Positions 1 to 64,000 of a DNA stretch of 64,000 nt are shown piece after piece. Made by a program: the position numbers and the translations under genes. The stretch is from the human T2T-CHM13v2.0 reference genome, Homo sapiens, in the NCBI RefSeq assembly GCF_009914755.1, contig NC_060935.1; one strand, 5' to 3'. The notes below the pieces were generated by a model that did no database searches, was not told the origin of the DNA, and saw only the letters and a list, made by a program, of their open reading frames with translations. Numbering within the stretch: the stretch's first letter is position 1; each line of letters opens with the position of its first letter.

Positions 1-339
1 GCAAGATTCCATGGTGCCCCCTTCTTCCACCTGGATCCAAGACAATGTCTCTAGAAATGTAGTTTATCTCATTACACACCTGAATGCCACTCAGTTCTTG
101 TAGCCGATAGAAGGGACCATGTTTCCTTCCATTACCATCTGGCCACCTGCTATGCTTCACAGTAATGCCTCCTAAAAATACTCTTCTCCAGGATCCCCTG
201 TGAATTTAACAGAATGAAGAAAAAAATCAAAGTTAGTCTGCTCAGATTGGCTTTCCATCAACGGATACTTTTTTGATGTGCAATCGAGTAGGAAAGCAGA
301 AGTCTTAGAGACAGACAGATTTGGATTAAAATAATGACA

Positions 340-560
340 ATTTTTTATTATACCTAATATGTATTATTACCATGTGCTGGCCACTGTTTGATTCACTTTT
401 TGTAGATTTCCTCATTTAATCTTCTCAATAACCCTCTGAATTAAGCAACATTATTATCCCCATTTTATAGATAAGAAAACTGAGACATAAGTGACTTGGC
501 CAATATCATTCAGCAAGAAAACAGCAGAGTAGGTCTGACTCCACAACCAAGCGTGCAATC
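340..560 (-). mobile_element. MIR SINE
   Basis: MIR core in reverse: attatccccattttatagataagaaaactgagac. Confidence 0.75.
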
Positions 561-914
561 CCTCTGCAAAACCGCCTCTGATTAAATAGCTGTGCCTTCC
601 CCATCTCTCAGATCCTTGGTTCAGACGGCCTTAGGCATGAAGCAACTCGACTGGCAGAAAAGGGAAGAAAGATACTTCTCGAGAGGACAAGGGGATGGGA
701 AACACAGTCTGGACATCTTGAGGACAGTCAAATAACATGAAGCACATGAACAGATCTGGGAAGCCACTGGTATTCAGGGAGAGCCTATGAGGCAGCAGAG
801 AGTCCCCCAAATGACACAGTCCCAGCATCATGGCTCCATGGCTCTGGGCACTAACAAGGGTCAGACAGAGTGGCAAGTTGTCAGAAATTCAGGAATGGCT
901 GCAATCCCAGCATA

Positions 915-1240
915 AGTAGATAGGTAGATAGGTCACAGACAGATAGATACATCCATACATCCATACATCCATCCATACACACATACATAGATGATAAAGA
1001 CATAGACAGACTAGTGATAGATAAATAGATTAGTTAGATGGAACATAGATAATAGATGAGAGATTAGATAGGTGATAGATACATAGATAGATGGAAGATA
1101 GATAAGATAGATGATTGATAGATAATAGTAGATAATTGATAGATGATAGATAGAAGATAGTAGATAATAGATGAGAGAAATTAGATAAGTGATAGAGATA
1201 AATATATAGATAGATGGAAGATAGTAGATACATATAAATG
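915..1240. repeat. degenerate (TAGA/GATA)n tetranucleotide repeat with (CATC/CATA)n block
   Basis: Directly visible gatagatag... tract. Confidence 0.9.
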
Positions 1241-1835
1241 ATATTGGACCAGAATGATCTATCAGATGCTTAGCCACAGAGACAGAACAATCTATGTAAA
1301 GGTAGGCACATAGATGACATGGGCTGGTACAGTATTAAGTATTACCAGGCACTAGACACCTGGCAGACAGTGGGCTGAGGCAGCTGATACACTCGCTTAC
1401 CTGGTCAGATGGCCTCTAAACTTGGACTGGGCTGAACCTCCTGATGGGTGCATGGATGACTCCAGCCAACGAGCTTTAGATAATGTGAGATTCCACCTTC
1501 CTGCCCCTTCCCACTTCTGTGCATAGCATTGTGGGGATTCCAATCACTTCTCTGATCATATAGATCATCACTACTGTCATTATCAGCATTTATTGAGCTT
1601 TTATTTTCTAGCAGGCATGGTTTGAAATGCCTCACATCTGATTCCTCATTAAACTATCACAATGGGCATGTGCAGTCAAATGCCATTTTAGGGTCTTGGG
1701 TTGCAAATGGCAAACACATCACCTTCCTTCACTATCTATCTCTTTCCTTACCACAGCCTCCATAGAAGCCACTTTTCAGACAGAAAAGGTAAAAAAAAGT
1801 CTCAACCTCTTTGGACTTTAAGAAAGTGAGAAATA

Positions 1836-2175
<340 letters not shown>

Positions 2176-2899
2176 CTAATGACTCAGGGTTAATTTGTTA
2201 TTGCATCTTTGCCTGACTAATCCACCACTATCACATAGGTTTGCTGTGAGAATTGAGTTAATACATGCAAAAGATATAAACCTCACCTAATATGTACTCT
2301 CTTGCCTAATATGTGAGCACTCCATAAATATTGCCTGCTATTGCTCCATATAATCTTGCCCAATATGTAGTAAGCACTCCATAAATGCCAGCTGCTGTTA
2401 ATATCATTCTTGGAAGACTGGATATAGACACAGATCCCCAAAGGGCTTAAGACCTTACCGTTGTTGACTTTTATTGCACCAAAATGAATATCCCCTGAGC
2501 TCCTGTTCATAACAGCATAGAGCTGGGGCTGAAAGTGCGTTGTATTTGCAAAGGGTTTTATTCATTTCTTTAAGAATTACATAACAATCGCAGATTCTTG
2601 GAGCTGGAAAGGATCTTAAAGGTCATCTTGCCTATCCCCCACCTAAGGCTTAACTCCCTTCTACCCTCTCCTTTACCCTCATCTGAACACCTTATCTTGA
2701 GCCTACTCGAGAGCTCTTGCTCTGGGAAAGTTCTTCCTTATGCTTGCCTGGATCTATTGCCAGCCCCCACATGGGCCAGTACACCTGCCCAGCACATCCA
2801 TCTTCAGTCCACCCACTGGCCACAAACACATTGGCCCATTCATCTAATTCATTCAGCAAACAGGCAATGAACTCCTACCTCATGCCTGGCTTATTGCTT

Positions 2900-3060
2900 A
2901 CTGTGACCTCAGGCAAATTACCTACCCTCTCTGAGCTTCCAATGCCTCATCTGTAAAATCACTGTAATGCTAGCACCTAATTCCCAGAGTTGTTGTCAGA
3001 TTAAATGAGGCAGCATACACAGGGCATGTATCACAGATCCTGGCACATAGTGAGTGTCCA
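2900..3060 (+). mobile_element. MIR SINE
   Basis: ctgtgacctcaggcaaatt...cctcatctgtaaaat...cctggcacatag. Confidence 0.75.
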
Positions 3061-4494
3061 GGAAAGATTACTCTTCCTTGTTACCTTTGTTGTGGTTTCA
3101 GTGTATTGGAAAAAATAGAAGTTGAGTCAGTATTTGCAAGTCTGATAAGTACTGTGAAAGAGGAAGTATAGAGTGCTACAGAAACACTGAATGAATTTGA
3201 ATTGGGTTTAATGGTTCCATATGAAGAGACCTCTTTCCCAATATGGGGACATGCAGTTGGTTATCAGGGGGCCCTCAGAAAGGCCTGGAAAACCAAGCTG
3301 AGAAAGCCACAGTAGCAAGGCTATTGGCTGTTCCTGGGGATGGCATCAGAACAAGGTTGGTGGCATCAGAAACAAGAGAATGAGGGCCACTCAAGATGCA
3401 CTGCAAAGGGGGACCCGGGAACAGGATGTGATGGAGCCCAGAACCTGCTTTCATGTGGCATGGAGCAGTCCTGGCAGCTTAAAGGAATTGGTCGGGAGGA
3501 CTGTAATAGATAGAAAACAGACTAGGCAGAAAAGCCTTACGTCACCTTAGAGCTGCCTAACAAGGCAGTCGGCACAGCCCAGGGATGCAGGACAACAGGA
3601 AAGATAAATTCCAGGCCCCCGGGTGCTGTATGCAAACTAAATTCCGGCTTCTGAACCAAAGCCTTCAGGTCAACAGAGGAGACAGTCTAGGGTGGGGCAT
3701 GGGTGGGGAACAGAAGGAACCACTGAAGCCCCCCTGCCACCCCCGCCTCCACCTCCTCATCACTACCCAGCCCCACTAGGCCAGACCCGCCAAATGAATT
3801 ACACATAGGGGGAGGTGATTGGCCCAGTCCCACCCAACACGCTTCCAGAGGCTGGTTTGTTATTCCTGTTGTTTTAGATGGTCATTTTCTTTGTGAGAAG
3901 AGCCCAGGAGGAAGGCTTTCTTCCCTCCCTATTCATGCTGCTTGCCTGCTGATTCATTGATTATCCTTCACATGTCCTGGCTGTAGCTGGGATGTAACCA
4001 CGGAGGGCAGGCAACCTGGGGTGGGTGGTGGCAGTTCCTTACTTGAGTCACAAAGGGTATCTTCCACCCCCACTTAATTGCCAATAAAATATAAAGCACA
4101 GGATGTCTCTGGGAAACAGCAAAGAATCCTGTTAAACCCTGTTTTAAAATAGGTTTTTTGTTTGTTTGTTTTTTCCTGTTTGAGTTTTTAATGATCAGGA
4201 GGAAAAGACTCTTTTTTGCTTTAGGGAGCTAAATTGTCAACTGGAGGTCCCTGCCCTCATCAGAAGCAGGAACCCTGAGTGGGTTAGGAGGGAAGCAGAG
4301 GAGTGGGCGTGATGGAGAAATTTTACCCATTGGGCCACATGAACTGGCACGACTTTCCAGGTGGCTGGCTCTCTCAACATTCAGGCACAAGGCCAGGCCC
4401 CAGTTAGTTAATTCCAGTGACAGACGCTGTCAGTCCCCATCAGGTAACCAGCATGGCTTGGTGCCTCCACCAAGTAGGGGTCATAGGAAAAACC

Positions 4495-4710
4495 GTGACC
4501 TGAGTTTGATTCCCAGTTCCGTGCTATACATTCTGTGCGACTTTCAGCAAGTCATACCACCTTGCTGAGCCTCAGTTTTCTCATCTGCAAAATGGAGCCA
4601 GTAATAATGACCTAATAGGATTCCAGGAGAAGATTAAGTAAGATGAACACCTACAAAAAGACCAACACAGTGCTGAGCCCATTGTAAGTACTCCAAACTA
4701 GCATCTATTA
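4495..4710 (+). mobile_element. MIR SINE
   Basis: gagcctcagttttctcatctgcaaaatgg core. Confidence 0.75.
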
Positions 4711-7022
4711 AAATCTCTAGCTATCATGAACATGTGCCTGGCTGTGGAAGGCTTGGAACTTCAAAGGGAAACAAGGGACCCAGGTGTGTGTCACTCTCTG
4801 GAGTGTGATGAACTCAGCTCCTAGAATTTTAGAGACTACTTCCTAGAAGAATGACAGAGACTCAGCTTTGCCTCTCTTCTTGTTATTGATTCCTTAGACT
4901 TGAGACTCCTCACTCAAATCACTTTCGTATTCCCTTTATCACAATATTGAAAGCTGGTAAGGATCCCCACAAAGGTGGGCTGCAAATTGGTGGTCCAGCA
5001 GATGCCCTCACTTCCTGAGGGAGCAGAGGATGTAAAGTGTGTGGTGTGGGTGCGGCTGGGCCCCTGTGAATATACTTTAAGACCCAGTGGAGAAAGCACA
5101 TAGCATCTCAGCTGACTTTTGCAGACAGAGCTAAATTGAGAGGTGTCACCTTCGCTGGCAAGGTCAGAGGACTCGTGTCTGCTAACCTGGAGAGGTGGGA
5201 ATTGCAGGCAGCAAACAAAATTGCACTGCCACTTGGAAATCTGCCAACTGCTACAATCAGGGTAAAAATAATTGGAAAAGTAAGTCAGGTGTCAATCAGG
5301 TGCTCTGGCAACATGTGGAGGTATGAAGCACTGCTATCTACTCCCTTTTCTTCCTGAGCCCCCTCCTGCCCTGGCCTTTAGGACATGGTTTCTACCCATC
5401 CCTGTCCCCTTTCCTGGCTTCTTATTCTTTTTCCATGCGGTAGGTCTTGGTCCTTGACACTATACTTCTCTGCTCTCATACTGCATTCCCTAGAGGATTC
5501 ACCCTTCTCAGGATTTGTCTCCCCCACCCAGCCCAGCTTCTCTGCTGATAACCACCAATCTAGAGCCTCCAACCCAGAGCCCTCCCTGCCCCAAGTTGCT
5601 AATGGCTCACATGTCCCCTTCTCTTCGATACTGTGGGACAAGCCACTCATTCACCACTTTACTCCGTCAACAAATATTTAGTGACTAGATACCACATACC
5701 AGGCACTGAGCTAGGTGCTAGGGATAGAGAAGTGAAACATGCTGCTGGAAATTCAATTGGAAAGGAAGAAAATTAAAAACATTAATTAAAATTAAATTTT
5801 TTATTAAAATTAAATTAATTAAAATTAAATTGTGAAAAAAATGTAGGAAGAATATAACACAGCTTAAAATGGACAAAATTGAGGCTGAGAGAGGGAAAAA
5901 AAAAACTATTTCTTATAAAGTAGGACCGCTCTTCATCCACGCTATTGAAGCCAAACCCGAAGGGTGGGCAAGACCTAGGTGTGGTAGGAGCATCATTCCA
6001 GAAAGATGGAATCACATGAGGAAGGCTCTCAACAATCTCTTTAAAAAATAACTTTATTTGTGTTGGGGATATTAAATGTAGGGTTCCCACTTTGTTATCA
6101 AGCAGAAGTTAAAAGCAGATAGTAGCACCATGGTAAAAGATATCTATCAGCCAGACATCTAAATAATTACTTAAATTGTCCTAACCCTGACATTTATCAC
6201 CAACCTTTCCCTTGGAGGTAGGTAAGTAGGAAAATAATCAGAAGAAAGTTATTTTGTAATTACCCAGCATGAATTATGATTCTGAGAGGCTATTTCCAGG
6301 GGTACTTTAGAGTAATTTAGTTCAGCATTATCAGAGTTTAATTTAGCATAACATTGTCGGTACAAAGAAACTCTGGAACCAGACTCACAAGAACAGGATT
6401 TTTATTCTGCCATTCCTAAGCCATCTGACTATGGATCCTAACCTCATGAAGCCTCGACTGCCATCTCTGTGATATGGGGATGATAATACCTGCTTTACTA
6501 ACTTCACAGGAGAGTTGGGAGAATCAGGGCAATAAGTGTAAAAATGTTTCATGAACTGTACATGGGAGGGACCATTATTCACGCCTTTAATGGAGGTTGA
6601 AGGATCACTTTTGGTTGCAACTGACAAAAACATATTCATAACTCAAATTGGTTTAAGGGAGAAAAAATTACTAGCTACAATAACTAGAAAATCAAGTTAA
6701 CTAGCTCTAGGTACAGTTTGATTCAATGGTTCAAATGACACCATCTGCATCCAGGTTTCTCACCATCTCTCACTCTCCTCTTCTCCATATTGTTTCCTTC
6801 TTAGGTTGCTCTAAAAACTATACCCTCCCAGGTTCAAATCTAGGAACACAAGAGAGAATGCCTCTCTCTAAACAATTCAAGGAAATTTCTGAGCCTGATT
6901 TTCACTGACTCTAATAGAGTTATGTGACCATCACTGCACTGACCACTGTGTCCAGGCAATAAGAAGCCTCAATGAGCCATGAATATGTCCCATGCCCAAC
7001 TCTCAAGTAAGAAGCACATGGA

Positions 7023-7366
<344 letters not shown>

Positions 7367-8075
7367 CTAGAGAAATTAAGAGAAAAATGAAAGGCAATTG
7401 GACAGCAAAAACAACAGATGTCCACTCCACCCCCATAGCTTAAATCCCTTCATGGAAAACTCCCAGATCGGTCTTCAGTGTCTCAGGATTAGCAGTAACT
7501 AAAGACAGATATGATTACGGACTCAAAAATGGTACATAACCCTGCTTAAGAATTACATCCTACATAAACTCAATATTGAGCCTCGAAGTTGAGCCTCACT
7601 ACTGAGTTCTTGAAGTCCAACCTCTTCTCAAGCAACTCATCTTTCCTTTCAGATTAGTTGCTTCTTCCCATCCCAGACAGTTCAATTAGGAGGAGGGAGC
7701 CTGTATTGTGAATTTCTTCTACTTCTGCAAGTCTTGGTTCCATCCATTAATCAACAGTTCTGTGTCTTTTCTGGCCCTGGCTTCTCTGCTCCTCCACAAC
7801 TTTTGTTTTTGTTTTTGCCTTTGTTTTCAGGTATCAGAGCATGTTAAAGATGCAGCGAACACATGCTTGGGAGATGTGGGAGGTCGTTGAGGGTGTCAGA
7901 GAGAGGGGAGGTGATGAGGAAAGCTTCACAAAGGGATTTGCAACTGAGCCTTAAGTAATGATTAGGAATTTTCTAGAACAAGAATGAAAGAAGGTCATTT
8001 CAGGCCTGAATCATTGGATCCAAAACTATTTTCATCTCATCTCTCTTTTGAAGAAAGAAAACTCTTTTCTCAACC

Positions 8076-8387
8076 CAGAAGTTGCAAACCAGTGGCCTGC
8101 AGATAGATCAGGCTGGCAGATGTGTTACACTTGGCCCACACAACATTTTGTAGAATTTTAAGTAGTTGCCAACATTTAAAAATGGTGAGATTTTTTTTAC
8201 ATAAGGATCCGGATTTCCAGCTGCTCTTGAAAACTCAGCTCTGACAGCCCTGGACCTAAGCTTCTACTGGGGCAACAATTGACTAAGTTGAGTAACACCT
8301 ACCCTCTGCAGGGCTGTATGACCTGCTGACCTTGCTCCTTGTTCTGTTTTCTGCCTGGCGCCTGTTGGCATTGAGTTGGTAACTCTG
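8076..8387 (+). mobile_element. hAT-Charlie MITE, MER102-like
   Basis: CAG...CTG termini, perfect 8-bp TSD TCTCAACC (8068-8075 / 8388-8395), internal gttgccaacatttaaaaat...ccggatttcc motif. Confidence 0.8.
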
Positions 8388-8739
8388 TCTCAACCCAAAC
8401 AACTAACCATTTATGTTTCAGACTAACTCCCATTATTATCATATTATAATACTATATTATATTTTATATATTATATTATTATATTATATAACAATCTAAT
8501 CTGTTGCTACTACTCCCTTGCTTTGAATCCCCAGTGATTCTCCAAATCAGCAGAACAAAGTCTAATGCAGACTGGGTTTACCTCAAACACTTCCCCTCTA
8601 TTTTACCTACCAACTCCCAAACCCCAAAACCCTCTATACTAAATGTTTGCCATTTCCTAATCCCATCCTTTCCCATGACTACATACTGTTAACATGTGCT
8701 ATCCCCTCCACTGGTCAAATTTCCCTGTGTCTTCAATGT

Positions 8740-9020
8740 CCAATTCAGAGGTCAGTGTAGATCTCCCTGGCTTGTCTGGGTAAAACTGTCCCTCCTTCCT
8801 CAGGGCTCCCATCCAGCACCGCGTTCCTACCTTGGTTCCAACACCTGCCATGTTTCTCTCTAATTATCTGTTTACGTGGCTGCCTCCTCCACACCCACCC
8901 CAGACTGAGATCCTTGAAAGCAAAAACCGTGACTGATTCATCTTTGTATATTCAGTGCCTTTCTGTATACCTTGGCAGATATCAGATACTCAATAAATTC
9001 TTGTTAAACGAATGAAGAAA
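8740..9020 (+). mobile_element. L2 LINE 3' end fragment
   Basis: gactgagatccttgaaagc...ctcaataaattcttgttaaacgaatgaa terminus. Confidence 0.65.
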
Positions 9021-12000
9021 GGAACAAACACACAGGGAACAAATTGGCATGTGTTCATGGAATGTCACACCTCAACAATTGTAATGAAAGGAATCATTCC
9101 CACTGAAGCTTTTCTGTCTACTCTAGCCACACAGAATTGTTCCCTTCTCTGAATCCTTGTAGAAAGAGTAGTTTATGACAGCTCCTGAGTGAGTTATTAG
9201 AGGAAGCTAATTAGAAGGAGGTCATATCCTTTGGATATTGACAGATATAGGATTACAGAGCAAAAAAAAAAAAAAAAAAAAAAAAACCTCAGTGCTAGTC
9301 TCTGACCTTTCTAGCCCCCGGCAGCTACAGGCACCAAAGCCTGTGGGGCTGCAGTTCAGGTCCCAACATCAACTCTAGTCCAGGCAGAGAGAAACTCCAT
9401 AGCTGAGACACCCCAGAGAGAAGTTCTAGGATAAGTTATTATTTTCTCACTCAGCTCCAGACACAATTGGTGCACTTGCAATTCCTTGAACATACCAAGC
9501 TCCCTCCCATCTCAGAGCCTTTGCACCTTCTATTCCCTCTGCCTGGAATTCTCTTCCCCTGTGTATCTACAGGACTCACTCCCTTACTTTATTCAGATCT
9601 CAGATCATATTTAACCTTAGTAGAAAAGCCTTCCCTGATCACCAATGTAAAACTGTAGAAGTGTATCCCACAGCTTGTTACCCTCTGTTCTTTACTCTGC
9701 TTGAAGGAGGAGCTAAAGGAATGAGGGCATTACGGACCAAAGAGAGCCAGGACTTGATGTCACCAGGACTCTACTCTCTTTCCTTTTCATCTCATATCCG
9801 TTTTTTGGTTTTGCTTGGCTCCTTTCTCTTCTACCAGTCAGGCTTTCTCTGTGTGAAAAAAAAAAAAAAAAAAAAAAGCCATGAGTCACAGCCTCCAAAC
9901 TCAACAACTAAAAGAGAAAGGAGTTTTCCCACCCATTCCAGTGAGAATAATCTCAGAAAAATCATCGGATTGGTCTAACTCAGGTCATAAGACTATCCCT
10001 AAGCCATTATCACAGTGAGAACATGTGTGTTCTTATTGATCAGGTCTGGGTCCTACCCCAGGATTGGCTTGGATAAGGCTTTTTCGGTTTGATTCATCTC
10101 TGAACCTATCACTGCAGCCAGAGGAGGACATGCTCACCTGCCCAGGCCTGCTCACATGCAGACTTGGAGCTGGGAGTGGAGCAAGTCCCAATTGAACTAT
10201 ATGGTTAAGAATCAGGGAGTGGAAAATCAAGGTGAAACGTACCTTCAAGACAGAGGAGACAAATGGGTACTGGACAGACAGGTGTATTCGCTACTTGATA
10301 ATGACTTTACAGTTCCCAAAGCACTTGCTCCCATCCTTCATTTATCTCCATTGAATTCTCACAGCAAGTTCTATGTGAATGCCCCAACGTTATTATCCTC
10401 AGGGAGATATTTCATTTATTAAACAACCCGTATAGTTTGGGCACTGGCCAAGCAAAAGGGACTCCAGCTGTGAACCACAGGGATGAACACCCTGGTTAAC
10501 AGCAGTAGAACAACAGCCTCATCACACCCATTTCACAGGTGAAGATGCTGAAGCCAGGAGAGATGTTTAGACTTGTGCCCAGGTGCATAAAAAATGGGTA
10601 GGAAGAACTTGAGACCCTTGATGCCAAGTATAGGCCCCTTTCCAATGTCCTAAACTATCCCTCTGTCCACACCCATCAGGGAAGTGAAGTGAGGCAGGAT
10701 GGAGGGAACCAGAGGAGAGTTGCTATTATGATCCCAACCACGTGGAGAAAGAAGCCAGCATGCTGTAGCTTGCAAGGAGGCTGCTTAGTCGGTGCCACAA
10801 AAACCTGGAAAGCAGTGCCTGCCAGACGGCAGGGACAAGGAGCAGCCAATGAGATGGGAGTTTGCAGCCAGGATGGCAGATGCCAGGAAGGCTGCAGCTA
10901 TTCTAGGATGCAGGCAGTGACTGCTCCATTACCCCAGCCCTCCCAGTCCCCATTTCCCTAGGGTATTGGGGAGATCTCCATCCTCTCTCCAGCTCCTTAT
11001 TGATGTAGGGTCCGAAAGCTGAGACTTTAGAGTCAGGCAGTCAGGCCAAAGGGATTCAGCCCCTTAAAGAAAATGGTGAACTATCATCTCAAAACATGGA
11101 ACATGCTTAGTCACTGTCCTGAATACAACTCTACAGTCACCCAACCTATTCAGAATTCATCTGGTCCAAATGCCCCATGCTATTAGATGCAGAAACTGAG
11201 GCCAAGGGAGAGGATATGATTCGCTCCACGGCCCCACAGCATATTTGAAGGATAGCTGGGCATTGCCAGATTTCTCAGTTCAGGACTCCTTCCCCTGGGG
11301 ATTGAGAGGCAGGCTGAGTCTCATTTGGGATCATGATCCTTCTATTTCATGGGGCTGTTGGAGCTTGGCCTTCCATGGCTAGATCAACTCTTGACCTTTA
11401 TGCCTCACATTCTCCCAGTAAAGGCCATGTTGTAGCTGCAGGTGTGGATTCCTGCTACAACCCCTCTTCTCTGCCCTCATGTGCTCCACTGAGGACTATA
11501 CAATGCACCCTCAGGCCCCACTCTCTATTCTGGATTCAGAGCCTGAACCAGCCCAAAGCACCCAGCCTTCACTTCTCCATCACGGTGTAGTTCCTCTCAG
11601 CTCTCCATACCAAAAGCATCTGTTGGGCAAAAACATCTTGGCCCAAAGTCCCTCCTGGAGTAAGGGAAAAACAAAAGAATAATAAGAAAGAAATTTCTCT
11701 TTTTCTGCTCCTGACAAGTACTAACCTTTCCATTGCCCCTACATTCTCAGCCTGGCTGGACAACAAAGAGTGTTTCACACAGGTCTGTCATGCCTTCAAT
11801 GTACAGCTTTGTGGTTAGGGGCACAAACTCTGGATATACCAGACAGTCCAGAGTTAGAATCCGCCTCTGCCATTGACTAGGTATGTGACCTGGAAACACC
11901 TTCTTTCCCCTGCCTGTTTTCTCATCTGTGAAATGGTGTCACCTCAAAGGGTTGGGAGACTTGAATGACATAAAGGATTTGGCTCTGTGCCTAGGATAGT

Positions 12001-12831
12001 CAGTGCTTGATGCTTTTTTTAGCAGTAGGAAGCTGTTAATTGCCACATGTTGTGGGATGAAGGGGATGTCACTACAGCCACCACTACCTTTCCTGCTCCT
12101 TTCAGTCCCTCTCAAGCTCTGGTTCTGCCAAAGCCTTCCCTGATTACTCTCATCTCTCCATCAGTCTTTCTTTCCAGAACCTGTACACCTCCATTTCCCA
12201 TCCAGCTTAGTTCTGAATTAAATTCCATGTCTAATAGTTCTGATTTGGTGTTGTCCTTGTCCCCACCTAAAACCATAAACTCTCATCAGACAAGACCAAT
12301 GGGTTTTCTTCTACCCCTGGCAGTGCAAAGTCCAGGACCAGGCAGGTGGGGGGTGCTGGAAAAGTTAGCAATTGAGTGATTGTACAGCCAATTTGTCACT
12401 TTCATGGGATCGGAGTGAGGCTATCTCAGAATCTTCTGTATCTACTTCATCTCTTGCTCTTTCCATTCTTTGATACTTTGACACATCCACATCCCAGAGC
12501 ACATCATGAGATCCTGGAGCCAGACCTAGAAACCTATTAAACAAGGGAACCCCAGCATGTCTCATTTATTACCCAAAGGAAGGAAATTAGCATCACATGT
12601 ATAAAGCACTCAGTAGTCTATAAAATGCTCTTAGCAATTCACTTCGTGAGGAAGTGCCTTTTCCCACTTCCACAGAGGGATACCGAGCCTCAAGGGATTA
12701 GGAGACTAATCCAGGTTCACACAGCTGATAAGGAACAGCCCAGACATTTTGGCCCAGTGCTGCTAGCCCTCAATCTGGTGCTTTGCCCTCTGCACCGCCT
12801 GCCATGCAGGGAATACATGTTAATATCTCTC

Positions 12832-13498
<667 letters not shown>

Positions 13499-13995
13499 CT
13501 CTCTTTCTTGGCCACAGGTGGACTTGAAAAACCCTTTCCCTTAACCAAGCAGGAGCCCCAGTAGCTGCTTTGTTCAACGTCTGTTTCTCTAAGGTCTCCT
13601 ACTCTGGAATATTTAGGAAAACCCAAGGTGGCTCAAAAAGATCATCCCTGTACCAAGCCTCAGGGATTCTAGTGTGACCCAACCTCTCCCAGTCCCTATA
13701 GGCATCTCTTTCAAACATCAGAACTGGTGCAGACTCAATAGAAGAAAGGTGTGACTCCAAGATGTCCTCCCTCACAGCCCTTTATCACAATGGGGCTCTC
13801 TTCACCGTAGAAGGGAAGGCTGAGGCTCAGAAATATGGTGTAGGCTTGGACTTTGGAAGGAGAATGACTAAGCTGAAGTTCTTCCTCTGCCATTTACAAG
13901 CTGTGTGACTTTGGAAAACTTTCTTAATGTTTTTGCTTTTAATTTCCTCATGTATAAAAGATGGGGTTGTCATACTTAGGTTTAAGACTATTGCA

Positions 13996-14273
<278 letters not shown>

Positions 14274-15435
14274 CTATTGCAAAGATTTTAAAAGATGGCA
14301 CAGGTACAACACTGAACACAGTGTTTCATGAGTGACAGTCATAAGCTTTTCTACCACCTAACTGTGTTACTTTTAGCAAACTACCTAATTTATCTCGGCC
14401 TCGGTTGTTTTGTGATTCTTTTCAAGGGAAAAAAAAAGCACCTCCCTTCATAAGCCTGCTATAAGAACAATATAAAATAGTTGACATAAAGCACTTAACC
14501 TCTTGCCTGTCACAGGAAAGGTGCTCAACACCTGTTAGCTCTGTGTTGATGTCCCCAGATCAGAGAGCCAGAAAAGGAGGGCTAAAGTTCCAACCAGGAT
14601 CTTCTGGTTCCAACCCAGCAGCACCTGAGCAAGGTTGATAATGGTAAAGAAAAGAAGAAATAAGCAATAGGGGCCTCACAAACACAGGCAGGAATAAATC
14701 ACTCCCATGTGGCAGTTTTCTGTGCCTGACCCAAGAGATAGGTGTTGCACCTTTATCCATGTGGACAGATAAGAAAGAGCAAAGGGCATAGGTCACAGAG
14801 GTGAGTATGACCTCATTGCAGTGCCAGGATATTTCCAGGCAATTGGCAAGACTTATTGACAATCATCCAATAAATAGGATAAATAGTTCTTACTTCCCAA
14901 GTGCCTGGGAAGAGAGCTTGCAGCTCTTTCCAATTCCTGCCTCTCATCTCTTCCTCCTCGGACACTGCAGCTCTCCGTTTCTGGAAAATCTCAGGGCAGA
15001 ATCTGGGCTCCTTCCCACTTTCCTCTGTCCAGAATTCTAAGGATGCCTGGGAGAATGCATCTGCCCTGAATGAATGGGTCAGAGGCATGATTCCAAGTGA
15101 CTGGCTGGTAATTGGAAGAGCTCAGTGGTCTGGCTGGGGAGATGAGAGCCTGCTAAGCACATCTGGCCAGCATCAGAATCACAAATTGAAGAGAGCTTGG
15201 AAGGACTCAGCCCCCACTGACATTCACAAAGGAAGGAAAATGTAGGGAGCCAGACAGAAAGGAGTGATGCTCTTCAAAGTCAACAGGCTTATAACAAACA
15301 CCATCTCATAGGTGAAAGTGGGAGCACAGAACAGGCACACTCAGCTAACACACAGCTTTCTGAGGGAGGTCATCCTCCACCAAATGAAAATAGCCCTGCT
15401 TTTTCATTTTTTAATTTTTATTAATTTTTAAATCA

Positions 15436-15672
<237 letters not shown>

Positions 15673-16087
15673 CTAATTAACATATCCATCATGCCACATC
15701 CTTAAATTTTTATGGTGAGAACATTTAAGATCTATCTCAGCAATTTTGAAGTGCATGCTATTGTCACCATGCTACACAATAGACATCCAGAATTTATTCA
15801 TCTTGTCTAGCTGAAACATTGTATCCTTTGACCAACATCTCCATACCTCTCCTGCATACCTCCCAGCCCCTGGTAACCATTATTCTCCTCTGCTGCTATG
15901 AGTTCGATTTGTTCGGATTCCACATATAAATAAGATCGTGCAATATATTTCTGTTTATGCCTGGCTTATTTCACTTAGCAAAATGTCCTCCAGTTTCATC
16001 CATGTTGTCACAAATGACAAGATCTCCTTCTTTTTTAAGACTGAATAGTATTCTATTGTGTACATGTACCACATTTTCTTTATCTGC

Positions 16088-18443
<2,356 letters not shown>

Positions 18444-20234
18444 TCTACTCATCCATCAATGGACACTTAGGTTGATTTCATATCTTGGCTATTATGAATA
18501 ATGCTGCAATAAACATGGGAATGCAGGTAAGTCTTTTACAAGCTGGCTTTCATTTTCCTTAGGATAGCTCTGCTTTTTATCTCCCTGTACCATTCTGTCT
18601 TCTTTTGAAACACTTTTTATCTCTTTTTATTTTTCAATGATTTAAGATTCATCTCCTCTGCTTCACCCCTCCCTGAGCATGGATCTTTTCTGGTTTGTCG
18701 GCTGCTGTATCTCCAGTGCTTAGCAAGTTGCCTGATACAGCTAGGGGCTCAATAAATATTTGATGATCGCTTATGAAAAGATCTCTCTTTCTGACATTTG
18801 CTCAGGTAGGACTACAGTGAGGTTTGTGACCAGCTGCTCCCACAGCCCCTCTTCAGATGTGACTAGAGTCAGCTTTCAAATTCATCAAGTCCTAGTTCCA
18901 CCTCTTATTTGCTGTGAAGTCTCAGGCAAATTATTTAACCTCTGTCCCTGTACCCTGATTTGGTTTTCTTCACAGCATTTATCATCACCTGTCATATATT
19001 TGTTTGTGTTTGTACTTATCATCTATCCCCTCTGACCAAAAACTGAGCACCAAGAGAGTAGGGACCTTTTGTTCACTGCTAACAGAAGGCATAGTTAAAT
19101 ATTTAACAACCAAGCATCATGGACACTGACCATTCAGAGTGGACGTCTGCCTCATAAGCTGTGCAGGGATATATGCTGTACAGGTAGATCAAACCTGGGT
19201 CTGATATATAGTAGGTGTTGAATAAATGTGTGTTAAATAAGTGGATGAATTTCAGCCGGTCACCCTCTCTGTACCCTCTGTACATTATATCTATTCAGCA
19301 TATATTGGTTCCTGTCCACTCCCATGGTGGTCTTTTCTGGTCAGCTAATGAAGAGTCCCCCTATGGCCCCATTCTCTCTCCTACTATAGTAAAATTGATC
19401 TCTCTCAATAGGACCTCAAAGCAACAGCATCTGCTACTTCTACTTCTTATCATTGAGTGTTAATTTTGATCTTTTAGTTCATCCCTTTATATCCACTTCT
19501 ATTTCGTCTAGCAACCCCCAGAAGCCTCTCTTTCCATTATCAAGAGTGGTCAACAGCAGTGTCCCGAGATAGACATTTAACCAGCCTGCCTCAGCCAGAG
19601 AGGTTTTATGGGCTTTCAGCCAAGAGAACCCATGAGCAGGTACTGCTGACCTGATGCTCAAGAATTGACTCATTCATGCAGCAAATATTTGTGAAGTTTC
19701 TGTGGTTATTATATGCTAGACACTGGAGAAAAAGATTCAAACAAAATACCTGTACCTGCCCACAAGATGCTGACAGCCTAACAATGGAAACAGACAGGTA
19801 AACAGACAATTACCTTGAGAATTCCTGACAGAAGCGAGAGAAGAGGGGCAGGGAGTTGCAGTTCCTAACAAATTTTATTATGTTCTCCCATTAACTTTTC
19901 AGGAAAATACATTTAATAAGCACTTGGCAACTCAGGTTGTATATTGGTGGGGACAATTCTAAGCCTTATAGCTGCCTTAGGCTTGCAGGACAGTGGCAAT
20001 GACTCCAGGAAAGATTTGGCCAAGAGAGTACTGGGTGACAAGAGGAGCTACGCTCCACTCACCCTTCTTTTCCCATCTAGCCTTGCCTCCACTCGAGGTT
20101 GTTCTCCCTGCCAGGGAGGTGGTCACAGGACTGGAGCCACCTACCATTCACATTATGTATGAATGCATGTTGTCTGGCAACAGATAATCATTAGATTTTA
20201 CTGTTTATGCTTCCAAGTTAACCACATCCCCCCT

Positions 20235-20340
20235 TCTACAAACACACACATGCACACATGCACACATACTGTGCGTGCATGCACATACCCATGTATGCAC
20301 ACACTCGGGAACACACAGGCATGCATGCACACACACACAC
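20235..20340. repeat. degenerate (CA/CATG)n repeat
   Basis: Directly visible. Confidence 0.75.
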
Positions 20341-20841
20341 CTCCATGGTGGTCAGGAATCATGCAGATGTTGAATCACGTCAACATCAAATTACAAAGGG
20401 ATGATGTGGAGGATCACTAAGGCAGGAGCATGAAGAATATATCATAAAAGCTCAAAAACTGGACCAAGGATGCAGAAACCAAGAAGCAGAAAGGACATGC
20501 GAACTGGTCACAAGTAAAAGGATAGGCTGCAATTGTTATCTAAAGACTAAGTGCTGTTATTTGAGGTGTGGCTCCATATTCACCTCCACCAACTCCCTAC
20601 CAAAATAATAAAATAATAGTCATAGTTATGGTTTGTTGAGAGTTGACAGATACTATGCTACACATTTTACATGAGTCATTTCATTAATAACCATGAGTCA
20701 GGTATTATTATTATTATTATTATTAATTACACCAAAGCTTTTATTCCTAACACTATGCTACATAGCCTCCTATCATATAATATTGCCTCCCAGGTTGAAT
20801 CAAGAGATTTTAGCGTCAGGAACGGAAGTCATCCAACTCAT

Positions 20842-21168
20842 TTTCTTTTTTCTTTTCTTTTTTTTTTTTTTTACTTTTTTGTTTAGAGCCAGAAACTCAC
20901 TCTGTTGCCCAGGCTGGAGTGCAGTAATTAAGTTATAGCTCACTGCAGCCTCAGTCTCCTGGGTTCAAGTGATCCTCCTGCCTCAGCCTCCCGAGTAGAT
21001 GAGCCCACAGGTGCATGCCACCATGCCAGGCTGATTTTTTTATTTTTTTATAGAGATAGAGTCTCGTTATGTTGTCCGGGCTGGTTTCAAACTCCTGGCT
21101 TCAAGCAGTCCTCCCAAATTGGTCTCCCAAAGTGCCAGGATTACAGGTGTGAGGCACTGCGCCCAGCC
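20842..21168 (-). mobile_element. Alu (J-type)
   Basis: Reverse dimer, diverged. Confidence 0.88.
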
Positions 21169-21858
21169 CCATTTCTTTTTCATATAATGATACTACTCAT
21201 AATTGTTATAGTAATGGCCAATTCCTTGAGATTCTATAAAGGACCAAGGACTATGCCAGGTTCTACATGGATTGCCTCTTTGAAATCTCTCCACGGCCCT
21301 GTGAGGTGCATCCTAAAATCATGCCCATTTTAGATATGAGGAAATTGAGCACAGTGAGGTTAGGTCATTAGCCTAAGGGCACACAGCCAGTGAGTGGTGA
21401 AGTATTAGTTAATTTTCGCTCTGCTTTATTCCATTAACATGATTGTGCATGCTGTCCAGGCAACAATATCACCCATCAGGATGCCACAATTAATACTGTT
21501 CTATTTGGTGTTTCTTTTCATTATAAGATGCTTTCTTAGCACCCTCTGTTGCTGAACACTGGACATTCACATTACTTCCATCTTTTTCTTTATCATAAAT
21601 GTTCCTTCTATGAATATTTTTGAACGAACTAATTTCTTACTAATTGCCGAGTCAAAGGTATAAGCAATTTCTTAAGTGGGTCTGAGCCAATTCCCAGTGC
21701 CCCTCAAAAAGGTACATGCATCTCATTCCCCCAAAGCCAGCACATGTAGTTTTACAGGTGGATTTATTGTTACTAGTTTAACGTATTATCACTAAATGGT
21801 TTTTATGTTTATGTCTTTAATTTTTAGCCAGACCATGCATCTTTCCACATGACATTTA

Positions 21859-22869
21859 TGTTACTTTTCTATTGCTGCATCACAAATTACCACAAACTTA
21901 GTGGCTTAAAACAATGCCCATTGATTAGCTCATACCTCTGGGGATCAGAAGTCCTGGTACAGCATAGCTGGGTTTGATACTCGGGGAATCACAAGGCTGT
22001 AATCAAGGTACTGGCTGGCCTGCTGCATTCTCACCTGGAGCTTGGGCTTAATCATCTTCCGAACGTGTTCAAGTTGTTGGCAGAATTCAGCTCCTTGTGG
22101 GTGTAGAATTGAGGTTCCCATTTTCTTGCTGACTGTTGGCAGTGATCAATCATAGCAACTGGAGTCCACTCTCAAGTTCTTCCCACATGTTCCCCTCTAT
22201 TCTCAGAGCTAGCAATGGAGAATATCCCTGGAGTCAAATACCCTTTCAGGAAGGGCGGGGAACTTTTAATGGCTCACCTGATTAGGTAAGGCCCACCTAG
22301 ATAGCCTGCCTTTCGATTAACGTGAACTAACCTAATCATAGGCGTTTTATCCCATTGTATTCACAGATTCAACCAGGAAGTGGTCAGCTTGAGGGCTATA
22401 CTGGTTTCCTATTGCCGCTATAGCAAATCACCACAAACATAGTGGCTTACAGCCACACCCACTGATTAACTCATTTCTCTGGAGGCCAGAAGCCTAAAAT
22501 GGGTCACCAGGGATGAATTCCTTCTGGAGGCTCTAGGATAGAATCTGTTTCTTCGTTTTATCTAGCTTCTAGAGGCTGCCTGCCTTCCTTGACTAATGGT
22601 TCCTTCCTCCATCTCCAAAGCTAGCAGTGTAACACCTTCAACCTCTTCTTCCATCCTTACCTCTCCTTCTCTGACTCTCCTACCTCCCTCTTTCCTTTCT
22701 AAGGATCCCTGTGATTACATTGGACCCACCTGCACAATCTAGGATAATCTTCCCATCTCATGTCCCTTAAGACGACATTTTCCTGGGTTTTGAGGATTAG
22801 AAAATGGATATTTTGGGGGCCCACTATTCTATCTACCACAAGGGCCATCTTAGAATCTTACCTACCACA
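21859..22869 (-). mobile_element. MLT1-type LTR with a second MLT1 LTR nested at 22397-22840
   Basis: Both begin with the ...caaattaccacaaac.tagtggctta motif and end ctaccaca. The inner copy is flanked by TSD AGGGC. Confidence 0.8.
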
Positions 22870-23389
22870 ATGTTATACTTTCTGTATCTGTATTGGAGTA
22901 ATTTGTGTATTATAGCAATTTATAAGAACTGTATTTGTAGCAATTCTTAATATATTTTCCATGTATTGGGTCAAATGATTTTCATGTAAAATTTATATTT
23001 CCATTGACTGTCTTTCTTTTCTCTCTGATTTTGTTTTATCATTTTTTGCTCAGCAAAACCCCATTATCTTTTAAGTCATATGTTTGAAAAATGACATTGT
23101 CCATTTCCTGCACACACAGAAAGATATCTTCTCTCCACAGCTAAGATAAATGTGCTATTCTGTTCTCTTCCTGACTCGTATTTTTTTATTGCTTGTTTTT
23201 CCTTTGGACCATTTGAATTTTTTTCAGAGCAAAAAAATGAAGTATGGAGCTAATGTCTCAAGACCATTTCTTGCTTTGAGGTTGATTCCAACATTTTTGT
23301 ACTTTCCCATTTTTCATACTCTGTATTGTGATAGTGAGAACCACTTCCAGAAACTATAGTCTCGTCTATGGTCATTTTTCAAAGAACAA

Positions 23390-23837
23390 ATGTTTTTTAA
23401 CTTTTAAGTTCAGGGATACAGTGCAAGTTTGTTACTTAGGTAAACTTGTGTCATGGGGGTTTGTTGTACAGATTATTTTATTACCCAGGTATTAAGTCTA
23501 GTACCCATTAGTTATTTTTCCTGATCCTCTCCCTCCTTCCCACCTCCACTCTCCTATAGACTCCAGTGTGTGCTGTTCCCCTCTATATGTCCATGTGTTC
23601 TCATCACTTAGCTCCCACTTATAAGTGGGAACATGCAGTATTTGGTTTTCTGTTCCTGCATTGGTTTGCTAAGCATAATGGCCTCCAGCTCCATCCATGT
23701 CCCTGCAAAGGACATAATCTTACTCTTTTTTTTGTGACTTCATAGTATTCCATAGTAAATATGTACCATATTTTCTTTATCCAGTCTATCATTGATGGGC
23801 ATTTAGGTTGATTTTATGTCTTTGCTATTGTGAATAG
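23390..23837 (-). mobile_element. L1PA-type LINE 3' end fragment
   Basis: ttttaagttcagggataca...gtttgttac..aggtaaac... L1PA 3'UTR in reverse. Confidence 0.85.
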
Positions 23838-24921
23838 AATGCACAAATATTTAGTAAGGTCATCAAGTGGTTTTTAGTTTGCAAAATTTTTTTTAATCTT
23901 TTAGTTAAATGAGTCCATCATCTTTACTTTGAAGCATTTCCTGTCATCATCATCATCACCATCATCTTATTAACATGATCTGTGCATTCTTGCCAGTTTT
24001 TCTCCCAAATGGTTTTCATTACCAGTTCACCAGATTCTGATTCAGACACTTTAAGCTACGATACTGAAGAAAGCAGAATCATCTTTGTTATTTTTATACT
24101 TTCCCAGCAACTAGAGAGATTACCTTTTTCCATTTCTTCCTCCATCTTCATTCTATTAAGGTTTCATAATTTTCCTTGAATGAATTTCTTATGTGGTAGA
24201 TTAAATTAATTCTCATGTATTTAAAGATTTCCTGCCATTGTTACAGCTAATTTAGCACGTATTCAGGAAATCATAGTAATGAAAATTATTTTTCAACTCA
24301 TTTCATTTGTGCAACTCTTTGATTGATTTCTGTGTATTTTCCCAGTAGAGTAAATCCTTGACAATCATGGATTGAACAATCACAGTTTCAATAACTTGCA
24401 AGAGACCCCAAAAGGCCGTGACACATAATCATTTATCATTTTGCTGGGGTTCAAAATAGAATCACTCCTACTGCAAGAATGCTGTGCAGGAAAAAGTCAT
24501 TTTGTGAAGGGAAACAGCCAACCACCCAGTATGGGTGTCTCAACATGAATTCATTTAATGAATTCATTGAATTTTATTATCTACATATCTAGTAACTCTC
24601 ATAAAGTGATACACATTTCTTTGTGTAAAAAAAAATAAAATGACCTCTATGGAAGCCACCTGCTATTACTAAAGATACTTAAGCAAGAGATAGTCTATAA
24701 TAAATTTCAGCTCCATATTTCCCAAACCATGCTCACAAAAAACTATTCCCAATATTAACAGTTCTGACAAAAAGAAGAGGAGGTAAAAGGTGAGAATAGG
24801 AGAGGAAGGGGAGAGAGAAAGGCAGTAGAGGAGGGAGAGCAGAAGATAAAAGAAAATTACAGATCCCAAAAAAGTTTAGGAAATGCTGGATATTATATAT
24901 TCCTCATTCCCCAATGCCGTC

Positions 24922-24987
24922 ACTTGCGGACTGGCCCTAACCATTTACGCATTAACTTGTGGACTGGCCCTAACCATTTACACATTA
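24922..24987. repeat. 33-bp tandem duplication
   Basis: acttgcggactggccctaaccatttacgcatta / acttgtggactggccctaaccatttacacatta. Confidence 0.95.
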
Positions 24988-27299
24988 AAGCCTCTGAGAA
25001 ATCTTACAGTAAATAAACTCATTTCATTTTGTTTAACTCAGTGTTTCTCAAACTTATTTAAGAACCTCATGGCACACAGTGTACCTTGGGACGCCAATTT
25101 GGGATTCATAGAAACCCATAATGATTTGTAAAATGATTAAAGGTGGTATAAAGTCACGTAAAATATTTCTGTCTCATTGAACCTCACTTCTACAGAAGAT
25201 ATATGCAATGACAATGTTCTTGAATTAGGGGTTTCTGAAGGTTTTGCAACTCATTTGCACAGGAATACATTCAAATCATCTGCAAATGTAATATTTTCCT
25301 TTCTTAACTTCTTACTTTTTGAGCAATTTATTTGTTTTTCTTTCTCCATAACTGTTTTAGAGATTTTATATTCTGCTGTTTGTTTATTTTACTTTGTTTT
25401 ATTTGTTCATTTGACAAAGCCATCTGTACAGTGTTCTAAGTGCTTTATTTATAATGGCTCATATATCTAGCAACCCTGTGACTTAGGCGTCATTATCCCT
25501 ACTTCAAAGGTCAGAAAACTGAGTTTCAAACGGTGATGAGGCATCTTACCTAGATCCTATTTTTTAAGGAACACAGTAACTAATGTTTTCCTTTAGTTAT
25601 ATTATTAATTCTAATTTTAAATATAAACTTCGTATCATGTAAAGAAAGAAAATCTTCATGAGTTACCTTTAGTCAACACTAAATATTGAACTATGCTGGA
25701 TAGCTTTTTTAGCCTCCATTCAGATAATTATGTTTTCTACCATTTTTCAGTTAATGTTAATAACATAGGATGCTAGCTTTACTTTCCGGAGGCCAACAGT
25801 CCTCAGTTAGAATAGATTACTTGTTTCATTGTGTTGTGTTTTCTGGGTTAAGATTAATATTTTACTTCTAAACTCATAAGTGAGATTAAACAAACATTCC
25901 TTTTTTTAAGCAGGGAGTGAAATCTCATTTACCTCAGTCAACTCAATATACAAATATTTATGGAATGGCTGCCATGTTACTCTGTGCCAGAGACTGTAGA
26001 ACATGAAAGATTCAAAATGAGCATCTGAGAGAACACAGAAGGGAACTGACTTTCTACAAGCATATAGCAAAAAGAATCATGTTAGAGAAGACAACAACCA
26101 TGATTTTAAGAACTTTATAAATGCCCAGAATCTGTATAACTTCACACTTGTTATTTTCTATTACTCCATTTTGGATCCCCCAAAGACCTAAGCTCTTACT
26201 TAAATGCGAGAGGCCCCAGGTCAACCAAATGAAGCAGCTCCATGAGGGAGGAGTCTATGTCCATCTTGTCGCCCACCATCTGGCCAAGTACCCAGCATAC
26301 AGTGAATGCTCAATAAATATTTATTAAGCAAAGAAATAAGTCAGCTCTTTGAGCAAACCAACCGGTCAAGACAATTTTTAAAATGCAGGACAGCTAGAGA
26401 CTTGTTTAATGGGTGAGCAAGAAAACAGGTATTGCACAAATTTCATCCTCATCTGAAGTCACTCCAAGGAAGCTTGGAAGCATGGGAACAAGACAACAGA
26501 CAGAATCCCTTAGGCCTAGAGAAAGAAGAAAGGATCACAAGCTTCCTTTCCCCTTAACAGACCCAAGTGTCTGTAGAGCCCCAGGTGCCCCCACCTGGCC
26601 AAGTAGTTGGCCTTTTGGACCCCAAAAGTTCTCATATCCCAAGCCAAGGGGAAATTGGTCTACTCCAGCCAAGCCTCCTAGCCCCAGAAAGCCCATGGGG
26701 TCAGGACTTAGGGACAATCAGGGAACATATAAAAGGTCTTTCCTGCAATAATGGTCCCTAACAAGCCCTGAGCCAATCACCTGGTAGCTGGAGCCCAAAA
26801 TACCTTCCAACCCAGGTAAGTAGATATTATATGGTGACTACAAAGATATATCCCATCAAGTGAGCAAACTTATCATATTCACATCCCTTTTTTGTTTCCA
26901 TTCCTATTCATGTTTTCAATGTCCCCATTCTTCACTCGCCCCATCCCCCACTAAGTCCCTTTCTCCATTCATTGCAAGCCCTCTTAGTTTTTTCTTCTGG
27001 ATCTGATGCCCTTAAGCCATCCCTCCTCTATCTCCGATTCCAGGTCCACACCTTGCCCCTACTACGACCTCTCCCACTGGGCCCTGCCTGATCCTCTTTC
27101 TCTGCCCCTGTCCAGTTGCCCACCCTTGTCTCCCCCTCTTCTCCTCGCTCTATCCCCAGGATCCTGTGGGCGGCTGTGAATTTTGCCCTGTGCTTCCTTC
27201 TCTCCTCTCTCTTTGTGGTGGGGTCCACAGCCAGTTCTCCTGTTGCTCAAAAATGTGGAGGCAGTTGCTAAGAGACAGCGAAACGTCAGTACCTGGCCC

Positions 27300-28210
27300 T
27301 CGAGGAAAAAAAAGGGGAGTGAAAAAGGGAGAGAACTGGGGGAGGGATGGAGGGAGGGAGAGAGAGAGGGTGGGAAGGGGGGAGGGAGGGGGAAGACCTG
27401 GCTCTGGCGGAAGCCTTATACCCCAGCAGACTGGGCACCAGCTGAGTTTCAGAAAGAAGCATTCAGATTCTGTGAACTTTCTTCCGAGCATCCTTTCTCT
27501 GTGATTTCCCTTTGGGTGAAAGAAGGGGCAGGGGGACCGCAGGACGGGAAATCATAGAAGATGCTGGCCTGGGATCCGGGAGACAAGGAGGAGGAGAGGC
27601 CGGGGGAGGGGAATAGCCTGGGAGGCAATCTGTTCTGAAGCAAGCAAGGAGCAAGCGGGGATTCCAGGAGGAGGGAGGGAGACCCGCGTCTGCCGCAGAT
27701 TGATGGCTGTGTCCTTGGAACGGAGTGAGTAGGCTCCTGGGGCCTGTGGGAGTGCGGGGGGGAGACCTGGGGCTTAGAAAAATGAGTCTGCATGAAGGGG
27801 AGCTGGGGTGATTTCCAGGTGGGCGGGATTGAGGCTTGAAGCGGTAGGAAAATAGGCAGCGCCAGGCCGAGGGTGAGGGGAGGACCGAGGACAGCAGGTG
27901 GGCAAGGGAGAAGCGAGAGGGCGCGGGGCGCGAGGGCTGAGGCTCTGGGCGTGGCATCACTCTCGGTCCCTCTGCTGGGGGCGGCGAGGAGAGTGCAGTG
28001 TGTGGAAAGGGATGCTGGGATGAAGGGTGTGCGCTGAGAGGGGGGCGAAAGATGCTGGGGGTCGACTGGGGAGGGGTCTGCAGAATCGCCTGTGCAGAAG
28101 GAAGCTGGAGCGAAAACCGCGAGGCGTGAGCACGGGGCAGGGCAAAATACGGGGGAGTCACAGAATGGTGTGTGAGTGAGTGTGTGTGTGTGCGTGTGAG
28201 AGAGAGAGGA
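27300..28210. promoter_or_regulatory. CpG-enriched, G-rich promoter-like region upstream of LRRC55
   Basis: The clearest non-Alu cluster of CpGs in the window (e.g. gggcgcggggcgcg near 27919, gggcggga near 27821), 1.2-2 kb upstream of the CDS, ending in a (TG)n/(GA)n tract. Confidence 0.65.
28168..28208. repeat. (TG)n-(GA)n compound microsatellite
   Basis: Directly visible. Confidence 0.85.
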
Positions 28211-29157
28211 GTGCTTAGAGTGTTTGAAAGGGGTGTGCAAACCCCCAGAGTGTGGATGCAGATTTTTCTTAGGGAGTTGTTCAAGGGTGGCGTGTTTGGT
28301 ACTAATGAGGGTGGGGTTATGAGAAGAAGAAGAAAATGCATCTAACCCAAGACAGGAACCCAGAGGAGGATGGCTGCAGGTTGGGTCAGGGAGGGCTCGT
28401 GGGTAACAGCAATGTGAGCCTGGGGTCTGAACCTACCATGGCCCACACCTGACAGACAGTAAGCAGAGAACTTTGTGGTTGGGGGAGCAAAGGAAAGAGA
28501 CAAAGATAAGCCAAGCGTCCTAGGTGAAGGGACAAGGGAGTGTCAAGGGCACAGGATTTCTCTGCCTGAGTGCTTTCCTTGTTGACAGAGGGAATTTGGC
28601 CTCCACCTGCTGAACACAGAACTGCGCTGAGGAAGGCACTGGCTTGGAGAAGATGCCAGAGCTCTGCCAGCTGACACTCAGCCTGCACCTTCAGGACTCA
28701 TGACTTCTTCTGGCCCCAGAGGCCCAGACAGTGGGCATCACCTGGGGTCCTCCTCTCTTTGGGAAAAAAAGAGGCTTCCTGGGGATTCCAGCAGCCACTG
28801 AGGCTGAGGACTCTCAGGCTTTTAGGAGGCCCATGGAGACTCACTTCCTCCCGGGCCCTTTTCCCAAAACACCCACCCTGGGACCCCCTTGGACTCCAGC
28901 CCACCAGGCCACCAGGACAAATGGCCTCTGAGACCTTCAACACTGAAGACCCAGGTGCAGCCCCGGCTTCCTAATCAGTCCCAGACGTGGGACAGGACTT
29001 AAGTTTTCTCAGAAGAAGTGCCAAGGATCTTTAAAGGGCACGTTTCATCTCCTTCAGCCCCTCCCTCCCAGACACAGCACCAAGAGGAAACATCCAGCAG
29101 GCATGGGTGAGAGAGACACAAAAGATCTGCAGGAACTCTTCCAGGACTTGCTGGCAG

Positions 29158-29195
29158 CTGACCTAGCCCCATTCTTGTCCCCTCCCTTTCTCAGG
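29158..29195 (+). other. candidate 3' splice acceptor upstream of the first coding exon
   Basis: CTGAC branch-like motif, pyrimidine tract ccccattcttgtcccctccctttct, then CAG|G at 29194/29195. Confidence 0.55.
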
Positions 29196-29463
29196 TTTTG
29201 ATCATCATTCCAGACCCTAGGGGACCTCAACTGGGTGTCTTGCCCCCTAGGCTCCGGAAGGGGACCTCCCGTGGATCTCAGGAAGCCCTCTGGTGCTCAG
29301 AGGCTCCTGGGAAAGTCCCTAGCCATGATACCACATGCTCAGAAGCCCCACCTTCACAGACGCTGGCCCCAGATGTAGCTGCCTTCCTGTGTCACAGACT
29401 CTCGATTCCATGGACACAGTCCTCATGGGCTCCCTCCAGCACTGCTGTTGCCTGCTGCCTAAG

Positions 29464-30124
29464 ATGGGTGACACTTGGGCCCAGCTTCCCTGGCCCGGGC
29501 CACCCCACCCAGCAATGCTGCTGATCTCCCTCCTCTTGGCAGCCGGGTTGATGCACTCGGATGCCGGCACCAGCTGCCCCGTCCTTTGCACATGCCGTAA
29601 CCAGGTGGTGGATTGTAGCAGCCAGCGGCTATTCTCCGTGCCCCCAGACCTGCCAATGGACACCCGAAACCTCAGCCTGGCCCACAACCGCATCACAGCA
29701 GTGCCGCCTGGCTACCTCACATGCTACATGGAGCTCCAGGTGCTGGATTTGCACAACAACTCCTTAATGGAGCTGCCCCGGGGCCTCTTCCTCCATGCCA
29801 AGCGCTTGGCACACTTGGACCTGAGCTACAACAATTTCAGCCATGTGCCAGCCGACATGTTCCAGGAGGCCCATGGGCTAGTCCACATCGACCTGAGCCA
29901 CAACCCCTGGCTGCGGAGGGTGCATCCCCAGGCCTTTCAGGGCCTCATGCAGCTCCGAGACCTGGACCTCAGTTATGGGGGCCTGGCCTTCCTCAGCCTG
30001 GAGGCTCTTGAGGGCCTACCGGGGCTGGTGACCCTGCAGATCGGTGGCAATCCCTGGGTGTGTGGCTGCACCATGGAACCCCTGCTGAAGTGGCTGCGAA
30101 ACCGGATCCAGCGCTGTACAGCAG
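29464..30124 (+). CDS. LRRC55: LRRC55 coding exon 1 (signal peptide, LRRNT, LRR repeats, start of LRRCT)
   Basis: ORF 29335..30210 encodes [44 protein letters not shown], then LxxLxLxxN repeats and GNPWVCGC. The ATG at 29464 has strong Kozak context (aagATGg). Donor GCAG|gtaata at 30124/30125 is phase 1. In-frame upstream ATGs at 29335, 29410 and 29425 would give longer N-termini (341 aa from 29335). Confidence 0.97.
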
Positions 30125-30794
30125 GTAATAGAGGGGCAGAACGGGGCAGTCAACAGGGAGGGCTTGCCTCAATGGGAAGCAAAGGCTCCAAAGAAAGCGG
30201 GGGAACTTAGAGCCAGAAAGCACCTACTGCGTTTTCTAATGTGGGCTTGCCTCTTTGTACACCAGCTCGGCCAACAGGTTGTTTGTAGAATCCTTCCAGT
30301 GCATGTGAGGCACCGAGGGCCCATTCATTCATTAAATAGATGTCCCTCACCACTGCGCTGCTCATGACCTAATGAGGCAGACGGATAGTAGACAAGTGAG
30401 AATAGCCTATGGTTGGTGGTTTTTATTGAGCTTTCACCATGACCTAAGATCTTGGCATCCATTATCTCATGAGACCCCCATTTTTATTATACCCATTTTC
30501 CAGGTGAAGAAACTGAGATTTAGAACAATAAAAAGGCTTGACAGGAATCACACACTTAGAAAGTGGCAGGGCCATGAAAAAAATACAAATTAAAAAATTA
30601 AAAAGTGGCAGGACCATGAATAAAACCTAGATTTATCTGACTTCTAAGCCCTGTTCTAATCTACCAGAATGCTTTTTTAGCATTCCAAGTGTTGGAAACT
30701 CTCGTATAAATAGTAATGACTAACACAATCTCAACAGAGCTGCAATAGCTTAAGTTGCGTGACAGCCAATATGTTCCAGGAGGAACTTGAGACC

Positions 30795-30990
30795 TTAGTA
30801 CTTGCTATTTACCAGGCCCTCTCTTAAGCAGCTTTACCTATCTCTTCCTATCCCCAGAAGAACACTAATGAGATTGCCACTCTACAGAGGAGGAAGCTGA
30901 GGCACAGAGAGGTTCAGTAGCTTGTTGGAAGTTACACAGCTGCTAAGTGTTGAAGCCAGGATTTGAGTCCTGGCAATCTCCCTGACTATA
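30795..30990 (-). mobile_element. MIR SINE immediately upstream of the intronic LRR copy
   Basis: acagaggaggaagctgaggcacagagaggtt...ccaggatttgagtcc. Confidence 0.75.
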
Positions 30991-31066
30991 TCCTGAAGAG
31001 TCAGGTTCTGGCCTGCCGGAAGAGTCAGAACCTGAGTCCTGGACTGGCCAAAGGGCTGCAGTAGAG

Positions 31067-31141
31067 TTCCAGGACCTCATGCAGCTCCAAGACCTGGATC
31101 TCAGCTACGAGAACCTGGCTTTCCTCAAACTCAAGGCCCTG
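31067..31141 (+). other. intronic diverged duplicate of an LRRC55 LRR-coding segment (candidate cassette exon or pseudo-exon)
   Basis: 59/75 nt identical to 29935-30009 with no indels. Translates FQDLMQLQDLDLSYENLAFLKLKAL versus [25 protein letters not shown]. Confidence 0.9.
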
Positions 31142-32604
31142 AGCAGTGTAAACTTTGGGCACAGGGTAGGGAGCTGAAAGGAAGACTGAGATGCGGCAAC
31201 TCAACCAGCCAATCCCAACTGGAGGGTGGACTGGGGCCTGAAGAAGCCCAAATCACATAGGTTTGATGGGCATCCCAACCCAGTGGCATCTGAGCCTGAC
31301 CCAGAGGCAGGCAATGTTCAGCTGTGGCCCTAGCCACCAGCTCTCCTGTGTGACAACACCAAGACTTGGCACAAGAACCCAGAAGTAGTAGCTGAAGGCC
31401 CTATCCAAGGGGCTTTCCCAGAACCTGAGCTCAGCCCATGTTGAGAAGAAGCAATGCTGAATGTGGTAAAAGGGAGAGGAGGACTGAGTGGGGAGCCCAA
31501 GACCAAAATAGTTTGGGGAGGGCTGTGGGTCACGATTCCAGTGTTTCCACAGAGCTGTAGGAGGAAATTCTCTTGCATCAAAATAGCTGGGGACTGGGAT
31601 GGGGCGATGGTGGAGGGCAGGAGTGGGAGGATGCCTGGAGCAATCTCTCAACTTGCTCAAACTTGGCAGGCGCGCCTTCCCTCTCTCTAATAACAGAAAG
31701 GGCACCCAAAGCACTAAGCTTCCATTACACCCAGGGACTCCTTTTCTGTGATCTCTGAGGTCCCTGCTGCTCTGAAGAAGCTCAGACTCCCAGCGAGCAG
31801 GAGAGGGGTCCAAGATTTCATCAGTGTAGGCTCACACATACATCAGTACAGGTGAGGAACCTGAGCTCCAGAAGGGGACAGTGACTGTCCACAGGCCCAT
31901 GATGAGGAAGCAAGCAGTCCCAGCTGGAAAGCCAGGTTCCCTGTTCCTCCACAGAACACACTTAACACCAGGCCACACGCACCAGGGTGCTTCTCCTTAG
32001 GGACAAAACCTTGCCAGTGGAGGCAGAACTAGGTGATGCTCTTCCCTTTAGGTCCTTTTCAGCTGCTTCCTCCCTTTTTCTTTGCGGAACTCCACTGTTA
32101 TCCATGGTTTTTGGAAAAATTGAACAAAGAGGGCCATAATAAGCAAGCCCCTGGGATACAGCATGACTTTAGGACTGGTGCCTTGACTTACCAGGGGGTT
32201 TTGTCAGCCTCCACGTTCCCACCCTGCATCCTGTGTGGTCCCACCAAGGGCTGTCAGGGGCTCCTCTGGCTGGTCCATATGAGGGTTGCCACATTCCCCA
32301 TCTCACTGTCTCACCAGTACCCACTTCATCTACCTAATAGACTTTAGAGTTCAGCATCTTCAGGTTTCCAGAGGAGAGCTCACGCGAGTCAAGCCCAGAG
32401 AGGATCCTGGCCTGGGCAGGACGGGGGTCCTGTGCTCACAGCCTACAGGAATTGCTCAACCTGGGATTTGGGGAAGGTTGTGTTCTCCTTCCAAACCTGA
32501 CTCCCCATTTCCAAGGATATTGATGCTGATTCAATTCTTGAAAGGTTCAATCCAAATCCATCATTTGATTCCTTGCCCTCAAAAACTGCAGAATGAATAC
32601 ATAG

Positions 32605-33005
<401 letters not shown>

Positions 33006-33709
33006 TGGGTTATCCCCTTCTTATAGAGGCCCCTTATTATACAGGCAGAGCATGAGAGCCAGAAAGACCAAAAAAAAAGACTTACCCAAGGTAAGAGCTT
33101 GATTAATATTTATCCACTAAACAAAGGAATGATTGGCTGCTCAAAAGCTGGTGCCTAAAGCTGCATGGCAAGAGTGTCACATGCACACTACCTTTACTTC
33201 CCAGGCAGAGTGAGATAAGACCGTTGACAGCCATCATGCATTCATAAAAGTGACCCCAGAAGAATGAGATGAGACCATCAATGCTGAAAATAACAATAAC
33301 CCCACCAGAAAAAGCAGCCCCCTCCTACAGAAGCTTGAGTGCAGAATATGACCCCCAATGGCCTCTCTAGGAAAAACAACCAATATAATAATTCATATAA
33401 TTGAAATATAATATATGTTATATATTATATATTACATTAATATGTAGCATATAATTCGTGTACGTTAACTCACTGAATCCTCACTACAACCCTGAGAAGT
33501 AGATACTGTTATTATCCTCATTTGACAGATGAAGAAGTCAAGACACAGAGAGATTAAATATCTTACCTGTAATCATGCAACTAGCAAGGGGTGAAGAGGG
33601 GATTTGAAACTAGGCCAATAGCTCTGGAACCCATACTCTTAACTCTATACCCTGTGTATCTGGAAATGCAACATAAGTAGTGGAAAGGCCCAGTGATTTG
33701 GAGTTGGAC

Positions 33710-34400
33710 AGACTCTTATATTCATGTTGTAAAGATTCGTCAAGCACTTACTATGGACAGGACACTGTTCTCATGCTAAAGATACCATGGGAGGGGCTTA
33801 TATTGAAAGGGGAGAAGACAGAAAATAAACCAATAAACTTTCAGGCAGTGATCAACACTACATAGAAAAACACAGCAGAGCAGGGAAGATAGGGAGCCCA
33901 GGGGGAGGTGAAGTGGGGTGCTATTTTATTCAGAGTCTTAAGGAAAGGCCTCACTAATAATGTGGCATTGAGCCAAGTCCCAAAGGAAGTGGGGAGCTGA
34001 GCTGTGCAGAGATCGAGGGAAGAAGTTCCCTCCCAAAGGGACAAATGCAAAAGCATCCCTTCCCCACTTCAAGAGGGGACACTCTGAGATCATGGAAGGA
34101 TGACCAGGAGGTGTGTGTGGCTAGAGCAGGGTAAGTAAGGAACAGAGTGGAAGAGATGGGAAAGAATCCCTGGAGCCCAAGGGGAGCACCTTGGTTTTTG
34201 CTCCATTCAAAGACAGGAATCCAGGGAAGGGTTTAAGTAGAGAAGGTGTGGCAGGACATCAGGTTTGAAAGAACCACTCAGCTGACTGTATTAAAATCGT
34301 TTGTCAGCTGCTGGTGAGGTCCCAGCCTGCAGGCTGAGGACAGACACCTTCTGAAGCCCAGAAACCAGTTGGGAGGTTATTGTAAGAGATGATGGTGTCC
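33710..34400 (-). mobile_element. L2 LINE fragment
   Basis: caagcacttactatggacaggacactgttc...aaggaaaggcctcact... L2-like. Confidence 0.6.
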
Positions 34401-34666
34401 CCAGATCTACCACTGGTCACAGCCAGATGACTTTCAGCAAATTGCTAAACTCTTTAAACAGTACTTTCCACATCTATAGAAATAGGCATAAAAATCCTTG
34501 TCTTGAGAGTTGTTGAGGGAACTAAAGGAGTTAAGTAGAATTCTTGGCACATGGAAGAACTTCAATGAATGTCTTTCTTACTTTTTCCAGCAAGCGGTTG
34601 TGGGTGGACTTTCCAATCCCCTCTCCTTCCCTGGGTACCTCACCCTCCCTGGCTTCTGTGTTACAG

Positions 34667-34902
34667 ATTCTCAGCTGGCTGAGTGCCGGGGCCCTCCTGA
34701 AGTCGAGGGCGCCCCGCTCTTCTCACTCACTGAGGAGAGCTTCAAGGCCTGCCACCTGACCCTGACCCTGGATGATTACCTATTCATTGCGTTCGTGGGC
34801 TTCGTGGTCTCCATTGCTTCTGTGGCCACCAACTTCCTCCTGGGCATCACTGCCAACTGCTGCCACCGCTGGAGCAAGGCCAGTGAAGAGGAAGAGATCT
34901 GA
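34667..34902 (+). CDS. LRRC55: LRRC55 coding exon 2 (end of LRRCT, TM helix, C-tail)
   Basis: Acceptor ...ctgtgttacag|ATTC at 34666/34667; G+AT restores Asp. Encodes [11 protein letters not shown]...[50 protein letters not shown], with TGA at 34900-34902. 661+236=897 nt = 298 aa + stop. Confidence 0.97.
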
Positions 34903-37900
34903 CATGCCTGCCTCTCATCCCTCCATGCTGCTGACCGCCACAGCTGCTGGCCACCAGACGCCCTCCCTGACTGCTCACTCTGGTTCCATGGTGACCTGGC
35001 TGCCTCAGTCATGGTTCAAGCAAGGTGGGGACACTCATTTTGTATGAGCATCTGCTTTGGGCCAGGCGGCACGCTAGGAATTGGGAACATCAGATGAACT
35101 GACTCAGTCCCTGCCCTCAAGGCACTTCCCTCTGGTCAAGGAGAGAGATCCAAAAACTATTCCCTTTAAGACTATATGTCAGGACTCTGAGCACGTCATT
35201 ATGGAGGCCCAGAGGAGGAGCCATCATCTGTATCTAGCAATGTCCATGAGAATTATAAGATTAGAGTGATTTGTGAACTGGGTCATCAGGAAATATCTAC
35301 TTTGTCAGGTAGGCAAAGAAGGGTGTCTGCACATGGCAGAGGCCAGAATATGCATAGTGTGCTGTGTTGAGAAGAGTGAACAGTTCCTGGTCACTTACTT
35401 GTATAGAGGGGGTGTGGCACAGAACTCAAACCTACCCCTCACCTCCTGACACCAAAACTGTCAGCTCTCAGCAATGCCAGCCACTGCCTACAGGGAGTAA
35501 GAACACCTCTATGACAGCCCCTGGCCTCCTTCCACCAGCAGCTACCAGGTGAGACCACCTCCCAGTGACTGCCCCCATATGACCAAATGTCACCAGTTGG
35601 TGAGGTCCCAGGCAGCAGGCTGAGGATGGACACTTTCAATGCCCTTGCTCCTGCCTCTCACTCAAGTTTTGCTTCAGAAGAGAGAGGCAGGAGGCCCAGC
35701 AACTGGGGCAGCAAGAGTCCTGGCACCTTGGGATCCTAATCATGTGACTGTTCTTGCCACAGTGCTCATGCCACAGGGTCTCACCAGGAAAGTGCACTGT
35801 GGGCCACAGACCCACAGCCTGGCAGCAACCAGAGCTAAAAGGGGACAAAGGCAGCACAGTTATGACCATATGAGGCTTTGCATTTTCTTCTAAGCAACTT
35901 ACCCACGTTAAGCATGAGGGTGAGAGAGCTATTAAATACTAAGCCCTTGCCAGTGTCAGGTACTTTGAAAAGCTCTCTGCACAAACCATTCCCTTTGACA
36001 CACACACACACAAATCTTTTGAGGTGAACGCTGTTGTTCCCATTTTACGGATGAGGCAACTAAGGCTCAGAGAGGTTAAAGTCACATGCCACTATGAGCA
36101 AGATAAAGTCTGTGCTCTTTCTACTGCCCCATCTAAGTTGGGGAACATCACCATTCCCTCTAGAGTTATATAAATTCAAATTCAACTAGAGCTGACAAAG
36201 TTCCTCATAAGGTCCAGGCACTCCTCTGGGCACTTTTATATCTATTGACTCACTTCTTTCAATTCTCACAGCAACACTGCCTGGTGGTTTTTATTATCCC
36301 CATTTGACAGATGAATTAATCGTAGAGAGTTGAGTGACTTACCCAAGGTTGTCTGGATAAGCCCTAGAAGGAAGGCGGTAGGCAGCTCCATTCAGGGAAA
36401 CTGCATCTAATCAGTCAGTCAAAAATCAAGTAACTTTACGAGCAAAGCACAATTATCATCATCGTGGTCTTCTTCATCAGTTTCGTCAGCAGCATCATTA
36501 TCTTCCCTCTATTTGTTCAGCACCGGATAGTTCATGAGTATTTTTGCATCATTCTCCTTGACTTTTCACATCCCTGTGCAGGAGGTAAATCAAACATCAG
36601 TAATCCTGTTTTACAGATGGGGAAAAAAGTCTCAAGGTTGGATATGACTTGCTATGTGGCAAGGTTGGGGCTCAACCCTAACACAGTTCTCTTTCCAGTG
36701 CTTTCTCAAGTGCTTGGGGAAGAGAATGCCTCAGAAGGCTGGGTAGTGGGGCCCTGGAATTCAGCATCCATGAATGTGCTAGTGGATAAGCTAAATAGAA
36801 GGCAGCCAAACCCATCTGCTGTACAGATTGAACTATGCTCACGGTAGGGCAAATTGCAGGCTCTGAAACAGAGACTACACAGGTAACACCTGAATAGGAG
36901 ACTCCTGCTTTACAATGTGTAGATAAAACATCAGCAATGGTGGCCATGGTGGCAGTCATGTGAAAAGTAAGATCTTTGGGAATCAAGAAAGGAAGCTGTG
37001 TTAACCACTCCTGCTCAAGCCCTGCTGCGTGTGTTGCAAGAGATACTAAGAGAGCAAGAAAGCTATAGGTGAGAACCTCTGCAGTTTAGGAGAAGAACAT
37101 CAAGGCACAGTCCAACATGCTGATAAGTCTGGCCAGGAGGAGAATTAAAACAGGGGCTTTCCACACCTCCCTTGCCCCAAGCTCCAGCGGTATTCTATCA
37201 GCCCATCCTCCTGGAAAGCCTGAAAGGAATGAAGGAGGCTAATAAGTCATCTTCCAGGAAGGCATCCCTCACTCGTGCTTCCCTGAGCTAGTCAACCAAA
37301 AGAGTCTTCAGAAACTTTGCTAGACCTGAAGTACTTGAACCTGTGTCCCCTGAATCTTTCTTACAACATCTGGGACAAATCCCTGGCCCTGTGACATCCG
37401 AAGCAGAACTGTGCCCTGCTCTCTCCTTCTGTGATGACCAAGGATGGTGAACTCAAGTTGTTCTCTACAAGCCAGGCCAGCAACCTAAATACTTGGAGAG
37501 GAACTTTTAGAAACTATAATCCTGACAAAATAGAAAAGTTTCCCATAGGGGCATACCATAATACTATAATAACCTCCCAGGAACTATTGTTTGCCAAAAT
37601 GTAGTTAATATATTTTAAGATATATGCTTTTTTGCATAGGACTAGAACCAGAAAAGACACCAAATGCCCCCTTGACATCAATGTCTTTTCTAGTGGGACA
37701 ATTTGGTCTCCATTAATGCCAAACCTTTCTGAACAGGATACATGGCTTTTAAAGGACAGATGTTTCTCCTGCTGCTAGAAGTTCCTCAGTTTACTAGAGC
37801 ACAATGAGGAAAGTATTCAACCTCCCTACTGCCAAGGAATTCCCTGCTTCTCCCCCACCGCCATCATCTTGTCCAAGCTATCAGAAGCAACCTTCTAGAG

Positions 37901-38161
37901 ATAATCTAACAATCCTGATTAGAATTGCTCCCATATCCCTGGTGACCACAGGCTTCATTCAAATTGTCCAAACTGGTTAACATGTATGTGATGGGGTATC
38001 TCTGCATCTGTATGTCTGTCTGCGAGGTTCCTTGTATATTGGCTGTCCGCTGACTTGGGACAGATCTCTCTAGAACTTGGGTTCAGTTCTCTGACATAGT
38101 CCACTCAGCCATAGGCTGAGTGGCTAAATATGCATAAATAAGCATGCCTAAATAGGCATAT

Positions 38162-38241
38162 ATAGGTTGGTGCAAAAGTAATTGCGGTTTTTGCCATTAA
38201 AAATGATAGCAAAAATCCCAATTACTTTTGCGTCAATCTAA
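38162..38241. mobile_element. MADE1 mariner-derived MITE (palindromic) in the LRRC55 3'UTR
   Basis: taggttggtgcaaaagtaattgcggtttttgccatt...gcaaaaatcccaattacttttgcgtcaatcta, flanked by TA. Confidence 0.93.
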
Positions 38242-39114
38242 TATTACATTGCTTGATAGATTAAGATGGAATCCCACCAGGTTTAGGGTAGGACTGGATG
38301 CTCAAAAAATAAAGAAGGAGAAAAATCTGTGGCAGAGGCATCCTAATGAGAACCTGACTTCTCCTTGCTTCCCTCTGCTCTCTCCTGCGCCTCAGAGACT
38401 TGTCCCCATTGCAGAAGCTTCCTCCATGCTAGGCCAGAGGATATCAAAGTTTAGTTTGGTCAAGATTTGGGCCAAGAAAATTCCTTTTTAGAAGAGCCCT
38501 CATATCTGAATCACATCACTTTGGGCCAGTTATCTCTGGTCACCCTCAGACAAACCCTCGTCTCTTTTTCTCCCTTCCTAGAGGAATTCCCAGGGAACTT
38601 TGCAGAAATAGGTCTCCAGAGTTGCTACAGAGGTTCATGGCTCCTTTCGAGGAGGGACATGTATGAAATTTGAACAGATCAAGACAGGTGTTTGTCTTCA
38701 ACCATGGGGGAAGACCTCCAGCTTCCATTTTCCCCTATACGTGTCTGTGCTGACATCCTTTCCAGCAGTAGAAGACTAAAAAGATATATCTTAACCCATT
38801 CCTCAAAAGGACATCTTCCTAAAGCCAGAGAAAATTGTCTGCGCTTCCCCACCCCAGGAAGAGGCAAAAGGGAAGTGAGGGCGTCACAAGGTCTTTTGTA
38901 AATCACTATTGTGTTTGTCACAGCACTGGGCGGAGAGCTGGATCCACAGAGCTCTCAGTTTTTCTAAGCACTGTCCTGTAATGTGCTAATGTCTGGGGGT
39001 GGGAGGGCTGGGGAGGGGTGGGGTTAGAGGGAAGATGCCAACCTTTGTATGGAGATGATTTTATAACCATGCACTTTTGTAACTGTGCAGAATTTTTCAT
39101 AAATGTACATTAAT

Positions 39115-39120
39115 AATAAA
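39115..39120 (+). terminator. polyadenylation signal AATAAA
   Basis: ...aaatgtacattaatAATAAAgagtgtatagttt, preceded by TGTA elements. Confidence 0.75.
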
Positions 39121-40570
39121 GAGTGTATAGTTTAACAAATTTTCCTAAGAGCTGTGAAGAGGGATAGGGAGAGGGAGGGAGGTAGAGAAAGAAAGAGAGA
39201 AAGGAACTAGGCGGAACCAAGAGAATGTGTGCCAAAATATACGCACAAAAGGTCTATGGGAGGGAGTGGATGGAAATAATTAGGAGATGTGCCAGCCATG
39301 GAGGGGCATGTGTGGGAGTTGAAGGAACATCACAGAAGTATATTTCTACCAGGCAAAAAAAGAATACGCGTGTGTCTGTATGCACATACCCCTCTGTGTA
39401 GGCATATTTTGGTGCCTGAAATTACACAAAGAAGAGAGCATATGTCTTACACATGTTGATGTTTGCAACTTGGGTCGTCCATAAAACATACCAAGGCAAG
39501 TGGGTGTGCCTGCCTAGTTAGCATCACTGAAGGGTGTGTGATAAGGAGATAGCACACACCAGCAGCATGGGCAGAAAGACATTAACTCAGGCATGCAGGT
39601 AAATCAGGCATCTAAATGCATGGTGTTGGGGCTGGATGAGGCCATTGCTGGTATAAGTTCAGCCTCTGTTCTCATAGGTTAATAAAGAAGGGAAAGGATT
39701 CTAAACCTCCTGGGTTTTGCAAGTGTTGCCTGTACATCATCAGAAGTGAGATGCCTAGGCAGTGTACCTTGAGAATAGGGACAGGAAAAGAAGGAAAGTG
39801 TACTTCTGTAGGTACAATGGCAGCTGTTTTTATCTTAGTATTCTAAGTAGGAAGTGGCTGTAAGGAAGTCAATCCAAGCAGGAAGTGGCTCTGAGCAGAA
39901 AGTAGTTCCTTCCACCAATAGGGATGTTAACCTCCCTCTATTCCTCCCACTCCAATTGCCACAGGGTACAAACAAATACCGCACTCATAGCCTCTAAATG
40001 GAACACAGATACTGACTCAGAACACTTAGCTAAACAGAGAACATCTTCAACTGTAATCAGTGTTTTCTAGAGTAGATTAGAGGGAGGCAAAACCCTTCTC
40101 TTCAAATTAAGTATTTAATAGAGACTATGCTGAACAAGTGCAAGATCAAAAATAAGGCTCCTGAAATAAGCAGACATCTCATGAAAGACCAGATCTTGCA
40201 TATCCCATTCAATGCTGTTCATAGTGCCAAGGACTGATGATGGTGATGATGATGATGTTGATGATGATGATATATTTACTCATCACTTACTGTGTGCCAG
40301 CTGCTCTGCTAAGCACTATATATGGATTAATTTACTTAATTTTCACAAAAACCCAAGGTAAGTACTATTATTATTTCTATTTTACAGATGAGGCAACTGA
40401 GGCACAAACAAGCTAACGTGCTTAAGGTCACATAGCTAGTAAGTAGTTGATCTGAGTTTAGACACTCAGTAATACTTGGTGACTGACTAACTTCAGAAGA
40501 CAAGAACAATGTGGGCCATAAGAGAAAATTCAGTCTCAGTCAAAAGTAGGGTTTTAGCCACAGAGGTCTT

Positions 40571-40918
40571 TATATCAGTTTATTTTCACACTGCTGATAA
40601 AGACATACCTGAGACTGGGAAGAAAAGGAGGTTTAATTTGACTTACAGTTCCACATGGCTGGGGAGGTCTCATAATCATGGCGGAGGGTGAAAGACACTT
40701 CTTACATGGCAGCAGCAAGACAGAATAAGGAAGAAGCAAAAGGGAAAATCCCTGATAAACCCATCAGATCTTGTTATTCACTATCACGAGAACTGCATGG
40801 GAAAGACCAGCCCCCATGATTCAATTACCTCCCCCTAGGTCCATCCCACAACACGTGGGAATTCTAGGAGATACAATTGAAGTTGAGGTTTGAGTGAGGA
40901 CACAGCCAAACCATATCA
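40571..40918 (-). mobile_element. THE1-type solo LTR
   Basis: Similar to 16088-16451; 5-bp TSD GTCTT on both sides. Confidence 0.9.
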
Positions 40919-40974
40919 GTCTTCTGTGATTATTTGGTGAAAAAAATTGGAGAGTAATAGGTAAAACCAACAAG

Positions 40975-42350
40975 TATCCTATCTGTTTCATTGCAAGTAG
41001 CTTTAATGGTTGCATTGGACAAGGTAGACTAATTGTGATAATAGGTGATTCCAAAATCTCAACAAAGTAGAGATGTGTTTGCTAGGTTATTTGATACAAT
41101 TAATTCTTATTTCCTGCTCATGTCATGTCCCAAAGCATGTCAGAGGCTCTGCCTCACATGGTTATTCAGGGACCCAGGATTCTTCCATCTAGTGGCTCTG
41201 CCATCTCTGAGGCCATGGGAATTCTCTACAGCATGGAGGATCTCAAGGACATTTGCAGGAGTCAAAAATAGAAGCATTGTACTTTAATTCCCGCATATTC
41301 CATTGGCCAGAACTGAGTCCCATGATTTCATTTAACATCAGGGAAGTAGACTAGCTGTGCACATAGAAGGCAAAGGAAACAGACTTTGATCAACTCCACC
41401 AGTCTCTAACATGGTCTGCTCTTCTTGTTACCAAATACCTGTTTCACTCTTCCTCCACACTTATCTTACCCTGTCAGCACATCCAGGTCAAAGCTCAAGA
41501 TCGCCAATGTTCCAGTATCTCCATCAGGTCTCTTGGTGGTCCAGTGACCTATGAACTAAAAAGAAAAATTATCTGCCCCCCAACCCACCCCCTACTCTAC
41601 ACACACCCAATATACAATGGTGGCACAGGGACAGAGTAACAGCAAATTAAAGACCTTGTTTGAAAAGAAGGAAAACACACACGCCCATTATGGTTCATAG
41701 CAATTCTGAAATCCTGCTTGGAGAGCATTATGAAGGCCTCAGACTAAGTTCTTATATTCAACTCTGATTCTGTTTTCTGAGAAGAACTCCTTTGTCACCG
41801 TCCTCTGTGACCTGACTCTTCCCTTTTGATTGAAGGGTCTCCCTTTTCCATTATCCACCATGGCTATATCTACAGTGGATATTGGGGAGAATGCAACCTT
41901 TGGCAGTTACCCAGCTTCAACAGCCAGCCTTCTGCTGGTGCAAGTATGCTGGCGTGAAACTGGTTTTAGGACTCAATAGTCGAAAGCTTTTTGGTTCCAG
42001 GTTCATGGTTTCATAGCAATTTACCTCCCTTAAAAACGTAGTAGATTTCTGTTTGCTTCCACTAAGTTCCACATTTCAGTACACATACAAAGTTTTGTCC
42101 CAAAAAGTGCTTTCAAGCCTATTGTGATGCTTTGCTTTCTCTTCTTCCATGCCTCTTTCTCTTCCCTTAATGCAGCCTTGCAATTATCTGAAACAACAGA
42201 TGAGAAGGACACATTCTTATTCTTGTTCATTTCCTCTTGGCTAAGTCTCATTAACTGGATGTTTTTAGGGCACCTTGTTGCTCACAGCCTTTTTCAATTT
42301 TATCTCTTATCATTTAGGTCTAGAAGCAGTCAGCTTTTTCCATTTTTTAG
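40975..42350 (-). mobile_element. old MLT1-type LTR plus internal sequence (approximate)
   Basis: cagggacccagg...ttccatctagtggctctgccatc...cattggccagaact motifs followed by int-like sequence. Confidence 0.5.
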
Positions 42351-43015
42351 TGCCCCTCATTTTTTACTTTCTTTCTCTTTCTTTTCATTTCTAATTTCAA
42401 ACTCCTTTAGAACTAAGTAAGGCATTTAGAAACCTGGTTTGGATCAATCTGGACTGAGACCAAAAATATTTAAAATGCATCAACAGTTAGGCAACCTGAA
42501 CTTCACGAAGGGAATGAAACTCCTCATGGGAAATGGTCATCGGGATGAGAAGGAAGGAAACTGAGAAGAAGAAAAAAAATGCTACCAAGCTAGAGAGTTC
42601 ACTGATGACATTCAGATTTCAGAAAGTCTACCAGAAATCACCACAGCAGGTCTGCCAGGTTGCTGGGAAAAAGTTACTCCTAGTGGATGCTGGTAAAGAG
42701 GCTATCTAAAGAGAAAATGTTGGCTGTATTGTATTGCTGGTCATTATTCCCAACCCCCTCAACATGGAAGGCAGAGATCACAAGGAAATACAAACGCCAC
42801 TGTGACACAGTTACAAGAAAAATAATATTGTTAGGTGCCCCCATCCTCCACCCAGCTTTACACCTATCTCATGGAATCATTCAGGAGTATACTGCATGAC
42901 ATTCTAGAAAACACAAAATAATGTGGCTAATTTTACAAAGCTAAGGATTCTATTCCTGTAGCTGAGCCAGTATTCAAAAGAGATCCCTGGATCTGCATAT
43001 TAAAAGCCAAAGCTG

Positions 43016-43312
43016 GGCTGGGCACAGTGGCTCACGCCTGTAATCCCAGCAGTTTGGGAGGCAGAGGCAGGTGGATCACCAAAGGTCAGGAGTTCGAGAC
43101 CAGCCTGGCCAAAATGGTGAAAGCTGGTTTCCACTAAAAATACAAAAAAATTAGCCGAGCGTAGCGGTGCATGCCTGTAGTCCCAGCTACTCAGGAGGGA
43201 GAGGCAGCAGAATCACTTGAACCCAAGGGGTGGAGGTTGCAGTGAGCTGAGATCACGCCATTGCACTCCAGCCTGGGTGAAAAGAGCAAAACGCAGTCTT
43301 AAATAAATAAAT
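43016..43312 (+). mobile_element. Alu (S-type)
   Basis: TSD aagccaaagct; (TAAA)n tail. Confidence 0.92.
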
Positions 43313-43394
43313 AAGCCAAAGCTATGAAAATGGTTGATATAAGAAGACTACTTGGCCAAGAGTTAGATTCCCATATAAATAAGCAGTTTATGCC

Positions 43395-44030
43395 TCCATT
43401 CATTTAAAAATATGAATCCCACACCTCTACATGCTAGACATATATTTCCAGGGCTGGGTATATGGTGCTGAAGAAACTAACATTCCTGCCCCTGCCCCTT
43501 GGTGTCTTTCTATGCAGGGGTCGGGGTGAGAGGGTCGGTAATGGTGGTAGATCAGACAATAAACAAGAAAAATAAATAGTTCCAGATAGTGATAAGTGCT
43601 GCAAAGAAAATACAGCAGGAAGAGGTTTGGGGGGTGAGATTACAGAGGTAGGCCTAGATCTCACCCGATAAGTAGGTCCTTGTGGGCTCTGGTCAGACTT
43701 CAAATTTTGTATAAATGCAATGGAAAACCACTGGAGGGCTTTCAGCAGGGGAATAACATGATCTGACGCGATTTTCCAAGACCGTTCTAGATGCTGTATG
43801 TTCAAAAGGTGGGAAAGAATATATAAGCTGTGACATCAGGGAGGGGCCTTCTCCATGAGTCCAGGGGAAAGGCATTCCAAAGGGACACCAGGGCTGGTGG
43901 TGGATGAAGGAACAATCAGAGTAGAAATTTGAAAGGCAGAGCCAATAGGACTTGCTGATGCATTGGATGTAGGGAGACAGGACAAAAGAAAAATCAAAAA
44001 TAACTCCTAATCTTTTTTTTCACATCAGCT
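43395..44030 (-). mobile_element. L2 LINE fragment
   Basis: cattcattt...gatagtgataagtgct...ggacttgctgatgcattggatgt. Confidence 0.65.
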
Positions 44031-44749
44031 GCAGCAATGCTCAGCCAGGCCTAAGTAGCGGAAAGACTGTCTTAATTCTATTAAAAAACATACACACACA
44101 ACAGATAGTCAACAATCAGTAAGTCAGAAAACCCTGATGAGTAAGTTGGAAGGGAGAGGGAGGAAGCAGATAGAAAAACAGATTCATAATGTCAGGAAAC
44201 GGCCAAAACCTGAGGGCCCGGAGATGGGGGTAGAAAAATATGAACACACAGAGTTGGTTTCAACAGTCTGCAATATCATTCGGAGTGTCCCAGTGGACCT
44301 TAAATAGAGCAATGGGGCCTCGGGAACTGGAGTTCAAGTCTAATAATCAGCAGCATTTTCAGTAGAGATAGATTTGTATCCATAGTGATGTGCTAGAGGC
44401 GGAGCATCAATCTAAAGTTGTTTCCTAGAAGGAGAGTCTTAGACTCCCTTGACTGTATACCAGGAAACAAACCCAGGAAACAAATTATATTTGAGATGGG
44501 CTCAAATATGAAATGGGAATATTGCACAGAATCACATAAAGAAAAATGGGAATGAGCAGCTTGTACTCACTCATCTTAACCAAGGAATGAAAGGCAATTG
44601 TGAGAAACTAGGTGTCTCAGGATGGTGCTAATACTGAGAACATCCGAAACCGTTATAATCATTATGCATTTACAATGTATTACACACTGCACCAATGTAC
44701 TTGCAATATCTCACGGATGTCTCACGATTTTCCTGGAAGAAAGCACAGA

Positions 44750-44990
44750 CTTGATTAAAAGCATGGACTAGGAAACCACACTCCCTGGTTTCAAATCCCA
44801 ATACTGCCACCTTGGGCAGCTGACATCACCTCTTTGAATCTGAGTTTCTCTGCCTGTAAATTTCAGAGGATAATGGTAGCTACTTCATAGGACCTCTGAG
44901 AAGATTAAATGAGCTCATGTAAATAAAGTACTTAGAACAGTGCCTGGGACAGAGTGATATTCAATTAGTGATAGCGACTATTACTATCAT
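44750..44990 (+). mobile_element. MIR SINE (near full length)
   Basis: ctggtttcaaatccc...taaatgagctcatgtaaataaagtacttagaacagtgcctgg. Confidence 0.8.
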
Positions 44991-45139
44991 TCCTTTTTTA
45001 CAGGGAAAGACTTAGAAGCTGAGAGATGCTTAAGTAACTTGTCTAATGTCACAGGGCTGAAATGTGACAAAGCCAGGGTTTTAATCACCTCTGTCCTCCA
45101 GACCCAGTATCTATCAGATACCAGATAGGTCACACTGGC

Positions 45140-45630
45140 AAGCTGTGAAAGCGAGTCTCCAAACCTGGGACCAAGTGAACTATGACCTCAATATTCATAT
45201 CCATGAGTGGTCCACTCCCACACTGAATCTGCGCTGGCCCTGTGACTTGATTTAACCAACAAAAAGTGGCAGAAGTAATGCTGTGCCTGGCAGCTTCTGC
45301 TTTTGTGCTCTTGGAAGCCCTGAGCCACCATGGATTAAGTCTGATCCATGGAGAGTGATGGAGAGTCCATATGGAGAGACCACGTGGAGAGAAAAGAAGC
45401 TCAACCTTTCCAGCATGCCAGCTGAGCCCATCTTTCTAGCCATTCCCCCAAGGCACCAGACATATTAGTGGATACATATTGAACATTTCAGCCCCAACTA
45501 CCCTCTGACTGCATCCCCATGGGACACCAAAGCAAGACCAGCAAAACAACTCTCCAACTAAGCTACAGTGGTGACAATTTATTGTTTTAAGCCTCTATGT
45601 TTTTGTTATGCAACAATATGCAACTGAAAC
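45140..45630 (+). mobile_element. MLT1-type LTR
   Basis: ggccctgtgacttgatttaaccaac...ttgttttaagcc...ttgttatgcaacaata..caactgaaaca end. Confidence 0.65.
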
Positions 45631-46069
45631 ACTAATCTATAAGAAAAAGACTTATTGGGGACAAAAATGTGTCAGTAACATAAGGCTGAAACCTAGAGTG
45701 ACTGTTGCATCCCAGAAGCAAGCTGTACAGAAAATAATCATCCATGCTCTGGAGTCCTATTAATGAGCATATAATAGTGCCAACCACACAGTAAGAAATC
45801 AACAAAAAATTAGCTGCTTTTTTTATTATTAACAAGAATACACTTATTCTAGATGCAATTTAATTGCAATGCAAGGAATAGATAAAAATCCTTAGTTTTT
45901 GCTTCTAACTTCTCCAGGAATAATGCTGCAGGAAATTTGTATCACTTTCCTTTGCTTTAGGAAATTTCAGTGCACAGTATTGTAAAGACTTGATTATTAA
46001 AAGATTTGACAAGGACAAAAAAAGTTAAGAAAGAGAAGATGACCACAACTGGTCTCATACTGCTCGTTA

Positions 46070-46537
<468 letters not shown>

Positions 46538-46958
46538 TCACTCCACAATGGTGGGAGAATATTGAGTTCCCAGAAATAAAGCAGCAGTCAAAGGTAGCAC
46601 AGACAAAGACGCTGAGCCCATGAGTTACATAGAGGAGTGCAGCTGTACTGCATTCATCATTTTGATGAATAAATAGATAAGGGAAAAGCAAGGCCTTCCA
46701 TAGAAATAAAGGTTATTTCTGTAGATTACTTTAAACGTATAATAAAGTCCTTCAGCGAAAAAAATAGACATTCCAACAGAGATCTCAGGGAACAAGAGCA
46801 ACATGGAATACCCAGAAGACGATCTAGATTGAACAGAATAGAATCATCAGCAGTAGAATTGAGAACAATCACCAGACCTTTGGTGGAGGTGGAGCTGAGC
46901 ACTGATCTTTGGATACGTTATACATCCTGTATTGCTTCATCGAAGCAATGGTATAGTC

Positions 46959-47483
46959 CAGAGGTCCTTGACCTGCGGGCCACGGATGGGTACTAGTCTG
47001 TGGCCTGTTAGGAACCAGGCTGCATAGCAGGAGGTGAGCAGCAGGCAAGCGAGTGAGCGAAGATTCCTCTGTATTTAAAGCTTCTCCGCATCATTCGCAT
47101 TATTGCCTGAGCTCTGTCTCCTGTCAGATCAGCGGTGGCATTAGATTCTCATGGCAGTGCCAACCCTATTGCGAACTGCGCATGCGAGGGATCTAGGTTG
47201 CACGCTCCTTAAGAGAATCTAACTCCTGATGATCTGTCACTGTCTCCCATCACCCCCAGGTGGGACCCTCTAGTTGCAGGAAAACAAGCTCAGGGCTCCC
47301 ACTGATCCTACAATTTGGTGAGTTGTATAATTATTTCATTATTGTTAACAATGTAATAATACCAAAGTACAAAATAAATGTAATGCACTTGAATCATCCC
47401 AAAACCATTCCCCATCCCAGGCGTGTGGAAAAATTGTCTTCCATGAAACCATTCCACGGTGACAAAAAGGTTGGGGACTGCTG
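46959..47483 (+). mobile_element. MER1A-like hAT-Charlie DNA transposon
   Basis: About 525 bp, CAG...ggttggggactgctg termini, 8-bp TSD gtatagtc / gtttagtc. Confidence 0.88.
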
Positions 47484-48029
47484 GTTTAGTCCATTGAAAA
47501 TCATTCCTTGTTTCCATAAAGATCCTCCTCTTCTACCATTTGTGATATGTGGAGTTTTGGATGCATGAGCCCTATCTCATTATTAGAGTCTTGGGATTTG
47601 TCAAGAGTTGGCAAAACCAACGATGCAGCCCACTCTGATTTCCTCCTTGAAGAATTTATTTATTTCTGGCTAAAAGTGCTACGATTTACTCCAGGAGGCT
47701 GATAATTATAGAAGGCAGCTGTAGTAATGTAGAGGAAGCCCTAGGCTTTAATTCAAGAGACATAGTCCCTCAACAAACACTTGCCGAGGCCCTGGCGTGA
47801 GGCAAGGCAATGTTTAGGTACATGAAGAATTACTAAAAACCAAAGAGATCAGAGATTATTGATTCATGTTTTATCCACCGTGCCCAGCATAGGGCTGGAT
47901 GTGTAGCAGGTTTTCAATAAATGTTTGTTTAACCAAATTAATAATGATACTAGTTAGCAAATCAATTTCCCTCTCTGGGGTTGGTATTTCACCTCCTATT
48001 TTAAAATTTAAAAAATGTAAGTGGGTTAT

Positions 48030-48185
48030 AGCAGCACTTCTCAAAATTGAATGTGCATAACAATTTCCCGGGGATCCTGTTAAGGTACATATTCCAAACC
48101 AGTAGGCTGGGAAGGAAGGCCTGGAAGTTGCGTTTCTAACAAACCTCCAGCATTACTGGCCCATGGACCACACTTTGAGTAGCAA
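48030..48185. mobile_element. MER5A-like hAT MITE
   Basis: cacttctcaaa...ggaccacactttgagtagca. Confidence 0.7.
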
Positions 48186-51100
48186 TGGGGCAAATGATCT
48201 CTCAGGGAGAAATTTTGGATACAATGAGGGATCCTCCGATTCTGTTTTTTAATTATGAAAAAATAGTAGATACTCTAACTATGGAAGGGAGAAAAAGAGA
48301 GGTAAATGGGGCTGGGCACGGTGCCTGGGGTGGATCCAGGAGGTTGGTAGAGGCTTCTCCTGGGGGCCAGCAGGAAAGGCCCACTCTTCGTCACAACGCA
48401 CAAACAAATTCTTTTTGGTGCCTGCAAAAAGAATCAGCAATAATTTCGCTGGCTCGGAAGGCTCTGTCTCTTAATGATTCTTCCTGTTTTTCTCAGCCTG
48501 ACCCAAGAGAATGAGAAAACAGCCCTAGTGAAGGTCAGCGGAGGTCAGAGAGGTCCCTGGAGAGGGCCGCTTTCAGGGAAATGGAGCAGATAGAGGCCCA
48601 CCCCTTCTGCCCACCCTCATCTCTGCCTAACTCTAGCGCTACTCCTTGACCAATCCAGCCCAATCCCAGTGTATCAGTACTCTGCCCCAAGTCAATTCCA
48701 TTCAATTAGACATTCATTACTACTGATGTGTGTGCCAGCATGCTAGATGCCCCGGATGATGCCAGGATGTGACACTGCCAGGGCCCTCCAGTTGCCCATG
48801 GTCTAATGGGGAGGAGTTCCACAGTCACAAGAAGACGTGTTACAATGAAGAATGCAATCAAGGACACGAGAAAGAGATCTGCAAGTACAATATGAATTTA
48901 GAGAAGTGAGAGACCAAACTTTACAGAGAAGGGGACATCTGAAATTTAAAGATGGGTATAAGCTCTTCAGTAAAGATGGAAATGAGCCATTCCAGGTGGA
49001 GGGAAAGCAGGAGAGACAGCACAGAGGGGAAGGAAGAGTGGATGCTCACGACAGAATCCAGTGTGACTGGAACAAAGGGTATTTTGAAAGAATAGCCTGC
49101 AATGGAGGGTCTGGGAGGTGCAGGGGAGATTTTCATCTTTAGGGTCTTAGTCCTTCCTTTCTCATCTTTAGAGTCTGATAATTGGCCCTCCCTTCAACAT
49201 GCATATGCTTCCCTGACCCATCTTTAGGATCATACTTGCAAAAACAGTTCAAGATTAACCACAGCAATTCATTTATTCCACAATCTTTTACCAAAACCCT
49301 AAGACACGTGAGGCACTGTGCAAGCATAGGAAATACAGCCAGGGATGAGATAGGTAAGTTCCAGAGCACTGGACAAACAATCAGTAAAGTGAGACGGTAG
49401 AAAGAACATAGGAACAGGAAAGTCCTGGGTGCAAATATACGTCGTGTGTCATGAACAAAAGATTTCATATCTCTGAGCCCTGGTTTCTACCTCCCTGATG
49501 GGGATAATTATACTTATTCCACGGGGTTATTGTAGAAATTAACCTGTGGGGAAAGAGCTTCATACTGTGTTGGGCACACTGTAAGCATTCGTTACCCATG
49601 TATTCTTTGTTCAGCCATAAAGAGAGGCGCCTGGAATACCAAATCTCCAGGGTCCCTTTCAGCTCTGATATTTTGCTTGGGCAGTTCTAAGACTCTGCGG
49701 CACCTGTAACTGTGCCCACTGACCAGGGTCCTGGCACATCCCAAGGAGTGACGCTCCATCCCTCCCTGAGCAAGAAGCTTCTACCAGGGTGGCCTGAGAT
49801 GAGGCCAATGGATCAGGCAGGCATTAATCAGGTGGCCGCCCTCCTTGGCTGTGGCGCCGGCAGGCCAGGCAGCGTTCTGGCTGCCTAGCTTCCCCGATCG
49901 GCTTCCACACCACTCCACAGACCCGTTGCCATGACAGTGAACCCCAAGGGGCACCCAGGAGTGGCCAGAGCTGGAGAGGAAGGGTTCCATTGATCGAAAT
50001 CCATCTGACTCAGCCTTGGTTGATTTCAGGATCCTGGAGTGAGAACAAACAACAATTTAAATCTACTGAATGCTTTTTTCAATGCCAGACAACATATTAA
50101 GTGTGTTTTTCCGATTCTCTCATTTCATACTCACAATGGTAACGTGAAATAGGGATCCTCATTCCCACTTAACAGAATGAGAAACTGGGGATCAGAGAAG
50201 AAAATACCGATGTCACCCACATAGTAAGTGGTAAGGCCAGGACACAACTGTGCCCCCCAGCTCCAGCCCCAGGGATGTATCATTCCAAAGACCCTGTGCT
50301 TTTCCACAAACCACAGTCTTCCGAGCCACCTGAGCCTCCAGGAAAGTTGATGCCACTTTCCCCACTTGCCTGAATGTTCCTGAGGGGCCAAGGGGGACAG
50401 GTGCAGAGAGCTAGGTCTCTGAGTGATTCCTCAGAGACAAGGCCAGGTCACCCAGATGATGGGCTACTCAGACAGCTGCCAAAAATATGTTCTGGGATTT
50501 TCCAATGTAATCCCAATTTCAAATATTCTGCTTGTTTTTCTAAAGAATGAAAATTCCAACATACTGCCACCAAACTAATACGTCTCTCAAATGAGCTGTT
50601 GTTCATCTGGAAACAGCACAATATTTGACAACATCTGTCAGACCCCGTCACAACATTTGGTTCTAAAGAGCACGGTCCCTGTATTTTGATGCAAGGTAGC
50701 AATGTGCAAGCTCTGGCCTTAGATTTAGGGCTCTGACCTGCCAGAAGGAGGATATCCAGAAACCAGAGGACATCAACCCTTTTTCTAACCTCAGCAGCTG
50801 GGGAATTTGCCGAAAGAACAGCTTGGCATTCCTTCCCTGCCTTTCACCCCCCTTCCCATGGCTACTGAACTATTGAGCCCAAACTCTGGGAACCCATGAC
50901 ATGGGAAAATCCAGCTGGCTTCTGTAGCCCCAGACATCTGGATTCCCTAACCCCAGGCAGCCAGCTGAGTGAGGAGGCAGCAACACAAGGATGCTTGGGA
51001 AAGCCTTCGGAGGGACGTCTGCCAAGTCATCTCCCTCCTGAACAAACACATGTCCCACTATCTAGGGGTCAGCAGAGCCATGTTTATATGTGCTTAGGCC

Positions 51101-51634
51101 ATTCAACTGATTAATTAATTAGCTCCCTGGGTGGCCTTTGGCCACTAAAGCTTCATCCCTTGAGGCCTCAGTTTTCTTATCTATAAAATATTAGAATTAG
51201 GCAAGTTGATGTCTAAGGTTACTTCCTGCCCTACGATTTCAGCTTTCTACCATAAAAGAACAGGATGAGCATGGACAGGATTTGGCTCTAATACTGTCCC
51301 TGCTCTGCCAGCATGGGAAAGTCCCTTCCCATTTCTAAGCCTCAGTTTCCTTGGGGAGTTAAATGAGGGGCGGACTAGATGATCTCTCAGTCCAGAGCTC
51401 TGTTATCTCAGAAACTGGAACACATCTTGACATGCCCTCTCCCTGATCACCTGCATGCACTGTAACCCAGCAGACCCCATCTCGACAGCTCCATTGCCAC
51501 CTACTCAATCAGGCTGCCTGCTCTCACCTGGACCACTGCAATAGCCTCCTAACTGGTCAAGCAACATCTGCCGCCCCTCCCTCATCTCTATGCTGGAGAC
51601 TACCAGTGTGAAGTTTCTTTTCAAAACACAAATC

Positions 51635-51931
51635 AGCTAGGCACAATGGCTCACGCCTGTAATCAATCCCAGAACTTTGAGAGGCTGAAGCAGGAGGATT
51701 ACTTGAGCGTAGGAGTTTGAGACCACCCGGGACAACATAGCAAGATCCCAGCTCTACCAAAAAAAAAAAATTTAAATTATCCAGGCATGGGGGCGTTTGT
51801 GTGTAGTCCCAGCTACTCAAGAGGCTGAGGCAGGAAGATGACTTGAGCCCAGGAGGTCAGGGCTGCAGTGAGCCATGCTCATGCCACTGCACTCCAGCCT
51901 GAGCAACAGAGTGAGACCCTGTCTCAAAAAA

Positions 51932-51991
<60 letters not shown>
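51635..51991 (+). mobile_element. Alu (J-type) with poly(A)-(TA)n tail, inside an L2 fragment
   Basis: Dimer, then an A run at 51926-51949 and (TA)n at 51950-51991. Confidence 0.9.
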
Positions 51992-51993
<2 letters not shown>

Positions 51994-54900
51994 ATCATGT
52001 TAGCCTGCTGCTTGTATGGAGTTCCATTGCAATTAGGGTAAACAATAGTGCAGCTTGTGAGACCCTCACGGCTAACCCAGCCCACCCCTCAGCACCATGT
52101 CTCACCACCCTCCCTTCCTCAATGTACACAAGTCCCTTGGCCTTTCGCTTCCTTAATAGACAAGCCTCCCAAGCCTCAATCTTTGTTCATGCAATTTCTT
52201 TGCCTAGAATGCTGATCTGCTTCCTCTCTATCCCACTCCCTTCTTCAACTTGTCCATTTCTTCCCTTCCTTTAGATTTCACCTCAGGCATCTCTGCTTAG
52301 AAATCCTCCTGGGAACTCACCAGGCTAGCTCAGATTCCCTGGGTAGACTTTCCCATAAGACCATTGCCTTCCCTACAGAGCATTCCTGTCCATTTCTGAG
52401 TGCGTTCAGGGATGACATTGCTTTCTCTCATTCCTACTCATCCCATAGTCTACACTCAATAAACCTTTTCAAGATGAGGGACTGGATGTTCTGCCCTTAG
52501 GAAGCTCCTAAGAAGAGGATGGCACCTTTTCCAAAAGCCCTGGCAGAGACCAAGACTAAAACAGATCTGATCTAAGACTGTCAGGCTCCCGAGGAGACAT
52601 CCTGCTGACTGCTGGAAAGCTCTGCCCAAGGCAAGCTTGAGACTTAGCCAATTGCTATGGCTATGCTCAGAGTTCATTCCAGCAGAGGGTGCTCAGAAGT
52701 CCACCCTAGAGCGCTCTGAGCTGGCTGCCCTCCCAGCCAGCAGGCAGCCCGGGGCAATGGCTCCAGAGCATCAGATTAGGAGGAGAGCTGAAGTCTGTAC
52801 TGTGGAAAGACAAGATGACTAGATAGATTCTTCTTTGGAAATGTCTTAAAGTGCCTTTTCCCCCACCTTCTCCACCCACTGACTTGCACAGATCATTCAA
52901 GTGTAAATGGGCCTCCTCCTTCAGGAAGCCTTCCTGTATCACCCCTGCTGGACTAAGGTTCCTAAATCTGCATTTCTATGCCTCCTGGGCATCCCACTAG
53001 CATTGTATACTACTACACTGAGAGAATGTGTTTCCACACCTGTCTCCTCAGCCAGAATAGCCTTTTTCATCTCCTATCACCAGCATCCAGTGCCTAGAAC
53101 ACAACTATCACTTGGGAAGACTCTATCATTTTATAGATGAGGAAACCAAGATCCAGGAGAAAGAATGATTTGTCCCCCAGGGTCACACAAGTCACTCACT
53201 GGCAGGGCCAGGAATCTAACCCACGTCTACCACTTCAAGCTGACACCTTTCCCTGTTGCATCCCTGCCTTCAGGAAGGGATGGGAATGAATTTGCGATAG
53301 GATTCATTTATGATCCTGTGGACAAGAGCCTCCAATGACTCTCCGGGGATGCCTAATCACCCCTTTATAAGAAAGGCTCCAAGAGCAAGATGCCGGACTC
53401 TCCCATGGGGAGAGCACCTGTAGCCTGTTGTGTTGCCTGCCCACCAGCTGGAGAGGCTGACCCTACTCAGTACTGAGATTAATGAAGAATCCAACCTCAG
53501 TTCCAGCAGGAGGTGAGCACACGATGGCAATCCCTCCCTTCTCTGCACGCAGAAAGTTCATCTTCCAGGAAATGGAGAGTTATGGTTCCTTCCCACCCCC
53601 TACCCCCAGTTGATGCTTTCTGAGAGTCAACCAGCATTTATTAAATGTGCCGTCTCATTCGGTCATTCAACCCCAGACCATAAGTTTCTTGAAGTCAGGA
53701 AAGTATCTTAAGTTTGGATCACAGAATATATTGTTCTAAAGGGCCTTTAGGATTCACCAGGTTCTAGCTTCTCTGTTTACACCTAGGAAATGGGGTCCAG
53801 AGGGTGAAAGAGACTTGCCGTGTGAATGACTGCAGAGCCAAGGTCTGGGTCCTGCTCCCTGGTGTCCCACACTGATCTCTCTGCTCCATGTCTCTGGACT
53901 CTGGCCCTGACAAGAAGCCTCCTTGGATCCTTCCAGGCCTGAGAGCAGAGCAGGTCCCTGTGAAGGTGTGTCTGTCCGTTGATGGGAGAGAGCATGTCAA
54001 GATTCAAACTGCAAATCTGATCGCCTCACTTCTCTGTTGAAGGACTGCAGTGGCTTCACCCCACCCTCATATGAAGTTCATCCTTCAGGATGGGTCCTCC
54101 GAGACCCTGACCCCGATGTCGTCTCCAGACACGGCCCTGTCACTCTGAGCCACAGTCCCTCACTTGGCACTTCCCAGCTCCTCCCTTACCTTACCAGCTC
54201 ACTCAGGGCTGTTTCCCACCTCTTCACTTGGCCAACTCCTGCTCTTCCTTCAGCTGAATGCCCAGCCTCCTCCTCTATGAAGCCTTCCCTCATGTTATCC
54301 CACCCCACACACAACCTCCAAAGCACCCTGGACTTTTGGATTTCCATTCAGCTCACTGTGCTTGCTTATCCTCTCTCTCTCTCCTCCACCCAACCACAGA
54401 CTCCCCTGGCCTGGGACAGTCTCTCTCTCCCCATCATCAATGTACTTGCACAGTCAGGCTCTGTCATCAGCACTCAGAGGATGTTCGACAAATATTGTAG
54501 GGGTGTTTGATTGACAAGTGGAGACCACTCCCCTTTATGTGTCCTGCTCCTTGACTCAGTGGAACCACAGAGGCCACTGAGAATGGACCCAGAAGATAGT
54601 TCCTGCTAAGGCAGGGGCAGTGATAGAACAGGAGCAGCTCATGGAGAAGCCTCTAACCATCTGCCCCACAGGAGTGTCTGTCCAAGACAGCTGATGTTCC
54701 AGTCTCCATATCAGTCCAGGATGCATGTGGAGGGGGAAGTCTTCATCTCCCTCTGATCCCCGGCTGCTACTTCCTGAACCTTCTTAGGGCTAAGGGGCTG
54801 GCAGGCAGGCGGGCGGTGGGGCTGCCACACGCTCCCACTCCTAGCACATATCCTGTCGCTACCTCTTCTGGCAGGATGTTATTGCAGAGCCCAGGGCTGT

Positions 54901-56179
54901 TATTGTCAGGAGAATGGCTTTCCTGAGCTCATTAAAGGACCTCTGTCCTTTCTCCAGGACCGACCCCCCTTTTCCTCTGTCCCCAATCAACACTGAGAGA
55001 AAGGGGCCCTGGGACAACTCCAGGTGGAGCATCACAGCTCCCCTTCCTCCTGCTACTTCTCTACTTGGCTGGCTGATGACTATGATCACAGATGGTCATC
55101 ATTCCTATTTGAATGCCTTTGTGTGCCTAGGCATTAATGGCCATTGACTAATTCAGCCCTCACAGCACTCATGTAAGATAAATGTTATTATTAATCTCAT
55201 TTATACAGTAGAGCAAGCTGGGGCTCAGAGAGGTTAAATGATGTGCTCTAACTCACACAGCAAGAAGGAAAAGGAACAGTAATTCCAACACAGTTCTTCC
55301 TGACTCCAACACCCTTTCTCTTGCAACACCCACTTGCTGCCATGAGCTAGTTTTTGTTCTGTGTAAGTGGAGAATTGCAGTGAACGAGGGGGAAAAGGCC
55401 TTCCCAGGAGCCAGCATTTCCCTACAGGGAGTCTAGAGGTCACAGGATCTTCCTCACCCTTGAGAAAGAGCTAGAACTAAGATGTAATAGTGAGATAGCA
55501 CCCATCTTGTGTTTGCTCAGGCCTTAACCAAATCAAAGCACTTCCACCCCTGAAGGAGAGAAGCCATTGACTCTTCATCATTCATGGGACAAGGCACAAG
55601 AAGAATGAAGATAATTAAAAACTGGAAATAATAAGTTGAATTTCTCTTAAGTGATTTTGTGTTGATGGAGCAGAAATGTAGCAGCTAAGAGACCACAGCT
55701 TGGTTACCACTAGCTGGGTAATCCTGATATATCACACCTACTAGGGACCTCATTTTCCTAATCTGGGAATCAGGAATAACTACCCCCACCATACAGCATT
55801 TGTTATATGAATCCAATGACTCCATGTCTATGAAAGTGCCTTATAAAATGAAGCATACAACCCCTGCCTCAGATTTGCTGAAAAGATTAAACACATTGAT
55901 ACATAAAGCACTTAGCACAGTGCCTGGAATTCAAGTGCTCTATAAATCAATGGCAGCTGCTACTTTGTCACAAAGTAATCATTTCTATTAATGCATTTAT
56001 TGTTCTGCTGAAGTTGTATTTGCAGTCCTGCAGCACAGCAGACTCTGGGTAAGGAGGCAGATTGGGCCTACCTGGTCAACAGCAAGAACCCTCCTGACTT
56101 CCACACTCAACACCTAGAGCCATGCGCCATGAAAGAGCAAAACCAGCACCTCCCTACCACCTAATAAAACAGAGAGACA

Positions 56180-56475
56180 GGCCAGGCACAGTGGCTCACA
56201 TGTGTAATCCCAACACTTTGGGAGGCTGAGGCAGAAGGATCACCTGAGCCCAGGAGTTCAAGACCAGCCTGGGCAATACAGTGAGATCCTTTCTTTACAA
56301 AAAATAAAAAATTAGCCAGGCACATGCTTATAGTCCCAGCTACTCAAGAGGCTGAGGCAGGAGGGTCACTTGAGGCCAGGAGGTCTAGGCTGCAGTGAGC
56401 TATGATCACATTACTGCACTCCAGCCTGAAAGACAGAATGAGACCCTGTCTCAAAAACAAAAACAAAAAGAAGAG
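56180..56475 (+). mobile_element. Alu (J-type)
   Basis: Diverged dimer. Confidence 0.88.
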
Positions 56476-56994
56476 AAAGAGAGACAGACAGATAAACAAA
56501 AGATGCTCTTAGAACAAAGATGTGATGGGAAGAGCAGAGCTGTCTGCAGTGGCATTCTCTTTGTTACCACCAGAGCTAAGTTTGCTACTGGACCCTTATC
56601 TGATGCCTAAAGAACCAAAAGCCTTTTACCTACATAATCTCAATCAATCACTACCACATCCCTAGGAGGTAGGGACTGTCACTTTCCAAAGAAGGAGATC
56701 AACTTTGAGAAGTTTAGTGACTTGCCCAAGCTCACTTAGTGGTGTGATCTGAACCTCAAAATGACTCTAAAGCCTACTTTCTTAAATATTCAAGCCGGGT
56801 CCAAAGACCAGTCCATCACTTACTGGCTGTGGCTTGGGACAAGCCTTTCTTGAATTTCCATTTTCCTTGCCTATGACATAAGTACACATAAAACTCACCT
56901 TGTAGGACTGCTGTGGCCATTAGGGTCTTGTGGCTACAGCCCCAACGTAATGCCTGACCAAACTGGTGCCTGGTTCTTCTCATCTTTAGGCTAC

Positions 56995-57905
<911 letters not shown>

Positions 57906-58972
57906 TCTAGACCTAGGAGGGTACACTACCCCTCTAGATAACAGGCAGGGACTGAAGAATGAAAATGAGGGGCTCTCCTCCCTTCATAAAAGGATTGGGA
58001 GGCATGCTAAGACATGTCCTTGGAAATCAAAATGTTTTTGTGGGCTCTGAGATAACAATTGGTCCTGGTGGTCTGTTCCATTTGGTAAATTCCCACCTGG
58101 CCCCTTTCTTGGCTCAACTGAAGAAGGAAAACACCCATCTCCAAGCTTCCAGCAGGAGCCTTGAAGTTGCAGGAAAAGCCAGGGGGGCAGGCTGAGGAGA
58201 CTAGCTTCTATTTTAAAGACGTTTTCCTCTTTGGAATAAGCTCCATCCTCCAACGGTGCAGACAGGGTAAAGGTTGTGACTGACATTGTGTTGCTGGACA
58301 TTAAACAGCCTCCGAGGTCACCCGGCAGCTGGTGGGTATGTCCTGACGGACGGCTCTTAATCGGGCTCACCCCTGCCCCTGGGAACCTTGAGGTCCTGGG
58401 GGTGGGGCAAGGAAAGGGAGGCCAGCTGTTGGTGATCACCATTTGCTTTTCCCTTCCCCCTCCACATTCCCTGCCCCTCTATGTCACCTCATCCTGCAAT
58501 GCCCTGTGATGATGGATGTTTGTGAGTTAAATGGATGGACAGGCAGGCAGGGAGTGTGAGTGCAGGGAGCAGACCACCCGGGCAACAACACAGGAAGCTC
58601 TGTTGGGTTTCTTCTCCCTGGTGTGAGCTCGTTCCTGGATGACAAGCTGTGATTTCCAACCAAATGTTTTCTTACAGTCACCACACCTATTGGTTTTCTC
58701 TCCCCTGGCAATATCTTCAGTGGGGCTTCAGAGAGATCATCTTACTTTTGCTCCATTAGGGCGATGAGACTTCGAGACCAGGGTACAGGGTCATGGAAGT
58801 AATACAAAGCTGCAGAAGAAGGCCTGGGTTGGGGCAAGGCAAGCTTCTGAGCCCAGTCACTTCACCCTTAATATGGGATAGCAACACCCACTTAACAAGG
58901 TGGTTGTGAAAATAAAACCAGATGATGATTAATAGATGAATGTGGCTGTCAAGTAGCAGGGGTACTCAAGTA

Positions 58973-59607
58973 CGATTCACCCTTGAATAACACAGCCTGC
59001 CTCTCCCGCCTCCCCTTCCATCTCCTCCACCTCTTCTGCCTCTGCCATCCCTGAGACAGCAAAACCAACCCCTCCTTGCCTCCTTCTTTCTCCTGGGAAT
59101 GTCCACTCTTTTGGCTTCCCTGAGCCACGTTGGAAGAAGAAGAATTGTCTTGGGCCACACATGAAATACACTAACACTAACAATAGCTGATGAGCTTAAA
59201 AGAAAAAAAATCACAAAAAAGTCTCATAATGTTTTAAGAAAGTTTATGAATTTGTGTTAGACAGCATTCAAAGTTGTCCTGGGCCACATGCAGCCGTGAG
59301 CCGTAAGTTTGACAAGCTTGCTCTACTCAACGTGAAGACAACCAGGATAAAGACTATTATGATAATCTACTTACACTTAATGAAGAGTAAATATATTTTA
59401 TTTCCTTATGGTTTTCTTAGTAACATTTTCTTTTCTCTAACTTCCTTTATTGTAAGAATATGGTATAAAATACATATAACATACAAACTATGTGTTAATA
59501 TGTATGTTATCAATAAGGCTTACCATCACCAGTAGACTATTAGTAGTTTTCGGGGAGTACAAAGTTATACACGGATTTTTGACTGTGCATTGTTTAAGGG
59601 TCAACTG
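58973..59607 (+). mobile_element. Tigger2-type (MER28-like) DNA transposon with nested MER30-like MITE (59093-59320)
   Basis: TIR remnants c.attcacccttgaa / ttaagggtcaactg with TA on both sides. The insert reads gtccactcttttggcttccctg...gacaagcttg. Confidence 0.82.
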
Positions 59608-61314
59608 TAGTTTAAAGTCTGAGCTTCCTTAACTCTGTTCCCTAGGATTTCTTAGCCTTCACCTTGCCCTTTTTCCTAAATTTTCTCTTAATATTTCTCA
59701 ACCCTAAGCTGTGACCTTTGACCCCTGTGGATTTGTTACCCTAAGAAAATCCCACAAACACCCTAACAATCCCCAGGCCTGAATGACCACACACAATGGG
59801 TATGGATTCCCCACCTAGAGTCAGACAACCCTCCAGCACCATTTTCTCTACAAACCTTCAGTTCCACTCAAGAAGCAACTGATGTGTGTTACTGGTTTGG
59901 TGGCTGAACCTCATGCATGGGGTGGAACAGAAAGAAGGCTATAAAGTCGGTAAGACACGTGCCCTGCATTCAAAGAACTCCTACCGGTGACAATAACTCA
60001 CAACACCAGGTTTCAAAGCACTGTCCTGACTACTAGCTCTTAAAACAACCCAATGAAGAGAATGTGGAGATTAGTATGAGAATTCCCATATTCCAGATGA
60101 AGACATTGAAGTTCAGAGAGTTGAAATGTTTTGCTTAAGTTCACAAGTAGTAGATGTACAACCAAGTCTCAAAGTCAGATTTTTTTTACTTCAAATGATA
60201 ATTTGCATGCAAAGCACTCATAATAGGAACTGAATTATTGATGAGCATTCTTCATTATTGTTTATCCAAATTCCATGCCCTTTCCAACAGAAGGGAAAGA
60301 GTGTGCATTTTAAAAACAAACAGGCTGTGATTAATTACAAACACAGGTGTTTAAAGAAACCAGATATTAATATACACTTACAAGCCAAGGAACTATATTC
60401 ATCTTTTAAGGAACTTGGTAATGAATGTGGGTTGGGAAAACTTTTGGAGACATGATAGTTTTAAAAAGGGTAGTATTTGTATGGGGAGAGAGAAGAATCA
60501 GGGGCCTTCCAGACAGGGGGTACTGAAGTTAGCATGCACATTTTACCAATTTATACAACTCAGCTATGAGGCCAAGCATTGAAGATGCAGAAATAAATAA
60601 GACAAGGTCGCTGCCCTGGAGGAAATTACAGTCCAAAGCTGATGCTTTTCTATGGGACTGTCAGGGAGGATATCCAGGAAAGTAGGCAACTCGAGCTCAG
60701 ATACTGAAAGGGCCTTGAATGGCAGTCCAGGGAATTCGGAGTTTATCCTGCCGGCAAGGGGTTGTGAAGAGGACTTTTCCTCCAACCCCTTTGTCCTGGT
60801 CTTGGACAAAGAGCCACACATGACATAGCCTCACAGTCCCCCTTTAGCTACCTCCCCCACTACCCCGCCCCAAAGCTCATTATTCTGTAATCAGTTCGGA
60901 GAACCACAAGACAAGGCGATAAATCTGGTCCTTAGTGACACTCCTCTTTCCCCTCCCCCAAGCCTTTGTTCCTCCCTTTGTCTGGAGATGAAGCCTCCCA
61001 CCCACCCACCGGCTGGAGCTTCCAGGCTCCCTCCCTTCCCAGCCCCTCCTCTCTCTCAAGCGCCCCTGCAAATGGGCTTTATGGTTTCCACGGAAACCAG
61101 AGAGGCCCAGGAGCCAGGGGGTCTTTTGCAAAAACACTGTTTGTGCCACCATTTGGGGTGGCAGAGACAGTGAGAAAGTGCAAAAACAGCTTACAAATGC
61201 CTGCCCATCATGCTCTCGATCTGGTTTAAGTGGGGAAAGAGGAACTGAGCTCATTTCCACTTCAAAGGGGCTGTGTTGGGTTAAGTCCAAACTCAGCCTG
61301 GCAGCCCTAAAGGA

Positions 61315-61590
61315 ACACACATATGCACAGGCGCACACACACACACAGACACACACACACACACAGACACACACACACACAAAGACACACACACACAGAC
61401 ACACACACACACAAAGACACAAAGACACACACACACAGATACACACACTCATATACATACCCAGTCACACTCATATAAACACAAACATAAACACACACAC
61501 ACTCCTATACCTACCCGCACAGCCACACTCAAGCACAAACATATACACACACACACACTTTCACACATACACACAAATCCACACTCACCA
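61315..61590. repeat. compound (CA)n/(CACAGA)n microsatellite
   Basis: Directly visible; explains ORFs 60880..61458 and 61178..61648. Confidence 0.92.
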
Positions 61591-62624
61591 GCCCCGCCTT
61601 TCCCAGTACAGCTGGGCTCAGTCCACTAAGAAAACAAACCTTCCATAAGACAGCCCTGCACTTAGAACACCCTCTGTACATTCCCAGGATGCAAAAACCC
61701 TTCCAATGACCACACCCTCAGAAGCCCCCATCCCCCAGCCCCTTGTGCCTCAGTCCCCTGGTCTTAAAACTGACAGTTCAAAACTTGCTTCTTGCCTCTT
61801 TAAGCACCTGGTGACAGGAGAGTCACAGATGCTGCAGACTGGAAGCCCCCCACCCCTGTCGGCTTTCCCACGTGATCCCAGCAGAAGCCATTGATCCTGC
61901 TCAACAGGACAAAGGATGGTGGGCAAGTGATAAATGAGGACAGGAGAGAAACATTTCATTTCCCACTTTGATGGGTTCCAGCCTGAAGATCCAGACCCCT
62001 AAGATTGTATTCAGGTTGGAAAGGCACCCTCCAAGTACCAGTAGTATTTTCAGGGTTCTGTGGATGCTGGACAAGCCATAGCAGTGCAGGGGAATGAAAG
62101 TGTGCAGCCTCTATCTTTGTAACAAGTAACAGCATTCCAGATTGTACTCATCGGCCATTACAAAGCAGTCTGGAATCTGGTGGGTGGTTCTGGTGTTCCA
62201 GCTTAATTTTTTAGTAAATAAAATAACCTAGGGATTAGTTCTTATCCAGCACAGTCTGCTTGGGAGACCAGATATTTCTGAGCATCAGGGGGTCTTGGTG
62301 GTGGGGAAACACAGAGGTCAAGCCCCTTGAGTCGGTGCTTTATGTAGGGCCCACCCGAAGTCCTTGCTTAGTTTACTCTGTACCTCTACTTTGCATTAAT
62401 TCTTTACTCCTCAAAGGGAAAATAAGAGACCCCTCCTCTTCCTCTGCCTAGATCTCACCCCTGAATGTGGAGTGGAATTTAAATCTGGTCCTGTCTCTGC
62501 TTAAATCATTTATCCACCACCTGAGTGGCAACTTGGTGTAGTAGATTTGGGTTCCAACTTTTCTGGGTCCCTAACCTGACTCTTTCAATTGCAATATTGC
62601 CTTAGCAAAGTTCATTTAACTCTA

Positions 62625-63183
<559 letters not shown>

Positions 63184-64000
63184 ATCAAGATTTCATTTCT
63201 TATAGCCAAATAGTGTTCCATTGTGTATATACACCATATTTTCTTTATTCATCCATTAATAGACACTCAGGTTGATTTCATATCTTTGCTATGGTGAAAT
63301 GTGCCACAATAAACATGAGAGTAAAGGTATAACCTGATACACTGATTTCCTTTCTTTTTCTTTTTTTTTTTTTTTGATAAATACCCAGCAGTGGGATTGC
63401 TTGGATCAAATGGTAATTCTATTTTTAGTTTTTTGAGAAATCACCATACTGTTTTCCATGGTGGCTGTACTAATTTACATCCCCACCAACAGTGTATAAG
63501 AGTTCCCTTTTCTCCACATCCTTGCCAGCGTCTTTGACTCTAAATTTTATCTGCAAAATAGATAGAATAACATAGGACCCTCTCCTCAAGACAGTTGCAG
63601 GGATTGCAAGATAACAATACTAAAATGCCCTGCAAAAGTGTGTTCAAAGCACACTACTTCTCTTCAGTGTGCTGGTAGATGTGAAACAACATTAATCATG
63701 TTCTCTCTTGCCATGTTGTTTATCTCAAGGAGGCAATAGATCTTATATGTGCACATTAATGCCTAGTGTCTCTACACCAGTCCCTCACTACCCATGAAAA
63801 TTAATTTTGAACCAATCAATTTTGAGTGCCTAATGTGTATTCTCAGCACAAAGATCCAAGCAAAACTGTAAAGTGCAAAAAAGAAAAATTTCATTGTTAC
63901 TTATGTACAAACAATTTACTGAGCAATTTGACCCCACATACCAAGCACTGCAGACGACCAGGGGGTGAGTAAAATGCAATCACTTTCAACCAAACAGTAC

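What the first reader, a model, noticed from the sequence alone, without database searches (positions are those of the whole stretch)
31062..31177. Hidden intronic duplicate of one LRRC55 leucine-rich repeat that looks like a cassette exon
Seen: 31067-31141 aligns without gaps to exon-1 nt 29935-30009, with 59/75 nt and 19/25 aa identical (FQDLMQLQDLDLSYENLAFLKLKAL vs [25 protein letters not shown]). Of the 16 differences, 8 are synonymous third-position changes. All Leu/Phe/Met core positions are kept and there is no stop. It is preceded by a tandem CAG-TAG acceptor (31061, 31064); both are in frame with the phase-1 exon-1 donor, giving ...CTA-(V)E-FQDLM. It is followed by AGG|GTAGGG at 31165/31166. 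The frame is under 60 codons, so the ORF track misses it. Inference: this is either a constrained alternative exon adding an LRR or a decaying relic of an intragenic duplication. Caveats: the acceptor has no pyrimidine tract, and some synonymous changes may have arisen in the functional exon rather than the copy.
Basis: partly seen in the sequence, partly recalled or inferred. Interest (0 to 1): 0.8.

Follow-up and report, generated by a model that had tools for sequence, protein, structure and literature searches.

The report
Decayed intronic copy of LRRC55 exon
A short stretch inside the LRRC55 intron is a real but very old, decaying copy of part of the gene's first exon, later split by a jumping element, and nothing found here suggests it is used as an exon.

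Summary
Window 31067-31141 matches exon-1 29935-30009 without gaps at 59/75 nt and 19/25 aa. In the whole 3.1-Gb assembly its only match is that exon.

It is half of a larger relic. A second collinear block, 30724-30783, matches exon 29810-29869 at 42/60 nt (E 2.6e-5). The two offsets differ by 218 nt, and a dispersed SINE-like repeat of at least 199 nt (30796-30994) lies between the blocks. So about 199 nt of exon 1 was copied into intron 1 and later split by a transposon.

The relic is as diverged as that repeat: 101/135 against 91/117, p 0.66.

The cassette-exon reading fails several tests:
- The proposed exon is 104 or 101 nt, so it frameshifts exon 2 and removes the transmembrane segment.
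- It would sit inside the LRRCT cap.
- Its acceptor has 6/17 pyrimidines, against 11-15/17 at annotated acceptors.
- Intron 1 holds 355 pseudo-exons with sites as good.
- RefSeq lists one transcript.

Cross-species conservation and RNA-seq junctions could not be tested. Low interest.

The parts
29810..29869 (+). Parental block A in LRRC55 exon 1 (encodes ..[19 protein letters not shown]..)
   Evidence: blastn of exon 1 against intron 1: 29810-29869 matches 30724-30783 at 70% over 60 nt, E 2.6e-5. Offset 914 is one of only three offsets that pass the 21/30 scan.
29935..30009 (+). Parental block B in LRRC55 exon 1 (the fifth [28 protein letters not shown])
30724..30783 (+). Intronic copy, block A. 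It is more decayed: 42/60 nt, and in the parental frame it reads QSQQSCNSLSCVTANMFQEE, with the LDL core lost.
30796..30994 (.). Dispersed SINE-like repeat inserted between the two copy blocks. The label MIR is my recall of its core sequence, not a tool result.
   Evidence: In one search, 38 of the 40 scored genome matches (85 candidates) fall on window 30862-30979. In one search, 20 of 20 fetched copies match, with a union of extents of 30796-30994. In one search the core 30866-30985 is 91/117 identical to the majority consensus of those copies. The difference between the two offsets (1132 - 914 = 218 nt) fits its size.
31067..31141 (+).
31059..31064 (+). The upstream tract has only 6/17 pyrimidines.
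   Evidence: This is the 24th-34th percentile of 408 intronic AGs; the six annotated acceptors in the window have 11-15/17.
31163..31171 (+). AGG|GTAGGG donor-like site. It matches 6/9 of the consensus. Using it makes the exon 104 or 101 nt long, which shifts the frame.
30986..31177 (+). Stop-to-stop open frame of 63 codons that contains block B. It is bounded by TGA on both sides.
   Evidence: Its Pfam LRR_8 score is only 12.9 bits against a cut-off of 27.

Best explanation
The segment is the better-preserved half of an ancient, non-functional partial duplicate of LRRC55 exon 1.

Proposed history:
1. About 199 nt of exon 1 (29810-30008, running from the fourth into the fifth LRR) was copied in the same orientation into intron 1, about 0.7 kb downstream of the exon. 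The copy carried none of the exon's splice sites.
2. A SINE-like element (MIR by recall) then inserted into the middle of the copy and pushed the two ends 218 nt further apart.
3. The copy has since drifted at roughly the neutral rate towards the base composition of the intron, while the parental exon stayed under strong protein-level constraint.

This history explains why only the exon-derived pieces are still recognisable, and why about half of the differences in block B look synonymous.

The open frame and the AG and GT nearby are most likely coincidental, and the segment is not a working cassette exon.

Shown here: the homology, its uniqueness in the genome, the second block, the interposed repeat, equal divergence, the frameshift and the weak acceptor. 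Inferred: a single duplication event, the order of events, an age of roughly 100 My or more, and non-use in splicing.
For: 1. The homology is real and exclusive. E is 4e-13 in the window, and the only DNA or protein matches in the 3.1-Gb assembly are the segment itself and exon 1.

2. There is a second collinear block on the same strand: 29810-29869 matches 30724-30783 at 42/60 nt, E 2.6e-5. In a scan of all offsets from 600 to 1500, only 1132 (56 windows), 914 (17) and 1351 (2) pass 21/30.

3. The two offsets differ by 218 nt. A dispersed repeat fills 30796-30994 between the blocks. Of 40 scored genome hits, 38 fall on it, and 20 of 20 fetched copies align to it.

4. Divergence equals the local neutral yardstick. 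The LRR blocks are 101/135 identical and the repeat core is 91/117 identical to its consensus (Fisher p 0.66). Block A and block B do not differ (p 0.32).

5. Composition has drifted from parent to copy: GC falls from 0.53-0.61 to 0.47-0.55, against 0.47 for the intron, and there are 20 GC>AT against 11 AT>GC differences.

6. The amino-acid differences look derived in the copy. D3, E15, N16 and K21 occur in none of the 19 aligned orthologues. E15, N16 and K21 are also absent from the 61 sequences; position 3 was fixed as G by that pattern and cannot be counted there. Q8 and K23 occur only in a few distant orthologues. The copy's Asn is one position off the LRR consensus Asn (LxxLxxLxLxxN).

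7. Block A has lost its coding sense (QSQQSCNSLSCV..) and lies in a different frame from block B.

8. Exon use is disfavoured:
- A 104 or 101-nt exon shifts the frame, giving a stop 93 nt into exon 2 and a protein of 285 or 284 aa without the transmembrane segment.
- The only frame-keeping donor (31145) matches 3/9 of the consensus.
- The acceptor has 6/17 pyrimidines, against 11-15/17 for all six annotated acceptors in the window.
- Intron 1 holds 355 AG...GT pseudo-exons with sites at least as good, 51 of them open in the phase-1 frame.
- The hub's RefSeq table lists one transcript with two exons.
- No database protein carries the segment apart from mechanical ORF calls of this same DNA.
Against: 1. 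In a simulation with a neutral copy and a constrained parent, conditioned on 15-17 differences (1699-1889 of 6000 runs kept per setting), block B looks somewhat more protein-like than expected. P(aa identity >= 19/25) is 0.11-0.16, P(no stop) is 0.46-0.73, P(all 11 core residues hydrophobic) is 0.11-0.14, and the joint probability is 0.018-0.024. This is nominal and post hoc, because the block was picked for looking this way. It is still not nothing.

2. The homology has sharp edges. The exon stretch between the blocks (29870-29934) and the highly conserved stretch after block B (30009-30124) have no detectable counterpart: 357, 784 and 1345 of 2000 shuffles reach the observed scores. A uniformly decaying single copy would be expected to keep more, so extra deletions or a breakpoint at 30008 must be assumed.

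3. The donor-like site is fairly good (6/9, 86th-95th percentile of 194 intronic GTs).

4. The yardstick consensus was built from copies chosen for similarity to the window's copy, so the repeat's divergence is probably underestimated.

5. Neither cross-species conservation nor RNA-seq junctions could be examined with the tools at hand.
Confidence: 0.85

Rival explanations
1. Block B is a rarely used alternative or cryptic exon of LRRC55.

With the AGG|GT donor it would produce a frameshifted protein of 284 or 285 aa. This carries the signal peptide, the LRR domain, half of the LRRCT cap, the extra LRR-like peptide and a 31-residue novel tail, but no membrane anchor. Because the stop lies in the last exon, the transcript would escape nonsense-mediated decay by the usual 50-55-nt rule (established knowledge).

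With the weak donor at 31145 it would insert 27 or 28 residues in frame.
For: - The frame is open for 63 codons.
- Both AGs are in frame with the phase-1 donor of exon 1.
- The donor matches 6/9 of the consensus, at the 86th-95th percentile.
- The joint coding-like retention has a nominal p of about 0.02.
- The homology edges are sharp and lie close to the AG.
Against: - The exon length is not a multiple of three, so the transmembrane segment is lost.
- The insertion point splits the LRRCT cap between the NPWVCGC part, encoded by exon 1, and the C..PPEV..C part, encoded by exon 2.
- The acceptor has 6/17 pyrimidines, in the bottom third of intronic AGs.
- Intron 1 holds 355 equally good pseudo-exons.
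- RefSeq has a single transcript (hub table).
- No predicted isoform in any species among the hits contains the segment.
- The two LRRC55 papers checked by term search mention no LRRC55 splice form.
Confidence: 0.06
2. The two blocks are not remnants of one 199-nt duplicate split by a transposon. They are two separate short patches of 60 and 75 nt, copied from the nearby exon during DNA repair (templated insertions) or refreshed by short gene-conversion tracts. They happen to lie on either side of a pre-existing repeat. They are still non-functional.
For: - The homology edges are sharp and the 65 nt between the blocks leave no trace.
- Block B is nominally better preserved than block A (79% against 70%).
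- The copy shares ATG (Met) with the human exon at a codon that is Val or Ala in nearly all other species.
Against: - The blocks share order, strand and spacing with the parent. The extra 218 nt is explained by the repeat of at least 199 nt.
- The identity difference between the blocks is not significant (p 0.32).
- A conversion recent enough to carry the human-lineage Met would leave far more than 79% identity. The nearest mismatches, 5 nt upstream and 8 nt downstream of that codon, limit any tract to 14 nt or less.
Confidence: 0.07
3. The copy is kept as a non-coding functional element. For example, it could be a duplicated piece of the exonic element that RefSeq lists as a silencer (29796-30090), which covers the parental 29810-30008 almost exactly.
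For: The parental segment coincides with the RefSeq silencer interval in the hub table. Block B is at the better-preserved end of the local range.
Against: - No functional element is annotated at the copy (hub table).
- The copy is as diverged as the neighbouring repeat.
- Block A is at 70% identity.
- The silencer interval is a screen fragment of about 295 nt, so the overlap may mean little.
Confidence: 0.02

Closest known systems
Unannotated intronic homologues of exons from intragenic (tandem) exon duplication, as catalogued by Ivanov & Pervouchine 2022 (PMC9013439; abstract and Results section read)
   Same: An annotated exon has a homologue inside an intron of its own gene. That study reports that about 2% of human exonic nucleotides have such intragenic homologues at 80% identity or more. 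The present pair sits at 79-80% over 74-75 nt.
   Different: Classic cases duplicate a whole exon with its splice sites and keep its length and phase, which allows mutually exclusive use. Here only an internal 199 nt of a 731-nt first exon was copied. The copy has no inherited splice sites, a transposon splits it, and the candidate exon breaks the frame. Whether this pair is in that study's Zenodo table could not be checked.
Intronic pseudo-exons (sequences with AG...GT flanks that are not spliced)
   Same: The segment has AG and GT flanks with an open frame but a poor polypyrimidine tract. It is one of 355 comparable AG...GT pairs in this intron, 51 of them open in frame.
   Different: Ordinary pseudo-exons have no homology to a coding exon. 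This one looks coding because it was copied from one.
Expansion of LRR arrays by internal repeat duplication (established knowledge of LRR protein evolution). The LRRC26/38/52/55 'Elron' cluster has LRRNT, 6 LRRs, LRRCT and a transmembrane segment (Dolan et al. 2007, PMC2235866; passages read).
   Same: The duplicated material is about one and a half to two LRR units of the array.
   Different: The copy landed outside the exon, downstream of the LRRCT-coding part, so it cannot extend the array. All orthologues retrieved keep the same repeat region without an insertion.

Membership tests
Cassette (alternative) coding exon of LRRC55 | Length keeps the downstream reading frame, or the shifted product is a plausible protein | tested here: not met
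   The exon would be 104 or 101 nt (mod 3 = 2). The stop falls 93 nt into exon 2, giving 285 or 284 aa without the transmembrane segment.
Cassette (alternative) coding exon of LRRC55 | Acceptor with a polypyrimidine tract, and a competent donor | tested here: not met
   The acceptor has 6/17 pyrimidines, against 11-15/17 in six annotated acceptors. The donor matches 6/9 of the consensus, which is acceptable. Only simple counts were used; MaxEntScan and SpliceAI were not available.
Cassette (alternative) coding exon of LRRC55 | Transcript evidence (junction reads, cDNA or an annotated isoform) | not testable with these tools
   The hub's RefSeq table has one transcript with two exons. No RNA-seq data were available. 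No database protein holds the segment except ORF calls of the same DNA.
Cassette (alternative) coding exon of LRRC55 | Frame and splice sites conserved across species | not testable with these tools
   No mammalian genome other than the window's own assembly could be searched.
Cassette (alternative) coding exon of LRRC55 | Insertion is compatible with the domain architecture | tested here: not met
   The exon 1/exon 2 junction lies within the LRRCT cap. NPWVCGC...RCTA comes before it, and the Pfam LRRCT match at P0006 residues 245-269 comes just after it. The whole ectodomain aligns as one stretch to solved LRRC26.
Tandem exon duplication / mutually exclusive exon pair | Whole exon duplicated with its splice sites, at similar length and the same phase | tested here: not met
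   Only 29810-30008 of exon 29394-30124 has a counterpart. The exon's 3' end and donor have none.
Neutral relic of an intragenic duplication | Significant homology to the parent, with no closer source elsewhere in the genome | tested here: met
Neutral relic of an intragenic duplication | Divergence comparable to neighbouring neutral DNA of similar or younger age | tested here: met
   101/135 against 91/117 for the inserted repeat compared with its consensus, p 0.66. The yardstick is biased towards low divergence.
Neutral relic of an intragenic duplication | No excess of coding-like preservation | tested here: inconclusive
   Block A has lost its coding sense. Block B has a joint nominal p of 0.018-0.024 in the simulation, and the single measures give p 0.11-0.73. 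The test is post hoc.
Leucine-rich repeat (Pfam LRR_8) | Score at or above the curated cut-off | tested here: not met
   The 63-aa frame scores 12.9 bits against a cut-off of 27, E 0.094. A single repeat cannot reach the cut-off.
MIR-type SINE (label for the interposed repeat) | Many dispersed old copies that share the core | tested here: met
   The genome search gave 85 candidates; 40 matches were scored, 38 of them dispersed copies at 75-95% identity. All 20 fetched copies align. The family name rests on my recall of the core sequence. No repeat library was available.

The most novel reading that the evidence does not exclude
Block B is kept by selection as a minor exon. Including it would switch LRRC55 from a membrane-anchored BK-channel gamma subunit to a secreted, anchor-less ectodomain that carries an extra LRR-like peptide. 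The nominal excess of coding-like preservation (joint p about 0.02), the open frame and the decent donor are the only hints. A second bold reading is that the human-lineage Val-to-Met change in the exon's fifth LRR was copied from the relic by a very short conversion tract.
Probability: 0.04. Interest if true: 0.45.

Novelty: new member of a known kind. Interest (0 to 1): 0.12.

Why it matters
The finding matters little beyond tidy annotation.

It is a clear small example of how an exon fragment copied into an intron can keep a coding look for a very long time. The parent is frozen by selection, so half of the differences appear synonymous although the copy itself is probably neutral. That is a useful caution for scans that take "open frame plus homology plus AG/GT" as a sign of a hidden exon.

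The transposon that splits the copy gives a relative date for the duplication. The copy could also serve as a neutral internal reference for substitution patterns in LRRC55.

If the minority reading were right, a secreted LRRC55 form would interest BK-channel physiology.

Tried and rejected
Chance: rejected on the E-values.

Origin from a paralogue or a processed pseudogene: rejected. DNA and protein searches of the whole assembly find only exon 1.

Membership in a dispersed repeat: rejected for block B. The dispersed hits cover only 30862-30979.

A full 914-nt tandem duplication: not supported. Nothing matches after 30008 or before 29810. The Smith-Waterman flank tests were reached by 357, 784, 1345 and 97 of 2000 shuffles. 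The last of these (29712-29747 against 30661-30696) is marginal and is not claimed.

A G>A mutational bias: seen in block B (7 of 16 differences) but it vanishes over both blocks (8 G>A against 6 C>T, p 0.79).

"The copy restores the LRR consensus Asn": rejected. Its Asn is one position off the consensus.

Orthologous copies or isoforms through the protein databases:
- The 'longer' search gave only P0077. Comparison shows it is this same DNA read with TGA as Trp.
- The 'shorter' search and the representative library gave only P0078, the 32-aa ATG-started frame of the same sequence. They also gave P0079, a 1053-aa protein with no matched stretch, which was not followed up.

Literature:
- No paper describing an LRRC55 splice isoform or an intragenic duplication was found with the terms LRRC55 + isoform (45 papers, 15 listed), LRRC55 + LRRC26 + LRRCT + exon (1 paper) or LRRC55 + exon duplication (1 paper, about KCNQ2).
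- Term searches inside two LRRC55 papers found none either.
- Supplements and the Zenodo tables of PMC9013439 were not seen and may list this pair.

Full report
**The observation**

Window 31067-31141 aligns without gaps to exon-1 29935-30009 at 59 of 75 nt and 19 of 25 residues. There are 16 nucleotide differences. Eight of the changed codons stay synonymous, there is no stop, and all 11 Leu/Phe/Met core positions are kept.

The match is far beyond chance. blastn gives E 4e-13 against the whole window and 6.5e-14 for exon 1 against intron 1. In the whole 3.1-Gb assembly that holds the window, a DNA search with 31040-31180 finds only the segment itself and exon 1 (E 2.8e-9). A protein search with the translated segment finds the same two places. 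The source is therefore LRRC55 exon 1 itself, not a paralogue, a retro-copy or a repeat family.

The CAG ending at 31061, the TAG ending at 31064 and AGG|GTAGGG at 31165/31166 are all there. Exon 1 ends in phase 1, and both AGs read on in frame. The stop-to-stop frame is 63 codons (30986-31177).

**The segment is half of a larger relic**

A sensitive comparison of exon 1 with intron 1 gives a second match on the same strand and in the same order. Exon 29810-29869 matches intron 30724-30783 at 42/60 nt, E 2.6e-5. tblastn had hinted at it.

In a scan of all offsets from 600 to 1500 nt, only three reach 21 matches in 30: 1132 (block B, 56 windows), 914 (block A, 17 windows) and 1351 (2 windows).

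In the exon the two blocks are 65 nt apart. In the intron they are 283 nt apart, an excess of 218 nt. That gap holds a dispersed repeat:
- A genome search with 30700-31500 gave 85 candidates, of which 40 were scored. Of these, 38 are dispersed copies covering window 30862-30979. The other two are the window itself and exon 1.
- I fetched 20 of the copies. All 20 align, and together they cover 30796-30994, which is 199 nt.
- Their majority consensus looks to me like the MIR SINE. That label is recall, because no repeat library was available.

The simplest history has three steps. About 199 nt of exon 1 (29810-30008) was copied into the intron. A SINE later landed inside the copy. Both have decayed since.

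**How decayed the copy is**

| Comparison | Identity |
|---|---|
| Block B against exon 1 | 59/75 |
| Block A against exon 1 | 42/60 |
| Both blocks together | 101/135 (74.8%) |
| Repeat core 30866-30985 against the consensus of the 20 copies | 91/117 (77.8%) |

Blocks A and B do not differ significantly (Fisher p 0.32). The LRR blocks and the repeat core do not differ either (p 0.66). The repeat must be younger than the copy it split, and its consensus was built from copies chosen for similarity. The relic therefore shows no sign of evolving more slowly than neutral DNA next to it.

The differences run towards the composition of the intron. There are 20 GC>AT against 11 AT>GC changes. GC falls from 0.53-0.61 in the parent to 0.47-0.55 in the copy, and the intron is at 0.47.

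From recalled rates, about 25% divergence and a MIR-type insertion point to an age of the order of 100 million years or more. This is inference.

**Which lineage changed**

I aligned 19 LRRC55 orthologues, from mammals to sharks, with the human exon and the copy. I then read the same columns in 61 database sequences that matched a pattern, out of 79 proteins held. Eight LRRC55-like sequences did not fit the pattern and were dropped.

- The copy's D3, E15, N16 and K21 are seen in none of the 19 aligned orthologues. E15, N16 and K21 are also absent from the 61 pattern-matched sequences; the pattern fixed position 3 as G, so it says nothing there.
- Its Q8 and K23 occur only in a few distant orthologues.
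- At these positions the tetrapod exon mostly keeps G, R, GG, S and E.

The replacements therefore arose in the copy while the parent was held fixed. That is what relaxed constraint looks like. It also explains why about half of the differences are synonymous: those can arise in either lineage.

The copy's Asn does not restore the LRR consensus. The consensus Asn of LxxLxxLxLxxN (Dolan et al. 2007, passages read) falls one residue earlier.

In the parental frame block A reads QSQQSCNSLSCVTANMFQEE where the exon reads [20 protein letters not shown]. The LDL core is gone. Block A also lies in a different frame from block B.

**A test that leans the other way**

I simulated a neutral copy and a parent that accepts only synonymous changes. 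I kept runs with 15-17 differences, which were 1699, 1700 and 1889 of 6000 under three mutation settings.

| Measure | Probability |
|---|---|
| Identity of 19/25 residues or more | 0.11-0.16 |
| No stop | 0.46-0.73 |
| All 11 core residues hydrophobic | 0.11-0.14 |
| All three together | 0.018-0.024 |

The joint figure is nominally unusual. The three criteria were chosen after seeing the segment, and the segment was reported because it looks like this. I treat the result as a weak hint, not as evidence of constraint.

The sharp edges of the homology are also not fully explained. The exon stretch between the blocks and the very conserved 30009-30124 have no detectable counterpart. Shuffles reached the observed scores 357, 784 and 1345 times in 2000. 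A region upstream of block A gave 97 in 2000, which is marginal. A breakpoint at 30008 and some loss around the SINE must be assumed.

**Could it be an exon?**

It shifts the frame, and translation stops 93 nt into exon 2. The product is 285 or 284 residues long and lacks the rest of the LRRCT cap, the transmembrane segment and the tail.
- Only a GT at 31146 keeps the frame, and it matches 3 of 9 consensus positions.
- The junction between exons 1 and 2 lies inside the LRRCT cap. NPWVCGC...RCTA is encoded by exon 1. The Pfam LRRCT match in a full-length orthologue (P0006 residues 245-269, E 0.015, below the cut-off) follows at once. The whole ectodomain through the membrane segment aligns as one stretch to solved LRRC26 chains 7ynz, 8s3e and 8vav. 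An LRR placed there would not extend the array; it would split the cap.
- The acceptor has 6 pyrimidines in 17, at the 24th-34th percentile of 408 AGs in the intron. The six annotated acceptors in the window have 11-15.
- The donor is decent, at 6/9 and the 86th-95th percentile of 194 GTs.
- Intron 1 holds 355 AG...GT pairs 50-250 nt apart with both sites at least as good. Of these, 51 are open in the phase-1 frame.
- The hub's RefSeq table has a single two-exon transcript.
- No protein in the databases carries the segment except mechanical ORF calls of the same DNA. P0077 is this stretch with its three TGA codons read as Trp. P0078 is the 32-residue frame from its ATG.
- The translated frame scores 12.9 bits on Pfam LRR_8, against a cut-off of 27.

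**What is known**

Intragenic exon homologues inside introns are a described class. Ivanov & Pervouchine 2022 (PMC9013439, abstract and Results read) report that about 2% of human exonic nucleotides have such homologues at 80% identity or more. They screened these for expression, but I could not see their tables.

My searches found no paper on an LRRC55 isoform or an internal duplication.

**Verdict**

The most likely status is a dead relic (confidence 0.85). A rarely used cryptic exon remains possible at a few per cent. Conservation across mammals and junction reads would settle it.

Noticed in passing
window 29947-29949 (exon 1) and 31079-31081 (copy): The Met in human FQGLM is unusual. Among 61 pattern-matched LRRC55 sequences only the human-type one has M; the others have A (35), V (14), P (5), S (4), T (1) and F (1), and a colobine monkey sequence has V. 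A lungfish sequence in alignment A1 also has M. The intronic relic carries ATG at the same codon. This could be a parallel G>A change or, less likely, a very short conversion from relic to exon.
   Followed up: partly
window 30953-31333 (P0077) and 31079-31177 (P0078): The protein databases hold 'proteins' that are mechanical ORF calls of this intronic DNA. One is 127 aa and reads three TGA codons as Trp. The other is 32 aa from the ATG and is found on 137 contigs. They are artefacts, not evidence of a gene.
   Followed up: yes
window 32725-32872, minus strand: There is an Rfam Metazoa_SRP match of 70.9 bits inside the masked repeat 32677-33009. It is most likely the 7SL-derived part of an Alu element (the Alu reading is recall).
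   Followed up: no
window 29796-30090 (RefSeq silencer, hub table) against 29810-30008: The duplicated part of exon 1 coincides almost exactly with an exonic interval that RefSeq lists as a silencer. The copy itself carries no such annotation.
   Followed up: no
window 30125-30340 and proteins P0001, P0009, P0014: The exon-1 frame stays open well into intron 1, giving an open frame of 293 aa. Predicted 'isoforms' in Octodon degus (X1) and Moschus berezovskii (X2) diverge right after ...RCTAG. That is what read-through into the intron, or an alternative 3' exon, would give.
   Followed up: partly
window 30661-30696 against 29712-29747: There is a weak collinear similarity upstream of block A, at offset about 949. 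It was reached by 97 of 2000 shuffles. It may be a further trace of the duplicate or it may be chance.
   Followed up: partly
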